Below are positions 1 through 64,000 of a stretch of 64,000 nucleotides of DNA, piece after piece. This DNA is from Treponemataceae bacterium (GTDB taxonomy: Bacteria > Spirochaetota > Spirochaetia > Treponematales > Rectinemataceae). A program made the position numbers and the translations under genes. The DNA is taken from the NCBI GenBank assembly GCA_963678065.2, contig CAXXVZ010000002.1:576001-640000 (forward strand), read 5' to 3'. How positions within the stretch are numbered: the stretch's first letter is position 1; each line of letters begins with the position of its first letter. The notes below the pieces were generated by a model. The model was not told the DNA's origin. It made no database searches and saw only the letters and a list, made by a program, of their open reading frames with translations.

Positions 1-2
1 GG

Positions 3-692
3 ATGATCCTGTCCGAAAAACTGGCCGCGGTCGGGCTCTTGTCGGCGGGAGTCGCCCACGAGATCAACAATCCGCTCGAGACGATCTGCAACTCCGTCGA
101 CTTCCTCAAAATGAAGGTTACGGAGGAGAAACAGGCCAGGGCGCTGTCGCGGATCGAGGGGGAGGTAGCGGCGATCGGACACATCGTCGGGAACCTCATG
201 GCGTTCTCCGGCCGGAACAGGAGCCCGGAGGAGCGCTTCGATCTGGGGGAATTGCTGTCGGAGACGGTTTCCCTCCTGCGGTACAACGCGCGGTTCTCCG
301 GAACAAAGATCGTGTACCGCGGGCCGGATTCGCCCCTCGGGATCACAGCGGTGCGGACGGAAATCAGACAGGTTTTCCTCAACCTCATCAAGAACGGCCT
401 TGAGGCCATGCCGGATGGCGGCAATCTCGAAGTGCTGCTCCGCCGGGAACATGAGGGCGACCAGAGCTGGGCGGTCGGCATCGTGGAGGACCGCGGCACG
501 GGGCTCGGGACCGGGACCGGCACGACGATTTTCCTGCCCTTCTTCTCGACGAAAAGCGGAGCCGAGGGGCACATGGGACTTGGACTTTCGATTTCATACG
601 GAATCATCAACAAACTTGGCGGATCCATCGCCGCGGAGAACATCGAACCGCGGGGATGTCGATTCACCGTCCGCATACCGGCCTGTGGCTGA
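3..692 (+). CDS. Sensor histidine kinase, C-terminal HisKA + HATPase part (probably 5'-truncated by the window)
   Basis: H-box 'AGVAHEINNPL', N-box 'VFLNLIKNGLEA', 'EDRGTG', 'FFSTK', 'GLGLSISYGII'. Confidence 0.9.
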   Translation: MILSEKLAAVGLLSAGVAHEINNPLETICNSVDFLKMKVTEEKQARALSRIEGEVAAIGHIVGNLMAFSGRNRSPEERFDLGELLSETVSLLRYNARFSGTKIVYRGPDSPLGITAVRTEIRQVFLNLIKNGLEAMPDGGNLEVLLRREHEGDQSWAVGIVEDRGTGLGTGTGTTIFLPFFSTKSGAEGHMGLGLSISYGIINKLGGSIAAENIEPRGCRFTVRIPACG

Positions 693-710
693 AGCGGGAG
701 AGGAGAGACA

Positions 711-1910
711 ATGGACCTTTGCGTCGGACAGGAAATCGACGAGATCGTCGAAAAGGGTATGGCTGACCGGGTATTCCCCGGCATCGTCTGCGGCGTATGG
801 AAGGACGGGAGGGAAGTCTACAGCCTCGTCAAAGGTCACGCAGTGCCGCCCGACGACCCGGAACTCGCCGCGCGTCCGATGGCGCGCGACACCGTTTTCG
901 ACTTGGCCTCCCTCACGAAGCCTTTGTCCACGGCGATACTCGTCATGAAGGCTGTCGAGGCGGGGGCCCTCAGGTTGGACGACACTGTTTCCCGCTTTTT
1001 GCGGGGCCCCGCCCCGGGATACGCTTCGCCGGCCGCCTCCGCCATCCCCGTCCGTGAGCTGTTGACTCACACGGGCGGGCTTCCCGCCATTCCGGCCCTC
1101 GAAAAATACTTCCCCGATCCTTTCCACATCGACCGGAACGAGGCTGTTGCGAGGCTTCTCGCCATCGCGCCCGAGCGCCCTTTCGGAGAGTCGGTCGTCT
1201 ACTCCTGCACGGGATTCATGCTCCTCGGTCTCATCCTTGAGAGCGTCTCCGGGCTGAGTCTGGGTGAACTTTTCCGTCGCGAACTCGCGCGGCCGCTGGG
1301 GCTCGCGGGCGCGGGATTCGCGCCGGAGCTCGGGCAGGACCCGCGGGATGCCGGGCCGGACACAGCCTCGCGTGGATCGGGTCCGGCCCTCTTCCCCGGC
1401 GCGGCGCCGACCGAGTTCTGCGCCTGGAGGAAGCGGCGGATCTGCGCTCAGGTCCACGACGAGAGCTCCTGGTGCCTCGGCGGACAGGCGGGGAATGCGG
1501 GGTTTTTCGCCACGCTCGACGATGTGGCGGCGATCGCCTCGATCTATCTGCAGGAGGGCCTGTCGTGGGGAGGGCGCGACGGGACACAGGGCGTACGGAT
1601 TCTCGAGCGGGACACTGTCCGTCTCATGACCACTCCTCAGACAGAGGCCGCCGGAGAGCGAAGATCCTTGGGCCTGCGCCTCCACGATCAGGATACGCTG
1701 GACGGGCCGGCCTGGCCCGACTCGAGCTTCGGTCACACGGGTTTCACCGGCACGAGCGTGTTCATGGATCCCGGAAGCCGCCTCATGGCTGTGTGCCTCA
1801 CGAACCGGGTCTACTATGGCCGCGAACAGACCGTGCTGAAAATGCCGGTGTTCAGGCGGGCCTTCCACACGGCGGTGTACAGGCGCTTTGCCGGAACACC
1901 CGCTCTCTAG
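711..1910 (+). CDS. Serine hydrolase, beta-lactamase class C / AmpC-like family
   Basis: SxxK 'FDLASLTK', 'LLTHTGGL', 'YSCTG', 'GHTGFTGT'; purine-rich RBS upstream. Confidence 0.9.
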   Translation: MDLCVGQEIDEIVEKGMADRVFPGIVCGVWKDGREVYSLVKGHAVPPDDPELAARPMARDTVFDLASLTKPLSTAILVMKAVEAGALRLDDTVSRFLRGPAPGYASPAASAIPVRELLTHTGGLPAIPALEKYFPDPFHIDRNEAVARLLAIAPERPFGESVVYSCTGFMLLGLILESVSGLSLGELFRRELARPLGLAGAGFAPELGQDPRDAGPDTASRGSGPALFPGAAPTEFCAWRKRRICAQVHDESSWCLGGQAGNAGFFATLDDVAAIASIYLQEGLSWGGRDGTQGVRILERDTVRLMTTPQTEAAGERRSLGLRLHDQDTLDGPAWPDSSFGHTGFTGTSVFMDPGSRLMAVCLTNRVYYGREQTVLKMPVFRRAFHTAVYRRFAGTPAL

Positions 1911-1916
1911 TGCGCG

Positions 1917-4900
1917 TCACAGCCCCGCCTGGTCTCCGGAGGCGGGGACCAACCTGACTGTCTTGATCTCGAAGGCGCGGAAATCGAGGGATATGGCGCC
2001 TCCACTGATGGACAGCACGCGCCCTCCTTGTTCCAGCATATCGGTCTCGACGGCGCTCTCCAGAGCGAAATCCGTCCGGAGAGCGCAGCGGGTCGCCGTA
2101 CCGTAGCACTCGTAGAGCCTCAGCATGATGTCCCCCGAACCGTCTTCGGGAGGTTTTGCCGTTTCGAGCACGACGCCGGGCTTGTCCAGGACAAAGATCG
2201 AGCGCGATCCGTCGCCGGGGTCCGGGACCGGGCGCGGAAGAACGGGAGAGTTGAGATTGTAGGCTTCCCGGACAAGGCCGCTCTCTCCGAGAGGCGAGTT
2301 CCAGAAATACAGAGCGTAGGTGAACTCCTGGATGCCGCGGTCGGCCTGCATGTCGGGCACCCACGCGGCTTTCAGGAGCGTGAGGGCGATGATTGAGTCG
2401 CGCACGCTCACCCCGTACTTGCAGTCGTTGAGCAGGGCGAAACCCCGCCCCGGTTCGGCGATGGCCGTCCACTTGTGCTGACTGACCTCGTAACGGTCGG
2501 CGTCGTGCCGCCGGGAAGAGTGGGCGGGGCGCCTTACGTGGCCGAACTGGATTTCGCTCAGGGCCTCGTCCGCGCGGAAGGCCACCGGGAAGGCGACTTT
2601 GAGGAGTCTGTGGTTTTCCCTCCAGTCGATGCGGGTGCGGAAATCCACCCGAACCGAACCGCGGCGCAGAACAATCTCCTGAGTGAGTCCGGAGTCCGCG
2701 ATGCTCCGCTCGATCCTGACGCGGGCGACGAGCGGCCCCTTGTCCAGAACGATCATCCGGGCTGGGCTGTCCAGGACAACCGGCACGCTCTCGTACATGC
2801 TGTCGATGTCCCAGGCGTCGTAATTCGTCGTGACGTCTTTGTAGAGCCTGAACTCGTTGCAGTTTCCGGCGGCGAGTTCCCGGCCTTGCGTGAGGTCGAA
2901 TATGCTCGAGATCGAGCCGAAGCGGTCCAGGACGATGCGCGTGAGGCCGTTGGACATGACGATGCCGGTGCCCGAGTCGGCAACCTCGACATCGCAGACG
3001 CCGGCGCAGAGGCCGGCGTTGGGGACTTCGACATCGCGTGCGCCCGCGCCCCGGGGCGCGCCGCCGACTGCCCGCGGCTCCGTGTCGGATACCGTTGCGC
3101 CCTCCCCGGCCGGCGCTTCACCGCTCCCGGATAAAAGTTCGCCGCCGCCGGGCACCATTCTCTCGCGATCAGGCAGGATCCTGATCGTCGACCAGCCGCA
3201 AGGCGGCAGGTCGACGAGAGCGAGGCTTCCGGCCTCCGTTTCCTGGACCGGCAGAACTTTCCTGCCGGTTTCTTCCCATGCTTTCCTGCCGGCATCTTCC
3301 CCCGGTTCTCCATCGGCGACGCGGAAGGCGCTCGCGCCCTTCGGGATCGGGACGAGCTCGGCGCGCTCCCACGAGAGCGAATTGTAGACGCGAAGGAATT
3401 CCGGGGAGCGGGAATCGCCGCCGTGCGGCTCATCCTCGGCGCACAGGACAGCCTCGAGAGAGGCGAGCGCCAGATCGCGCACAGAGCGGGCGTCGCGGGC
3501 CACCCCAGCGAGTTCGGCTTCGGCCTCCTCGTGCACGCGGCGGATCGAGGCTCCGGTGATCACATCGTGGAAATGGTTCATGAGAAGGCTTTGCCAGATG
3601 CGTTCCATGAGTTCGCGCGGATAGGCCATGACGGCTCCCGAGGCGGACCCGATGCCTGTCGCGACGGAAGCCCAGAACTCGGCCTCGCGCAGCGCGAACT
3701 CGGCCAGCCTGTTCGCCCGCTTGGTGCGGGCCTGCGAGGTGTAGGTGCCGCGGTGCTCGGAAAAATAAAGTTCCCCGACGTACACGTCCTTGGGGAGTCC
3801 ACGCCTCTCGATGTCCCGGAAGAAATCGGCGGGATGGCTCATCCGCGTCCGGGGTATCCCCTCGAGGTCGCCGAGTCTGCGCGTGAACTCGAGCATCGTC
3901 CGCGTCGGACCACCGCCGCCGTCGCCGTATCCGAAGGGAAAGAGGTAGGTCGAGATCCCGTCCTTCTGTATCCGGTCGGTGTCCCAGCGCCGCGAGAGAG
4001 TCGCCGGATCGATCTGCGAGTTGCACTTGCGGAAGACGTGGGACAATACCCGCGTGCCGTCCAGCCCCTGCCACATGAATATCGAGTAGGGGAAGGGCTC
4101 GCCGTCGCTGTAGGTGTCGGCGATTTTCTTCGTCGCAAACCAGGAGAGGCCGCAACCTTTCATGATCTGCGGCAGGGCGGCCGAAAAACCGAAGGTGTCG
4201 GGCAGCCACAGGACGCTCGTGTCGGAGCCGAGTTCCTCCCGGAAAAAGCGCTTCGCGAACAGAATCTGCCGTATCAGGGCCTCGCCCGAAGGCAGGTTGG
4301 TGTCAGGCTCGAGCCACATTCCGCCCTCGGCCATCGCGCGTCCCTCGAGGAGCCGCCTCCGGGTCCGCTCCCAGATCTCCGGATAGTGCTCCTTCAGCAT
4401 GAGAAAGAGCGGAACCTGGCAGAAGAGATAGCGGTATTCGGGGTACTCGTCCATGAGGGCGAGCTGAGTCGACATGGTGCGCGCCGACTTGCGCACTGTC
4501 TCCTGCCGCGGCCACTTCCAGGCGAGGTCGAGGTGGGACTGGCCGAAAATGAACATCGTCGGGGCCGTCGATCCGTTCACGCAGGCGAGCAGGGGGGCGA
4601 GCCTCGCGCGGGCGGCGACGAACGAGGCCTCGCGCGCTTCCGCAGATGTCTCGAAATCGACGATCCTGGTGAAGTCGCACAGGCCCTCGTCGATCTGCAA
4701 GACCCGCAGGGAGGACTCGCTCAGGCTGTCGCGGGTCTGTAAGAGTGTCTGTGCGTCGATCCAGAGGGCGAAAGCCTCATCGTTCCAGATGCCGAAACTG
4801 CTCTCGCCGACGGTCTGCTGGGCCGGCCCCGGCTCGGGCATGGGAATCCTGCCCGGGGGCACCGGCCCGACACTCTCCTCGGTGAGCCCGTGCCCCGCGT

Positions 4901-5297
4901 AGAACTCGGCGAGGATTCCGAACTTCCTGCCAGGCAGGGAATCAGGACCCGCACAGAGCGTGATTTCGCGGTGCTCGCGGTCCCGCGCGCCCGCGGCGAC
5001 GCCGTTCACGAAGACGAGCCCCTCCGCGCCCGGATTCGCCGCGAGAACGATCCTGCGACCACGGGCCTCCTCGGGAAGGGTTATGGCGGCGCGAAACCAG
5101 GCGTACTCCCACTTCGCGCCCCACTTCGTCCCGGCGGGCATCGGAGAAAAATCTCCGCGCACGGCCTCTTCGGGCCCGAGGCGCTCCGCTGTCACGAAAC
5201 CTTCGAAATCGACGACGCCGAGCGGCGCATAGAAATGCCGGGGCAATTCAGTCATCCAGTTCCTGACGCGGCCGGTCCACTCGCGTGTCAATGCCAT
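1917..5297 (-). CDS. Alpha-mannosidase, glycoside hydrolase family 38
   Basis: 'SHLDLAWKWP', nucleophile motif 'WLPDTFG', 'FGYGDGGGGPT', 'GELYFSEHRGTYTSQ', 'HFHDVITG'. Confidence 0.95.
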   Translation of the reverse strand: MALTREWTGRVRNWMTELPRHFYAPLGVVDFEGFVTAERLGPEEAVRGDFSPMPAGTKWGAKWEYAWFRAAITLPEEARGRRIVLAANPGAEGLVFVNGVAAGARDREHREITLCAGPDSLPGRKFGILAEFYAGHGLTEESVGPVPPGRIPMPEPGPAQQTVGESSFGIWNDEAFALWIDAQTLLQTRDSLSESSLRVLQIDEGLCDFTRIVDFETSAEAREASFVAARARLAPLLACVNGSTAPTMFIFGQSHLDLAWKWPRQETVRKSARTMSTQLALMDEYPEYRYLFCQVPLFLMLKEHYPEIWERTRRRLLEGRAMAEGGMWLEPDTNLPSGEALIRQILFAKRFFREELGSDTSVLWLPDTFGFSAALPQIMKGCGLSWFATKKIADTYSDGEPFPYSIFMWQGLDGTRVLSHVFRKCNSQIDPATLSRRWDTDRIQKDGISTYLFPFGYGDGGGGPTRTMLEFTRRLGDLEGIPRTRMSHPADFFRDIERRGLPKDVYVGELYFSEHRGTYTSQARTKRANRLAEFALREAEFWASVATGIGSASGAVMAYPRELMERIWQSLLMNHFHDVITGASIRRVHEEAEAELAGVARDARSVRDLALASLEAVLCAEDEPHGGDSRSPEFLRVYNSLSWERAELVPIPKGASAFRVADGEPGEDAGRKAWEETGRKVLPVQETEAGSLALVDLPPCGWSTIRILPDRERMVPGGGELLSGSGEAPAGEGATVSDTEPRAVGGAPRGAGARDVEVPNAGLCAGVCDVEVADSGTGIVMSNGLTRIVLDRFGSISSIFDLTQGRELAAGNCNEFRLYKDVTTNYDAWDIDSMYESVPVVLDSPARMIVLDKGPLVARVRIERSIADSGLTQEIVLRRGSVRVDFRTRIDWRENHRLLKVAFPVAFRADEALSEIQFGHVRRPAHSSRRHDADRYEVSQHKWTAIAEPGRGFALLNDCKYGVSVRDSIIALTLLKAAWVPDMQADRGIQEFTYALYFWNSPLGESGLVREAYNLNSPVLPRPVPDPGDGSRSIFVLDKPGVVLETAKPPEDGSGDIMLRLYECYGTATRCALRTDFALESAVETDMLEQGGRVLSISGGAISLDFRAFEIKTVRLVPASGDQAGL

Positions 5298-5300
5298 CGG

Positions 5301-6422
5301 CTATATCCTTCCTGTCGAGTCCCGGCCCCCGCCGGAGGCTCTCCGATCCGCGAGCGCGCGGGCGAGCCTTTGCGCTCCCTGAACGACATCCTCGCGCGAG
5401 TTCTTCTTTCCCAGCTCGAGCACCTTGATGGGCGCCGCCTCGATCAGGTCGAGGTAGCCGTCGAGTCCCTCGCGGGAGTAGGGCGCGAAATGATCGTCGA
5501 CCCCGTCCACGTCGTGGATGTGGACACCCTCCAGGCGCGCAAGGAGCGCGCGGGCTTCCTCCCTGTCGTCGAAAAAACCGAGATGCCGCATCATGGCGCC
5601 GTGCCCCGTGTCGAACCACATCCCGAGAGGAGCCCCGGCCAGGGCACCGAGAATCCGGCGCATCTGCGCGAAGTCGGGAATCTGCCAGCACATGGGACGG
5701 TTTTCGATGCCCAGCCTCACGTCCAGGTTCTCGCGTACGATGAAACCGGCGACTTCCTCGAGGCTTTCGATGATCCGACCGAGTTCCGGCTCCGCGCACA
5801 GGTCGCGGTATTCGATAAACTCGCGGAAGACGGCGTCGAATTCCGCGTCGCCACGCCTCAGGCCCCGGCTGTACAGGGCCTTCAGTTCGGTGTCGTAGGC
5901 CTCGACGGGACGACTTTCGGAATAACGACCCGCGCCGGAATCCGGCCATAGGCCCAGCCCCGGCCTCGAACGCAGACCAGAACCAGGGTCTTTGCCCGTC
6001 GTACCTGTACCGGCCGCGGAACGGGGCGGCAGCACGCCGGGATGCACGACGACGACCCGGGCGCCGAGCTCGGATGCCATCCTCACCGTCCCGACAGTGA
6101 GTTCGACCGCGCGTTTTCTCAGCTCCGGGTCGGCGTAGCCGAGGAGGCGGGAATCCGTGTCGAAACGAGAATCCGGGACCTTGGGGAAAACGTTGTGGAG
6201 GCTCGGGACTTCGATCTCACCCCGCTCCACCATCGGCCTGATCGTCGCGAGGGCCTCTTCGGAGATCTGGTAGTTCAACTCGACTTTCCGGAATCCCAGA
6301 TCGACGATCTCCTCAATTATCGTTCGTCCGACGGGGGAATTGCGCCAGTTCCACGAAGTGGAGAAGGAAAACCGGTCCAGCCCGGCGGCAAGCTCCTCAG
6401 AACCGGCGCGGGACGAGCTCAC
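5301..6422 (-). CDS. Sugar phosphate isomerase/epimerase-type TIM-barrel protein (xylose isomerase-like / AP endonuclease 2 fold)
   Basis: 'SLHN', 'VVVHPG', 'GIENR', 'WFDTGH', 'VHIHD'. Start moved to the GTG at 6422 that overlaps the upstream TGA (GTGA); the N-terminal extension in the ORF track is out-of-frame overlap. Confidence 0.8.
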   Translation of the reverse strand: MSSSRAGSEELAAGLDRFSFSTSWNWRNSPVGRTIIEEIVDLGFRKVELNYQISEEALATIRPMVERGEIEVPSLHNVFPKVPDSRFDTDSRLLGYADPELRKRAVELTVGTVRMASELGARVVVVHPGVLPPRSAAGTGTTGKDPGSGLRSRPGLGLWPDSGAGRYSESRPVEAYDTELKALYSRGLRRGDAEFDAVFREFIEYRDLCAEPELGRIIESLEEVAGFIVRENLDVRLGIENRPMCWQIPDFAQMRRILGALAGAPLGMWFDTGHGAMMRHLGFFDDREEARALLARLEGVHIHDVDGVDDHFAPYSREGLDGYLDLIEAAPIKVLELGKKNSREDVVQGAQRLARALADRRASGGGRDSTGRI

Positions 6423-8308
6423 TGCACTCTCCCGCGCGGGATGCGCCTGATCGACACGACGCGGTCGAAGGGAGTGAAGGCGGTAAAGTACACCGAGAAG
6501 TGATCGCGGCTCCGGGATTCGCTTCCATACGTCCCGCCCGTATCCCTGTGCGCGGCGAAAGCGGGCCCGATCGCCAGCGCGTCCCCGCCGAGCGAGGCCC
6601 GGACCTCGCCTTCGCGGACGAGGATCGATTCTCCCGCGCGGCCTTCGAGCCGGAATGAATCCGACTCGACGAGGCATCCCGACGCCAAGCCGAACTCGAG
6701 GCGGAAGGGCACGCCCTCCCATCCCTCGACGGAGAGGCGGATGTCGACCCCATCGCCCTCGACGCGCCCGGACACGGCGACGGCAAAGTCGAGATCGGGA
6801 CCGGCGAGGCGGGGCCTCGACCTGTTGTCCATCGCCCACCAGTCGCTCGTTCCCGGCGCCTCGTCGAAAGGAAGATAGTACCAGCCGGCGGCCTTGTACC
6901 GCAGGATGTAGGCGCCGTCCTCCTTTTCAATGGAATCGGCCCTGAACTCGCGCTTGTCGAACCAGGCGACGCCGAGCTTGAGATACACGGAGAAGGCGCC
7001 CGACTGGAAATACAGAAAGCGGCCGGAACCGCGCAAAAGGGAGTAGCTGAAATCTTTCCGCCTCACCCGCACGATGCCGGAATCCCGGTAAAAGCGTTCG
7101 TAGTCGGCGGAGAATGTCGAGCCTCCGTCCGGACCGCACAGGGGGATGGCAGCGAAGGCCTGCCAGACGCCGTCTGTCCCGCCCGGACTGGCGTCGTCTG
7201 GCCCGCGTGGACTGTCGCCGGCGCTGCTCTCGCTCTCGGCCCGCGCATAGTCGATCCCGCCGAACTCGAGCATGATCCAGTCGAGGAAATCCGGAGCGAC
7301 GCGTCCGGCCGCGATGATGCCGTCCATGATCCTGCGGGCGACCGCGAGGAATCCGGGCAGTTTGAGTTTTCCCCCCAGGTACAGGTAATTGAAGTAGTAG
7401 TTGTCGAGCCAGGTTTTGACGCCGCGGTCCTGCCGGGTCGAGTTGTTCGTGAACACGCTGCCGTCGGGCTCGATGTAGGTGAGCATCATTTCGAGGTTGC
7501 GTCTCGCGAATCCGAGATAGACCGGATCGGCCCTCTCGGCAGCGAGGATGATCATCTGGTCGTTGTTGACCATGTTGTAGTTGCCGGCCGAGCGCTCCGC
7601 GTATTCGCCCTCCCGGGTGCCGTCTATGCCCTCGCGCAGATAGTCCTCCGCCCGCGAGCGGTGTTTTTCGTTCCCGCCGATCGTGTAGCACGACGAGAGC
7701 GCGGCCGCGATGGCCCAGCGGTGATTCGGCGTGTGAAAGCCGCCCGCTGCCATTCCGTCTCCCGCCTTCAGGATGAGGGCGCGAAGTCTGGCCGCAATTT
7801 CCCCGAGGCGCAGAACAAGGCCCGCGCCGCCATCGCGGCCGGCGCACCCGGCAGCCTCGTTCTTCGCAGTTCCCGCGACATCGACGCCAGCCGGGCCCGC
7901 GCCGGCCTTGTTTTTCTCATCGGCCAGAAGCCTCTCGATCAGGCGGAGCGTGACGACGATCCGGTTGACGATGAAGGCGGTGTCGGGCGCCGAGCGGAAA
8001 TTGCAAGGCCTGTAATCGAAAGTCCCGTCCGGGTTCTGGACACGCTCGGCGTAGCCGAGAGCTTGCGAGAAGGCCTCCGGTATGGCCGGATTCAGGTAAT
8101 GGCGCGAGTCGCGGTTGAGGAAGACCGACATGGCCGCGGCGGCGAGGTGCAGCGTCGGCTTCGGGTCGGCGTATCCCCAGGTCATTCCGCCCCAATCGGC
8201 CACAACCGCCCCGAAGTCGGACGAGCGTGGATCCTCGATCCGGGCCGAAAGAAAGAGATCGGCCCTCGTTTCGGTGTCGCGGAGCATCCGCATCCAGTGT
8301 TCCCTCAC
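6419..8308 (-). CDS. Hypothetical carbohydrate-cluster protein, possibly helical-barrel N-domain plus beta-rich C-domain (lyase/heparinase II/III-like)
   Basis: Long ORF inside the operon; motifs 'GGFHTPNHRW', 'EYAERSAGNY', 'NNSTRQD', 'DSGIVRVR'; GGAGGG before GTG at 8308. Fold is inference. Confidence 0.65.
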   Translation of the reverse strand: MREHWMRMLRDTETRADLFLSARIEDPRSSDFGAVVADWGGMTWGYADPKPTLHLAAAAMSVFLNRDSRHYLNPAIPEAFSQALGYAERVQNPDGTFDYRPCNFRSAPDTAFIVNRIVVTLRLIERLLADEKNKAGAGPAGVDVAGTAKNEAAGCAGRDGGAGLVLRLGEIAARLRALILKAGDGMAAGGFHTPNHRWAIAAALSSCYTIGGNEKHRSRAEDYLREGIDGTREGEYAERSAGNYNMVNNDQMIILAAERADPVYLGFARRNLEMMLTYIEPDGSVFTNNSTRQDRGVKTWLDNYYFNYLYLGGKLKLPGFLAVARRIMDGIIAAGRVAPDFLDWIMLEFGGIDYARAESESSAGDSPRGPDDASPGGTDGVWQAFAAIPLCGPDGGSTFSADYERFYRDSGIVRVRRKDFSYSLLRGSGRFLYFQSGAFSVYLKLGVAWFDKREFRADSIEKEDGAYILRYKAAGWYYLPFDEAPGTSDWWAMDNRSRPRLAGPDLDFAVAVSGRVEGDGVDIRLSVEGWEGVPFRLEFGLASGCLVESDSFRLEGRAGESILVREGEVRASLGGDALAIGPAFAAHRDTGGTYGSESRSRDHFSVYFTAFTPFDRVVSIRRIPRGRVQ

Positions 8309-8360
8309 GCATCCCTCCACTACATTCGTCTTTTCCGATCCGCGCCATACCGGGCCGGCC

Positions 8361-9920
8361 TCAGTTCATTTCGTCATAGTAATCGTTTACTTCCTTCTGC
8401 ACATCTGCTCCGCCTGCCGCCATGTAGGTCTTGAGGAAATCGTCGAAGGACGAGACAGGGCGCGATCCGGTGATGATACCGATAAAGGCTTCGTCGCGGA
8501 TCTTCCTGAGCTCGGTGTCGTACTTCATCATCTTGGGCAGGCCGACCTGGATGAGCGACTGGATGCCGTACTTGTCGAATCCGAGCTTGTAGGCCCACTG
8601 CTCGCGCGGCTGCTTGAGCGGGAGCGGAACGGTGATCCACAGTTCGCAGCCGATCCTGCTCCAGTAGCTCGTGTCCTTGTCGTAGGGCGGAATGAAGGCG
8701 AAAGTGTCGGTCTCTTCGTCGAGAAGCTTCCAGTACTTGTCCTTGAAGCCGTACTGGATCGTGTTGCGCTCGACAAAGCTGTCGCTCGCGCTCTCGTCCA
8801 GAACCTGAAGGATCTTCTCGATCTTGCCGGGCGTCTTTTCGGCCAGCTTGCCGATCGTGAAGAAGTTCATGAGCATGTTGTACTGCTTGATGCCCTTCTT
8901 GCCGGTCGGACCGGTGAGAGGCATGCCGAACACGATCTCGGCCTTCGGATTGGCGGCGGGGAGTTCGAGGCCGTTCGCGACGGCGGGGGTGGGCTGGCGC
9001 TTGCCGTTCTCGTCGATGAGGTCGAAGGCTCCGGCCGTAGTCCAGTGGTAGTAGTTGCCGCGCGTGGAGAAGCCGATCCGGCCCTTGATGAAGGCGTGGG
9101 AGAGCTTGTTGTAGCCGCCCTGGTTTTCGCCTGTGATGAACTCGGGATCGAGGATTCCGTCCTTGTACCACTTGGCGAGAAGGGCGAGGGCGGTTTTAGC
9201 CTGGGAGGAGACGGTGGCATTGATGACCTTGCCGTTCTCGAGCATCCAGTAGTTCGTCTTCTCGTCGAAAGGAACGATTCCGAAGGCGCCGAAAACGGCC
9301 ATGAGTCCGTCCTTGGAGAGGCCGTAGGTGTCTTTCTTGCCGTTGCCGTCCGGGTCCTCGTTGGCAAACTTGTACATGAGGGTCTCGAACTCGGCGAGGG
9401 TTTCGGGAGTCTTCGTCACGCCGACTTTCTTCATCCAGTCCTTGCGGTAGACTAGAGGGATGCGGAACACATTCGTGGGATTGACCGCGGGGATGCCGTA
9501 CAGGGCCCCGTTCACCTTGCCCATGTCGAGGTAGCCGGGAGCGTAGGCCTCCAAAGCCTTGTACAGCCGCGGCGCGTTGGCCTTGAGGAGGGCCGGATCG
9601 ATTTTCGCGAGGACGCCCTGCTTCACGTAGGTGGTGAGGGTGGATGCCTCGCGGAGGTACATCAGATCGGGCACTTCACCCGCCGCGAGCTTGATGTTCA
9701 GGAGCTCGTGGTATTTCTGGTGGTCGATGTTGATCACCTGGAAATCGGCGTTGAACTTGTCGCCGTAGTACTTGAGCATCTCTCCGTCGGCGTCGGTGGG
9801 GGCCATCTGGTAGTTGGCCACCGTGATCTTCATCCGCTTGCCTGCCTGGGCCCATGCCGATCCGCTTAAGACGAGGGCGATGGCGACGACCGCGAGGGCC
9901 TTCGTTTTGAACAGCTTCAT
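8361..9920 (-). CDS. Carbohydrate ABC transporter substrate-binding protein (LplA-like)
   Basis: Signal peptide (AWA-Q), 'LAAGEVPDL', 'YRKDWMKKVG', 'DPDGNGKKDTYG'; RBS AAGGAGG before ATG 9920. Confidence 0.92.
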   Translation of the reverse strand: MKLFKTKALAVVAIALVLSGSAWAQAGKRMKITVANYQMAPTDADGEMLKYYGDKFNADFQVINIDHQKYHELLNIKLAAGEVPDLMYLREASTLTTYVKQGVLAKIDPALLKANAPRLYKALEAYAPGYLDMGKVNGALYGIPAVNPTNVFRIPLVYRKDWMKKVGVTKTPETLAEFETLMYKFANEDPDGNGKKDTYGLSKDGLMAVFGAFGIVPFDEKTNYWMLENGKVINATVSSQAKTALALLAKWYKDGILDPEFITGENQGGYNKLSHAFIKGRIGFSTRGNYYHWTTAGAFDLIDENGKRQPTPAVANGLELPAANPKAEIVFGMPLTGPTGKKGIKQYNMLMNFFTIGKLAEKTPGKIEKILQVLDESASDSFVERNTIQYGFKDKYWKLLDEETDTFAFIPPYDKDTSYWSRIGCELWITVPLPLKQPREQWAYKLGFDKYGIQSLIQVGLPKMMKYDTELRKIRDEAFIGIITGSRPVSSFDDFLKTYMAAGGADVQKEVNDYYDEMN

Positions 9921-10067
9921 AAAACCTCCTTCTTTCCGCATGTCGAATCTCTATATCGAGGGAGAGGCTCACCGCGCCTTCCTCCCCGTTTCCCGCATCG
10001 AAGGCACGACGGCGGACTACCGCGCCGCGCCTGCACCGCACATCCCCATTCCCGTCGCAAACGCCTC

Positions 10068-11027
10068 TCAGCCCTTGAGCGAGCCCATCATGACGCCCTT
10101 GACGAAGTACTTCTGAATAGAAGGGTACACGCAGAGGATGGGCAGGGTGGTCACGATGATGGTGGCAGCCTTCAGCCCCTCGGGCGTCATGACCTCGGTG
10201 GCGCGCGCCAGCATCTGGGTCATCTCATCGGAGCCTTCGAGGACGATGCGCCGCATGACGAGCTGGATCACCTGGCCGCTGGCGCTGGATATGTAGATCA
10301 TGCTGTCAAACCACGCGTTCCAGTGCCAGACCGCCACCCAGAGGGCTATCGTCGCGATGATGGGCTTGCAGACGGGCAGGATGATCCTGAACAGGATGAC
10401 GATGTCGTTCGCGCCGTCGATCCGCGCCGATTCCTCGAGGCTGACAGGTATGGTCTGCATGTAGTTGCGCACGATGACGAAATTGTAGGCGCTCACGAGT
10501 TCGGGCAGGACGAGGGCCCAGACCGTGTCGCGCAGATGGAGCTTCGTGACGAGAAGGTATGTCGGGATGAGCCCTCCCGAGAAGAACATGGTGAACACGA
10601 TGAGACCGGTCCAGAAATTTTTGTTGGGGAAGGTTTTTTTGGACAAAGGATAGGCCAGAGCGAAGGTGACGAGGAGCGAAAGACCCGTTCCGAGCGCGGT
10701 CCTCACGATCGTGTTCCTGTATCCGATGCCGATGAGAGGATTCCCCAGGACCCTCCGGTAGTTCTCCCAGGTAAAGCCGCGTGGCATGAGCGAAAGGCCG
10801 TTGGCCGCCATGTCCAGCGAGGAAAATGAAGAGGCGAGGAGGAAGAGGAAAGGATAGAGCGTCGTGACGCAGAGCACGACCATGAAGGTGTAGTTGAAGG
10901 CCGTGAAGACCAGGTCATTCGCGCCGGTGATCTGCCTGACACGGACCGGTTTCATGCCAGGCGCCTTGGATTTCCCCGGTGAGTTTTCCGTGGCCTCGCC
11001 CGCTGTATTGCTCCGTATCTTTCTCAT
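10068..11027 (-). CDS. Carbohydrate ABC transporter permease (LplC-like)
   Basis: EAA loop 'LEESARIDGA', 'FSGGLIPTY', C-terminal 'QKYFVKGVMMGSLKG'. Confidence 0.93.
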   Translation of the reverse strand: MRKIRSNTAGEATENSPGKSKAPGMKPVRVRQITGANDLVFTAFNYTFMVVLCVTTLYPFLFLLASSFSSLDMAANGLSLMPRGFTWENYRRVLGNPLIGIGYRNTIVRTALGTGLSLLVTFALAYPLSKKTFPNKNFWTGLIVFTMFFSGGLIPTYLLVTKLHLRDTVWALVLPELVSAYNFVIVRNYMQTIPVSLEESARIDGANDIVILFRIILPVCKPIIATIALWVAVWHWNAWFDSMIYISSASGQVIQLVMRRIVLEGSDEMTQMLARATEVMTPEGLKAATIIVTTLPILCVYPSIQKYFVKGVMMGSLKG

Positions 11028-11039
11028 CGCGCCTGCCTC

Positions 11040-12044
11040 TCACCAGATCCCGTACTCGTTGATTCTCTTGGCAACCGCATTGGCGCCGAGAACGAGGGCG
11101 AAGGAGATGGTGTTTTTGAACAGCCCCACCGCGGTCGAAAGGCTGTATTCCATGTTCATGAGACCCGTCCTGTACATGTAGGTGCTCATCACGTCGCCCA
11201 CCTTGTACACTGCCGGGTTGTAGAGGTTGAAAACCTGGTCGAAATTGTCGTTCACCAGTTTCCCGATGGCCAGGATGAGCATGATGGTGATGACGGGCGA
11301 GAGCGAAGGCAGGGTGATGGACCGCATGCGAACCCAGCGGCCCGCGCCGTCGATTTCGGCGGCCTCGTAGAGTTCGGGATCGATCGAACTCAGGGCCGCG
11401 AGGTAGATGATGGAGCCCCAGCCTATGGACTTCCACACCTCGGTCACGACGAGGACGAAGCGAAACCAGGCCGGGTCGGCGAGGAAGTAAATGGGCTTCC
11501 CGCCGAGATTCTTTATCAGGATGTTTATAGGGCCTATGGAGGGCGAGAAAAACTGCATGAAGATGCCGCCCAGAATGACCCAGGACACGAAATGCGGCAG
11601 GTAGCTTATGGTCTGGAAGGTTTTCTTCGCGCGAAAATTGCGGACCTCGTTGAGAAGCAGGGCGAAGATTATCGGCGCCGGAAATCCGAAGACGAACTGC
11701 AGCACGCTGATGATGATCGTGTTGTTGAAGACCTCTCCGAAGCTTCTGAGCTTGAAAAGTTCCTTGAACACGGCGAGCCCGACCCAGGGGCTTTTCATGA
11801 TGCCGTCAAAAAAGTTGTAGTCCTTGAAGGCGATCACGAGGCCGTAGATGGGAACGTACTTGAATACGAGAAAGAACAGGATGCCCGGGGCGAACAGCGC
11901 GACGAGATAGCGATTCTTCCAGTATCGCGACGCCAGGCTTGGGACCTTCGGGCCTCCCGCTTGGGGGAGCGCCCCCTGGGCCGCCCTCGGGGCCGCCCGG
12001 AGGGCAGTCCTGAGGACGGAGGGACCCGAAACGCGTGAGCTCAT
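11040..12044 (-). CDS. Carbohydrate ABC transporter permease (LplB-like)
   Basis: 'YLPHFVSWV', EAA loop 'LYEAAEIDGA', 'STAVGLFK'; start uncertain (ATG 12044 chosen). Confidence 0.92.
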   Translation of the reverse strand: MSSRVSGPSVLRTALRAAPRAAQGALPQAGGPKVPSLASRYWKNRYLVALFAPGILFFLVFKYVPIYGLVIAFKDYNFFDGIMKSPWVGLAVFKELFKLRSFGEVFNNTIIISVLQFVFGFPAPIIFALLLNEVRNFRAKKTFQTISYLPHFVSWVILGGIFMQFFSPSIGPINILIKNLGGKPIYFLADPAWFRFVLVVTEVWKSIGWGSIIYLAALSSIDPELYEAAEIDGAGRWVRMRSITLPSLSPVITIMLILAIGKLVNDNFDQVFNLYNPAVYKVGDVMSTYMYRTGLMNMEYSLSTAVGLFKNTISFALVLGANAVAKRINEYGIW

Positions 12045-12222
12045 TGAAACCGTCCCGATCGTGGATTCATCGCCCCTAAAATCGTTTTCAGAAGGCGACA
12101 AATGTACAATCAGGTCGTTTTACGGATTGCGCAATGGAAGGTTTTTCCGAAAATATCAGTATTTCCGGGAAATGCCGGTTTTAACCGATTTCTGACGGAC
12201 TGGCGGAACAGCGTGCGAGACC

Positions 12223-14643
12223 TCAGGAACCGTCCCTGACCAGCCTTCTGTGCTCGTAGGGCGTTACGCCGAAGCGGGATTTGAACTGCCGTATGAAGTA
12301 GGTCGGGGTGTTGAAGCCAACCATCCTCGAGATCTCCTGGATGGACAGGTCGCTCGTCTCGACGAGGCGTCGGGCCTCCGAAAGCCTGGCCTGGGTGACA
12401 TAGGCCACGAAGTTTCCGCCGGTTTCTTCCTTGAAAAGAGTGCTCAGGTACTTGGGACTGATCCCCACGGCCTCGCCGACCACGTCGAGCGACAGCTCCC
12501 CCGCGAGGTGGGCGGAGATATATTCCATGACATTCCTGACAGCTACGCCGCTTCTGTTGTCCAGCCTCGACTCGACGAGGCCGAACAAGGTTTCCATCGT
12601 GCGGATAAAGGAGATGGAAAGGCTGTCTATGTCCGGGGATTCGGATCGGAGGGCGACGATCCTATCGGCGATCTCGTCCCCTTCCTCCTCCCCGAGCCTC
12701 GCCGAAAGGGCGTACTTGTGGGCCAGAGCCAGAAAGCTGTCGATCTCCCTGAAGCACCTGGCCGCGCTGGCGGTTCCGGATCGCGCATAGGCCGCGAGGC
12801 CCCGGATCGACGCGGCCACTCCCTCCCGGTCTCTCGCGATGAGGCGGGACTCGAACTCGTCGAGACTTTTCTGTGACAAAGCTCCCTCGAACTTCTCTTG
12901 CGCCAGAAGGTCATCCCGGTCGATGAAAACCGGCGTTTCGGGGAAGAAAAATCCATATTCCAGGAAGATCGCCGCTTCCCCGAACGAGGAGTGGAGCGCA
13001 TCCAGAGAGTCTACTCTCCGGCCGAAGGCGACGCGGGGGGACCATCCGAACTCCTCTCGTGCCCTCCCGATCCATCCGGCGGCCCTCGCCTCTTCGTCGG
13101 TTCCCGCGGCGACGATGAGGCCAATCCTGTTGCTCCCGAGCGATGTGGCGAGAACGCTGCGCCCGCCCGACTCCTCGATTTCCTCGGCAAAGCGGAACGC
13201 GATGGCGCGCCTGCCCGCCTCCGCCTCCTCTCTCGCCTCCGCGGCGGGAATGGAGACGAGAGCAGCGCGGCAGACGGAAGGAAAATCCTTTCTCTCGAGC
13301 AGGCGAAGCGCTTCGGCGATGTCCTGCGGCCGGTCTCCGGCTTCGAGCCCCGCGATCAGCTCGTGTTTGACTACCGGCCTGTTCCTCTCCAGCGTGGCAG
13401 ACAGCTCGTCCATCCGGGATGAAAGCCCTTCGATGGCGGTCCCGAGCACGCGGTATTCGTCCGGGTCGTCCGCGGGGAGCGCGACCTTGAGGCCGACCAT
13501 CGACTTCACCCGGCCAAGAAGGAGGCCCAGGGGATTGTAGATCCGGGATGCGAGGACGAGGGCGACCGCCACCCCCGAGATGATGGCCGCGGCGCATATG
13601 CACAGCACGATGTAGCTGATGCTGTCGCTCCTGCGGTAGAGCACGGCCAGGGGAATCACGTTCGCGAGGTACCAGCCGGTATTGGCGACCTGCATGATCG
13701 CGACGAGGTGCGGAGTCCCTCCTATCGCACGCACCGCCGTCCGCGTCCCCGACCCCGGTTTTTTGGCGACGGAGGCTATTGCCGCCCCCATCTGCGCGCT
13801 CCACGCGGGCGGAGTCGTCGAAGCGACAGGCTCGCCCGCCCCATCGACCACGAAGGAAACGCCTCTGTCCGTGAGCGGAAACTGTTCCAGAATCGAGGCG
13901 ATAACGTCCGTTTTCAGCTCGACCACGATTATCACCGAGGCCGAGGCGGGGTCGGCGAGTATCGGAAAGTGCCAGTAGGAGGCGTATCGCCGCAGGCCGT
14001 CCTTGATGACGAGGGGGCCCGCGGGGTCGGAAAAGGGGGCCCAGACTCCGGAAGTCCCCGCTCCGGCCTTCACGAGACGGTACCATGCCTCTCCCGGCGA
14101 TTCGCCCGAGGAACGGTCCCTGGAATGGAGCCCCGACGACGAAGAGATGACAATGCCCGCCTGGCGGAAATACAGGTGTATGGCTTCGATCCTGTCGAAA
14201 TAGCGGTTCGCGATCTCCTTCAGATACCGGTGTGTCATGTAAATCTTGACCGAGTTGCCGTCGGAGGGATCGTCGGGATCGAGGAACCCGGCCGTCGGCA
14301 GGGGCAACTGTCCCGCACATTCCATGAACAGCATCGTGGAGGGATTGACGACGTCGTACCGGAGTCTCTGCTCGATGTTCTCCATGAAGGATAGGTTGAT
14401 CCTCCGGAGTTCCTCGCTGTACCTGGCCCGGAAAAACATGTAGGAGGAAGCCGCCACGACCACCGCGACGATGAAAACCAAGAGGACGAAGGCGCCCAGG
14501 AGGCGATAGAACACGGAGCTGAAAGCAGACCTCGCCCGGAGAATCAGGCCTTCCTCAGTCCTGGCAAGGTTTTTCCTTCCCTTGCCCCGGGCCACTCCTC
14601 CCACACACGCCTCCGATCCCCGCGGAACGTCCGGAATCGGCAT
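12223..14643 (-). CDS. Membrane-anchored AraC-family regulator (TM - extracytoplasmic sensor - TM - AraC HTH)
   Basis: Two hydrophobic segments; C-terminal 'YLSTLFKEETG' and 'VGFNTPTYFIRQFKSRFGVTP'; true start probably nearer 14547. Confidence 0.88.
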   Translation of the reverse strand: MPIPDVPRGSEACVGGVARGKGRKNLARTEEGLILRARSAFSSVFYRLLGAFVLLVFIVAVVVAASSYMFFRARYSEELRRINLSFMENIEQRLRYDVVNPSTMLFMECAGQLPLPTAGFLDPDDPSDGNSVKIYMTHRYLKEIANRYFDRIEAIHLYFRQAGIVISSSSGLHSRDRSSGESPGEAWYRLVKAGAGTSGVWAPFSDPAGPLVIKDGLRRYASYWHFPILADPASASVIIVVELKTDVIASILEQFPLTDRGVSFVVDGAGEPVASTTPPAWSAQMGAAIASVAKKPGSGTRTAVRAIGGTPHLVAIMQVANTGWYLANVIPLAVLYRRSDSISYIVLCICAAAIISGVAVALVLASRIYNPLGLLLGRVKSMVGLKVALPADDPDEYRVLGTAIEGLSSRMDELSATLERNRPVVKHELIAGLEAGDRPQDIAEALRLLERKDFPSVCRAALVSIPAAEAREEAEAGRRAIAFRFAEEIEESGGRSVLATSLGSNRIGLIVAAGTDEEARAAGWIGRAREEFGWSPRVAFGRRVDSLDALHSSFGEAAIFLEYGFFFPETPVFIDRDDLLAQEKFEGALSQKSLDEFESRLIARDREGVAASIRGLAAYARSGTASAARCFREIDSFLALAHKYALSARLGEEEGDEIADRIVALRSESPDIDSLSISFIRTMETLFGLVESRLDNRSGVAVRNVMEYISAHLAGELSLDVVGEAVGISPKYLSTLFKEETGGNFVAYVTQARLSEARRLVETSDLSIQEISRMVGFNTPTYFIRQFKSRFGVTPYEHRRLVRDGS

Positions 14644-14724
14644 CCGGCGGCGGATCGATTCCCATTGTGACCCGCTTTCGCGGATTCTTCAATCGTACCC
14701 GCTGAGGCACGGCGGCCCGCGGCT

Positions 14725-15678
14725 TCAGTCCCACAGGCTATGCCAGTCTTTCCCGCGCCCGGCATCCTTTCTTTCGGTGATGGTCATGTCCTCCGTGATG
14801 TCGGCGCACAGAAGTGCCTGGTCCGGCGAATACCGCTTCTGGTTCTGCTCGATCTTCGTCTGACTCATGGACGCATAGCAGTAGACACAGCCGTAGGCGC
14901 AGGTGTCGTAGGCGCCGATGTCCACGCTGCGCACACAGCCGCAGCCCTGTCTCTGGTTCCGGTCTTTCAGATAACTTCCCGGCGACAAGCCCTTGGCCGC
15001 CCGAATTCTCTCGATCCGCGCTCCGTCGATGCAGGCTCCGCGGGCGATCCCGTACCGCGCAAGATCGACGGATTCGCAGCAGGTCTGAATGCGCATGCCC
15101 TGTCCTGCGGCGATTTCGCCCATCGCTCCGGCGAGCGCGACGATCTCCTCGTCGAGAAGTTCACGGAAGTGCCCTGAGTTGCTCTGTTTCCTGATGTGAC
15201 GGTACATGTCGAGGAAACTGATCACGCAGGTCTCCGTCCTGCCCGCGAGCCGGGCGGCGATGTGGCCGAAGCGCTCGATATGGAAGGCTATGTCGACATT
15301 CCTGCCGAGGAACACGGGATCGTAGCGCCAGACAGCGCGGTCCGGCCCGACCCGTTCCGACAGTTCAAGAAAAGTCCGGATCCGCGCGTCCATACCGGGC
15401 AAACCCGGTTCGAGGTCCTGTCCGTATGGATTGAGCGTGTGAAGGAAATAAAACGAGTAGCTCAGCTCCTCCAGCTCGGTGAGCCGGGAGAGGAAAGGTT
15501 GTGCGTTTTTCGTCCAGAAGACGATGCACTCGATCCCGGCAGGGTCCAGCGGGATTCTGGACGCGGAATGCGGATTGAAGGGATTCCGCGCGTAGGCGAA
15601 GCCCTCCCTGATTCTCCGGATGAACCACTCCCCGAAGAATGCGGGGATGTCGGTCCTTCTCGACGCGCTGATGATCAC
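14725..15678 (-). CDS. DUF1848-family protein (radical-SAM/SPL-like)
   Basis: 'IISASRRTDIPAF', 'VFWTKN', 'WRYDP', 'CGCVRSVDIGAYDTCAYGCVYCYA'; GTG start overlaps the upstream TGA. Confidence 0.9.
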   Translation of the reverse strand: MIISASRRTDIPAFFGEWFIRRIREGFAYARNPFNPHSASRIPLDPAGIECIVFWTKNAQPFLSRLTELEELSYSFYFLHTLNPYGQDLEPGLPGMDARIRTFLELSERVGPDRAVWRYDPVFLGRNVDIAFHIERFGHIAARLAGRTETCVISFLDMYRHIRKQSNSGHFRELLDEEIVALAGAMGEIAAGQGMRIQTCCESVDLARYGIARGACIDGARIERIRAAKGLSPGSYLKDRNQRQGCGCVRSVDIGAYDTCAYGCVYCYASMSQTKIEQNQKRYSPDQALLCADITEDMTITERKDAGRGKDWHSLWD

Positions 15679-16121
15679 TGCTTTCCCTTCGCTATGACGC
15701 GGCAGTCCGTGTAGACAGTTTTCCACTGCCCGTCCTCGCCCCGCTTTTCCGCAAAAGCCGTGTCGCCCTTTGTCCACCAGACAAGCTCCCTGTCGTCGCT
15801 GTACCGGGCTCCGGACGCGGATACCACATTGGGCAGGGTGTAGATTTTGCCATCGGGCATCGTCACTTTGACGAAAGAGAGGCTGTCGTCGGAAAGCGAG
15901 TAATACCGCGCCGTGATCCGCTCCGCGCTGCCGCCCGCAGCTCCGCCTGCGCCTGTGCTCCCGCCCGTACCGTCGACCCCGACTTCATACACGACAGCCT
16001 CGCCGCCCTTCACGGTCAAGTGCGTCGAGGCCTTCCCCGAGCAGCCCCCCGCGAGCAGGGCGACGAAAAAGACGAGCGCCGCCGCCGCCGAGCCGATTCT
16101 GCAGGTACGGATCGATTTCAT
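15675..16121 (-). CDS. MliC-family lysozyme inhibitor lipoprotein
   Basis: Lipobox-like 'LAGGC', MliC motif 'SASGARY', 'WWTKGDTA'. Confidence 0.85.
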   Translation of the reverse strand: MKSIRTCRIGSAAAALVFFVALLAGGCSGKASTHLTVKGGEAVVYEVGVDGTGGSTGAGGAAGGSAERITARYYSLSDDSLSFVKVTMPDGKIYTLPNVVSASGARYSDDRELVWWTKGDTAFAEKRGEDGQWKTVYTDCRVIAKGKQ

Positions 16122-16765
16122 GTTCTGCTTCCTTCCATAATAGACTGCTGGCGGGAGGCATCCCGCTGTGGCCGGTATCCGCAAGTCTGCGTTGACAGTT
16201 CTGGACTGCAGCGCCCATTATCGAGATGCTCCAAACTACCTATCGCGATCTCTGCCTCTTGAGTCATAGAGTATCGCAGGCTTGGGCCGGAAAGCGAGGC
16301 CGCAATGCCCTCATCCGTTTTCAGCGCCGACCCCTCTCGATCCTCCGCGCCTTCGCATCTCTCCGGGCAGGCACAGGCATTCTCCTTCGCCATGGATTGG
16401 CTCAAGCCGACGGAGGCCTCCTCGCTCCCCTCGCCCTGAGGCTTCTTTTCGCGGGTTTCGCATATCTGGCAGGGTTCGGCTTTGCCATTTGCATGTGGAT
16501 CTACTGCGACTCTATGTCGTCGAGATGTCTTTCGACGAAAAAACTTCTCTGGTTGCGATAAAAACCCTCGCCCCGGTAAGCCTGAAAACATTCGCGATCC
16601 AGACACTTCCGCAATCGTCGTAAGCCGGCCTCACGGGGGATTCATACGCACTTTCGGACAGATGGTAAACGCCCCCTGGATACAAGTCCGCGTCGCGGAA
16701 AAAACTTCCCTTTATCGTCGATCTACAGGGCATGATCCACGACGGAAAGCTCTTCGGGAAACTAT
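16103..16765. repeat. Diverged direct repeat, copy 1 (partner ~27899-28646)
   Basis: Begins AGGTACGGATCGATTTCATGTTCTG, identical to 27899 onward; similarity continues with indels to about 16765 (end approximate). Confidence 0.85.
16305..16765 (+). pseudogene. Frameshifted paralogue of the membrane protein at 28151-28690
   Basis: Fragments in different frames (MPSSVFSA, GLAQADGGLLAPLALRLL, YVVEMSFDEKTSLVAIKTLAP, VNAPWIQV) match the intact copy; internal deletion after 'VFSA'. Confidence 0.85.
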
Positions 16766-17024
16766 TACGGATCAGAAGCCCGGTAGGATAACCCACATTG
16801 CGAGGGTACGATAGGAGACGGGCAACTTTTCAGGAGAGATCCGGGTCACAGGCCTACATGCTGCTGCGGTTTTCAGCGAAGAAATCTCATTCCCTTTACG
16901 TTTCTACAAATAGAATCTTGACGCCATCCGGACCCTCTGCCACTATTATGAGGATCGCATTCCCGAGTGGAAGCGCGATCGGGAGGACAGGTGCTTCCTC
17001 CGAGCATGCATGGAGGTGTTTCCT

Positions 17025-17831
17025 ATGGTACGTAGCAAAAAGATTTTCTTCGCTGTCCTCATCGCATTCGTGGTCGGGCTGGTATTCCCGCTGGCTGCCG
17101 AGAGCCCGGACCAGGCGGCGCCCGCGAGGCTCGCTCGCATTCTGGAGACCAAAGTCCTGCGCGTCGGCACGCCCGGCGACTATCGCCCCTTCTCGATGCT
17201 CGACAAAGCCACTGGCCAGTTCGAGGGGCACGACGTCGATCTCGCAAAGCTTCTCGCGTCGGATCTCGGCGTCAGCGTCGAATTCGTCCAGACCACCTGG
17301 TCGAAAATGATGGATGACCTCCTCGCCGACAAGTACGACATCGCCATGGGCGGCATCACCAGAAGTCTTGCACGCATTCTCAAGGTCGACTTCCTCGGAC
17401 CCTACGCTCCCAATGGCAAGGTCGCCCTGATTCGAGCCGCGGACAAAAACAAGTACACGACTCTGGCCGCGGTTGACACACCCGGAACCACCATCATGGT
17501 CAATCCGGGCGGAACCAACGAGAAGTTCGTCCTAGCCAACATCAAGAATGCCAAGGTTGTCACCTATCCGGCCAATGCCGAAATCCCCGGCAAAGTCGCC
17601 GAGGGACAAGCTGACGTCATGATCACAGAAGCCTACGAGGCAGTCGTCTACGCCAAGCTCGACAGCCGCCTCTATGGCGCCTTCATCGACAAGCCCCTGA
17701 CCAAGATAAGCTACATGGGCTTCATGCTCCGCGACGATGATCCCCAGTTCCTCAAGGTCATGAACTTTATCTGGAACGACGCGAAGTTGCGCGGAGACCT
17801 CGATGTGCTGTTCGAGAAGTGGCTGAAGTAG
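17025..17831 (+). CDS. Amino-acid solute-binding protein family 3 / cyclohexadienyl dehydratase (PheC-like)
   Basis: Signal peptide, 'LRVGTPGDYRPFS', 'DIAMGGIT', 'VNPGGTNEKF'; GGAGG before ATG 17025. Confidence 0.85.
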   Translation: MVRSKKIFFAVLIAFVVGLVFPLAAESPDQAAPARLARILETKVLRVGTPGDYRPFSMLDKATGQFEGHDVDLAKLLASDLGVSVEFVQTTWSKMMDDLLADKYDIAMGGITRSLARILKVDFLGPYAPNGKVALIRAADKNKYTTLAAVDTPGTTIMVNPGGTNEKFVLANIKNAKVVTYPANAEIPGKVAEGQADVMITEAYEAVVYAKLDSRLYGAFIDKPLTKISYMGFMLRDDDPQFLKVMNFIWNDAKLRGDLDVLFEKWLK

Positions 17832-17848
17832 CGCTCTATCCGCTGAAA

Positions 17849-17882
17849 AAGGGCAGGGAACGGAAATCCATTCCCTGCCCTT
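17849..17882. terminator. Probable bidirectional terminator between convergent genes
   Basis: Perfect 12-bp inverted repeat AAGGGCAGGGAA / TTCCCTGCCCTT with an A-run on the left. Confidence 0.8.
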
Positions 17883-17886
17883 CCGA

Positions 17887-19041
17887 TCATTCTTGCCAGA
17901 AATATTTTTCCAGGGCCACGGCAAAACAAGTTCCGAATTTCTTCAGCTTTTCCGGAGTGTGGGCCATCCCTTCCATGCCAAAATATGGCATTTCGGTGCT
18001 CACGGCGATATCGACTCCCCTTTCCCTGAAGAACCGCGAAAAACTGTTCCCGATTCCCGTATTCCAGTCCATTCCGAATGGAACATCTTGGCTTCTATCG
18101 TAGAGAATATCGCCGGGACTCGCCAAGGCACGTACTGTCTCCGTCAGAATTTCCCCGAACGCATCCGCGTGGTGCTGGTATTTTTCCGGCTGTCCGACGA
18201 TGAAAAAATGATCGTCACGGCCGCCCCATTTCCAGGGCGAATGCAGGTCGAAGGCGCCGATGATGTCATTCCCCGCGGCAAGCCGTTTGACGGCCGCCAC
18301 CGAGGAATACAGGGGCGTCCCGCCATAATCCCGGTTGTGGTCATGCGGGATCCTCGATTTTCCTTGATCGCCGTCTTCGACGCCGTCCAGATCCATGAAG
18401 GGCACGACCAGAATCGAATATTCGGTTGTCAGCAATGAGTCGGCGGTTCCCAGAAAATGTTCCATGATTCCCTCGAGCTGGTACGAGGCCGGAGACTCGC
18501 AGGCATGATGGCGGGCTGTCAGGATGATCTTCTTGCCGGAAGCGGATTTCCCGATTTCGACAATCGGTATCGCCCGCCCTTTTTCCGACACTACGAGTGT
18601 CCCTGTCCTGAGCGGCGGAATTCCAGAATCTGATGCATTCTCCGCGCGGGTATCGACGAACCGGAAATGATCCGACAGCTGGTAGGGAAACGAGAACGCG
18701 AAATATACCCGGGAATCGTCCGGCCCGAATCTGTAGCGGAAGCTTTTCCTGTCCACCAGGGTTTCCGCGCCTGCCCATTCCCATTTCCCTGGCGCTCCGC
18801 CGACAGAATTTTCGCGCCTGACACACGGCCCCCATGGCCCCAGCACCTCGCCATTTCCGAACTGAAAAAGTATCTCTTTCCCTTGCGCGCCGTCGACGCA
18901 GAAATTCCAGTAAAACCACCATTCTCCGGTGTCGCGGATATCCTGCTCGACCGAAACTACGAGTACCGTTTCCCCATCGGAAATTGAATGGATGATTATA
19001 TTGGCGCCGGGATAATCCGACAGAATTTTGATTCCTGACAT
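17887..19041 (-). CDS. M14-family zinc carboxypeptidase-like protein (cytosolic type)
   Basis: 'WWFYWNF', HxxE 'RHHACE', 'DHNRDY', 'DLHSP', 'STEMP'. Confidence 0.82.
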   Translation of the reverse strand: MSGIKILSDYPGANIIIHSISDGETVLVVSVEQDIRDTGEWWFYWNFCVDGAQGKEILFQFGNGEVLGPWGPCVRRENSVGGAPGKWEWAGAETLVDRKSFRYRFGPDDSRVYFAFSFPYQLSDHFRFVDTRAENASDSGIPPLRTGTLVVSEKGRAIPIVEIGKSASGKKIILTARHHACESPASYQLEGIMEHFLGTADSLLTTEYSILVVPFMDLDGVEDGDQGKSRIPHDHNRDYGGTPLYSSVAAVKRLAAGNDIIGAFDLHSPWKWGGRDDHFFIVGQPEKYQHHADAFGEILTETVRALASPGDILYDRSQDVPFGMDWNTGIGNSFSRFFRERGVDIAVSTEMPYFGMEGMAHTPEKLKKFGTCFAVALEKYFWQE

Positions 19042-19094
19042 TTTTCCCCCCGATTTTCAGTATTTGCAGCCGTCGGGCCACCTGACCACCTTTT

Positions 19095-20627
19095 CTATTT
19101 CAGGTATCCTAGCTTTTTCAGATGCGCTTCCGCGCTCTTCCTGACTTCGTCCATGCCATAGGTCTTGCGTGCCGTCTCGACGAATTTGTCCCAGTTAGTC
19201 AGGGGCTCTGTCCCGACGGCGAATTTCATGTGCATCTCCTGGATGTACGCATCGAGATCCGGGGTGCGCTCATGTGCCGGAACAAGGCCATTCACATTGG
19301 CGATCCTGGGCTGCCTGATTGTGAAATTGAGTTTTCCCCACAGGTCGTTCGGTTCGGCGATATAGCCCGGATAGAAATAATCGAGGTCTCCAAGGCGGAA
19401 TACCACCCAGTACGATTTCCACGCATGCTCGGGAACAACAATTTTCTTCGATACTTTCCCTTCGTCATTACGCTTGTAATCGACTCCTACCTGACCGAAT
19501 GTCGCCAGAGCATACAATTCCGTCTTCGGGTTCATCATGTCATTCAGAAAGGCGAGGATGGCCTGAAGTTTTCCGGGCTCCGACTGAGCCTTCACGGTGA
19601 CGAAGAATCGGCAGTCGGTGCCGTTCTCGTTCCAGTTGGTGTACTTGCCGAAAGGTCCCTGAAGAGCCGGCAGTTGAACCCATTTCGCTTTTGGATTCGC
19701 GGCGAAAATCTCCTTGCCCATTGTCGTTGAACTGTTTGACTCCCTGATCAACTGGAACTCCGCCGTAACGATTCCCACCTTGCCGGAGATCACAGCCTCG
19801 CGCCAGTTGTCGAACTTGTTGGTCGACCAATTCGGATCGACGACACCTGCTTTGATCTGGGCATTCCACCAGGAAAGGGCATTTTTCGCTTCGGGGCTGA
19901 AGGCTTCCATGACCAGCTTGCCATCAGCTATGCGGAGATTGTCCCTGCCGGGATACGCGCCGAAGGGCGCCCACATGGAATGCAGCTGTCCGAAAAAATT
20001 GCCGGCGGTCGTCACAGAGGTGAAACCGTAGGTGTCATTCTTTCCATTGCCATCGGGATCATTGGTCGTGAAGACTTTCGCGACCTTTGCCAGCTCTTCC
20101 ATGGTGGTCGGAGCCTTCAGGCCGAGTCTGTCCAGCCAATCCTGCCTCACCCATGGTGTCATCCAGTTCTGTACCGGCCTCGGCTGCCCGAGCGCGACCC
20201 TTTTCCCGTCATATTTGACGAAAGGCAGCTCGTTTTCATCGAGCATGGTGTCGAGGAATTTGTAATCCGGCAGGTATTTGTCCAGACTGAGGATTATTCC
20301 CTGTTCGGAATACTCCTTGACGATATTGTCGCCCATTGTCCAGTTCGCCTGGATGATGTCGGGGATATCGCCTCCGGCGACCATCGCGTTGAGTTTCGCA
20401 TCGGCGCCGTCAGTCGGCGCCGGCTGGATCTTGATGTCGAGCCTGTATTTTTCCTTGATGAAACTCGCTACAAAATCCTCCCCCGGTTTTGCCTGCGCAG
20501 CCCGTGTCCAGGGTGCGTGTTCCCAGAACACGACCTGATAGGTTTTTCCTGAACTGCCCGCACCCTGAGTCCACGCCATGGATACCGCGCTGACCAGCGC
20601 CAGCACCGCCACGATGGTTCTTTTCAT
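19095..20627 (-). CDS. Carbohydrate-type ABC transporter substrate-binding protein
   Basis: Signal peptide, 'AGGDIPDI', 'VRQDWLDRLGLKAP', 'DPDGNGKNDTYG'; AGGAGG before ATG 20627. Confidence 0.9.
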   Translation of the reverse strand: MKRTIVAVLALVSAVSMAWTQGAGSSGKTYQVVFWEHAPWTRAAQAKPGEDFVASFIKEKYRLDIKIQPAPTDGADAKLNAMVAGGDIPDIIQANWTMGDNIVKEYSEQGIILSLDKYLPDYKFLDTMLDENELPFVKYDGKRVALGQPRPVQNWMTPWVRQDWLDRLGLKAPTTMEELAKVAKVFTTNDPDGNGKNDTYGFTSVTTAGNFFGQLHSMWAPFGAYPGRDNLRIADGKLVMEAFSPEAKNALSWWNAQIKAGVVDPNWSTNKFDNWREAVISGKVGIVTAEFQLIRESNSSTTMGKEIFAANPKAKWVQLPALQGPFGKYTNWNENGTDCRFFVTVKAQSEPGKLQAILAFLNDMMNPKTELYALATFGQVGVDYKRNDEGKVSKKIVVPEHAWKSYWVVFRLGDLDYFYPGYIAEPNDLWGKLNFTIRQPRIANVNGLVPAHERTPDLDAYIQEMHMKFAVGTEPLTNWDKFVETARKTYGMDEVRKSAEAHLKKLGYLK

Positions 20628-20680
20628 TCTCGCCTCCTGTATTGACATTCGGGCATCGGATGCCCGCCACGGAACCTGGA

Positions 20681-21565
20681 TCATCCTTTTACGGAACCTA
20701 TCAGTATGCCCTTGGTGAAATATTTCTGGACGAAGGGATATACGATCAACAGCGGAAAAACGGAGAAGACGACAGCCGCCATCTTCAGGGTCAATCCCGG
20801 CAGCAGCTCGAATTTATCGAGGACAGTCTGTGTTTCGGTTTTCAGGCTGTCCATGAGAACATCGCGAAGAATCACCTGGAGCGGTTTCCGCGCCTCGGTA
20901 TTGATGAACATGAGCGCGTTGAAAAATCCATTCCACAAGCCAACCGCGTAGAACAGGCCTATTGTCGCAATGACGGCGCTGGACAATGGAAGGACGATGC
21001 GGGAAAAAATGGTGAAGTGATGGGCGCCATCCATGTGGGCAGACTCCGCCAGCTCGGCGGGAAGTGCCTCGAAAAAGTTTTTCATGATGAGGAGGTTGTA
21101 GGTGGAGATAGCGCCCGGCATCACGACGGCCCACATGGAATCCATCATGCCCAGTGCTTTCACGAGCAGGAAAAGCGGGATGATTCCACCAGAAAACACC
21201 ATGGGTACGAGGACGAACACAAGCCAGAACCGGCGTCCCGGCAATTTTACCAGCGAGAGCGCATAGGCCAGGAGCGACGTGCCGAAGAGACTTATGATTG
21301 TCCCCGTGACCGTGATGACAATCGAGTTGAAGAATGCCTGCGGTATGAGTTGCTGGCCGATGATGAAACGGAACGCATCGAAGGAAATTCTCTTCGGAAT
21401 CAGTTGAAAACTTCCTGCCTTGGCAAGGACGTCCAGGGGAGTCAGGGATACGGAGAGAATGTACATGAACGGGAAAATGGTGACAGCGGCAAGAACCAGC
21501 AGAATCACCGCATTGACATATTCAAAGACAGTGTCTCCCGGAGTATTCCTGATTCCGGGCTTCAT
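20681..21565 (-). CDS. Carbohydrate ABC transporter permease (LplC-like)
   Basis: 'LAESAHMDGA', 'QKYFTKGILIGSVKG'. Confidence 0.92.
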   Translation of the reverse strand: MKPGIRNTPGDTVFEYVNAVILLVLAAVTIFPFMYILSVSLTPLDVLAKAGSFQLIPKRISFDAFRFIIGQQLIPQAFFNSIVITVTGTIISLFGTSLLAYALSLVKLPGRRFWLVFVLVPMVFSGGIIPLFLLVKALGMMDSMWAVVMPGAISTYNLLIMKNFFEALPAELAESAHMDGAHHFTIFSRIVLPLSSAVIATIGLFYAVGLWNGFFNALMFINTEARKPLQVILRDVLMDSLKTETQTVLDKFELLPGLTLKMAAVVFSVFPLLIVYPFVQKYFTKGILIGSVKG

Positions 21566-21596
21566 GCGTTTTTCCTTTTTTTCACCGTGGCGCTCC

Positions 21597-22544
21597 TCAC
21601 CAGATGCCCGAATCGGTCAGCTTCCGCGACAGCGCATTTCCGCCGAGGACAAGCGCCAGTCCGATTGTCGATTTAAAAAGGCCTGTCGCCGCGGAAATGG
21701 AAAACCGGAACTGCTCGATTCCGTTGCGGTAAACCCAGGTGTCGAGTATGTCCGCGACCGGATAGACCTGCGGGTTGTACAGGATATATATCTGCTCGAA
21801 ACCGGCGTCCAGGATGTATCCCAGTTTCAGGACGAACATAAGGACGATGACGCTGGAAATGCTCGGCAGCGAAATGTGCCTGATCTGCATGAGGCGCGAA
21901 GCTCCGTCCAGACGGGCCGCTTCGAAAAGCCCCGGATCGATGCCTGAGAGTGCGGCGAGGTATACAATGGCGCCCCATCCCAGTCCTTTCCACACTTCCG
22001 ATGCCACGAGAACGAATACGAACCACCTCTGGTCGGTCATGAACTGGACGCTCTGCCCTCCCGCGCTTTTGATGAGAGCGTTGACGATCCCGTCGCCCGG
22101 CGAGAGAAGGGCGAGCAGAAGCCCCGCGACGATGACCCAGGAGATGAAATGTGGAAGATAACTCACCGTCTGGATGAACTTCTTGAGTCTCCTGAACCGC
22201 ATCTCGTTCAGCATGAGGGCGAGGATGATAGGCGGGCCGAATCCTGCCGCCAGCTTCAGCACGCTTATGTTCAGGGTATTCCACATTATCCTCCCGAAGA
22301 CGGGACTCGCGAACATAGCCTCGAAATGCTTGAGGCCGACCCAAGGACTGTGGAACATGCCCTTGAGAACCTTGAAATCCTGAAAGGCGATCACGAGTCC
22401 GCCGATGGGTCCGTACCGGAATATGACGAAATAGACAATGCCCGGAAGCATCATGAGATAGACAATCCACCATTTCCGGAATCCATGTCCGGAAGTGATC
22501 CGATCGGCAGATCCCCGCTCCCGTTTTATTGCTCGATCATTCAC
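21597..22544 (-). CDS. Carbohydrate ABC transporter permease (LplB-like)
   Basis: 'YLPHFISWV', 'LFEAARLDGA', 'AATGLFKS'. Confidence 0.92.
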   Translation of the reverse strand: MNDRAIKRERGSADRITSGHGFRKWWIVYLMMLPGIVYFVIFRYGPIGGLVIAFQDFKVLKGMFHSPWVGLKHFEAMFASPVFGRIMWNTLNISVLKLAAGFGPPIILALMLNEMRFRRLKKFIQTVSYLPHFISWVIVAGLLLALLSPGDGIVNALIKSAGGQSVQFMTDQRWFVFVLVASEVWKGLGWGAIVYLAALSGIDPGLFEAARLDGASRLMQIRHISLPSISSVIVLMFVLKLGYILDAGFEQIYILYNPQVYPVADILDTWVYRNGIEQFRFSISAATGLFKSTIGLALVLGGNALSRKLTDSGIW

Positions 22545-22671
22545 GTATTTTCGCCCCCGGTTTTTCTTGTTCTCCCTCTGACTTCAATCGATTGTGCGGG
22601 CATTTCCCGGATCTGTACATGAAGCCGGTTATGAATGTAGATGTAAAATATTCACACTCGGGCTTTCCGCC

Positions 22672-22699
22672 TTGACCTGATTCGCCGATGCGCTAGAAT
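22672..22699 (+). promoter_or_regulatory. Sigma-70-type promoter for the sensor kinase, probably giving a leaderless mRNA
   Basis: TTGACC-N16-TAGAAT; ATG at 22706 lies 7 nt after the -10; no RBS visible. Confidence 0.55.
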
Positions 22700-22705
22700 G
22701 CGGCA

Positions 22706-24475
22706 ATGACAGGAATCCCACCCCGCAGAATCCGTTGGCTCCCCCTGTCGACAAGCAAGAGACTGATCGCCGCGACCTTCGGTCTTCTCGTCATCGCCGT
22801 CGCGTTCATGACCGTCATGGCCTTCAGGATTTCCAAAGAGGTCATCGACAGGGAAAGAAGCGATACCATGAGATCAATGCTCTCCCACGCCGATCAGCTT
22901 CTCGGGGCACATCAAAGTCAATTCAATACCCTGATACTCTCGGTAGCCGCGAACAGACAATTGTGGACATTGCCTGCGGAGGATGTGGAGCGTATTCTTA
23001 AAACCTACGCGGAGGCTTATACCATCGCTGAACGTCTCTATATCATCAGGGATGGCGATTCGATAATCGGATATCCGAAGGCACAGATCAGGGCACTCGG
23101 TCCGCTCGCCCTTGAACAGATCAGGGAAAGGCTGGGGGGGTCAATCCTCGGCGTTGTCTGCTCGGAACCGTATCTGTCAAACCTCAGCAACTGGACAATC
23201 ACGATCGGTGTCAGGGTCGCCACCATCGCCGGTGTGGGAAAGGGCATCATCGCAATGGATGTATCCCTGCTCGAGCTTCCCGTCCTGCTTCCCAAGCTCG
23301 ATTTCCAGAATCCTTCCACCATGATCGTGCTAACATCCAAAGGAAACACCGTGATTACGAAGGCCGGAAATCCGGTGCTCGATTATTCCATCAACGACAA
23401 CAGCCTTAGAATTCCGTCCGATCTCTACGATACGTTCAAGGCTGCCGGAAGTTCAGCCAGGAAGATAACCCACAAGGGGAAATCCTATACGGTAATGTCG
23501 ATCGAACCGACGAATCGTTACGGATGGAAACCGGTGTTCATTTCGAGCGACGCGGTGATCAGGAAGACTTTAGATGCGATGGTGCTTTCGGCGCTACAAA
23601 TGCTTCTGGGCGTCCTCGCGGCCAGTTTCATCATCAACTGGATACTCACCGGCTATTTCAGCAAGCCCCTAGAGCGACTGGCTGGGGAAGTCTCCCGGAT
23701 TCGCATAGATGCGTATGACGGACTTCCCTATACCGACAGAAAAGACGAAGTGGGTATCCTCTCCCTGGCCGTAGACGGGATGATCCTCAAAATACAGAAC
23801 CTCATCTCCGATCTGCGGGAATCGGAAAAACTGAAACGTGTAGCCGACATGAAGGCCATCGATGCACAGATCAATCCACATTTTCTCTTCAATACACTGA
23901 ATAGCATTGGACACTGCGCTTCCATGGGAAGGACGGACGATGTCCACACGATGGTCCAGGCGCTCGTCCATATGCTGTCCATGAGTCTGGACAAAATTTC
24001 AGAAAAGGTGATGCTCGCCAAAGAGCTGGAATTCCTCAACCACTATTTCAAACTGCTGAAACTGACGAGACCGGACGAGTTCTCGATCATCTATGCCATC
24101 GCGCCCCGGACCGGCTCCATTCCGGTTCCCAAACTGATCCTGCAACCTCTGGTGGAAAACTCCATCCTGCATGGCTTCAACGGTCTGGGCCATCCGGGAA
24201 TCCTGACGATTTCCGCGCAGATATCCGAAGAAAGCGAAAGGACATTCCTTGTGCTAGTGATAGAGGACAATGGTCACGGGATTCCCGAATCGGCGCTCGG
24301 AACCCTGGCATCCCCGGGAAATAGACCAGATGGGTCAGGTTCGGGAATAGGTCTGCGCAGCGTGGCAGAACGTATTTCTCATCATTACGGGAAAGCGGGT
24401 TCATTCAGCGTGACGCGGCTTCAGTGCGGCACTGCGGCAACCATCAGGATCCCCCTCCAGGAATACCCCTCATGA
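22706..24475 (+). CDS. YesM/LytS-type sensor histidine kinase (Cache-HAMP-His_kinase)
   Basis: 'AQINPHFLFNTLNSI', 'LQPLVENSILHG', 'EDNGHG', 'SGIGL'. Confidence 0.92.
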   Translation: MTGIPPRRIRWLPLSTSKRLIAATFGLLVIAVAFMTVMAFRISKEVIDRERSDTMRSMLSHADQLLGAHQSQFNTLILSVAANRQLWTLPAEDVERILKTYAEAYTIAERLYIIRDGDSIIGYPKAQIRALGPLALEQIRERLGGSILGVVCSEPYLSNLSNWTITIGVRVATIAGVGKGIIAMDVSLLELPVLLPKLDFQNPSTMIVLTSKGNTVITKAGNPVLDYSINDNSLRIPSDLYDTFKAAGSSARKITHKGKSYTVMSIEPTNRYGWKPVFISSDAVIRKTLDAMVLSALQMLLGVLAASFIINWILTGYFSKPLERLAGEVSRIRIDAYDGLPYTDRKDEVGILSLAVDGMILKIQNLISDLRESEKLKRVADMKAIDAQINPHFLFNTLNSIGHCASMGRTDDVHTMVQALVHMLSMSLDKISEKVMLAKELEFLNHYFKLLKLTRPDEFSIIYAIAPRTGSIPVPKLILQPLVENSILHGFNGLGHPGILTISAQISEESERTFLVLVIEDNGHGIPESALGTLASPGNRPDGSGSGIGLRSVAERISHHYGKAGSFSVTRLQCGTAATIRIPLQEYPS

Positions 24476-26055
24476 ATACACTCGATGTATTTCTCGTGGA
24501 TGACGAGGCGATAGTCCTCGATTATTTCCAGAACGGATTCCTCTGGGAAGAAGCCGGATTCAGGCTTGCGGGGCTCGCCTCGAACGGGAAGGAAGCCGTC
24601 GAAGCCTGCGTGCGTCTGGAACCGGATCTCATCGTCCTCGATATTTCCATGCCGGGAATGACCGGAATGGAAGTGATGGAGCGCCTGATTCCAATGCTCC
24701 CTTATTCATCTTTCGCATTCATAACCAGCCACGAAGACTTCAAGCATGTCCACGAAGCGCTCCGCCTGGGCGCGATAGATTACATACTCAAAGCGTCCAT
24801 GATCCCCGCGGAGTTGCTGGAAAAATTCTCGTCGATCCGGGATCGGATACTGGAGCGGAGAAAAAAGGAAGGAGGATCGGCCGAAGAGAGACTACTGAGG
24901 AATCTGCCGGCTCTCGCCCTGTCAATCAAGGGGGAGGCACAGTCCGAACTCTCCGCTATACCGCCGGGTATCAGGGAGATGTTCACTGACAGCGCATTCG
25001 TCGTCGCACTGATTCGGCTCACTGCCTCTGGGCTTTCGGGCGAGGAGGAATCCTGCACGGGAATCACCCTGCGAAACGAGACAGAAAGAATTTCAGGGAT
25101 TCTCGATGCCAAAAAAAATACGCTGCCGATCCTGCACGCCGAAATGGATGACGGACAGCACGTCATGATCCTGTTTTCGGGCCTCGGGACCAAGGGATCC
25201 CTCTCGGAGGTAGCGCTGACACTCATAGAAAACCTGACCGGAGAAACCTATGGCGGGATATGCACTCATACGGGGATCAGCACGCCCCGCAACACCTTGG
25301 CCGAAGCGGGATTGGCATATGAAGAAGCGCGCGAAGCCCTGTTCGATTCATTCTACAATCCCGATAAGAAGATACATGTATACGAAAAACCATGGAAGCC
25401 ACTCGACAGGAACTTTGAAAATCGCCTGAATTCCCTGAAGGACGAGGATGTCAATGCGGATATTTCCGAACGGTATGGGAGTCAAGCGCGGAAAATAATC
25501 CGGCTCGCACAGGAAGAGCGGTTGCCACCGGACCACACTCGCATGATCGTCGCCGGATTACTGAGCCGTATCGCAAAATCGCTCGGCAGTAACGACTCGA
25601 CCTGGGAAACATCGCTGTGGCCGATGCAGGCGGCGCACTGTCCGTCTTCCCGCGAGCTGGAACTCTGGGTGGAGGAGAAAATGAGTTTTATCCTGCTCTC
25701 CTCGGGAATCACCCGGCTCAAGCCCCGGATTCAGCGGGTGGTGGACGAGATCGAAAAGTCTTTTTCCAGTCCCCTCGATCTCGCCTCCGCCGCGAGCCTC
25801 GCGGCCATGCACCCGAATTATTTCAGCGCAATTTTCAAGCAGGAAGTCGGCCATACTTTCAACGAGCACATGAATGCCGTCAGAATCCGGCACGCCATAG
25901 AATATATCGACGAAGGCGTCTGGCAGATGCAGCAGATAGCCGAGATGGTCGGCATCCCCAATTACCGGACCTTTTTCAACACTTTCATGCGCGTCATGCG
26001 CATGACGCCGACGGATTACCTCCAAAGGAAAAACGAAGAATCGGATCGCGCCTGA
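24472..26055 (+). CDS. YesN-type response regulator (REC + AraC HTH)
   Basis: 'LVDDE', 'LDISMPGMTG', 'DYILK', C-terminal AraC HTH; ATGA overlap with the kinase stop. Confidence 0.92.
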   Translation: MNTLDVFLVDDEAIVLDYFQNGFLWEEAGFRLAGLASNGKEAVEACVRLEPDLIVLDISMPGMTGMEVMERLIPMLPYSSFAFITSHEDFKHVHEALRLGAIDYILKASMIPAELLEKFSSIRDRILERRKKEGGSAEERLLRNLPALALSIKGEAQSELSAIPPGIREMFTDSAFVVALIRLTASGLSGEEESCTGITLRNETERISGILDAKKNTLPILHAEMDDGQHVMILFSGLGTKGSLSEVALTLIENLTGETYGGICTHTGISTPRNTLAEAGLAYEEAREALFDSFYNPDKKIHVYEKPWKPLDRNFENRLNSLKDEDVNADISERYGSQARKIIRLAQEERLPPDHTRMIVAGLLSRIAKSLGSNDSTWETSLWPMQAAHCPSSRELELWVEEKMSFILLSSGITRLKPRIQRVVDEIEKSFSSPLDLASAASLAAMHPNYFSAIFKQEVGHTFNEHMNAVRIRHAIEYIDEGVWQMQQIAEMVGIPNYRTFFNTFMRVMRMTPTDYLQRKNEESDRA

Positions 26056-26093
26056 CTCCGGCCAGAGTTGCCTGCGGACAGGATTGACCCAGA

Positions 26094-27401
26094 TCAGGGT
26101 TGAACGCCCAGTCCCGAGAGAACTTCCTGGATGCACTCTGCTGGCAATTCCCGCGGCTGTATTCCATGCTCCACGCAGAGTGCCGCGGCAATCCCCGCAG
26201 CCTGTCCGATATTCGCGCAGATCGGCATGACCCTGAAATTTGAGTGCGCAAGATGGGTCCCGGAAATGTTGCGCCCCGCCAGCAACAATCCGTCCGTTCC
26301 CTCGGGCACCAGGCAGCCATATGGTATCGTATAACCATAACGCTGGGCGAAACGTTTCTGCACGCCCGTCTCGTCGAGTCCGGCTCCCGAGAGATTGTGC
26401 ACATCAAAATTGAAATGGGCCTTCGTCACTACCCAATCATCGAAAATGCGCGCATCGAGGATGTCGTGTTCCGTTATAGTCTTCAGCCCTTTGAAATGCC
26501 TCGTTTCGCGGACGCCGATCGCCGAGGCTGATTTTAGAAGAAAAGCATTTTCAAATCCGGGAACCTGATCCTTTAGAAATTTCAGGATGTACGGAATCTG
26601 GTTCCTGCATTCGCGGTCGGCCTTCGTCAGATCGTCGACATTCGTTCCATCGAAATCTATCGCGTTGGTCATGTTGAGCGTAACGACGCCAGGCAGGGGG
26701 GAAGGATATATGAGAGCATGCCCTGCAGGATGCGGAATGTTAAGGCGTGCAAGCGACTGGATGTCCCCCGAAGGTATATCGTAGCTGTCCTCGAATCCAT
26801 GGACATACCGTACTCGCCCCGTGTCGACGCCGCCTAGCTGGAGCATGATCGTCATCGGCTGCGTTTTTCCGTCGCCCTCGCGACCTTTGTGAAAGGGAAC
26901 TCCGGCCATCGCAGCAATGTCACCGTCTCCCGAGGCGTCCACCGTGATCTTCGCCATGATCGCTTCGCGTCCGGACTTGCTTTCAGTGATAATTCCGCGG
27001 ACACGGGAATCGTCCTGAATCACGCCGGCCGCGAAACTGTACAACTGAAGCTTCGCCCCGGATTCTTCGAGCATGTCGAGCATCACGAGCTTCAGGCGTT
27101 CATGATCGATAAGCTGTGAGGCGTTCCCGTGCCGCCCCATATCAGAGCCACCTCCCGGCACCGACGAGCGAGCCAGAATCTCTTCGTAAAATCCGCCTCG
27201 CGTCTCACCGGTCCAATGACTCATCAATCCCGATGTCGCCACTCCGCCGAGACAGCCCGACTGTTCGACTAGAAGCGTCGAAGCTCCTGACCTAGCCGCC
27301 GAGACGGCTGCGCTGAAGCCGGCAGGCCCGCCTCCGGCAACCAGAACATCGAACATCGCCTTGATAGGAATCCTCCGTGCGGGTTCCCCGTAGTGTTCCA
27401 T
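26094..27401 (-). CDS. FAD-dependent oxidoreductase (FAD_oxidored family)
   Basis: 'VAGGGPAG', 'VDASGDGD', 'GVRETR', 'IPYGCLVP', 'AGRNIS', 'GQAAG'. Confidence 0.9.
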   Translation of the reverse strand: MEHYGEPARRIPIKAMFDVLVAGGGPAGFSAAVSAARSGASTLLVEQSGCLGGVATSGLMSHWTGETRGGFYEEILARSSVPGGGSDMGRHGNASQLIDHERLKLVMLDMLEESGAKLQLYSFAAGVIQDDSRVRGIITESKSGREAIMAKITVDASGDGDIAAMAGVPFHKGREGDGKTQPMTIMLQLGGVDTGRVRYVHGFEDSYDIPSGDIQSLARLNIPHPAGHALIYPSPLPGVVTLNMTNAIDFDGTNVDDLTKADRECRNQIPYILKFLKDQVPGFENAFLLKSASAIGVRETRHFKGLKTITEHDILDARIFDDWVVTKAHFNFDVHNLSGAGLDETGVQKRFAQRYGYTIPYGCLVPEGTDGLLLAGRNISGTHLAHSNFRVMPICANIGQAAGIAAALCVEHGIQPRELPAECIQEVLSGLGVQP

Positions 27402-27898
27402 TCCGCCCTCCATCGACAATCATTTACGCAATCGATCACTGCGTTGTCCATGTCGGGTATTACGATAGTCGATGCATTATTTTACGATCGACGATATTGC
27501 AGTGGGTATTCAGTCTGGAAAATCGCTCAACCGGTTGAATTGAGTGAGGATTGCCCAGCCCCCGTCGGCATCGAGGGATACCTTCACGCCAGCCGTCGAC
27601 GAAAGTGATGAAGGCGTCGGCGCCTGACTTTCGGTAATAGCGCTAGACCGGAAGGCTTGCGACAGCGTCGTAGATTGCCACCGCCACTTTGGGCGCTGCC
27701 GTCCGACTTGACGAAGGTCCTGTTGGATGATGGTATTCATTGGTAATGTACCTGATGGTACGGCGAGGAGAAAGGAGAAAGCATTTTTATGTCACATATT
27801 GATGCCATTGTTCGGATGGTCAGAAGGTTATTATTTATCCAAGAGTGGCAGCTGAGAACTGCCTGAAAGATAAGAAAGAAGGTTCTTGAGGAGCCTCT

Positions 27899-28646
27899 AG
27901 GTACGGATCGATTTCATGTTCTGTTTCCTTCTATATTAGAATGCTCGATACAGTGCCGCCAGCCAGAGGCCTCACCGCATCCTGATGGCCGGGCCGGTAT
28001 TCCGACATCATGTCGACCCCGACGGCAGACATGCGCAATCCCGGCGTCGGCATTGACAGGTCCGGAATGCCGCGCCCATTATTGGCAGCGCCAGCCTGCA
28101 CGCTCTCAGCGATAGAGTATCGCAGAGTCAGGCCGGAAAACGAGGCTGCGATGCCCATAGCCGTTTTCAGCGCAGGCGGCACCCGGATCCGCGCCGTCCG
28201 TTTCGTGCTGATCCTCTCGATCCTCTGTGCCGTGGCCTCGCTGTGGTGGGGTACGGACATTCTCCTTCGGTACGGAATGGCACAAGCCGACGGAGGCATT
28301 CTCGCGCCCCTTGCCGTCAGGATTCTTCTCGCCGGATTTGTATTCCTCGCGGGCTTCGGCTTCGCGTGCGGCATGTGGCTCTATTGCGGCATCTATGTCG
28401 TCGAGATTTCTATCGACGGAAAAACATCCCTGGTTACCATAAAAACCCTCGCGCCGGCAGGCCGGAAGACGTTTGGAATCGAGCAGGTGGCAATCACGAA
28501 AAGCCGGCCGCATGAAGGGTCCCTGCGCACTTCCCGCCAGACAGTCAACGCACCCTGGATCTCGATCCATGTCGACGAAAGGAAGCTTCCTCTTATCATC
28601 GATCTGCGGGGTCGAATCCTCGACGAAAAGATTTTCAGGAAAGTGC
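27899..28646. repeat. Diverged direct repeat, copy 2 (partner ~16103-16765); includes the first 6 codons of the MliC gene
   Basis: Minus strand reads ATG AAA TCG ATC CGT ACC TAG (MKSIRT*), the same start as the MliC gene; end approximate. Confidence 0.85.
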
Positions 28647-28690
28647 TGCGAATCCCGAGTGGGCAAAGCTTCTTCGCTGGCCCTCAATGA
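28151..28690 (+). CDS. Hypothetical membrane protein (two TM helices + soluble C-domain)
   Basis: Two hydrophobic stretches; GAGG before ATG 28151; a degenerate paralogue at 16.3 kb supports coding status. Confidence 0.75.
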   Translation: MPIAVFSAGGTRIRAVRFVLILSILCAVASLWWGTDILLRYGMAQADGGILAPLAVRILLAGFVFLAGFGFACGMWLYCGIYVVEISIDGKTSLVTIKTLAPAGRKTFGIEQVAITKSRPHEGSLRTSRQTVNAPWISIHVDERKLPLIIDLRGRILDEKIFRKVLRIPSGQSFFAGPQ

Positions 28691-28844
28691 ATATTTGTCA
28701 TGTTTCTACAAGAAGAAATATGATGTCGACAACTTCCGCTGCCGCCACCTTCGCCACCCGAACAACGCGGAATGGCCTCCGGGATTCGGCACCCCAAAGG
28801 CCATTCCACTCTCTCCCGGCCGGCCTGCGACCGGAACTCGTTTC

Positions 28845-29798
28845 TCAGCCCGCCGACTTCCTGAGCGGAACCCAGACCTCGGCGTAGCATTCCGGTGAGT
28901 CACCGTCGCCGCGGGGATCACCCGGCATGAAGGGAGGGTAAACCTCGAAATCCGGCGTGCCCGCGTGCTCGTATCCCGATGCCGGGAACCACTCGGAGAA
29001 GACGCGCTTCCAGACTTCCTGGATGGAGAGCGGCATCGGCCCCAGCGACTCGAAGACGCCGTAGGTCGAGGCGGGGATCCTCGCCCGCTTCCACTCTGCG
29101 GGAAGGCGCTCCGGCTTTGACCTCTCCTGGCCTGAATCAGGGACAGAGCCCGCCCCGGATTCAGTTCCGGGCACGGCTCCTGCCTCGACGCCGATCATGT
29201 AGTCGAACTCCCCGGTTCTCGCATCCGCGGCCGGAAGGCAAATACCCAGAATCCCCATCGGTCCGCAGGCGGCCACGAGCTTCCCGAAAGAACCGTTTTG
29301 CATGCATTCCTGCCAGTAGGCCGGGATCTCGCGGAGATTCCTGCCCCCGTCACTCCCTGTGCGCAGCGTCGGCCCGATCACATCGATGGCTTCCCGCTCT
29401 TCGATCCTGTACTTCATCTCCTGTGCTCCTTTGAGGACGAGTAAAACCTTCATGGGCGTGAAAAGCGCCAGAGCGGGCCCTCCCGGACCGAGTTCCGAGG
29501 GCTTTACGCCGAAGGTTCGCTTGAAGGCCTTGCTGAATGATTCGGGTGTCTCGTACCCGTAGCGGAGGGCGACATCGATCACCCTGAAGCCTCCCGCGGC
29601 GAGGTCGAGCGCGGCCTTCGAGAGGCGACGTCGCCTGAGATAATCCCCGGCGCTCATGCCGGCGACCACCTCGAAGACCCTGAAAAAATGGTAGAGGGAA
29701 CAATTCGCCGCCGCGGCGACCGTATCCCAGTCCAGATTCCCGTCGAGTCCCGCCTCGATCGCGCCGAGCGCCGCGTTCATCCTCTCCTGCCAGGTCAC
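28845..29798 (-). CDS. AraC-family regulator with C-terminal GyrI-like effector domain
   Basis: 'YLRRRRLSKAA', 'YGYETPESFSKAFK', 'EWFPASGYE', 'EVWVP'; GGAGG before GTG 29798. Confidence 0.92.
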   Translation of the reverse strand: MTWQERMNAALGAIEAGLDGNLDWDTVAAAANCSLYHFFRVFEVVAGMSAGDYLRRRRLSKAALDLAAGGFRVIDVALRYGYETPESFSKAFKRTFGVKPSELGPGGPALALFTPMKVLLVLKGAQEMKYRIEEREAIDVIGPTLRTGSDGGRNLREIPAYWQECMQNGSFGKLVAACGPMGILGICLPAADARTGEFDYMIGVEAGAVPGTESGAGSVPDSGQERSKPERLPAEWKRARIPASTYGVFESLGPMPLSIQEVWKRVFSEWFPASGYEHAGTPDFEVYPPFMPGDPRGDGDSPECYAEVWVPLRKSAG

Positions 29799-30078
29799 GA
29801 ACACCTCCATCCCGGGCAAACCCTTGCATCCCTCACCGGGCTTGTTGCCGAGTCAGCGCCAGGCCTGTCATCAATGCTGTCCCCACCATCAGGATACCCC
29901 GGGCATCACGAAAAGGCCGGTCATTTCTTGCCGGATCATGACCGGTCGACGAAGGCCGCCACGATGAAAGAAGATGTTCCCGCCGTGCGGATGTCCTTCG
30001 CGGCCCCGCGCAGATATTGCATCGGCGCGCAGAGTACGGCATAACAGCATGAGCCCGCTTATTGTACAGGAAACCAGA

Positions 30079-30423
30079 ATGGGAACGGAAGGAACTGACA
30101 TCGTGGATGTGGCGAAAGACCAGCTTCGCATCCTCTTGCAGAAAATGCGCAAGGACTGCGCCTGCCACGCGATCGGCTGGTGCACGTTGCTCGAACTCGA
30201 GGTCGCCAGCCACCGCGATCCGCGCATGCTGATCCAATTCAAGTGCATCGAAAAGTACAAATACATCCTCTCGCAGAACGCCGGTCATGAAATCCAGCTC
30301 AACGAGGCGACCGAGAGGTGGATCTCCGACGGCCATGCCAAAAAGTTCGGCGAGATATACAAGCCGACGACCTCGTTCAACGATTACGATATCGAACGCC
30401 TGTTCCTGTCCGTGCTGCGCTGA
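30079..30423 (+). CDS. Small hypothetical protein, C-terminal half reminiscent of DUF4032
   Basis: Protein-like ORF; 'IEKYKYILSQNAGHEIQLNEATERW'; Cys cluster 'CACH...C'; start uncertain. Confidence 0.6.
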   Translation: MGTEGTDIVDVAKDQLRILLQKMRKDCACHAIGWCTLLELEVASHRDPRMLIQFKCIEKYKYILSQNAGHEIQLNEATERWISDGHAKKFGEIYKPTTSFNDYDIERLFLSVLR

Positions 30424-30549
30424 ACCCCTCCGGCACCGTCCCCTGACCGCCGGGAGGTAGGGGATGAAGACCGTCTTGGCGACTTTTCACCGCCGGCGGC
30501 CTGTTCCAGCACCGTATTTCATTCCCATATTTGACAGTTCAGTATCGAT

Positions 30550-30578
30550 TTGACAGCGATCTGCCTCTTGTGTATCCT
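30550..30578 (+). promoter_or_regulatory. Sigma-70-type promoter of the aminotransferase
   Basis: TTGACA-N17-TATCCT; ATTTGACAG occurs twice (30529, 30548). Confidence 0.55.
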
Positions 30579-30606
30579 GCATCAAATTTCCCCTGGAGTA
30601 ACGGCG

Positions 30607-31764
30607 ATGCAGATGGCTCATCGATTGAAGGGACTTCGCGAATCGTTCATCCGCGAGATGACGCGCCTGGCTATCAGACATGAGGCAATCAACCTGTCCC
30701 AAGGCTTCCCCGACTTCGATCCTCCGCGTGAAGTGATCGACGCAGCGCACCGCGCACTCGATTCGGGAATGAATCAGTATGGCGTCACCTGGGGAAATCC
30801 GCCTCTGCGCCAGGCAATCGCCGCGAAGATGCAGAACAGGTACGGGCTCGTTTTCGACCCCGACAAGCACATCACCGTCACCTGCGGCGTGACCGAGGCC
30901 ATATCGGTGGCGCTGATGTCCCTCGTCAGTCCGGGCGACGAAGTCATCATCATCGAGCCCTTCCACGAAGGGTATCTGCCGGAAGTCATTTTTGCAGGCG
31001 GAACGCCGCGTTTCGTGGCGCTCGAGGGCCCCGACTTTGCGCTCGAGCCGGACAGGCTCCGCTCCGCGTTCAACGAGAAGACGCGCGCGATCATTCTCAA
31101 CACGCCGCACAATCCGACCGGACGCGTGTTCACGCGAACCGAACTCGAAGCGGTCGCCGAACTGTGCCGGCGATTCGATGTCATTGCGATCACCGATGAA
31201 ATCTACGAGGACATCATCTACGATGGCCGCCAGCACACTCCTCTCGCGACCCTGGATGGAATGGCGGAACGGACGATCACGATAAACGGTTTCGGCAAGA
31301 CCTTCGCCATGACCGGCTGGCGGCTCGGTTACGCTTGCGCTCCCGATCCGCTGTCCACCGCGTTCCGCACGATCCACGATTTCACGACGATCTGCGCGCC
31401 GGTTCCCCTCCAGGCTGCCTGCGTCACGGCCCTCGAATTGCCGGACTCGTATTACGTGCAACTCAGACGCGATTACACCCTGCGACGGGAAAAAATCATG
31501 ACTGTTCTCGAAGATCTGGACTTCACCGCCCACGTTCCGGAGGGCGCCTACTATGCCCTCGCGGATTTCAGTGCGTGGAAATTCGATGGCGACGACTACG
31601 CTTTCGCCCGCATGTTGCCGGAAAGATACGGCGTCGCCATCGTGCCGGGATCGAGTTTCTACGCGACACCGGGCCTGGGGAAAAACATGGTTCGCTTCGC
31701 CTTCGCCAAGAAAATCGAAACGCTCGAAGCCGCGGCGGCCAGACTCCGGGCAGGAAGGCGCTGA
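30607..31764 (+). CDS. PLP-dependent aminotransferase class I/II (YbdL/kynurenine aminotransferase-like)
   Basis: 'INLSQGFPDF', 'NTPHNPTG', 'DEIYE', PLP lysine 'GKTFAMTGWRLGY', 'VRFAFAK'. Confidence 0.93.
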   Translation: MQMAHRLKGLRESFIREMTRLAIRHEAINLSQGFPDFDPPREVIDAAHRALDSGMNQYGVTWGNPPLRQAIAAKMQNRYGLVFDPDKHITVTCGVTEAISVALMSLVSPGDEVIIIEPFHEGYLPEVIFAGGTPRFVALEGPDFALEPDRLRSAFNEKTRAIILNTPHNPTGRVFTRTELEAVAELCRRFDVIAITDEIYEDIIYDGRQHTPLATLDGMAERTITINGFGKTFAMTGWRLGYACAPDPLSTAFRTIHDFTTICAPVPLQAACVTALELPDSYYVQLRRDYTLRREKIMTVLEDLDFTAHVPEGAYYALADFSAWKFDGDDYAFARMLPERYGVAIVPGSSFYATPGLGKNMVRFAFAKKIETLEAAAARLRAGRR

Positions 31765-31829
31765 AGCGGGAGCGTTCGGCGTCGGCCGGCATGCAGAATG
31801 GTATAAAAGGAAATGAGCGGAACCATCAC

Positions 31830-33413
31830 ATGACACATTCTTCCCCTATAAGTCTGCGAACGAGAATAGCGGCTGTGATGATGGCGACCGTCATGATTTC
31901 CGTCATTATCCAGATATCCGCAGTGAGAGCGTTCATCAAAGATTACATCATCGATAACGGCTCGAAAAAAGTCCTCAGCATCGCCAAGGAACTTGCGATG
32001 GATTCCGATATAATCGCAGCGTTCTCCATGAACGAGCCACAGTACATCATTCAGCCGATAGTGGAACGTATCCGCATATTTACGGAAACCAGCTTCATTG
32101 TCGTCTTCAACATGAACAGCGTCCGGTATTCGCACCCCGCCCCCTCGAGAATAGGAAAGAAATTCATCGGCGGGGATGAAGAACGCGCCTTGAAAGGCGA
32201 GAGCTATGTCTCAACGGCAAAGGGAACCTTGACCACTTCCATTCGTTCTTTCGTTCCCATCAAGAATGAGGAAGGTATACAGATCGGCGTCGTCTCCGTC
32301 GGCCTCAATCTGGATGATCTCAAGGAAGAGACGCAGAACATCACCACTATCCTTTACTATATCGGAGTGATCACCCTCGCCATAGGCATAGTGGGCTCGA
32401 CCATCCTCACGCACAATATCAAAAAGAGCATTTTTGGACTTGAACCTGCGGAAATAGCCACACTCCTGGAAGAAAGGAACGTCATCATCTCCACTGTGAT
32501 GGAAGGCATAGTAGCGGTGGATCGGACGGGCAATCTGCTCCTGATCAACGAAAGCGCCCGCAGGCTCCTGGCCATCGATGACGGCGCCGATTCTTCGGAT
32601 TGCCCGGCAATATCCACGTCGATAGGCCTTGATTCGGTGATCGCCACCGGGAGGTCATCAATCGATGAGGAGATGAGCCTTGGAGGAAGGGATGTTGTGG
32701 TAAACCGCATACCCATGGTGTCGGGCGAGGAGATAATCGGCGCCGTCGCCACCTTGCGGGACAGAAGCGAGATGAAATTGCTTGCCGGGGAATTGATGGC
32801 GATTAAACAGTACACTGCGGCCCTCCGGGCTCAAAAGCATGAGTTCATGAATAAATTGCAGGTCGTTTCCGGTCTGTTGCAGATAGATCGTCACGCCGAT
32901 GCGTTGGCATACGTGAAAAGCACTGTGTCCAGGCAGCAACGATCAGTGGATGCTTTGCGCCTCGCCATCGAGCCCGCAGAGATTTTGGCCTTGGTTCTTG
33001 CAAAGATGGACGAGGCATGCGAATCAAACATAGATGTGGAGATAGAAGAAAGAAGCCATCTTCCCGCCTTGAGATCCTCAACGACCGCGGCCTTCATCAC
33101 CATCATCGGCAATTTGGTGCAGAATGCGATCGAAGCCTTAAAAGCGAGCAACCAGGAGGAAAAACATATCGTTTTGCATTTTTTGCCCCGGAGCGGATGG
33201 CTTGAACTCATCGTCGAGGACAACGGAACAGGGATAGATCCATCATTGCGCAAAAGACTATTCTTTCAAGGAACCACTTCGAAAGGGGAAGGTCACATGG
33301 GCGTTGGGCTCTATCTCGTCAAAAAGCAGGTGGAGATGTTGGAAGGGACAATAGAAGTGCGAGAAAAAGATGGCGTGATGATGATTGTTCACATACCCAA
33401 GGACAGACTATGA
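31830..33413 (+). CDS. CitA/DcuS-family sensor histidine kinase
   Basis: 'RYSHP...IGKKFIGGDE', 'FGLEPAEIA', PAS-like segment, 'LRAQKHEFMNKLQ', 'GNLVQNAIEA'. Confidence 0.92.
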   Translation: MTHSSPISLRTRIAAVMMATVMISVIIQISAVRAFIKDYIIDNGSKKVLSIAKELAMDSDIIAAFSMNEPQYIIQPIVERIRIFTETSFIVVFNMNSVRYSHPAPSRIGKKFIGGDEERALKGESYVSTAKGTLTTSIRSFVPIKNEEGIQIGVVSVGLNLDDLKEETQNITTILYYIGVITLAIGIVGSTILTHNIKKSIFGLEPAEIATLLEERNVIISTVMEGIVAVDRTGNLLLINESARRLLAIDDGADSSDCPAISTSIGLDSVIATGRSSIDEEMSLGGRDVVVNRIPMVSGEEIIGAVATLRDRSEMKLLAGELMAIKQYTAALRAQKHEFMNKLQVVSGLLQIDRHADALAYVKSTVSRQQRSVDALRLAIEPAEILALVLAKMDEACESNIDVEIEERSHLPALRSSTTAAFITIIGNLVQNAIEALKASNQEEKHIVLHFLPRSGWLELIVEDNGTGIDPSLRKRLFFQGTTSKGEGHMGVGLYLVKKQVEMLEGTIEVREKDGVMMIVHIPKDRL

Positions 33414-34114
33414 ACCCCATATGTGTGATGATCGTGGAGGATGATTTTATGGTCGCCGACCTGAATCGGCAGTTTACCGAATCATCCGATGGCTTTATCG
33501 TGACCAAGGTGGCGCATAATGGCGCCGAAGCCTTGGATTTCCTTGCCCAGAATATAATCGACCTTATCATACTCGATATTTATCTGCCGGACATTCGCGG
33601 GATCGAGCTGCTGAAGATCATAAGAAAGAACGATTATCCATCCGACATAATACTGATCACCGCTGCACACGATGCTGATACCGTGAAAGAATCAATCCGT
33701 TTCGGCGTATTCGACTACATAATCAAGCCTTTCGATGTGACCAGATACAAAAACTCCCTCTCCAGCTATATTCGCCGCCGCAAATCGCTGGAATCCGCGG
33801 GAATAATCGACCAGGAACGAGTCGATACCGTGATGACGGGAGCCACAACAAAAAGCATTTCACCCGACACACTGCCCAAGGGAATCAGTCTGACTACCAT
33901 GGAACGAGTCAAAATGGCTCTCGAGCCTATGAACGGAGAGATTGGAATAGATGACATTTGTTCGTCCATTCCCGTCTCCCGCATCACGGCCCACCGCTAT
34001 CTGGAATATCTCGCAGAAGAAGGTTTTCTCGAGAAAAACTATCGCTACCAGCATATCGGCAGGCCTCTCACGGTCTATGCCAGAAAGCGTTCAGGGAATT
34101 CCATCCGCGCGTGA
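33410..34114 (+). CDS. CitB/DcuR-family response regulator
   Basis: 'IVEDDFMVA', 'LDIYLPD', 'DYIIKPF', 'LPKGIS', 'SRITAHRYLEYL', 'GRP'. Confidence 0.93.
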   Translation: MNPICVMIVEDDFMVADLNRQFTESSDGFIVTKVAHNGAEALDFLAQNIIDLIILDIYLPDIRGIELLKIIRKNDYPSDIILITAAHDADTVKESIRFGVFDYIIKPFDVTRYKNSLSSYIRRRKSLESAGIIDQERVDTVMTGATTKSISPDTLPKGISLTTMERVKMALEPMNGEIGIDDICSSIPVSRITAHRYLEYLAEEGFLEKNYRYQHIGRPLTVYARKRSGNSIRA

Positions 34115-34236
34115 CGTTATGATCGCCATGCAAAGATGTGGTGATAAAAATGATTATAAAGATAATAATGAAACATATCTTTACGCAAAACTGAATCTGT
34201 GCAAACAATGTGCATGTGGCAAACAAAAGAGCAGAA

Positions 34237-34809
34237 ATGAAACGATCATTGTACGTCATTTCATTTATATGCTGTCTTTGCCTTGCCTCCGCGGATTTAT
34301 TCTCGCAAAGCGGGATAAATGGCCATGTTTTCCATGCCATGACTCCGGCGTTGATCACTTCGTGCGGGCAAAGTCCTGATGCGTTCACTGTCAGCGCCGC
34401 GGCACGGCGTATCGGCGTCGAACATCTGTACGACGACCTCATCGACGTTCCGGAACTCAATGGTTTCAAAACGGTAATAGTCGTGACGGGAGCGAGCCTG
34501 AAAGGCTTGGGCGAGGCTGGCTTCAGCGTTTCCATGGAGCTCTCAAGAGTTTCAGCCCTTCTTGCAAAAGCAAAAACGGCGGGGGTGAAAGTCATTGCCG
34601 TCCATATCGGCGGCGAGGCGCGGCGCGGAGCCAACTCCGAGAAGTTCATAGACCTCGTCATCGCGCGGGCTGACTGCATCATCGCTACGCTCGAGGGGAA
34701 CAAGGATGGAAAATTTTCAAAGGAAGCGCAAAGGCTGGGAATACCGCTGTTCCTCTTAAAAGCCCCTAAGGATATCGGCGATCTTCTGCAGAGGATATTC
34801 CGGATCTGA
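34237..34809 (+). CDS. DUF6305-like secreted protein, paralogue 1
   Basis: Signal peptide; 'TSCGQSPD', 'GASLKGLGEAG', 'HIGGEARRG', 'GNKDG'. Confidence 0.8.
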   Translation: MKRSLYVISFICCLCLASADLFSQSGINGHVFHAMTPALITSCGQSPDAFTVSAAARRIGVEHLYDDLIDVPELNGFKTVIVVTGASLKGLGEAGFSVSMELSRVSALLAKAKTAGVKVIAVHIGGEARRGANSEKFIDLVIARADCIIATLEGNKDGKFSKEAQRLGIPLFLLKAPKDIGDLLQRIFRI

Positions 34810-34888
34810 CAGGTCGCCCACGTATCGGACAAGACAATAAAACTCAATGACCAGGTCTACAAAAGGATCAAAAGGGAGAGGTGTAAGT

Positions 34889-35467
34889 ATGCCCGGAAGG
34901 CAAGCAACGCGTTTTGGCACATTGCTGTTGGTCTTGACTATGTTCGTCTCATATTTGGGAGCCATCCCTTCCGGATCGGCGGTACCAAGCGCAGGAATAC
35001 CTGTATTCGTCACTACGGCCGGACAAAGCGCGGATGCGCACGCCGTAAAACTCCTTCTGGACCGCAGCAAGATCAAATCCGGCTACGATGCCATCGCTGA
35101 AGTCGATAAGATCACGGGGTCAAAAACCCTCTTTCTGGTCATGGGCGGCAGCTCCAAGGGCCTGGGCGCGGCTGGCATGGATGAAGATGAGGAGATCGCC
35201 CGCATCAATCACCTCATAGATAAGGCGCGGAAAGAGAAGATGTACATTGTCGGTCTCCACATCGGGGGGGAATCCCGCCGTGGCGCCCTTTCGGCCAAAT
35301 TCATCAATCTTGTGGCTCCGTACTGCAATTATCTCATCGTGAAGAAGGATGGCAACAAGGATGGCTATTTCACCGACCTCGGTTCCAAGAAAAAGATCCC
35401 TGTCACACTCATAGATGAGACCCTCGATCTGGTCACCATATTCAAGTCGCTGTTTACGGGAAATTGA
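34889..35467 (+). CDS. DUF6305-like secreted protein, paralogue 2
   Basis: Signal peptide; 'TTAGQSAD', 'GGSSKGLGAAG', 'HIGGESRRG', 'GNKDG'; GAGGT RBS. Confidence 0.82.
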   Translation: MPGRQATRFGTLLLVLTMFVSYLGAIPSGSAVPSAGIPVFVTTAGQSADAHAVKLLLDRSKIKSGYDAIAEVDKITGSKTLFLVMGGSSKGLGAAGMDEDEEIARINHLIDKARKEKMYIVGLHIGGESRRGALSAKFINLVAPYCNYLIVKKDGNKDGYFTDLGSKKKIPVTLIDETLDLVTIFKSLFTGN

Positions 35468-35566
35468 CGACTTGAGTATTCATCGCAGAGCGGCGATCGG
35501 CGTCACAGACCAGGATACGGTCCACGCGTACGGCCGCCGCAGTACTACCCTAAAAGGAGGGAGTGT

Positions 35567-37411
35567 ATGAACAAGAACAAGGCAACTCGAGCCTCGAGCG
35601 CTCGCTTTACGGCCTTGCTGGTCGTTGCGATTCTGCTCGTCGTCGGGACATCCGTGGGTGCCCAAACCACATACCGACCGGATGTAGTCGGCAAACAGGG
35701 TGTCGTGGCTTCTGCCCACTCGCTTGCGTCCGAGGCTGGACTGCAGATTCTCCGCGACGGAGGCAATGCCGTCGACGCAGCCGTGGCAGTGATGGCAGCC
35801 CTCAACGTCGTGGAGCCCAACGCTTCGGGCGCCGCGGGGAATGGCTGCCTCACCATCTTCTGGAAGCCCGACGGACAGGTGAAAGAACTCCTCATGACGG
35901 GCGCTGCGCCTTATAAAATGCCCTCCGACGGTCTGAGCCCTGAACAGCGCGACGGAGGAATCCTCGCCGGCGTCACTCCCGGCAACTATGGCGGCTGGAT
36001 CGAAGCGCTCGATAAGTACGGCACGAAAAGCCTCGCGGAAGTGCTCAGGCCGGCGATAGGTTACGCGGAGCGTGGCTTCGCGATCAGCAAGTCCCTAAGC
36101 GACGTCATCGAGAGCTACAGGCCAATCCTCGAACTGAATCCCACGACGGCTAAAATATGGCTGCAGGACGGCAAGGCGCCGAAGGCCGGTACGGTCGTCA
36201 TCCAGACGGATCTGGCGAACACCTTCAAGAAGCTCTGCGAGGCCGAAAGCGCGGCTCTCGCCAAAGGTCAGGGCAGGAGCGCCGCGCTGAAAGCCGCCTA
36301 CGATCGCTTCTATACAGGCGACATTGCGCGCGAGATCGCCGACTTCTACAAGGAAAACGGCGGGCTCTTCACTCTGGAGGATCTGGCATCGTACAGCCCC
36401 GAATGGGTGAAACCCGTCACGACGAACTACAGAGGCTACGACGTCTACAGCACGCCGGCCACTTCCCGCGGCGGAATCGAGCTCATCATGGCGTTGAACA
36501 TGATCGAAGCCTACGATGTCAAGAAAATGGGCCTCAATAGCGCCGAAGAGCTCCACCTCATCGCGGAAATCATGAAAATCGTCAAGAGCGACGTCTACCA
36601 GTACGTCGCCGATCCCAAGTTCGTCGATATCCCCCTCGAAGGGCTGACATCCAAAGAGTACGCAGCGAAGCGCCGCTCTCTCATCGACCTTGGCAAGGCG
36701 ATAAAATTCCCCGAGCCCGGGCAACCGAAGGACTACCAGAAAGCCGCGTTGTCCGCGGACAAGACGTCTTCCGTCATCTACGCGAAGGCCGGAGACCCCT
36801 CGTATGTCACGAGCGCGGGCTGCACCACCAGCTTCAGCATCGTCGACCGATACGGAAACGCGGTGGGTGGTACGGTGACGCTCGGCGACTACTGGGGAAC
36901 CAAGGTCGTCGTAGGCAACACTGGCTTATTGTTCAACAACGGAACGCGCGATGGCTCCACCGCTGGCATATACCCGAAGAATGTCAACTATCCACAGCCG
37001 GGGAAACGCGGGCTCCTCAACAACTCGCCCACGATTGTGCTCAAGGACGGCAAGTTCGTCACGGTCTTCGGGACACCGGGAGGCGAAGGCATCGGCCTGA
37101 CTCAATTCCAGCTGCTCATGAACGTGGTGGATTTTGGCATGGGGATGCAGGAGGCCATCGAGTCTCCGCGGTTCATCCTCGGAGCAAAGCCGGACTTCTA
37201 CACACGTGGCGCTGAAGTGTCCTGGACCATTGAAAACAGGGTTGATCCAAAAGTAATTAAAACTCTCACGAGCCTTGGCCACAACGTCAAGGTTTCCAGC
37301 GCCTTCACCAGCAGCGTGGGAGGAATGCAGGGTGTTCTCGTGGATCAGAAAACCGGATGGATGTATGGAGGCGGTGATCCGCGGCGCGGCGGTTACGCGG
37401 TCGGATTCTGA
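35567..37411 (+). CDS. Gamma-glutamyltransferase-family Ntn hydrolase, secreted, with non-canonical substrate pocket
   Basis: 'GGNAVDAAVA', 'FYTGDIA', autoprocessing Thr 'CTTSFSIVD', 'GTPGG', 'DPRRGG'; signal peptide; AAGGAGG RBS. Confidence 0.92.
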   Translation: MNKNKATRASSARFTALLVVAILLVVGTSVGAQTTYRPDVVGKQGVVASAHSLASEAGLQILRDGGNAVDAAVAVMAALNVVEPNASGAAGNGCLTIFWKPDGQVKELLMTGAAPYKMPSDGLSPEQRDGGILAGVTPGNYGGWIEALDKYGTKSLAEVLRPAIGYAERGFAISKSLSDVIESYRPILELNPTTAKIWLQDGKAPKAGTVVIQTDLANTFKKLCEAESAALAKGQGRSAALKAAYDRFYTGDIAREIADFYKENGGLFTLEDLASYSPEWVKPVTTNYRGYDVYSTPATSRGGIELIMALNMIEAYDVKKMGLNSAEELHLIAEIMKIVKSDVYQYVADPKFVDIPLEGLTSKEYAAKRRSLIDLGKAIKFPEPGQPKDYQKAALSADKTSSVIYAKAGDPSYVTSAGCTTSFSIVDRYGNAVGGTVTLGDYWGTKVVVGNTGLLFNNGTRDGSTAGIYPKNVNYPQPGKRGLLNNSPTIVLKDGKFVTVFGTPGGEGIGLTQFQLLMNVVDFGMGMQEAIESPRFILGAKPDFYTRGAEVSWTIENRVDPKVIKTLTSLGHNVKVSSAFTSSVGGMQGVLVDQKTGWMYGGGDPRRGGYAVGF

Positions 37412-37436
37412 GCTAAGCGGTCAATACGATAAACGA

Positions 37437-37464
37437 GGCCCGGGGCTCCCCGGGCCCCTATTTT
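37437..37464 (+). terminator. Intra-operon GC-rich hairpin (weak terminator or mRNA stabiliser)
   Basis: GGCCCGGG-GCTC-CCCGGGCC followed by a short T-rich tail. Confidence 0.6.
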
Positions 37465-37484
37465 CTTCATAAGGAGCTCCTAAG

Positions 37485-38777
37485 GTGTCGCAGATCTGGC
37501 AGACTATAATAATCCTACTGATAATGATCGGGGTCTTCCTTATAGCAACAAGGGCGCTGAAGCTTTCTCCCGCCTTTGGCATGCTCTTTGGCGCCATTGG
37601 TGGCGCTCTCATAGCTGGGAAAGGGTTGGCGCTCCGGCATCTCGTGGAAGGCGCCTTCATGTATTTCGATGTCGTGATGGTGATCATCACGGCCTCCATC
37701 TTCATGAGACTGTGGAGTCAGTCCGGCGGTCTCAATGTATTCGTGCGGGACTTGATCAGAGGCTTCTCCTGGTCGCCATCGCTGCTCCTTGTACTCCTCA
37801 TGTTCGTCGTCATGCTCCCCGGAGCCCTCACCGGTTCAGGTACCGCGGCCATAATGGCGGCGGGCGGGCTGGTCGCAACCGTCCTGGAAAAGATGGGCCT
37901 CCCCAAGAAGAGCATCGTCGGCTTCATCGCCATGGGCGCCGTCTTCGGATTGGTCGCTCCCCCCATCAACATACCGGCGATGATCATCAGCACCGGCATC
38001 AACATGCCTTACGATGGCTTCTTCGGTCCGTTGCTCGTTCTCAGCGTCCCCCTGGGAGCGCTCTCCGCCATCCTCATCGGCAGAAAGCACGTCGGAAAGA
38101 AACTGAACGCCGGCGAACTCCTCGCCACTGTCGGTGGCGAAATCCCGCGGCTCGGCTCCTTGGGTGCCTACCTGCCCTTGATCGTCGTCATTGCAATCAT
38201 GATACTCCAGCGCGCCTTTCCGAGAAGCTTCCCGCAGATCGGCAACACCATGGTCTTCGTCACGGGATCCGCAGTCGCGGCTCTGCTGTCGAAGAAGCTC
38301 AAGCTGATCGAAACCGTCAAGAACACCATCACCGATTCCATAAGCGTCTGCTGCCTCCTCATCGCGGTTGGCTCCATTGTCCAAGTCATGACGCTAACGG
38401 GCGTGCGCGGACTCCTCGTCGTGAGCACCGTTTCGGCTCCTGTCACCCTCCTGTTTGTGCTCCTCTTCTTCGGCTTGCCACTTTCCGGATGCGTCCTCGG
38501 CACCTACGGAGCCGCGTCGGTGTTCGGCATCCCCTTCATGCTCGCCCTTCTCGGGCGAAACCCCATCATCGCCACTGCAGGCATCAGCCTCATCGCCGGC
38601 CTTGCAACCCTCACCCCCCCCACGGCCTTGGACGGACGCGCCGCCATGCTCGTAGTGAAGTACGACGGAAGCTACGCCCAAGCCCTGAAGACAATGGCTG
38701 TGCCGGTCATCCTCGCCGATATCCTGGGAACCCTCGCGGTCATCTTCGCATCCAGCCTCAAATGGCTGATCTTTTAA
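37485..38777 (+). CDS. Multi-pass secondary transporter, IT superfamily (TRAP large subunit DctM-like)
   Basis: Many TM segments; helical-hairpin-like motifs 'PGALTGSGTAA', 'APPINIP', 'LTPPTA'; AAGGAG before GTG. Confidence 0.82.
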   Translation: MSQIWQTIIILLIMIGVFLIATRALKLSPAFGMLFGAIGGALIAGKGLALRHLVEGAFMYFDVVMVIITASIFMRLWSQSGGLNVFVRDLIRGFSWSPSLLLVLLMFVVMLPGALTGSGTAAIMAAGGLVATVLEKMGLPKKSIVGFIAMGAVFGLVAPPINIPAMIISTGINMPYDGFFGPLLVLSVPLGALSAILIGRKHVGKKLNAGELLATVGGEIPRLGSLGAYLPLIVVIAIMILQRAFPRSFPQIGNTMVFVTGSAVAALLSKKLKLIETVKNTITDSISVCCLLIAVGSIVQVMTLTGVRGLLVVSTVSAPVTLLFVLLFFGLPLSGCVLGTYGAASVFGIPFMLALLGRNPIIATAGISLIAGLATLTPPTALDGRAAMLVVKYDGSYAQALKTMAVPVILADILGTLAVIFASSLKWLIF

Positions 38778-38789
38778 GGGAGGTCGAGA

Positions 38790-38939
38790 ATGCTTCTCGT
38801 CATTTTGTACAAAACCGTCTACTGCTGCATCCTCGCCGCAATAGCCGTGAGCCTCTTTCAGGCGACATCGCTGAAAACGAAAGCCTCCTTCGCGATTGTG
38901 GCGCTGCCCCTCCTCTTGCGATTGTTCGGGATCAAATGA
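38790..38939 (+). CDS. Small 49-aa two-TM membrane protein (absent from the ORF track)
   Basis: GGGAGG RBS; MLLVILYKTVYCCILAAIAVSLFQATSLKTKASFAIVALPLLLRLFGIK fills the gap between permease and deacylase. Confidence 0.8.
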   Translation: MLLVILYKTVYCCILAAIAVSLFQATSLKTKASFAIVALPLLLRLFGIK

Positions 38940-38952
38940 GGGAGATGAATAC

Positions 38953-40119
38953 ATGACAAGCCAGCCAAAGAAAAACAAGGCGAAAGCCGCACTGTCGAAC
39001 ACCGCTCTTTCATTCATCGTCGTCGGAGTCATGACCGCGATATTCATCTACGCGACCATTACCTTCTTGGGTATGAGGAAATTCGAGACTGTGCCCAAAG
39101 GCCCTGGCGTGACCCGCACTGGCCTTCTCTCCGATTACTTTTCTGACCTCAAAGGAAGCCCGGGTGACACCGAAGTCTTTTACCTCGAGGGTGCAGCGCC
39201 CGGGAAAACAGTCATCTGTCTCGGCGGCGTCCACCCCAACGAGCCTTCGGGTGTTCTCGCCGCGACCCTCCTCGTGGAGAATGCGCGGGTGAACACCGGG
39301 CGATTGATCATCATCCCGCACACCAACGCCAGCGCTTTCTCCTATTCGACTCCGGGCGAAGGCACTCCGATGAGCTACACCATCAAGACCGACTGGGGCG
39401 AACAGAAGTACCGCTACGGCAGCCGCCTCACTAATCCCCTCCACCAATTTCCCGATCCCGATGTCTATGTCCACTTTCCGAGCAATCAGCTCATGTCCGG
39501 AAACGAAGCGAGAAATCTCGACCGCTCGTTCCCGGGCAATCCGAAGGGAGGCCTGACCCAGAAGGTCGCTTATGCGGTTGCCGAGATGGTGAGGAAGGAG
39601 GGGGCCGGACTCGTGATCGACATGCACGAGGCCAGGCCGATGAACCCCATCGTGAACTGCATAATCACTCCGGAACGGGCCCTCACCCTCGCATCCTTCG
39701 CCCAGATGGACCTCGAGTCCAGCACAAAAGAGCCTTGGCATCTTGAGCCTTCCCCCACCAAAATGTTCGGTATGACACACCGAGGACTCACCGACGCCAC
39801 CGATGCCCTCGCGGTGCTCATGGAGACGGGAAACCCCGCGATGGACTATCCGCGCGGCCCCACCACCGAAAAGCTCATCGTTGAAGGCAAGGATGATTTC
39901 TACAAGATGGCCTCGGCCAAAGGGCTTCTCTATGTCCCGTATCCCGAGAAAGGCCTGCCCCTCCAACATCGCGTGGCCCGTCATCTCGCGGGCGCGGATG
40001 AGCTCATCCGTGTCTTCTCAGAAATATCCGAAGATGGACAAACCATCAGTGTCAATCACATCCCCACCTATGAAGATGTCGAGACCTACGGCCTCGGACA
40101 TTTTATCCTGAAGCCTTAA
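38953..40119 (+). CDS. Succinylglutamate desuccinylase/aspartoacylase-family (M14-like) deacylase with N-terminal membrane anchor
   Basis: HxxE 'GVHPNE', 'NLDRSFPG', 'IDMHE', 'LMET'; N-terminal TM helix. Confidence 0.88.
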   Translation: MTSQPKKNKAKAALSNTALSFIVVGVMTAIFIYATITFLGMRKFETVPKGPGVTRTGLLSDYFSDLKGSPGDTEVFYLEGAAPGKTVICLGGVHPNEPSGVLAATLLVENARVNTGRLIIIPHTNASAFSYSTPGEGTPMSYTIKTDWGEQKYRYGSRLTNPLHQFPDPDVYVHFPSNQLMSGNEARNLDRSFPGNPKGGLTQKVAYAVAEMVRKEGAGLVIDMHEARPMNPIVNCIITPERALTLASFAQMDLESSTKEPWHLEPSPTKMFGMTHRGLTDATDALAVLMETGNPAMDYPRGPTTEKLIVEGKDDFYKMASAKGLLYVPYPEKGLPLQHRVARHLAGADELIRVFSEISEDGQTISVNHIPTYEDVETYGLGHFILKP

Positions 40120-40260
40120 GTGCACACTCCCCGCCGCTCTCTGTGGAGAGTGGCGGGTCTCGAATGTCCCGCACAATACTATTGCAGGATCAACCATGCG
40201 CCTTGATTTCAATGATCCGTGCGATTGTCAGTCATTCCCTGCTATTCTTTTTCGACTAGA
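39743..40260. repeat. 518-bp near-identical direct repeat, copy 1 (partner 54737-55254)
   Basis: TTGAGCCTTCCCCCACC...TTTTTCGACTAGA occurs at both positions, offset 14994; only three substitutions seen by eye. Confidence 0.95.
40130..40157. terminator. Hairpin after the deacylase (duplicated at 55124-55151)
   Basis: CCCGCCGCTCTC-TGTG-GAGAGTGGCGGG; no long U tract. Confidence 0.6.
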
Positions 40261-41652
40261 GATTCTTTCAAAACTCAGTAGCCTGTTTTGTAGAAAGGCA
40301 CGTTATTGTAACCGAAACTTTGTTTTGACACGGTGAAAATCATATTTCCACTAAAAAAGCCCTCTTTGTAGTGCCCTCGATGGACTACCCCTACAAAATC
40401 CGGTTCTGCCGGATTGCCCGGTTACGATTTCTGCAGTTCGGGAAGGATGAAGTACTGCAAAGCCTTGATGGCCGCCAGAACCACTACCCCGCACATGAGC
40501 AGGAATGATACTTTCTCAAATCCCCGTACAAATATCTGACCCGGTATGAGCCAATCCTTCAAATGCGAGTTTGCACGTTCAACCGTTGTCCTGATTGTGT
40601 ACCGCTCCTTCTGTGACGGCGAAAATGGTTCCCGTTCCGTCCCACGACGCGTATTCCGATCAATCAGCGGAACACGCCCACGTCCCTGGATATAGGTCGC
40701 GATGGGATCCGCATCGTATGCAGCGTCCATGACTGAATACAGATGTCGGACCTTTTTCTCTGTTATCTTTTCCAGAGGAATCGCTACTTGCGAATCATGA
40801 ACATTGGCGCCGGTTACGACTGCTGAAATAGGGAATCCTGTGTCGCTGACATCAAGGTGCAACTTGTATCCTTTCCATGTTTCCCTATTCCCCTGGCTGT
40901 TCTTCTTGCATCCCCATGCACAGTCTTTGGATAGTTCTGACAAGGATTTCCTGACGCTTTGGCCGACTTGCTTTTCTATCTGTGTCGGCTCCTTCACAGG
41001 CCGAACTTCTCCTTTTCGGGGACGACCTCGTTTCCGTTGCGGTGTCACGGAAGAAACAGCTTCACGTTTGGCAGGTACAGGTTTTTCTCGTGCTCGTATC
41101 TCCGTCGCATCCCGATTTATGTGTCCGACGATATGGCCGTCATGACAATCCTTCACCATGGTATTCAAAGTCTGAATCAGCGGAGTCTTTTTTGAAAACT
41201 CCGCGTAGCGACGCGAAAAGGTCGCAGAGCTTGGAACGGAGGTGAAGCCGCATATCCTCCGCAGATTCGGATCGTTGATCAGCCTGTTCCTAAGGTCCGT
41301 GACTGTCGCTATGTGGAATACCGTTCGGGCGAAAAACGCCCGCATGATCGGTTCGTTCCGATGTGGAGGACGGCCAGTCCGTGCACATGGTGATGTAATC
41401 CGTGGCTGAGCATCTTCAATGACTCTGAGCAGGGCGATAAAAAAGCGATGTTCGTCGGTGAGATATTCTTCGAAACATCGCTGGATATCGTAAGAAATCG
41501 GCAAAAGTATTTGCGCTCCGCCCAGTATTTCTGGTATGGTTTTCATCAGCGGGGGCTCCTCCTGGTGACGTTTGTGTTGCAACATCATCATACAGGTTCT
41601 GTCCCCGCTTTTCATCATAATTCATTCTGTTCTTGTGTTTTGAAAGAGCCTC
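40259..41652 (-). mobile_element. Complete insertion sequence, 1394 bp, DDE transposase (IS4/IS5-superfamily-like; family not resolved)
   Basis: Terminal IRs GAGATTCTTTCAAAAC (40259-40274) and reverse complement of 41637-41652 GAGGCTCTTTCAAAAC, 14/16 match; no target duplication. Confidence 0.88.
40422..41546 (-). CDS. DDE transposase
   Basis: 'PSSATFSR', 'RDATEI', 'GYKLHLDV', 'ANVHDSQ', 'MDAAYD', 'RTTVERANSHLK'; AGGAG before ATG 41546. Confidence 0.92.
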   Translation of the reverse strand: MKTIPEILGGAQILLPISYDIQRCFEEYLTDEHRFFIALLRVIEDAQPRITSPCARTGRPPHRNEPIMRAFFARTVFHIATVTDLRNRLINDPNLRRICGFTSVPSSATFSRRYAEFSKKTPLIQTLNTMVKDCHDGHIVGHINRDATEIRAREKPVPAKREAVSSVTPQRKRGRPRKGEVRPVKEPTQIEKQVGQSVRKSLSELSKDCAWGCKKNSQGNRETWKGYKLHLDVSDTGFPISAVVTGANVHDSQVAIPLEKITEKKVRHLYSVMDAAYDADPIATYIQGRGRVPLIDRNTRRGTEREPFSPSQKERYTIRTTVERANSHLKDWLIPGQIFVRGFEKVSFLLMCGVVVLAAIKALQYFILPELQKS

Positions 41653-41960
41653 CGTCATCAAATTATTCGACAAGAGGCAACGATAGGAGATGATCTCTTA
41701 CCGAATTGCCATCGTGTTGCCAGCTCATTGAAACGCTGGCTCTTGGGTACCCATCAAGGAGCGGTACATAGTGAAAATCTGCAGTATTATCTTGATGAAT
41801 TTACCTTCCGCTTTAACCATCGAACGTCTTCATCGAGAGAGAAATTGTTTTTTCGGTTGGTTCAGCAGGCCGTGCTGCTCGATCCGGTACCGCTTACATC
41901 ATTGAGAAGCACTCAAAAAACCCCAGACCTATAGTGTATAGGGGAGTCAGGGGCATAGCC
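41653..41960 (+). pseudogene. 3' remnant of an IS1595-family transposase plus probable right end
   Basis: Frame open from 41653: RHQ...LLPNCHRVASSLKRWLLGTHQGAV...LQYYLDEFTFRFNHR, stop at 41934; probable end ...GAGTCAGGGGCATAGCC. Confidence 0.85.
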
Positions 41961-42310
41961 CTAAATCCTTTTACTATCGCCTCCAAGGGATCCGATGGCA
42001 CGCCCCCCGCGCCGGACAGCTCGGCGAGGGTGAAAGGCAGAGGGAGCAGAAAAGCGGCCCTGCCTGCGAGCGATTCGGTGATTACCGCGGGACGTCCAAA
42101 CTGCCGCGGGCCCGTCACGACGAAGCGCCCGGCCTGGGATCCGCGTCCACGGCAATCTTCAGATACGCGAATCTCTCCAGGACATACTGAGCCTCGTCCA
42201 AGATGAGGCCATCGCGATAGCTGCCGAGAAGTTCCCCGGGGGTCCTCCCGCGCGAGCCGGGCGATATCCGGGTTCTCGAGCGAGAGGAAGGATTTCCCGG
42301 GAAAACCCTT
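41961..42310 (-). pseudogene. Frameshifted remnant of an AAA_14/DUF4143-type ATPase
   Basis: Fragments 'FLSLENPD..RLAREDPRG', 'ILDEAQY', 'PGRFVVTG', 'ITESLAGRAAFL..LPF' in alternating frames; limits approximate. Confidence 0.78.
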
Positions 42311-42426
42311 CCATAGACAGGAGGTGGAGGATCCCATATCATCGTTCACATGCGCGGGCGCATGATGGCAGCCCGTAAAAACCTCGTCCATACTGCTTCA
42401 GGTATGCATTTGTTGAGGGAAGACCC

Positions 42427-44466
42427 ATGGAATGTTCCAGGAAGATAGCGATTGTCACAAACACCCGAGGTTCTTCCTTGAGCCTGTTCTTGAGGAAGAA
42501 CCTGGAGTCGGTTCTGTCGGGTTATGCCGTGATAGAGAATCATTATATCGAGGAGCTGAAGGACGCAAGACATCTCGAGGCGGACGCGATCCTGGTCATG
42601 AATAAAAGCAAGGCCAGGCAAGTCCTGCCTTGGGTGGCCGACCCCTCCCGCCTCATAGTGATCCAGCGAACCATCCAGGAGAGTGAAGTCTATCCAATCT
42701 GTTCCATACCGATGGGAACCAGGGTTCTGGTCGTAAACGACAACGCCGAGACAACCCAGGAGCTGGCCGCGCTGTTGTACAAGCTCGATACAAACTCCTT
42801 GAATCTCGTCATCTACGAGGAGGGTCTTGAGTACCCGGATATCCACATAGCGATTACCCCAGGGGAAAGCTGGAGGGTTCCGACGAGTATAAGCACGGTG
42901 ATCGACATCGGGCATCGGTACATAGATATCTCGACATTCGTGAAGATCGTCGGCATGCTGAAGCTCTACGAGGGCGAGATAAGCCAAAGGATCCTGAAGT
43001 ATTCGGAAAACTTGGTCGATCTGGATTCCGGGATAAAGGCCCAGTACCGCGAGCTCTTCCTGAAGAACGTCGAGCTCGATACCGTCGTGAACCTGTCGCA
43101 CGAAGGCATCCTGCTTCTCGATAACGGCGGTAACATAAACCTCTGCAACAGGAGCCTCTGCGGGATGCTGGAGATAGGCATGGAGGTACGCGGCATGCCC
43201 GCCAGGGATGTCATGCCACAGGGAATGATTCCAATGATGGCGCAGGAACGCATCGAGGATGAAGTTTTCGAGTACAAAGACCGCTCGTTCATGATAAACA
43301 AGCGAAATATCGAGCATTTCGGCGAAATAGCGGGATCCTATTGCAATATACAAGAAGTGACGTATATCCGGCAGCTGGAGCAGAACCTGTCGCGGAAGCT
43401 GCAGCAGAAAGGTCTGTTGGCCCGATACAGCTTCGACGACATCAAGACACTCTCTCCCGAAATGCGCAAGTGCATCGACCTGGCGCGCGAAATAGCGCGG
43501 TCGGACCTGACTGTGCTCATCACCGGAGAGAGCGGCACGGGGAAGGAGCTCCTCGCCCAGTCCATCCATAATACATCCGGCAGGGCGAAGCATCCGTTCG
43601 TGGCGTTCAATTGCGCTGCGGTCTCCGAAAGCCTTATGGAAAGCGAACTCTTCGGCTATGAAGGCGGTTCGTTTACGGGCGCCCTTAAGGATGGCAAGGC
43701 TGGACTGTTCGAGCAGGCGCATCATGGAACCGTACTGCTCGACGAAATCGGTGACATGCCATTGCCCCTTCAAGTGAAAATTCTCCGGGTTCTCCAGGAA
43801 CGACAGATCATGCGTGTCGGATCCCAACGTGTCACCAATATTGATCTTCGAATCATAGCGGCCACGAACCACGACCTGCGACAACGGATCAAGACGGGGA
43901 CCTTCAGGGAAGACTTGTATTACAGACTCAATGTGCTGCCCCTCTGCGTTCCGCCATTGCGTGAGCGCACCGGCGATGTCCTGTACTTGCTCGATCACTT
44001 CCTGAAGCAGAACGCCAAACGCGAGTACGAATTATTGTCGGATGCCAAGGCCGTTCTTCTCAGATGTCGGTGGCCCGGGAATATCCGGGAATTGGCCAAT
44101 GTCGCGTCCTACATTTCGTTCATGGCCCAGAGACAGATCTCGATCGCTCATCTGCCGCACTATCTGATCGACGACAGGGACAGCTTCGAGGCTGAGCGCG
44201 AAAACCTGTCATGTCATTGCGACTTCAACATCGCACTCAAGGTGCTGGATGTCCTGGCCGGGCTTGCCGCCCGGGAATCGGGCGCCGGCAGGAACACGCT
44301 TCGCGAGAATTTGCTGCGGTCCGGTGTATGCCTTGCCGAAGGGGAGACCAGAAGGCTGTTGACCGTGCTCGGCAGCGGCGGGCTGATACGGTCGAGCGTT
44401 GGGCGAAGGGGCAGCGAGATCACGCCGAAGGGCGAAGCGTTCCGGCGTTGGGCTCGAGACACGTAA
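42427..44466 (+). CDS. Sigma-54-dependent transcriptional activator (sensor/PAS - AAA+ - winged HTH)
   Basis: Walker A 'GESGTGKE', 'ESELFGYEGGSFTGA', Walker B 'LLDEIGD', 'FREDLYYRL', 'WPGNIREL'. Confidence 0.93.
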   Translation: MECSRKIAIVTNTRGSSLSLFLRKNLESVLSGYAVIENHYIEELKDARHLEADAILVMNKSKARQVLPWVADPSRLIVIQRTIQESEVYPICSIPMGTRVLVVNDNAETTQELAALLYKLDTNSLNLVIYEEGLEYPDIHIAITPGESWRVPTSISTVIDIGHRYIDISTFVKIVGMLKLYEGEISQRILKYSENLVDLDSGIKAQYRELFLKNVELDTVVNLSHEGILLLDNGGNINLCNRSLCGMLEIGMEVRGMPARDVMPQGMIPMMAQERIEDEVFEYKDRSFMINKRNIEHFGEIAGSYCNIQEVTYIRQLEQNLSRKLQQKGLLARYSFDDIKTLSPEMRKCIDLAREIARSDLTVLITGESGTGKELLAQSIHNTSGRAKHPFVAFNCAAVSESLMESELFGYEGGSFTGALKDGKAGLFEQAHHGTVLLDEIGDMPLPLQVKILRVLQERQIMRVGSQRVTNIDLRIIAATNHDLRQRIKTGTFREDLYYRLNVLPLCVPPLRERTGDVLYLLDHFLKQNAKREYELLSDAKAVLLRCRWPGNIRELANVASYISFMAQRQISIAHLPHYLIDDRDSFEAERENLSCHCDFNIALKVLDVLAGLAARESGAGRNTLRENLLRSGVCLAEGETRRLLTVLGSGGLIRSSVGRRGSEITPKGEAFRRWARDT

Positions 44467-44479
44467 TCCTGGCGGCGCT

Positions 44480-45679
44480 TCAGTCAGGCTGGATCTCTTT
44501 TCGCTCGAAGACTTCATGTACCTCGTGGATAAGAGTTGGGTCCGAGAACAGGTCGACAACCGTCATGCCCATCGCCTTGGCGCCCGCCGCGATCGCCCTC
44601 CCGGCTGATTTCCCGACGCATGCTTCCGCGAATCCCACGGTATGCGGTTCTATGCCCGGTTCTACCTTGATGTAACAGTGCAGTCCGGGCAGACTCCGCG
44701 TGACATTCCCCATATCGGTCGATCCAAGTCCGGCTCCCTTGGGCATCGGTATGACTTCTTCTCCCGCGAGGGATAGATTGGCGGCCATCAAGCCCTTGAG
44801 CACGGGGTTGTTCATGATTGAATCGTACCCCTTGCCGACGCGCTCTATGTCGACCGATACCCCCATCCCCAGGGCAGCGGCTGTGGCGCATTGGCGTACC
44901 CGGTCGATCAGTTCCTCGAGGTAATCCCTGCCGGTCGCCCTGATACCGAAATGCGCTTCCGCGTATTCGGGGATAATATTCACGACAGTGCCGCCATTCA
45001 CGATTATTCCATTGATCCTGGACGGTTCCCGCAGCTGGCACCTCCATGCGTTGATCAGGTTGAACGTCTGGATGACAGCCTCCAGCGCGTTCGCTCCGCT
45101 CCATGGCGAGACGGTTGCGTGGGCCGGCTTGCCGGAATACCGGACGATCAGCCGTATGCTGGCCAGTGAAGAATCGTCGACCCTGGTATGGGTAGAGGGG
45201 TGAATCATCATTGCGCAATCGACTCCAGTGAAGCACCCTTTGGACACGAGTATGCCCTTGCCTCCACCGCGTTCCTCGGCCGGGGTTCCCACGAGAACGA
45301 CCGTGCCGTTCATCTCGCTCTCCCGCAGAACCCGCTTCGCCGCAAGTGCCGCGCCGACGCTCATGGCAGCGATCATGTTGTGCCCGCATGCATGGCCGAT
45401 CTCCGGCAGCGCATCGTATTCCGCGAGTATCGCGACGACAGGGCCGCCCTTTCCATTGGCACTCGCCGCCCTGAATGCGGTATCAAGTCCGCCTGTGCCG
45501 CGCTCGATGGCAAAACCGTCCCGCTCGAGAATCGAGAGTATCCGTTCGCAAGCCTTGAACTCTTTGAATGCGGTTTCCGGATTATCGTGAAGATATCCGC
45601 TCAGGTCGCATAATGCCGGCAAACATTCGTCGACGACGCTCATAATCCTCGCCTTGAGCATGGCACTATCCCCATTCAT
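44480..45679 (-). CDS. M20-family amidohydrolase (AbgB/PM20D2-like)
   Basis: 'AEYDALP', 'HACGHN', 'GTPAEE', 'GSTDMGNV', 'PHT'. Confidence 0.92.
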   Translation of the reverse strand: MNGDSAMLKARIMSVVDECLPALCDLSGYLHDNPETAFKEFKACERILSILERDGFAIERGTGGLDTAFRAASANGKGGPVVAILAEYDALPEIGHACGHNMIAAMSVGAALAAKRVLRESEMNGTVVLVGTPAEERGGGKGILVSKGCFTGVDCAMMIHPSTHTRVDDSSLASIRLIVRYSGKPAHATVSPWSGANALEAVIQTFNLINAWRCQLREPSRINGIIVNGGTVVNIIPEYAEAHFGIRATGRDYLEELIDRVRQCATAAALGMGVSVDIERVGKGYDSIMNNPVLKGLMAANLSLAGEEVIPMPKGAGLGSTDMGNVTRSLPGLHCYIKVEPGIEPHTVGFAEACVGKSAGRAIAAGAKAMGMTVVDLFSDPTLIHEVHEVFERKEIQPD

Positions 45680-46482
45680 GATAGTTTCTCCATGACAGGG
45701 GCCACGGTCTGGCGGAAATGCGGGTCGTTCCCTGCGATTATTTCCATGAAGCCCTTGAAGATCTCGAGCATCACAGGGTGCTTCTCGAACATCATTTCAG
45801 GATGCCATTGTACAGCCACTATAGGAGTCCCTCCATGACGTTCGATCCCCTCCACTATGCCATCCTGGGCTTTCGCGCTGATGATAAAGCCTTCTGCCAG
45901 GTCCTTTACCGCCAGGTGATGAAAACTGTTAGTCACGATCAGGGCTTCTCCAAAGACGTCACCGAGGAAGGTCCCCCGATCCAGTGAGACTTCATGCCCG
46001 GGGGAATGCCTTCTGCTCTTCTGGGTATGTTGCACATAGCTGAGCGGCACGAGCGAGACATCTTGATGGAGCGTGCCGCCGAAAGCGATATTCAGTATCT
46101 GAAGCCCGCGGCAAATCCCCAGCATGGGTTTTCCAGCCCTGTCCGCCAAGTGTATCGCGGCCAATTGGTGCTCATCCACTTCGGGAAAGATGAAGCCTGC
46201 CATCCTCCTCGGATTCTCACCGTACAGAAGAGGGTTCGGGTCGTAGCCTCCGGACAGAACCAGAGCGTCGACCGATTCGATTTGGCGACGGATTGCTTTC
46301 GTGTTTTTGACAACAGGAAGAAGAACGGGAATTCCGCCAGCAGCGTCGATGGCGGCTACATAGTCATGATTGACGTAAGATCGTTCCATACCGGGGAATG
46401 TTCCAGAGTCCATCACCAGTATGTTTGACAGGATGCCGATTATCGGTGCGTCGCGGAGAGTGGAGTCGTCTTGTTCAGGCAT
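45676..46482 (-). CDS. Gamma-glutamyl-gamma-aminobutyrate hydrolase family (peptidase C26, PuuD-like)
   Basis: 'LSGGYD', catalytic 'GICRG', 'NSFHH', 'QWHPE'. Confidence 0.92.
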   Translation of the reverse strand: MPEQDDSTLRDAPIIGILSNILVMDSGTFPGMERSYVNHDYVAAIDAAGGIPVLLPVVKNTKAIRRQIESVDALVLSGGYDPNPLLYGENPRRMAGFIFPEVDEHQLAAIHLADRAGKPMLGICRGLQILNIAFGGTLHQDVSLVPLSYVQHTQKSRRHSPGHEVSLDRGTFLGDVFGEALIVTNSFHHLAVKDLAEGFIISAKAQDGIVEGIERHGGTPIVAVQWHPEMMFEKHPVMLEIFKGFMEIIAGNDPHFRQTVAPVMEKLS

Positions 46483-46514
46483 TTGCTTTTCTCCTCTTCG
46501 ATGAACTCCTGATA

Positions 46515-46530
46515 TGCAAAGGTCATGCCA
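46515..46530 (-). promoter_or_regulatory. Sigma-54 (-24/-12) promoter for the C26-M20 operon
   Basis: Minus strand TGGCATGACCTTTGCA (GG-N10-GC), 32 nt before the start codon. Confidence 0.8.
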
Positions 46531-46954
46531 TCTGCAAAAATGACGAAGATAATTTTTTTAAAGGCTTTGTGTATCGAATAATCGAGTTTTTTGGGGGTAT
46601 AAACGTATTTCTTCATGCCTGCCCGGATAGCCCGTTTGGGAAAAAACGGCATTTGTGCAGGTAAATAGGCAGATGATACTCATATACAAAAAGAGTTAAT
46701 TTTAAAATATTGAATGTAAACTTCATAAATGCAATTACCAATAGAAATAGCTATAATATGAAAACAGATGGAGTGATGGTTTCATTGAATTAATGGGTTT
46801 TTAATAGGCGGAATTTTGTTCCTATTTACTTTTCGCAGTCCCGGGCAGATTTTTTTTTGCATCCAAATAGCAAAAAACGTACCGAATCGAGTGAATTCAT
46901 GAGTAAACCTTCCTGTTTCCCCTCCGCGATGCTTTTTCAGTGCGTTATTGATGA

Positions 46955-46970
46955 TGGCATGATTCTTGCT
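46955..46970 (+). promoter_or_regulatory. Sigma-54 (-24/-12) promoter for the opp operon
   Basis: TGGCATGATTCTTGCT (GG-N10-GC). Confidence 0.8.
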
Positions 46971-47232
46971 CGAATCATTATAGTCATGGTCTTTCCCGTC
47001 CTCCCTGAAAGAGGGCGCACAGGCTGTTCCAAGGTCATCTTGCGGGTTCGGCAATGAAGGCTGCCAGGCCACGCGATTCACAAGGAGGTTTCTGCGTGAA
47101 AAGAGGTTTTATGGTTCTTCCCGGTATCGCGCGCATTCCCGGCGCGGATACTATCGCCTTCGGCGAGTCAAGCAAGCCTCTCTCGGAGATAGCCACAGGT
47201 ATGAACGATTTCCATATTCCGGAGGAAAACCT

Positions 47233-48948
47233 ATGAAAAGAAGACTGCTCATGATGATGCTCGCAAGCATATTGGCGCTCTCGACAGTATCGGCCAATGG
47301 CCCCAAGATCATAAATCTTTCCCTCACAGCGCCGGCATCGACACTGAATGCCTATGTGACGGAGTTGAGCGAAATTGAAATCATCGATTACGTGCAGGCC
47401 TGTTTGTACCAGTGGGTGCCCAGTGCCGACAGGAAGTCCCATTTCCTGAATTCGGAGCTGGCTTCAGGGAAACCGACTGTGAACGCAGATGGAACCACTT
47501 GGCAGATAAAGATCAATCCCAAGGCCAAATGGGCCAATGGCGACCCGATTACCGCGGACTCTTTCATATATTCCTGGAAAATGGCTTTGGATCCCAAAAT
47601 GCTCAATACGCCAGGTGGCCCGACCTGTGGAAAGAACTATATAACCGTTAAAAACGCCCTTGAGTATTATACCCAGGTCTCGACCGGCAAGGCTGTGGCG
47701 TGGGCAGACGTCGGCCTGAAAAAAGTCGATAGCACAACGCTCTCCATCACGACAGAAGGGAAGTTCACGCAGAGGGAAGTCATGCAGCACTTCGCCTGGC
47801 GGACAACAGGTCCGGTGTATGAAAAGCTTTTCGAGGCTGGAATGGATGCCTCGAGGCGTACCACGCAATATGGAACCAGTATAGATAAATACATGCCTTC
47901 AGGGCCATTCAAAATCAAAAGCTGGACTGCGGGGGCCGATATCGTTCTTGAGAGGAACCCCCAATATTTGCATGACGAGATCATCAATCTGGACGGCATG
48001 AAATGGCGAGTCGTAGCTGACGCCGGCACGAGGCTTCAACTGTTCGAAAAAGGCGAGCTGGATTACGTTCCCCTGTCTGTCAGCACCATCGCCAAGTACG
48101 AAGACGATCCCCGGCTCGTTATGTATGATACCCCAAACATCCGGTGCATCGAAATAAACAGAACGAATCCCGACAAGCCCATACTGCACAACAAGAAATT
48201 CCTGACGGCTCTGTATTACGCGATGGACAGGCAGGCGATGGCCAGACTTGTCTATGCCATCCCCGCGCCACTCATAATCTCCACCAGGTCCATCGCCCTG
48301 GACGACGGTACGAAGTACCGGGCGTTGGCGATCGCGAAAGCCAACGTTCCGGAGAATTATGGGTATAATCCCAAACTGGCCAAGGAGTATTTCGACAAGG
48401 CCATGGCGGAAGAAAAACTGACCAAGCTTACTCTGCAGCTTAATTACTTCGAAACGATCGATGCCACAAAAGTGCTGTCCGAGTACTTGCAGAAACGCCT
48501 CGTCCAGGTTTTCGGTCCGGATAAGTTCGAGCTCAAGCTTCAGGGATTAACCACAGCTCTGGATATCATGAAAGCCTCGTTATCCAAGCAGCCCGCCTCC
48601 TACGAGCTTTCCTGGATGGGCTGGGCGCTCACCGCCGAATCCTTCTCGCCAGCCGCGAAATTCCAGGTTTATACGAGCAACTCCTCGCGCAGGGTCGCCA
48701 ATTACGGCAACAAGGAAATCGACGCGCTGTACGAAGAGGCCATCAGCGATGCGGTCAGAAGCGATGATGAGAAAGTCGTGAAGCTTGCCGCGAAGATGGA
48801 AAAGATATTCCTCGATGAAGTGCTGAGTGTGCCTGTCATCCAGGTTCAGAACTATGTGTTGATCTCCGACAGGATCAAAACTGCATGCATCGAGAATCAG
48901 CCCGGCTTCGCTACCTGGGGCTGGGAATTCGCGGATATAGTAAAATGA
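47233..48948 (+). CDS. oppA: Oligopeptide ABC transporter substrate-binding protein (family 5)
   Basis: Signal peptide, 'AKWANGDPITADSFIYSW', 'SGPFKI', 'LERNPQY'; GGAGG RBS. Confidence 0.9.
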   Translation: MKRRLLMMMLASILALSTVSANGPKIINLSLTAPASTLNAYVTELSEIEIIDYVQACLYQWVPSADRKSHFLNSELASGKPTVNADGTTWQIKINPKAKWANGDPITADSFIYSWKMALDPKMLNTPGGPTCGKNYITVKNALEYYTQVSTGKAVAWADVGLKKVDSTTLSITTEGKFTQREVMQHFAWRTTGPVYEKLFEAGMDASRRTTQYGTSIDKYMPSGPFKIKSWTAGADIVLERNPQYLHDEIINLDGMKWRVVADAGTRLQLFEKGELDYVPLSVSTIAKYEDDPRLVMYDTPNIRCIEINRTNPDKPILHNKKFLTALYYAMDRQAMARLVYAIPAPLIISTRSIALDDGTKYRALAIAKANVPENYGYNPKLAKEYFDKAMAEEKLTKLTLQLNYFETIDATKVLSEYLQKRLVQVFGPDKFELKLQGLTTALDIMKASLSKQPASYELSWMGWALTAESFSPAAKFQVYTSNSSRRVANYGNKEIDALYEEAISDAVRSDDEKVVKLAAKMEKIFLDEVLSVPVIQVQNYVLISDRIKTACIENQPGFATWGWEFADIVK

Positions 48949-49033
48949 CGGACTCCTGAACACTGTGGCAGTACAACGGCGATGGCGATATCCCGTTGTA
49001 TCGTATCCCACTCTCAGGCAGGAGAAAAGAATC

Positions 49034-49984
49034 ATGACCAGGTACCTCATAGAGCGCATTTTCGCTATGCTCCTCACATTGTTCATCATCTTGACCATCA
49101 GCTTCGCCGTCGTGAGGCTGATGCCCGGCAGCGTTTACGATAATCCGGAATTGCCGGACAATGTCATCGAAGCCCTGGAAAAGAGCGCTCACCTGGATCA
49201 GCCCATGATCATTCAATACGGATACTACCTGAAAGGCATCGTATTGGAAAACGACTGGGGCACCTCCGTCAAGATCGAGCCGGCAGTCCCCGCATTCGAG
49301 GTTTTGAGGAAACGGATACCCGCGTCTCTCGGCGTTAACCTGATCGCCCTGTTCATCTCGATTCCCCTCGGCATCATAGCGGGCACCGCGGCAGCCTTGA
49401 AGAAAAACAGGATGACCGATACCGTCATTTCCTTCCTGGTAGTCATCTGCATTTCCGTTCCTTCGTTTGTCTTCGCGGCGATGCTGCAGTATTTCTTCGC
49501 GTTCAAGCTCGGCTGGTTTCCACTCCTGTACGAGGCTACGGGCAGCCTGGGACTGAGGCTGTATTCCATCGTCGTGCCGGTCATCGCGCTGGCTCTCGGG
49601 CCGATCGCCACTATCACCAGGTATCTTCGGGGCGAACTGATCGAAACCCTCGGCTCTGAGTTCATGCTGCTGGCCCAGACCAAGGGATTGACCCGCGTGC
49701 ATGCGACGGTGAGGCATGCGTTTCGGAATTCCTGCGTTCCCCTCGTCAACATCATACTTCCGATGTTTACCAACATCCTGGGCGGTTCGCTCGTCGTGGA
49801 AAAGATATTCTCCATCCCCGGAGTGGGCAGCATCATGATAAATTCCATCAACAGCAACGATTACTCTCTGACTGTCGCCGTTCTGATATTCTATTCGCTC
49901 GTCTCGCTGGTAACGATGCTGATCGTCGACATCACATACGGAATCGTCGATCCCCGCATCAGGCTGGGAGGGAAGTCACGATGA
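49034..49984 (+). CDS. oppB: Oligopeptide ABC transporter permease
   Basis: 'RLMPGS', 'AQTKGL', 'GGSLVVEKIFSIPGVG', 'VDPRIR'. Confidence 0.93.
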   Translation: MTRYLIERIFAMLLTLFIILTISFAVVRLMPGSVYDNPELPDNVIEALEKSAHLDQPMIIQYGYYLKGIVLENDWGTSVKIEPAVPAFEVLRKRIPASLGVNLIALFISIPLGIIAGTAAALKKNRMTDTVISFLVVICISVPSFVFAAMLQYFFAFKLGWFPLLYEATGSLGLRLYSIVVPVIALALGPIATITRYLRGELIETLGSEFMLLAQTKGLTRVHATVRHAFRNSCVPLVNIILPMFTNILGGSLVVEKIFSIPGVGSIMINSINSNDYSLTVAVLIFYSLVSLVTMLIVDITYGIVDPRIRLGGKSR

Positions 49985-51108
49985 ACTCGATGGAAAACCA
50001 GCCAAAGGAAATGTTCGAATTCGTCCACAAGGACGATATGATCCATGATGCCAATTTCGAAACACAGCCTGTCGGCTATTTCAAGGATGCCATGATCAGG
50101 CTCAAGCGGAACAAGGCATCGGTACTGTCTTTTTCCGTCATTTGCCTGATCGCTTTCTTTTCCGTCTTCGGACCTGCGATGACACCGTATGGTTTCAATG
50201 ACCAGGATGGCGGCCTGGCGAACATGCCGCCCAGAATCCCTGGACTGGAGAAACTGGGGATCGCGGATGGAACCCGCCTGCTCACCAACAAAAGAGTGAC
50301 CAGCCTGGCGAACGCCTCGAAATATCCGGAAGGCTCCATTATCGCCATGAAGAACAAGAGGCTCATCAACGATGTCGAAATCGTCGATGTGCTCGTGGAC
50401 TATTACAAGTATTCCGGCGCGGGTGACCGCTATTTCTGGATGGGGACTGACTATCTGGGACGGGATCTGTGGGCGAGGTTGTGGAGGGGCTCGCGCGTGT
50501 CCTTGCTCATCGCGCTTGTCGCCGTAGCCGTCAATACGGTGATGGGAATCGTCTATGGCGCGATTTCCGGCTTCTACGGCGGCAGGGTGGATAACCTGAT
50601 GATGAGAATCACCGAGATCGTAAGCGCCTTCCCGGAAATAGTGGTCGTCACCCTTTTCATCATCGCTTTCGGTACAGGAATGACTTCGATAATCCTGGCC
50701 CTGGTAATCCGGGGATGGGTTCCAGTAGCCAGAATGGTGCGCTCGCAGTTCCTCAGGTTCAAGAACAGAGAGTATGTCCTGGCAGCCAGGACGCTAGGCG
50801 TCAAGGACAGTGCGCTCATCTTCAAGCATATTCTCCCCAACTCGATGGGACCGATCATCACCAGGATGATGATAGCCGTGCCATCGGCTATCTTCGCCGA
50901 GTCGTTTCTGGCATATGTCGGACTGGGTCTCAAGGCGCCAGAGCCTTCCATCGGCATCTTGCTTTCGAACGGGCAGAAGGTGCTGCTGCTCTACCCCTAT
51001 CAGACCCTGTTCCCCGCCATCCTCATATCGGCATTGATGATTTGCTTTAACCTGTTCTCCAATGGCCTGAGAGACGCGCTCAACCCGACCATGCGCGGTC
51101 AAGAATGA
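49981..51108 (+). CDS. oppC: Oligopeptide ABC transporter permease
   Basis: 'GTDYLGRDLWAR', 'EYVLAARTLG', 'HILPN', 'GLRDALNP'. Confidence 0.93.
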   Translation: MNSMENQPKEMFEFVHKDDMIHDANFETQPVGYFKDAMIRLKRNKASVLSFSVICLIAFFSVFGPAMTPYGFNDQDGGLANMPPRIPGLEKLGIADGTRLLTNKRVTSLANASKYPEGSIIAMKNKRLINDVEIVDVLVDYYKYSGAGDRYFWMGTDYLGRDLWARLWRGSRVSLLIALVAVAVNTVMGIVYGAISGFYGGRVDNLMMRITEIVSAFPEIVVVTLFIIAFGTGMTSIILALVIRGWVPVARMVRSQFLRFKNREYVLAARTLGVKDSALIFKHILPNSMGPIITRMMIAVPSAIFAESFLAYVGLGLKAPEPSIGILLSNGQKVLLLYPYQTLFPAILISALMICFNLFSNGLRDALNPTMRGQE

Positions 51109-51120
51109 TGAGGGGCAGCC

Positions 51121-52176
51121 ATGTTTGATCCGAAGGAAGAGATCCTGAGCGTCAGGGACTTGCAGGTGCGTTTCAGGAGCTATGCGGGTAATGTACACGC
51201 GGTCAGAGGCGTTTCGTTCGGCTTGAAGAGAGGCGAGACCATCGCCATCGTCGGCGAATCCGGCTCGGGGAAATCGGTCAGCGTAAAAGCGATAATGGGA
51301 ATTCTCTCAAGGAACGCGATGATAGACGATGGGGAGATATTGTATGACGGCAAGAACCTGGCAAAAGCCACGGAAGATGATTTTCACCAGATCAGAGGGA
51401 AGAGAATCGGGCTGATCTTCCAGGACCCACTGTCTGCGCTCAACCCGATCATGAAAATCGGAAAACAGATCACCGAGGTTCTGACTCTGGAAAAAAAGAT
51501 GTCCAGGAAGGACGCGAAGGCGAAGGCCATAGAGCTCATGGGCGCGGTCGGAATCATCCAGCCTGAACTGCGCTTCAACCAGTATCCTTTCCAGTTTTCA
51601 GGAGGGATGAGGCAACGAATCGTCATCGCGATCGCTTTGGCCAACGATCCGGAGATTTTGATCTGTGATGAGCCTACGACCGCCTTGGACGTGACCGTCC
51701 AGGCAAGAATCCTTGAACTCATCAACAAACTCAAGGAACAGAGGAACCTATCCGTCGTATTCATCACCCATGATCTCGGCGTAGTGGCAAATATGGCGGA
51801 CCGGGTCTATGTGATGTACGCGGGCAAGATCGTGGAGCACGGAACCTGCGAGGATATTTTCTTCAGCCCCGTCCACCCCTACACCTGGGCCTTGCTGTCA
51901 TCCATGCCTGATCTGGAAACCAGGGAGAAGCTCCTCGCGATCCCGGGAACCCCGCCCAATATGGTCTTTCCGCCCAAAGGCGACGCATTCGCCGAGAGGA
52001 ATCAGTACGCCATGCGGATCGACTTCGAAGTGGAGCCGCCGTTATTCAAGGTAAGCGAGACCCATTCCGCCGCTACCTGGCTTCTGCATCCCGACGCTCC
52101 AAAAGTAGAGCTGCCGGAGATCCTTAGGAACAGAATCAAGCGCATGAGGGCGGAGGCGGCAGGTTGCCATGGGTAA
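51121..52176 (+). CDS. oppD: Oligopeptide ABC transporter ATPase
   Basis: 'GESGSGKS', 'FSGGMRQR', 'DEPTTALD', 'HPYTWALL'. Confidence 0.94.
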   Translation: MFDPKEEILSVRDLQVRFRSYAGNVHAVRGVSFGLKRGETIAIVGESGSGKSVSVKAIMGILSRNAMIDDGEILYDGKNLAKATEDDFHQIRGKRIGLIFQDPLSALNPIMKIGKQITEVLTLEKKMSRKDAKAKAIELMGAVGIIQPELRFNQYPFQFSGGMRQRIVIAIALANDPEILICDEPTTALDVTVQARILELINKLKEQRNLSVVFITHDLGVVANMADRVYVMYAGKIVEHGTCEDIFFSPVHPYTWALLSSMPDLETREKLLAIPGTPPNMVFPPKGDAFAERNQYAMRIDFEVEPPLFKVSETHSAATWLLHPDAPKVELPEILRNRIKRMRAEAAGCHG

Positions 52177-53119
52177 CGAACAAAAAGAAATTCTGCTCGA
52201 GGTCAAAAATCTGTCCATGCATTTCGATACGGGAAGGGGAAGGAACAAATCGCGGGTGAAATCCATCGATGATATATCCTTCTTCGTGCGCGAAGCCGAG
52301 ACATTCGGCCTGGTTGGAGAAAGCGGATGCGGGAAGACTACCACGGGAAGGACCATAATCCGTCTGTATGATCCGCTCAGCGGCGAAATCAAATTCAGGG
52401 GACGAGACATCAGCGGCAAAATGACCCGGGACTTGCGCCAGTATATAACTTCCAACATCGCGATGATCTTCCAGGATCCGGTCGAGTCCCTCAATCCGCG
52501 CATGACTGTCCGGGAGATCATTGGCGAAGGGCTGAAAATACGGGGAATGAAGGACGAGCGGGAAGTGGACCGCAGGGTCTATGACATGCTCGACAAGGTA
52601 GGGCTTACCCGGGAGCACGCGAGCCGCTACCCCCATGAGTTCTCGGGCGGACAGCGACAACGCATAGGTATCGCGAGGGCGATAATCATCAATCCCTCGC
52701 TCGTCATCGCCGACGAACCGGTATCGGCGCTGGACGTGTCGATCCGGGCGCAGGTCATCAACCTTCTCAACGACCTTAAAAAGGACTTGGGTCTGACCAT
52801 GATTTTCGTCGCCCACGACCTTTCCGTAGTCAAGTATTTCTCCGACAGGATTGGGGTCATGTATTGCGGAAAACTGTTGGAAGTAGCGGCAAGCGAAGCC
52901 CTGTACCGCGATCCGATCCATCCCTATACTCGGTCGCTGCTTTCGGCGATACCTCAGCCAAATCCCCTTTCCGAAAAGAAAAGAGTCCGTGTTTGCTATG
53001 ACCCCGAGAAAGAACACGACTACTCGGCTGAGAAGCCAAGCCTTGTCGAAATCAGGCAAGGTCACCTCGTGTACGCTTCGCCCTCGGAGGCGGAGCGCTA
53101 TCGCAAGGAGTTGCGGTAA
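52169..53119 (+). CDS. oppF: Oligopeptide ABC transporter ATPase
   Basis: 'GESGCGKT', 'FSGGQRQR', 'DEPVSALD', 'HPYTRSLL'. Confidence 0.94.
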   Translation: MGNEQKEILLEVKNLSMHFDTGRGRNKSRVKSIDDISFFVREAETFGLVGESGCGKTTTGRTIIRLYDPLSGEIKFRGRDISGKMTRDLRQYITSNIAMIFQDPVESLNPRMTVREIIGEGLKIRGMKDEREVDRRVYDMLDKVGLTREHASRYPHEFSGGQRQRIGIARAIIINPSLVIADEPVSALDVSIRAQVINLLNDLKKDLGLTMIFVAHDLSVVKYFSDRIGVMYCGKLLEVAASEALYRDPIHPYTRSLLSAIPQPNPLSEKKRVRVCYDPEKEHDYSAEKPSLVEIRQGHLVYASPSEAERYRKELR

Positions 53120-53171
53120 TCACGTGAGGGATGCAGGGTTGCCGCGTGTCAGGTGGACGCGTCCGCGACGA

Positions 53172-53528
53172 CTAGAGCAAGGCAAGCGCCGCCGACACCC
53201 CCAGTGCGGCGAGCGCAATTGCCAGAGGAGTTCCAGACGTCATTTTTTTATCGGTCGCCCGAATGTAGTCTTCATAGGATTCACCAATGGGCTTTCGAGG
53301 TCTTTTCGCATTTGTGATGAGTGCAATGAACTGCCGGATTCCGTATTGGGGAAAGAAAAAAAATCCGGTTCTTTTTACGATTCTTGCCAGGCCAACAGTC
53401 AGGCACGCTATACCGATGAGGAAGCACGTGTCCGATATGGTCATCTTGACGTTTTCCTTTCCGGATACGATATAGCTCACGACGCACAGCAGCGCCAGGA
53501 TCAAGCGATTCAGATTCTTCCTGCTCAT
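53172..53528 (-). CDS. Small membrane protein (DUF3899-like, three TM)
   Basis: Hydrophobic segments, 'RTGFF...YGIRQF'; GAGGAAGG before ATG 53528. Confidence 0.65.
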   Translation of the reverse strand: MSRKNLNRLILALLCVVSYIVSGKENVKMTISDTCFLIGIACLTVGLARIVKRTGFFFFPQYGIRQFIALITNAKRPRKPIGESYEDYIRATDKKMTSGTPLAIALAALGVSAALALL

Positions 53529-53739
53529 TGTCCTTCCTCGGGTATTTGTCGAACCGCTTCCTGCCAAAGCTCGACGCTCAGCGATCGAGTCCGTGTTGGT
53601 GCCAGCCTACTCCAGCGGATAGACGACGACAAGACGCACAACTTCAGCGACCCCTGTGACGGATACTGCGAGCGGCATCGTACCCAAAAGCCCGCGCCAT
53701 TCTGGTAGCGGGAGAACTCCCGACAAGAGGTGAAAAACC

Positions 53740-54051
53740 ATGTATGAGTATTTTCCGAAGGACACGTGCTCAAAGAAAATTACGTTCTCGATCGAAGACA
53801 ACAAGATGCACAATCTCCACTTTTTCCGCGGATGCGATGGAAACCTGAAGACACTTTCAAGGTTGCTCGAAGGCATGGATGTGGGCGAAGCGGTCGAGAA
53901 ACTAAAGGGAATCCGATGCGGAATCAAGGAGACGTCATGCTCGGACCAGCTCGCGTTGGCGATAATCGAGGCACTGGATTTGCGTCGCAAATCGGCGGAC
54001 CGTGCGTCGACGTCAAAGCAGAGCTTTCTGGATGACGAAAGCAAGATATGA
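53740..54051 (+). CDS. TIGR03905-like TSCPD-domain protein
   Basis: 'TCSKKI', 'GCDGNL', 'GIRCGIKETSCSDQLA'; GAGGTG RBS. Confidence 0.88.
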   Translation: MYEYFPKDTCSKKITFSIEDNKMHNLHFFRGCDGNLKTLSRLLEGMDVGEAVEKLKGIRCGIKETSCSDQLALAIIEALDLRRKSADRASTSKQSFLDDESKI

Positions 54052-54369
54052 CACGTACATTTCGATTCTTCGCGAGTAGAATTATATCTTCTTTCCGCAA
54101 GGTCCCATGATTGAATGCTTTATCGTCCAATGAATCATCTCTCTCCAGCGTAGGAGCGTCCGGCTGCCATTTCATTTGACCTGGGAGGCGGCTTGTCCGT
54201 TGGCTCAGGTTGAAGCGGCTATCAGGTTTCGGCCTTTCTACTTTAATTGTGTATCTGTTATCATCTTTTCTTTTACAGGAAATCCCCTTTCAAACTCTTC
54301 CAATTCTGAGTCCCTCTGAAAAGGTAGCCACCGATCCCCAGAAGCCATCCGAATATGGTATAACTCTGC

Positions 54370-54740
54370 ATGTTCCGCAACAATAACGAGCATATGCAGG
54401 GAGGATTTTCCGATATCGATACCTTCTTGAGCGAATCCCAGAAGGAAGCATTTCTGGACTCGCGGGAGCGGTGGTTCTACGACCTGGTGTTCAAGCGGAT
54501 CGATGAGAATCTGTTTGCTCCCCTCTATTCCGATGAGAAAAGCCGCCCGAACGCCCCGTCAATTGTCTGGTGAGTGCGCTCATCCTGCTGACGCATAATC
54601 GGTGGAGCTACTCGTTTCTGATACGGCAGGTCCGGTTCGATATCCTGACCCGCAAGACGCTCGGTCTGATTTCGCTGGACGAAGTGCCGTTCTGCGAAGC
54701 GACCCTGTTCAATTTCCAGAAACGACTGCTTGCCTATTGA
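54370..54740 (+). pseudogene. 5' fragment of a transposase (DUF772-type N-terminus), frameshifted and truncated
   Basis: 'FYDLVFKRIDENLFAPLYSDEKSRPNAP' continues after a 1-nt deletion near 54556 as 'VNCLVSALIL...FDILTRKTLGL..LDEVPFCEATLFNFQKRL'; ends at the repeat junction. Confidence 0.85.
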
Positions 54741-55113
54741 GCCTTCCCCCACCAAAATGTTCGGTATGACACACCGAGGACTCACCGACGCCACCGATGC
54801 CCTCGCGGTGCTCATGGAGACGGGAAACCCCGCGATGGACTATCCGCGCGGCCCCACCACCGAAAAGCTCATCGTTGAAGGCAAGGATGATTTCTACAAG
54901 ATGGCCTCGGCCAAAGGGCTTCTCTATGTCCCGTATCCCGAGAAAGGCCTGCCCCTCCAACATCGCGTGGCCCGTCACCTCGCGGGCGCGGATGAGCTCA
55001 TCCGTGTCTTCTCAGAAATATCCGAAGATGGACAAACCATCAGTGTCAATCACATCCCCACCTATGAAGATGTCGAGACCTACGGCCTCGGACATTTTAT
55101 CCTGAAGCCCTAA
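54737..55113 (+). pseudogene. Duplicated 3' third of the deacylase gene
   Basis: Translation identical to the C-terminus of 38953-40119 (EPSPTKMFG...HFILKP); lacks the HxxE region. Confidence 0.9.
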
Positions 55114-55254
55114 GTGCACACTCCCCGCCGCTCTCTGTGGAGAGTGGCGGGTCTCGAATGTCCCGCACAATATTATTGCAGGATCAACCATGCGCCTTGA
55201 TTTCAATGATCCGTGCGATTGTCAGTCATTCCCTGCTATTCTTTTTCGACTAGA
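54737..55254. repeat. 518-bp near-identical direct repeat, copy 2 (partner 39743-40260)
   Basis: Same sequence as copy 1 apart from three substitutions seen by eye. Confidence 0.95.
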
Positions 55255-56075
55255 TAAAATGTTACGTTATCACCATTCCAGACATCGCCCGGGGGCAATA
55301 CATTTTCAAAGTGGCTTATTTTATGAAAGTCGGCTTCACGCAGGATTGGCTCCAAATCTCCATACTCATAATATGTGCTCCAGAATAAATAACTGTCCAC
55401 AGTATCCTTCTGGTCAATCACAATATGCTGATTTACCAGCACCTTGTTCTCCGGGAAATGGTATCCATCATTCAAGACAATGTATGGTTCGTTCTTCCAG
55501 AATCCTTTCGTACTGACTTCCCATGATTGCTTTAGTATTTTTTCAGCAATGTTCTTGCTGTTTATTACATCGAATACAAAAACACCACCTCTTTTCAAGG
55601 ATGCGTATACATTATTTAATAGTATTTTTCTCTCATCCGGTTTGAGCACACAAAAATCCAGATAGATCAGTATTACCAAATCAAACTTGTTTTTGTACTC
55701 CAATTTCAGGTAGTCATCACAGAAATATTCAACGCCAGACTGATTCTTGGCAGCAATGCTTTTCGCATAACCTATGGATGTTTTTGAAAAATCGATCCCT
55801 GTTACATGATGACCGAGTTTGGCAAACTTTTCAGCATATAAACCGGGACCGCATCCTAAATCGAGTATATTCATTCCCCTGTTTTTCATTCTTGATAGTA
55901 TCCAGTTAACCAGCAATTCAATTTTTTCATCACTCCTGCTGGCCATATCATTGGATGAATCAATATGACAATTCAGCAACTGTTGCGAAATGTAGGGATC
56001 GGTCCACATCACTGATGTTCCATTCTCGTACAATGAAGGTTTCTTCGTATATTCAATAAGTCTCTCGATGTTCAT
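55236..56075 (-). CDS. Class I SAM-dependent methyltransferase (AT-rich gene)
   Basis: 'ILDLGCGPG', 'GIDFS', 'LKRGGVFVFDV'; AGGAG RBS. Confidence 0.92.
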   Translation of the reverse strand: MNIERLIEYTKKPSLYENGTSVMWTDPYISQQLLNCHIDSSNDMASRSDEKIELLVNWILSRMKNRGMNILDLGCGPGLYAEKFAKLGHHVTGIDFSKTSIGYAKSIAAKNQSGVEYFCDDYLKLEYKNKFDLVILIYLDFCVLKPDERKILLNNVYASLKRGGVFVFDVINSKNIAEKILKQSWEVSTKGFWKNEPYIVLNDGYHFPENKVLVNQHIVIDQKDTVDSYLFWSTYYEYGDLEPILREADFHKISHFENVLPPGDVWNGDNVTFYLVEKE

Positions 56076-56258
56076 ATAGACTCCTAAAGATGATTATGCC
56101 GGAGTTTTCATTTTACGGATCAGTATACTCCCCACGCCCCTGCCCTGTCAAAACAGTCATCCCCAAGCATCCCGCTCATTTCCCTGTCAACCTATTCCAT
56201 CGAAGCCCCCGTCTGTTCCATGACAGCGTGCGTCTCCGGCATGCTGAGAAAAAAGATG

Positions 56259-56287
56259 TTGACAGCCCACCAAGTATGGCCTATATT
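56259..56287 (+). promoter_or_regulatory. Sigma-70 promoter upstream of the structured leader
   Basis: TTGACA-N17-TATATT. Confidence 0.75.
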
Positions 56288-56297
56288 TTTCTTAATA

Positions 56298-56437
56298 CAG
56301 GGAATATCAGGCAAGCGCCCCATGGCGGTTGACCGATATCCTCCGGGCTGAAACCCCTTCGTTGGAGGGGTGATAAGCAGCGGGTGGGAAACCCGCGGGA
56401 TTCATACTCTAATCAGTATCCTTCCTGCGGTTTTTTT
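56298..56437 (+). ncRNA. Candidate riboswitch/attenuator leader; first domain resembles the DUF1646 (Na+-I) motif
   Basis: Stem ATATC/GATAT encloses AGGCAAG-[CGCC-CCAT-GGCG]-GTTGACC; second hairpin ACCCCTTC/GGAGGGGT; antiterminator GCGGGT/ACCCGC overlaps the terminator. Motif identity is from memory only. Confidence 0.6.
56393..56437 (+). terminator. Intrinsic terminator within the leader
   Basis: CCGCGGGA...TCCTGCGG stem with inner ATACT/AGTAT, followed by T7. Confidence 0.78.
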
Positions 56438-56524
56438 ATGCCCAAAACAGTGCGGCGTATCCCTTATGGATGCGCACGCTCTTTAGTCAGCAAAAAAACA
56501 CGGAACGGATGCGAAGAGGCTCGC

Positions 56525-57829
56525 ATGCCGGTGCCGGAAAACGCAATCGCCGTAAAACACATTTCAGCCACGAACCTCCTCACGCTCGCCTTCCTCAACA
56601 TGAGGCGGCACGGCCTCCGCGCCGTGGTGAATATCGTCGGAATCACCATTGCGGTGGCGGCTCTGGTCTTCTTCCTTTCTTTTTACCGAGGCACCTATGA
56701 AGGGGTCATGTTCTCTTCAGTAATCGACTATGCCACCTCCCATGGCCAATTCATGAGCTCAACCTTTGACGACGACGATCCTGAAGTCTGGCTTGACAGT
56801 GCAAATCTCTTTGACGGGGAATTGGCCCGAAGCGGGGATCTGGTGCGAAGGGCCGGATCCTCCAGGGGGACGTGGTCACCCCTTATCGCGCCGCGCCTGA
56901 TGAGCCCTGCCTTTGCCGGGGATGGTTCGCGCAAGGCCCCGATAATTCTTGCGGGCCTCGATTTCCAGAGGGAGAAAGAAATTCTGTCCATCGACGAACG
57001 GATGACGGCCGGGGTATACGGGGGAGAGGGTGTCGTTATCGGAAAAAAGCTGGCGGAGATTCTGTCCCTTGAGGTGGGGGATGAAATCCGTATCCAGGCA
57101 AGCACCGCCGATGGAGCGCCGAATCTGGATTACTGGAAGATATCGGGCATCTATTCCTCCGGATATCCCCCGATAGACCGGGGAATGGCGATGATGGATC
57201 TGGTCCAGGCGCAGAACTTCCTCGGTGCCGACGGGAAGATCAACAAGCTGTATTGCCGCCTCGCCGAAGGCTCCGATTCGGTCGCGCGGGAACGGGGGCT
57301 TTCAGCCATCGATGCAGACAGGGACAGGCTTTCCGGTCTCGGACTGGTATTCCGCAGTTGGCAGAATTACGCAAAACCCATCGTCGAGGATGCGAAAAAG
57401 GACAGCGGGTTTTTCGCCATCTTCATCGGCATACTTCTCTTCCTTTCCCTGTCGACAATGGCCGGCACAATGCGGGTGACCATCTTTGAACGCAAACGGG
57501 AAATCGGCATGCTCCGGGCCTCCGGCTGGATGCAGAGCGAGATTGCCGAGCTTTTTCTTTTTGAAGCCTTGGTAATCGGCATAGCGGGAAGTCTTGCCGG
57601 ATGCCTGGTCGGGGGACTGGCTTCCCTGGCCCTTGAACTGAATCCAGTAACCGTCGGGATGTCGATGGCCAACCTCGATATTCCCAGTTTCGCCTTGACC
57701 TGCAATGTGCAGCCCACTGATTTCATCTGGTCCCTGCTCGTCGGTTTCCTCACGGCCCTCGTGGCCGGAATTGTGCCCGCGTTGCGCGGTGCGCGTATGC
57801 CCATTCTCTCCGCCATAGCCGAGCGCTAG
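56525..57829 (+). CDS. ABC transporter permease, FtsX/LolE-like
   Basis: 'LAFLNMRRHGLRA', large periplasmic loop, 'ERKREIGMLRASG', C-terminal TMs. Confidence 0.9.
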   Translation: MPVPENAIAVKHISATNLLTLAFLNMRRHGLRAVVNIVGITIAVAALVFFLSFYRGTYEGVMFSSVIDYATSHGQFMSSTFDDDDPEVWLDSANLFDGELARSGDLVRRAGSSRGTWSPLIAPRLMSPAFAGDGSRKAPIILAGLDFQREKEILSIDERMTAGVYGGEGVVIGKKLAEILSLEVGDEIRIQASTADGAPNLDYWKISGIYSSGYPPIDRGMAMMDLVQAQNFLGADGKINKLYCRLAEGSDSVARERGLSAIDADRDRLSGLGLVFRSWQNYAKPIVEDAKKDSGFFAIFIGILLFLSLSTMAGTMRVTIFERKREIGMLRASGWMQSEIAELFLFEALVIGIAGSLAGCLVGGLASLALELNPVTVGMSMANLDIPSFALTCNVQPTDFIWSLLVGFLTALVAGIVPALRGARMPILSAIAER

Positions 57830-57845
57830 GCACAAGGAGCAAATC

Positions 57846-58577
57846 ATGAAAAGCGCCTATGTACGTTCGCTCATCATCAGTTTTTTTCTTTCTGGTTTGA
57901 TTTCCCAATCACTCCTTGCACAGGAGAAAGACGGAAATGGGATCGTGGCCGAGATGGACAGACACATGAACTTTACCGAATGCCGGATGATCATCCGGAT
58001 AGAAGATGCCAAGGCTGGCGGAAAGAACCGCATGCTCAAGGCGCGGGTAGAATACCTCAAGGATGTCGGTACCCGCATGGAATTCATGGAACCGGCGCGG
58101 GATCTCGGGAAGTGTGTATTGATGTCCGGTTCTTCCATGTGGATGTCATCCCCCTCGGTTTCCAAGCCCGTGCGGCTGTCCGGGAAGGATGCCTTTATGG
58201 GAACCTCCTTCACCAATGACGATGTGATGAATCTGGACAAGTCCGATGACTACGATTCGGTGATTGCCGCCAGTGATGGAAATGGCTGGGACATTGTGAT
58301 GAAAGCCAAGACCGGCGGGCTTCCCTATTCAAAGATCGAGGCCAGGATCGGCAGGGATTATCTGCCGGTAAGTATGGTGTATTTCGCCCGCTCGGGAAAA
58401 GAATCGAAACGGGTCAGTTTTTCCGCCGTGAAGGATTTTGGCGGAAAGCTGAAACCCTCGATCATGACCATTATTGACTTGATGAAACCGGGTGATACAA
58501 GCGCTGTTATTTTCGAAGAAATCCGTGAAGAAACGGTGAGCCGATCCAGACTTACCCCCGCATCGCTGGGGAACTGA
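57846..58577 (+). CDS. Outer-membrane lipoprotein-sorting protein (LolA-like, TP0789-type)
   Basis: Signal peptide; 'FMEPARDLG', 'FMGTSFTNDD'. Confidence 0.82.
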   Translation: MKSAYVRSLIISFFLSGLISQSLLAQEKDGNGIVAEMDRHMNFTECRMIIRIEDAKAGGKNRMLKARVEYLKDVGTRMEFMEPARDLGKCVLMSGSSMWMSSPSVSKPVRLSGKDAFMGTSFTNDDVMNLDKSDDYDSVIAASDGNGWDIVMKAKTGGLPYSKIEARIGRDYLPVSMVYFARSGKESKRVSFSAVKDFGGKLKPSIMTIIDLMKPGDTSAVIFEEIREETVSRSRLTPASLGN

Positions 58578-58585
58578 GGTAGACC

Positions 58586-59284
58586 ATGAGCAAGATAGAG
58601 ATATGCAATCTGACCAAGACCTACCGGCTCGGACACACAAGTGTCGAAGCCCTGCGGGGAATAAACCTCTCAGTCGACAGCCCGGAGATCATCGGCATCG
58701 TCGGGCCCTCCGGCTCTGGAAAGAGTACCCTGCTCAATATTCTTGGGGGAATAGATCTGGCGACAGGGGGCACTGTATCCATAAACGATGTCGAACTCGG
58801 CGCCCTTGATGACCGGGCCCGAACTGCTCTGCGCCGGCGCGAGATCGGTTTTATCTTTCAGTCTTTCAACCTTATTCCGGTCCTGACCGCACTCGAAAAC
58901 GTCGAGCTGCCCCTGATGGCCTTGGGGGTCCCCAAAAAGGAACGGAGAACGAGGGCGCTGGCCCTGCTGGAACGAGTCGGTCTTGAGAAGGAGGCTGCAC
59001 AGCGCCCTGATGAACTTTCCGGCGGGCAGCGCCAGCGGGTAGCGATTGCCCGGGCCCTGATCATCAACCCGCGCCTGGTCCTGGCCGATGAACCCACTGC
59101 CAATCTGGACGGAGAGAGCGGCCGGAATGTGCTGGAACTGATGCATGAGATGAACCACGAAATGAAAACGACCTTCCTGCTTTCCACCCACGATCCGCGG
59201 GTGCTGCCGTATCTTGACCGGCGGATGTATCTGGAGGATGGGCGCATTACCCGCACCGAGGCCATGGAAGGGCACATCGTATGA
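58586..59284 (+). CDS. ABC transporter ATPase, LolD/MacB-like
   Basis: 'GPSGSGKST', 'FIFQSFNL', 'LSGGQRQR', 'DEPTANLD'. Confidence 0.94.
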   Translation: MSKIEICNLTKTYRLGHTSVEALRGINLSVDSPEIIGIVGPSGSGKSTLLNILGGIDLATGGTVSINDVELGALDDRARTALRRREIGFIFQSFNLIPVLTALENVELPLMALGVPKKERRTRALALLERVGLEKEAAQRPDELSGGQRQRVAIARALIINPRLVLADEPTANLDGESGRNVLELMHEMNHEMKTTFLLSTHDPRVLPYLDRRMYLEDGRITRTEAMEGHIV

Positions 59285-60447
59285 TGAACGTAGCGCGCAC
59301 AAAACTGTTTCTCCTCCTGTGTCTCTTGTCGCAGGCCTTTACTGCCGCTGTCTTCGCCGAGGAAGATGAAACCCTTTTTCGGTTTTCCGGTTCGGTTCTG
59401 AATCAGACAGGATATATCGGCCTCCGTGGCGATATACCTGACGCTGCCGCCAGCGACTGGTATTCCCTTACCTCCGCGCGGGTGAGTTTCGGAAAAAACA
59501 GTGGACAGGGGCGCTTTCGCGCCGAGCTGTGGACGAGCTATGACAGCGTCATGGGCCGATGGGATCTTTCCCTGGACGAAGCCTGGGGCGAGTGGCGCCC
59601 CGGGCCCTTCCTTGCGGCGCGTCTGGGGCGCTCGCGGTTGCAGTTTGGTCCCTGTATAGCATTCAATCCGGCCAACTCTTTTGTCACTCGCAACATTTTT
59701 GACTCGCGTTCCAATAAAGCCGGGCAGGACGGTCTCTCGCTGGAAATCCTTCCCCTGCTGGTCGCGGGGGAACAGGATCTACCCGTTTCCCTTGTCATGA
59801 ATGCATCATTTATTCTGCCCGGAGATTCGCTGGAGCAGGGTGCTTCCGCGGGGCCGTACGATATTGAAGAATCAAGCGCGCTGGGGCGGATCACGGCCTA
59901 TCTACCCGGCACCGGTGTTCTAGGCCCGACCGAACTCGGGCTTTCCGGCGATCTCCGCCGCCTGGGTGTTACCGGAGTAAGGGGGTATCCTCCCTTTGCT
60001 GCGGGGGCCTGGCTCAGTGCCGATATAGCGGGCTTTGTATTTGGGACTGAAGGGGCAATCAGAAGTTCCGGGTACAGATCGGCCTCCGTGGCAGGCGCGG
60101 CAGTCACAGCCCAGGCCGATGGCAATCCCGAATATGAGTTCGCCTTCAGCCTGAACCGGAAAATAGGCAACTTTTGGGCGATTCTGGAAAGCGACTACAA
60201 CAGTTCAAAGGACAAATGGCTGGGGTTTGCCCAGCTCTCCCGAACCATCGAGGATATGAATCTTTCGGCGTCCGGCCTTATGGATTTCGACACCTTAGCG
60301 GCCCGCACGGCCATTGAAGCGGCATGGGACCTCACCGACTTTCTGGTACTGCGTATGCAGCTGTCCTGGAATTATCTGCCTGAAAAATGGGATGAAGACC
60401 TTCCCTCAGTCTATGCAGCCGGACTCGCGCTCGAGTGCTTCTTTTAA
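59281..60447 (+). CDS. Secreted hypothetical protein, probable outer-membrane beta-barrel
   Basis: Signal peptide, alternating amphipathic segments, 'LGRSRLQFG...FNPAN', terminal Phe. Confidence 0.65.
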   Translation: MMNVARTKLFLLLCLLSQAFTAAVFAEEDETLFRFSGSVLNQTGYIGLRGDIPDAAASDWYSLTSARVSFGKNSGQGRFRAELWTSYDSVMGRWDLSLDEAWGEWRPGPFLAARLGRSRLQFGPCIAFNPANSFVTRNIFDSRSNKAGQDGLSLEILPLLVAGEQDLPVSLVMNASFILPGDSLEQGASAGPYDIEESSALGRITAYLPGTGVLGPTELGLSGDLRRLGVTGVRGYPPFAAGAWLSADIAGFVFGTEGAIRSSGYRSASVAGAAVTAQADGNPEYEFAFSLNRKIGNFWAILESDYNSSKDKWLGFAQLSRTIEDMNLSASGLMDFDTLAARTAIEAAWDLTDFLVLRMQLSWNYLPEKWDEDLPSVYAAGLALECFF

Positions 60448-60458
60448 AGGACGATAGC

Positions 60459-61769
60459 ATGGAATCGCTTAAGTTTATTTTTTACCTGGCCTGGCGGAAT
60501 GTCATCCGGTACCGGAAACGGACCCTCCAGTCCTTTCTGATCCTCTTTTGCGGGGCGTTCTGTATAATGGTGGTCGATGCCTATATGAAAGGATATGCGG
60601 CGTCATCCAGCGAACGCATCGTAAGCCAGTGCGGCCATATCGATGCCCATGCATCGGGCTATCTGGATTCAGCGGAGGCCATGCCCCTGGACCTCGCCAT
60701 TGTCGATGCGGACTCCGTGATGGAAAAGATGCTGACTTCCGCCAGTGCCAAAACCTCACCTGGAGTGCGGCCCATTTTGGCTCCGTCGATTGAGACCGGC
60801 TGCATGCTTTCCAACGGTGAACTTTCCCGGTCGGCAAACGTCTATATCACGGAAGCCTTTGCCCGCTCCCTTCCGGGGGAAAAGATCCAGGTCAATCCGC
60901 TGCTCGCCGATGCCCAGTCCGCCATTGTCTCCGGACATTTCTACAGGAACGCTTCGGAACGGGGGGTTCTCCTGGATGAAAAGTACGCCCGCAAACTTGG
61001 GCTTTCAGAAGGTGATTCCCTCATCCTGCTCGGAAATGATTCTTTCGGCTCCTTCTCCATGCTGGAGATCGAAATCATCGGCATAGTCCGCGAGGCCTTC
61101 CTCCCCGGAGAAGCCGGCTGTGTGGTGGATCCGGTCAGTTTTGCCCCTGCCTTCGGATTGGAAGGAATGGCCACCGCAATCTCCCTGTGGTTTGTTTCCG
61201 GAGACAATGCACACATGGCGGAAAGCGGGGCCGAACCCCTCGCCGTTGCAGAAGTCATGACGGCGCTGGAAGCCGATACGGGACTGAAGCTTCGCCCCTT
61301 CTCGGTCATCTCCGCAAGTTATGCGGCTATGTTTGAATTCCTGGATATCTTTCTGGCGGGGATGATGGCGGTCTTTGCCCTGGTCGCCGGTGTCGGTATG
61401 ACCAACGCCATTCTCCTTTCGGTACAGGACCGCGTAAAGGATCTCGGGACACTCAGAGCCATTACCCTCTCATCGCGGCAGGCAGGCCTGTTGATATATG
61501 CTGAAACCTTCATTACCGGGCTTGCCGCCGCTCTCAGCGCGCTCTGCCTGGGAAGCCTGACTATCTGGATAATGGACGTTACTGGTTTTGGCATCACGTT
61601 CGAGCTTTCGGACATGGCTTCAGCCCTTCCCGATTCAATCAGGCCCAGCCTCTTCCCCCTGCGTCTGTTGGTCATTGCTGGCGTGAGCGCGGTTTTCCCG
61701 ATCGTGGCGGCAATCTTGCCGGCCCGCACCGCGCAGAAACTGACAATCCGGGAGTGCTTCAGTTCCTGA
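60459..61769 (+). CDS. ABC transporter permease, FtsX/LolC-like (second copy)
   Basis: 'LAWRNVIRYRKRT', 'DRVKDLGTLRA', C-terminal TMs. Confidence 0.88.
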   Translation: MESLKFIFYLAWRNVIRYRKRTLQSFLILFCGAFCIMVVDAYMKGYAASSSERIVSQCGHIDAHASGYLDSAEAMPLDLAIVDADSVMEKMLTSASAKTSPGVRPILAPSIETGCMLSNGELSRSANVYITEAFARSLPGEKIQVNPLLADAQSAIVSGHFYRNASERGVLLDEKYARKLGLSEGDSLILLGNDSFGSFSMLEIEIIGIVREAFLPGEAGCVVDPVSFAPAFGLEGMATAISLWFVSGDNAHMAESGAEPLAVAEVMTALEADTGLKLRPFSVISASYAAMFEFLDIFLAGMMAVFALVAGVGMTNAILLSVQDRVKDLGTLRAITLSSRQAGLLIYAETFITGLAAALSALCLGSLTIWIMDVTGFGITFELSDMASALPDSIRPSLFPLRLLVIAGVSAVFPIVAAILPARTAQKLTIRECFSS

Positions 61770-62568
61770 GAATCGCAACCCGCGCGGAATCCGCACTTTC
61801 CGGCGAATCGCAGGGATTGGAGATAGCAAGAAGCCTGAAACCTTGGCGTTCTACGATGGGCCTGCTCATAGGGCTCGCATCAATCGAGAGGAAGCGATAC
61901 CCCCGGGCAATCGCCTCCTTGGCTCGTGCCGCGAGGACAGCCGTGTAGATACCGCGTTTCCGGTATGGTTCCAGTGTTGCACCGCCCCAAATACTCGCAA
62001 AAGGCGATCGCTCAGGAAAATCGATGCGGGCCGCACAGACAGGCTTGCCCTCGGCATACGCGACCCAGGCGCTCATGCGGTCGGGCTCATCGCGCAGAGT
62101 ATCGGCGATCACTTTCATCCAGATTCCGTTATCCCCGGGCCAAGCCTCAGCATTTACCGCGGCGTAATCCTCAAGCCCTTTGGCATCGACAACTTTACGG
62201 ACATCGTGGGTATGATCCGCGACAAGATCCGGGGGCAGGTTTCCCAGATTGAGAGCCATGACGGCCTCATCGTCGCCGACCGTAAAGCCATGCGAGGCGA
62301 GTCGCAATTTGAGATCAGCCGGACGATCATGGGAATACAGCTTCCATTCGAAACGCAGGCCGAGTTTGGAAAAATATGAAAGCTCTCCATCTATGACTGC
62401 GTCAGCATCGGCCTCAGAGAGATCCGAATGGATAACAAAACTGTGCCCTCTCGGATCGAGACTGATCATCCGCAAAATTTTCCCTGCTTTTTCCCGGCGA
62501 CATCGAATATAGTCAGCCTCCAGGCGCTCGTAACGATCATACAGCTCAAGCATCTCGCTAGTGTTCAC
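61759..62568 (-). CDS. GNAT-family N-acetyltransferase
   Basis: Acetyl-CoA motif 'TLEPYRKRGIY', 'DASPMSRPIVERQGF'; GGAGGG before GTG 62568. Confidence 0.88.
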   Translation of the reverse strand: MNTSEMLELYDRYERLEADYIRCRREKAGKILRMISLDPRGHSFVIHSDLSEADADAVIDGELSYFSKLGLRFEWKLYSHDRPADLKLRLASHGFTVGDDEAVMALNLGNLPPDLVADHTHDVRKVVDAKGLEDYAAVNAEAWPGDNGIWMKVIADTLRDEPDRMSAWVAYAEGKPVCAARIDFPERSPFASIWGGATLEPYRKRGIYTAVLAARAKEAIARGYRFLSIDASPMSRPIVERQGFRLLAISNPCDSPESADSARVAILRN

Positions 62569-62711
62569 GTACTCCCTCCATTGCTTGTCATCGATTCTCG
62601 CGAAACTTCCGCCCAACATACGCTTGACCGGCGGAAGCTTGTCCCCCAAGTCCGGTTAACCCGATTGTTCGATGTCTATTCCTTTTTTAAAGGCACCATG
62701 ATCGACGATAT

Positions 62712-63134
62712 TTACTTTATCCTCTTCGCGATTGGGTGCTCCTCATTTAATTGAAGCAAATCCCATAAATTCCCATAAAGATCTTCGAAAACCGCGACCA
62801 TCCCATAATCGGCCTCTTTGGGTTGTCTAACGAACTTGATTCCTTTTGAAATCATGCTATCATAATCTCTCCAGAAATCATCTGTATTAAGAAATAAAAA
62901 GACTCTTCCGCCTGACTGGTTCCCTATATACGCCTCTTGTTCCGGTTTGGAAGCCTTGGCAATTAGTAGCGTTGTTCCTACAGATCCAGGTGGTGAAATT
63001 ACCACCCATCGCTTATCATGTTCCGGCTGATAAGTATCTTCGATAAGAACAAAGTTTAGCTTGTTTACATAAAAATCTATTGCTTCATCGTAATCTCTTA
63101 CGACTATCGCGATGTGTACGATTGACTGCTTCAT
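62712..63134 (-). CDS. VOC/glyoxalase-family protein
   Basis: 'HIAIVVRDYDEAIDFY', 'VAVFEDLYGNLWDL'. Confidence 0.92.
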   Translation of the reverse strand: MKQSIVHIAIVVRDYDEAIDFYVNKLNFVLIEDTYQPEHDKRWVVISPPGSVGTTLLIAKASKPEQEAYIGNQSGGRVFLFLNTDDFWRDYDSMISKGIKFVRQPKEADYGMVAVFEDLYGNLWDLLQLNEEHPIAKRIK

Positions 63135-63279
63135 ACGACACCCCCTTGAATATGTCTTATGGCATGAATCGAATATGTCAGCGCATTATTTCATTTCCTT
63201 CTGGCGAGGGGAGACTCGTCCTCCCGAGTCACGTCGAAACGGTTGCTAGACTTCATCGATGTCGTAGATTGGTCACGGA

Positions 63280-63999
63280 TTAATTTATCAAGAAATCAAT
63301 CGCTCGCTCAGCGATTGAGCGATTCTGAATCAAAGACAGATGGTTACGACCTTCGTTCAGGCTGATGTCAATCGCCTGTGCCGCAGCTGGACACTCTTTA
63401 TTGAGGGCTTCTTTAAATTTCAGCGCGGCCTCTGGCGCTATATGTGTGTCTATAGTGCCAAGCTCCAGGTGCATAGCTGGTGCACGGAAATACGCAGCCC
63501 TATTCGTCATTGGATTCAGGTGCTTGTATAACCACTCTCCAAAAGGAGTTGGCTTACCTTGTTCTATGATTTTTTTATTATCCAGCACATCAGTCATGCC
63601 AGGACGTGTCCAGTCAGGTGTTGATGCAATTGCAGCCACCTTGCTGATTCTTTGATCGATTCCTGCAAGGGCAATTGCAATATCGCCTCCCATTGATACC
63701 CCACCAGCAACTACATTGCCATTAAGATTATACGTACGTATTGCCCAATCAATAATTCGGTATGTGTCAAGCGTTGTGATCCCCAGAATTGGCCACATAA
63801 TCGCACGAAAGTCCTTAAAAACACGAGTTCTGATGCTCGGATTTTTAGTACCTGTACGGTCGCCGTGTTGCCAAGGATCGAGACTGAGAGCAACGTATCC
63901 GGCTGAAGCAAGTTGCTGAAGCTCATGAATCCCTGTTTCTTTATTTCCACCAAGATAAGGTATCCATACAGCGAGCGAACCGTTGGCAACACTCTCGTT
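63280..63999 (-). CDS. Alpha/beta hydrolase (esterase-like), 5' end outside the window
   Basis: Nucleophile elbow 'GVSMGG'; frame stays open from 63798 to the window end (…GYVALSLDPWQHGDR…), so the ORF-track start is internal. Confidence 0.85.
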   Translation of the reverse strand, partial: NESVANGSLAVWIPYLGGNKETGIHELQQLASAGYVALSLDPWQHGDRTGTKNPSIRTRVFKDFRAIMWPILGITTLDTYRIIDWAIRTYNLNGNVVAGGVSMGGDIAIALAGIDQRISKVAAIASTPDWTRPGMTDVLDNKKIIEQGKPTPFGEWLYKHLNPMTNRAAYFRAPAMHLELGTIDTHIAPEAALKFKEALNKECPAAAQAIDISLNEGRNHLSLIQNRSIAERAIDFLIN

Positions 64000-64000
64000 T

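Follow-up and report, generated by a model that had tools for sequence, protein, structure and literature searches.

Riboswitches of the NiCo/czcD class bind Co2+, Ni2+ and Fe2+ cooperatively at micromolar concentrations. The class is represented by Rfam family RF02683 and by structure 4RUM (PMC9389577, PMC11672702, bioRxiv 10.1101/2025.08.02.668262). In the preprint, the metals are ligated by G40–G42, G82 and G83. Terminal pairs form between C11 and the final G of J4/1 (C11-G83), between A12 and the initial G of J2/3 (A12·G40, sheared) and between A56 and G81 (A56·G81), and a third metal site is ligated by A9 together with G40 (bioRxiv 10.1101/2025.08.02.668262). A variant, NiCo-AnGGAG (RF03164), is catalogued in the same Rfam clan (CL00122). 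For the export genes discussed below, the closest described systems are LolCDE-LolA and the BBJ23–29 cluster of Borrelia, also a spirochaete: MacB-type (type VII) ABC exporters with a LolA-like partner. The Borrelia cluster encodes a MacB-like permease, an ATPase, a LolA-like protein and an outer-membrane beta-barrel, its substrate is probably non-polar, and the portion of the paper used here reports no riboswitch for it (PMC13078400).

The locus analyzed here lies in a window of 64,000 nucleotides, by which we mean the whole stretch of DNA under study. An initial annotation had listed a promoter, two structured domains, a hairpin and a terminator, all of which are present at the coordinates below, and its view of a conserved riboswitch-like leader, with a hairpin mutually exclusive with the terminator and a Lol-like export operon downstream, is borne out. 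With a probability of roughly 60%, we read the leader (56298–56437) as a single three-helix RNA with a junction sequence of the NiCo/czcD class, predicted to act as a metal-dependent antiterminator (the metal likely being Fe2+, Co2+ or Ni2+) and thus as an ON switch for a five-gene MacB/LolCDE-like export operon. The elements of the leader region, most of them predicted, are:

56259–56287, forward strand: sigma-70-type promoter, TTGACA (56259–56264), N17, TATATT (56282–56287); scan score 11/12.
56298–56299, forward strand: junction C and A, matching NiCo C11 and A12; CA in 19/19 sequences by direct parse.
56300–56344, forward strand: P2 (domain 1 of the initial annotation), a long hairpin with internal loops in RNAfold; stem ATATC/GATAT, hairpin CGCC-CCAT-GGCG.
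56345–56379, forward strand: J2/3 GG (56345–46), extended P3 (domain 2 of the initial annotation) and J3/4 A56379, from comparative alignment A5.
56347–49 with 56376–78, forward strand: P3, GCU/AGC; internal loop GAA (56350–52)/GAUA (56372–75); hairpin P3b (56353–71).
56380–56396, forward strand: P4, predicted antiterminator GCGGGU-GGGAA-ACCCGC; covariation in A5, and part of the minimum free energy (MFE) fold of RNA cut at 56400.
56397–56400, forward strand: J4/1 GGG plus A, matching NiCo G81–G83; invariant in 19/19 and inside the 5' arm of the terminator.
56393–56437, forward strand: intrinsic terminator; outer stem CCGCGGGA (56393–400) with UCCUGCGG (56423–30), 3×3 internal loop, U7 (56431–37).
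56404–19, forward strand: invariant inner hairpin AUACU-CUAAUC-AGUAU in the terminator loop; stem identical in 19/19.
56506–56531, forward strand: start-codon hairpin CGG-AUGCGA-AGAGGC-UCGCAU-G-CCG (−12.4 kcal/mol, z = −2.5); Shine-Dalgarno sequence in the loop, start codon (56525–27) in the 3' arm.

The leader is more than a chance structure, because its stability beats all shuffles and because it recurs. Specifically, the RNAfold MFE of 56290–56445 is −64.1 kcal/mol against −48.9 ± 3.9 kcal/mol in 200 shuffles (z = −3.9; 0/200 as stable), and genomes and metagenomes yield 19 distinct sequences of the leader with its promoter. These were compared in an alignment fitted to the model (A5, n = 19), which replaced one containing antisense and canonical matches; a further alignment, A1, misaligns P2, and only its columns 60–167 were used. 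The 5' end of A5 is misplaced in four of the 19 rows (L006, L066, L046 and L007), so its numbers for P2 are approximate. Over A5, 93.3% of the cells in paired columns are paired, compared with only 30–44% in slid controls, and the covariation score is reached by 0/500 shuffles. Ten of the 27 pairs change on both sides, a count that is not one of independent events because the 19 sequences stem from three related families. A leader lacking conservation or covariation would have spoken against the initial annotation; what is found is 19 distinct relatives in which P3, P3b and P4 covary. A description of this element was not found in the openly accessible literature on NiCo variants, spirochaetes and MacB/LolA-type operons.

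At gathering cut-offs, an Rfam scan of the whole window gives no match. A cmscan of 56200–56560 at E up to 10 returns five, of which NiCo (RF02683) alone represents a riboswitch; the others (ncr1175, CRISPR-DR12, PK-BYV and SNORA38) are far below their cut-offs, make no biological sense and were rejected. The NiCo match is full-length, with 15.5 bits (E 0.93) in the window, 28.5 bits (E 0.0076) in L008 and 27.8 bits in L041; the window and the relatives that match (15.5–28.5 bits) thus all stay below the NiCo cut-off of 37 bits. The scans covered 16 of the 19 distinct sequences with an E limit of 1 or 10, which 13 of them failed to reach. By comparison, L051, a canonical control that precedes a CDF gene and was retrieved with the same DNA pattern, scores 38.8 bits and so passes the cut-off. 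The catalogued variant NiCo-AnGGAG has no match, at E up to 10, at the variant loci of all five carrier genomes; elsewhere in these genomes it gives only two weak matches (14–15 bits against a cut-off of 64.5), and wherever both models matched in cmscan it scored below NiCo. Other NiCo matches in the window's own genome are limited to two weak ones (19.5 and 15.7 bits), none above the cut-off and none at E ≤ 0.01.

The likeness to NiCo is concentrated in the junction. P2 (56300–44), the extended P3 (56347–78) and P4 (56380–96) follow each other in the NiCo order and meet at C56298, A56299, GGG 56345–47, A56379 and GGG 56397–99, and the sequence C-A-GG...CC-GGG-C...GC-A-(G/A)Y...-GGG-A is common to both. 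The C, A, GGG, (GC)A and GGG(A) of the junction are invariant in 19/19 distinct sequences, which includes the two conserved guanine triplets (56345–47 and 56397–99), and counterparts of the C11-G83, A12·G40 and A56·G81 pairs can be assigned in all 19 at the level of sequence. Both leaders come from anaerobes.

The initial annotation had split the leader differently, into an aptamer resembling Na+-I (DUF1646; domain 1) in tandem with an undescribed one (domain 2), whose folding through a CCG (56343–45)/CGG (56381–83) pairing would free the terminator and switch the operon OFF. As in Na+-I, we would have an ion-responsive leader (here predicted) that ends in a terminator. However, none of the families proposed for it (DUF1646, c-di-GMP-I, ydaO-yuaA) is matched in 56200–56560 at E up to 10, Na+-I is also absent at the gathering cut-off, and the domain proposed to be Na+-I is a variable hairpin. 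Because it spans anything from 20 to 52 nt and its sequence is unrelated between lineages, with conservation confined to the closing pairs at the junction (GG/CC or GAG/CUC), we take domain 1 to be a variable P2 rather than an aptamer. Domain 2, GGGCT-GAA-(ACCCCTTC-GTT-GGAGGGGT)-GATA-AGC (56345–56378), turns out to extend NiCo helix P3, with covariation, and not to be a separate aptamer: its GGG, GCA and GAA in the J2/3-P3-J3/4 stretch are invariant, six of the eight P3b pairs change on both sides in A5, and at the inner end of P3, 16 of the 19 have a U-A pair and three a C-G pair. The CCG/CGG pairing does occur in the full-length MFE fold, alongside the terminator, though only in that terminator state, and since its columns never vary it gains no support over the NiCo pairing, in which the same CC and GGG are junction nucleotides. 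Domain 2 and the hairpin after it align with NiCo P3 and P4, and a single junction gives rise to all three elements, which together align over the full NiCo model, positions 1–96. Judged from sequence comparison, the tandem OFF model is already contradicted, and we regard it as extremely improbable.

The direction of the switch follows from the overlap of P4 and the terminator. The terminator is present as had been annotated, with 5' arm CCGCGGGA (56393–56400), 3' arm TCCTGCGG (56423–56430) and T7 (56431–56437), and pairing in its outer stem amounts to 99.3% across 18 sequences. A simple terminator scan misses it because the loop is 22 nt long and contains the inner hairpin, whereas RNAfold finds it. 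Its 5' arm (56393–400) consists of the 3' arm of P4 plus the second GGG (GGGA), a layout seen also in the canonical relatives L087–L090, and for this reason aptamer and terminator cannot coexist. A bound aptamer would then block termination, which predicts ON rather than the OFF polarity of the initial annotation: the hairpin at 56380–56396 is the P4 of the aptamer in competition with the terminator, and the ligand would favour read-through, as in canonical NiCo. The switching strand thus lies within P4 and J4/1, as it does in NiCo/czcD, where the expression platform is a terminator overlapping the P4 3' arm, J4/1 and P1, with ON logic.

The P4 closing pair is G-C in 11, A-U in seven and G-U in one of the 19 sequences of A5. 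A change from C to U at the last base of P4 goes with one from G to A in its P4 partner in seven of eight cases, and the terminator partner mostly stays G (G·U). For RNA cut at 56400, the RNAfold MFE structure is exactly P2/P3/P3b/P4 (−48.5 kcal/mol). The full-length leader folds into the terminator, with −50.0 kcal/mol for the aptamer fold, −54.6 kcal/mol for the terminator fold and −60.9 kcal/mol for the MFE. In the mechanism that we propose, metal ions would bridge the two GGG triplets, as in canonical NiCo, and so hold P4 and J4/1 in place; RNA polymerase would pass the U7 tract (56431–37), and the operon would be transcribed. Without metal, P4 would give way to pairing with UCCUGCGG (56423–30), and transcripts would end near 56437. 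On this view, an excess of transition metal would induce the operon, which would serve as an envelope exporter.

Of the four helices of the NiCo junction, P2, P3 and P4 can be recognised and have support, but P1 seems to be lacking. A promoter scan of 55900–56800 finds three promoter-like sites, where 0.9 are expected, and a TTGAC(A/G/T)-N17-TAnnn(T/A) box lies upstream in 18/18 distinct relatives and, by eye, in L080. In the relatives the −10 box ends 7–10 nt before the junction C. For the window this places the predicted transcript start at ~56294–56295, 3–4 nt before the junction C, so that the usual P1 helix would not form. On the strength of that predicted start, the 5' strand of P1 is absent in 18/19 sequences; only L008 can form AUGA/UCAU, and inspection of the 19 sequences reveals no other consistent pairing of the 5' tails with the bases after GGGA. 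The equivalent of A9, two nt 5' of the junction C, varies in this family (A in 5, U in 13 and G in 1 of 19), while the position one nt 5' of the junction C is A in 17/19. An alternative cmscan register, with a second CAGG at 56308 and GAA/UUC as P1, was rejected: it leaves 8–12 unpaired bases in J2/3 and is impossible in the six lineages with a short P2. Speculatively, the invariant hairpin at 56404–19 may take over the part of P1.

The invariance of the hairpin at 56404–19 is a feature that the metal-switch model does not explain. It raises an alternative in which the leader is an attenuator under the control of a protein or a second RNA, or serves constitutively in processing or stability, with AUACU-loop-AGUAU-CCUUCC as the recognition site and the NiCo-like junction as an inherited scaffold that senses nothing. 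The inner stem and its 3' flank are indeed invariant without covariation (19/19), as would be expected of a sequence-specific binding site, and the second conserved hairpin, which buries the start codon and in which GGAUGCGAAG...CGCAUG is conserved among relatives, hints at further layers of control. Against this, the junction nucleotides are just as invariant as the inner hairpin, P4 covaries in a way that keeps the antiterminator, and the conserved cassette comes without a gene for an RNA-binding regulator. Nor is the hairpin motif reused: the genome holds one other match, within a coding region, where ~2.5 are expected by chance, so that a repeated genomic site or DNA operator was rejected, and an operator of fixed spacing is argued against by the inner loop, which varies from 4 to 7 nt. 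Altogether we find such an attenuator improbable. A role of CCUUCC as an anti-Shine-Dalgarno sequence was likewise dismissed, with only 4–6 possible pairs that, by eye, are unconserved between relatives.

The metal-dependent antiterminator can also be compared with canonical NiCo switches of the same order, which precede Cation_efflux (CDF) or Cation_ATPase_N genes. The two share their P4/terminator sequence (GCGGGA...CCCGCGGGAC...CCCGCGGGUUUUUUU), and because of this we suppose a shared ancestry. The present family differs in the conserved GAA/GAUA loop and 8-bp hairpin of its P3, in the 22-nt insert with the invariant hairpin in its terminator loop, in its scores below the Rfam cut-off, in the lack of a P1 5' strand and the variable A9 described above, and in its genes: canonical switches precede CDF or P-type ATPase exporters, whereas this leader precedes a MacB/Lol-like five-gene cassette. 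It occurs in 9/151 genomes of the order and in 0/150 other genomes of the phylum. An ortholog of the permease lies 100–140 nt downstream in 23/23 family loci, and all five genes (MacB-like permease, LolA-like protein, ATPase, porin-like protein, second permease) follow in order in 7/7 loci examined. Within the GTDB family, the leader is found in 6/69 genomes and the permease (E ≤ 1e-40) in 5/69, all five being among the six; in the sixth, the permease gene is cut by the contig end.

These differences could mean that a fold descended from NiCo has changed its ligand, to another ion or a small molecule matched to the substrate of the exporter, and still acts as an ON switch by antitermination; its pocket would have been reshaped by the loss of P1, the variation of A9, the GAA/GAUA loop and the invariant 3' hairpin. 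Canonical NiCo switches of this order lack three features that are strictly conserved in the family; the variant is tied exclusively to a cassette of non-metal type, while canonical NiCo in the same family of bacteria keep CDF or P-type ATPase genes; and a model of the variant splits the groups cleanly, with 88–148 bits for the variants and ≤ 34 bits for canonical NiCo. However, all 19 sequences retain the five guanine metal ligands together with the junction pairs that hold these in position, which makes a loss of transition-metal binding hard to square with the data, and the gene content offers no candidate for another ligand, so we consider a changed specificity unlikely. A more far-reaching version, which strikes us as quite unlikely, is that the aptamer was rebuilt without P1: the transcript would start at the junction, the invariant 3' hairpin would dock on the extended P3 in the place of P1, and the ligand, other than Fe, Co or Ni, would be a substrate or signal of the Lol-like trans-envelope exporter. 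If so, it would be the first known case of a riboswitch in charge of an export machine of lipoprotein or lipid type.

The genes that the predicted metal switch would control are:

56525–57829, forward strand: gene 1, MacB/LolC-E-like type VII ABC permease; Pfam FtsX and MacB_PCD, NCBIfam lolCE far below cut-off.
57846–58577, forward strand: gene 2, LolA-like periplasmic protein; Pfam LolA_like, 1e-25; in 7/7 loci examined.
58586–59284, forward strand: gene 3, ABC ATPase of LolD/MacB/DevA type, from Pfam, NCBIfam and locus comparison.
59281–60447, forward strand: gene 4, secreted protein of 388 aa, likely an outer-membrane beta-barrel (porin-like); N-terminal hydrophobic leader, C-terminal FF.
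60435–61769, forward strand: gene 5, second FtsX-type permease, from Pfam, NCBIfam and locus comparison.

Because the NCBIfam equivalog cut-offs of LolCDE are not reached (lolCE 89.5 bits against 362, LolD 240 against 308), the operon can be called Lol-like or MacB-like only. Compared with Borrelia BBJ23–29, it has two permease genes, and its likely barrel is porin-like and not of the Omp85 family to which the cited account assigns the Borrelia one (PMC13078400). Three metatranscriptome runs contribute a single 249-nt contig (56918–57164) within the permease gene, which is silent on start, termination and level.

The regulated genes are no known metal exporters, unlike the metal-efflux genes expected downstream of a NiCo switch: 23/23 loci precede a MacB-like permease. 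The LolA-like protein has no His in 7/8 orthologs, one conserved Cys and no obvious metal site; its richness in Met (10–16 Met, no conserved His) was considered as a hint of metal binding and set aside as not diagnostic. Among MacB-type pumps, several handle molecules linked to iron (haem, protoporphyrin, pyoverdine), so by analogy an iron-linked role for the five-gene exporter is plausible. If the leader is the metal-dependent antiterminator that we propose, the NiCo/czcD class gains a form missed by standard annotation, and a metal-binding junction can work without P1, which bears on the folding of four-way junctions and on sensor engineering. It would also make an excess of transition metal, probably Fe2+, a testable inducing signal in anaerobes for a MacB/LolA-like/outer-membrane-barrel cassette, and give the first clue to the role of an uncharacterised envelope exporter of environmental spirochaetes, of the same kind as Borrelia BBJ23–29. 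As to the barrel itself, gene 4 has no Pfam or NCBIfam match, and its protein atlas features point, as a lead only, to porin-like clusters with a score of 0.97.

The sequence was re-read and folded, and all of the elements that the initial annotation had listed for the leader (56298-56437) are present where it placed them:

56259-56264 and 56282-56287, + strand: promoter TTGACA and TATATT, separated by 17 nt (promoter scan)
56300-56344, + strand: long hairpin, here P2 (formerly domain 1)
56345-56378, + strand: GGGCU-GAA-(8-bp hairpin)-GAUA-AGC, here extended P3 (formerly domain 2)
56380-56396, + strand: hairpin GCGGGU-GGGAA-ACCCGC, here P4
56393-56400, 56423-56430 and 56431-56437, + strand: terminator 5′ arm, 3′ arm and U7

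The folding energy of 56290-56445 is −64.1 kcal/mol, compared with −48.9 ± 3.9 for shuffles (z = −3.9). Between 55900 and 56800 there are three promoter-like sites, this promoter among them, compared with 0.9 in shuffled sequence, and its box, TTGAC(A/G/T)-N17-TAnnn(T/A), recurs in 18/18 distinct sequences and additionally, by eye, at the related locus L080. In distinct relatives an invariant CA begins 7-10 nt past the end of the −10 box. An opposite-facing near-consensus promoter, TTGACA-N18-TATACT (56122-56151, minus strand), points toward a SAM-methyltransferase gene (55236-56075).

The leader is a variant of the NiCo/czcD riboswitch (RF02683); it is not the tandem arrangement first proposed, not a Na+-I riboswitch and not an OFF switch. 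At curated thresholds the whole 64-kb window has no match among 4227 Rfam families. With permissive settings NiCo is the sole riboswitch family returned for 56200-56560, matching over its full model length (56292-56405) with 15.5 bits (E 0.93; cut-off 37). DUF1646/Na+-I, c-di-GMP-I and ydaO-yuaA, the suggested candidates, give no match there even at E ≤ 10, so a Na+-I identity of domain 1 is not supported. Two relatives score higher against NiCo than the window's leader does, with 28.5 bits (E 0.0076) for locus L008 and 27.8 bits for L041, for the same cut-off of 37. The other clan member, NiCo-AnGGAG (RF03164), has no match at the variant loci in the 5/5 carrier genomes searched.

In the account of NiCo structure 4RUM, the metal-binding nucleotides are A9, G40, G41, G42, G82 and G83, the helix-terminal pairs are C11-G83 (P1), A12.G40 (P2), G42-C55 (P3) and A56.G81 (P4), and the switching strand sits within P4 and P1 (bioRxiv 10.1101/2025.08.02.668262). 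On the Rfam consensus this core is C and A of CAGG, GGG of CCGGGC, CA of GCA and GGG of GGGAC, with counterparts in the window at C56298, A56299, G56345-56347, C56378-A56379 and G56397-56399. All of these are unchanged in the 19 distinct sequences that make up the variant family. With the invariant core at the mapped positions, P2 corresponds to domain 1, an extended P3 (no separate new aptamer) to domain 2, and P4 to the perfect hairpin, all within a single NiCo-like junction instead of a tandem.

Across relatives, the CA is followed by P2, a 20-52-nt hairpin whose sequence is unrelated between lineages while its closing GG/CC or GAG/CUC is always kept. Downstream come the invariant CCGGGC(U/C)GAA, a covarying 8-bp hairpin (P3b) and GA(U/C)A-(A/G)GC-A, then P4 with the consensus (G/A)YGGG...CCCRY, and after it GGGA, a variable stretch of three bases, the invariant AUACU-loop-AGUAU-CCUUCC, the terminator 3′ arm and the U tract. 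In alignment A5 (19 sequences related by kinship, fitted to a covariance model, the 5′ end misplaced in 4/19 rows) pairing is found in 93.3% of cells, falling to 30-44% when partners are slid; both sides change in 10/27 pairs, and the covariation score is reached by 0/500 shuffles. A MAFFT alignment agrees with this result. The covariation sought in domain 2 is seen, with double changes in 6/8 pairs of P3b; at the innermost position of P3, 16 sequences have U-A and 3 have C-G, and the P4 closing pair is G-C in 11, A-U in 7 and G-U in 1.

The variant departs from canonical NiCo in several respects. Given the predicted start, the P1 5′ strand is absent in 18/19 variant sequences, L008 being the only one able to form a P1-like AUGA/UCAU. 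The position of A9 holds an A in 5/19, and the adjacent base is A in 17/19. P3 is lengthened, with a conserved GAA/GAUA loop, and the terminator loop contains a hairpin (56404-56422, AUACU-loop-AGUAU-CCU) whose stem has one and the same sequence in 19/19 distinct relatives, although the loop differs among them in sequence and length (4-7 nt); a motif search found no reuse elsewhere in the window's genome. In the folded NiCo junction P1 is placed beside P3 (bioRxiv 10.1101/2025.08.02.668262), and we speculate that the 3′ hairpin of the terminator loop could substitute for P1 by docking on extended P3. A model of the variant leader gives 88-148 bits for variants versus at most 34 bits for canonical NiCo.

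Canonical NiCo leaders of the same order (L087-L090) have P4 and terminator sequence in common with the variant. Canonical NiCo also occurs in the window's GTDB family (3/69 genomes above cut-off, 16/69 at E ≤ 0.01), upstream of CDF exporters, with a single one ahead of a P-type ATPase N-terminus. Judged by this shared sequence and family, the variant most likely descends from the local NiCo lineage. Four loci of genus g20 in the same family (L074, L075, L077, L078) carry NiCo-like leaders of 26-28.5 bits, below cut-off, upstream of CDF exporter genes; their J4/1 is CGG instead of GGG (…GCCUGCCGGACC…), altering one conserved guanine.

The variant leader is real, conserved and lineage-restricted. 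BLAST finds its 3′ two-thirds in 5 of 60 related genomes, and five further loci reached via the gene-1 protein, in MAGs titled Treponemataceae, have it in 5/5. A core DNA pattern matches in 6/69 genomes of the GTDB family and in 16 metagenome stretches: 12 family members, 2 canonical NiCo and 2 chance matches inside coding sequence. L051, a canonical NiCo caught by this pattern, scores 38.8 bits and has a CDF gene downstream. Strong matches (81-113 bits) to R1, a covariance model, occur in 9/151 genomes sampled from the order, spread over three families, whereas a sample of 150 further genomes of the phylum has none at E ≤ 1e-4. In the literature searched, no publication describes this variant or places a NiCo switch ahead of a Lol-like operon.

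The terminator 5′ arm (56393-56400) consists of the last four P4 bases plus GGGA. For RNA cut at 56400 the MFE structure is P2/P3/P3b/P4 (−48.5 kcal/mol); the corresponding values for the full leader are −50.0 (aptamer fold), −54.6 (terminator fold) and −60.9 kcal/mol (MFE). Since the aptamer fold is the less stable of the two in the full leader, the default would be that the terminator fold wins and transcription ends. Locking of P4 and J4/1, in NiCo by metal ions bridging both GGG triplets, would give read-through, so that the predicted polarity is ON, contradicting the OFF switch first proposed. The CCG/CGG stem proposed to close domain 2 does form in the predicted full-length fold, but only after P4 is displaced. 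The most likely role of the leader is metal-induced antitermination ahead of an envelope exporter operon. NiCo switches are described as responding to Fe2+ besides Co2+ and Ni2+, with unsettled selectivity, and as over-represented in obligate anaerobes (PMC11672702, PMC9389577). The only RNA-library contig recovered for the locus lies inside gene 1.

Further pairing is possible in the window (56386-56443) and in relatives: the U tract, together with a conserved CCC that lies 3-6 nt past it, can pair with the A-rich 3′ half of the P4 loop and with GGG in the 5′ arm of P4. In the MFE of the full-length leader this makes the terminator helix longer. A UUUUUUUAUNCCC tail is common to variant and canonical NiCo terminators of the same order.

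The leader is followed by genes for a MacB/LolCE-like permease, a LolA_like protein, a LolD/MacB-type ATPase, a 388-aa secreted protein and a second FtsX permease, in the same order at 7/7 longer loci. A permease ortholog (50-70% identity) lies 100-140 nt downstream of the leader at 23/23 family loci and is missing at 4 non-family pattern matches. At E ≤ 1e-40 the permease is found in 5/69 GTDB-family genomes, 5/5 among the six leader carriers, so no case of the cassette lacking the switch is seen among those 69; in the sixth carrier a contig end interrupts the permease locus. The 388-aa protein (59281-60447) belongs to no Pfam or NCBIfam family. Its N-terminal hydrophobic leader, C-terminal FF and nearest language-model feature clusters (porin-like, 0.97, a lead only) suggest that it is probably the outer-membrane component. 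A Borrelia cassette with a MacB-like ABC protein, an ATPase, a LolA-like protein and an outer-membrane barrel, substrate unknown, is comparable (PMC13078400). In 8 orthologs the LolA-like protein (57846-58577) is Met-rich (10-16 Met in 218-243 aa), with one conserved cysteine in the motif F-x-E-C-R-M and no conserved histidine.

At the gene-1 start, a hairpin CGG-AUGCGA-AGAGGC-UCGCAU-G-CCG (56506-56531; −12.4 kcal/mol, z = −2.5) holds the Shine-Dalgarno in its loop and the start codon in its stem, and may be a second, translational control layer. Every relative inspected keeps GGAUGCGAAG...CGCAUG, with a stem of 5-7 bp.
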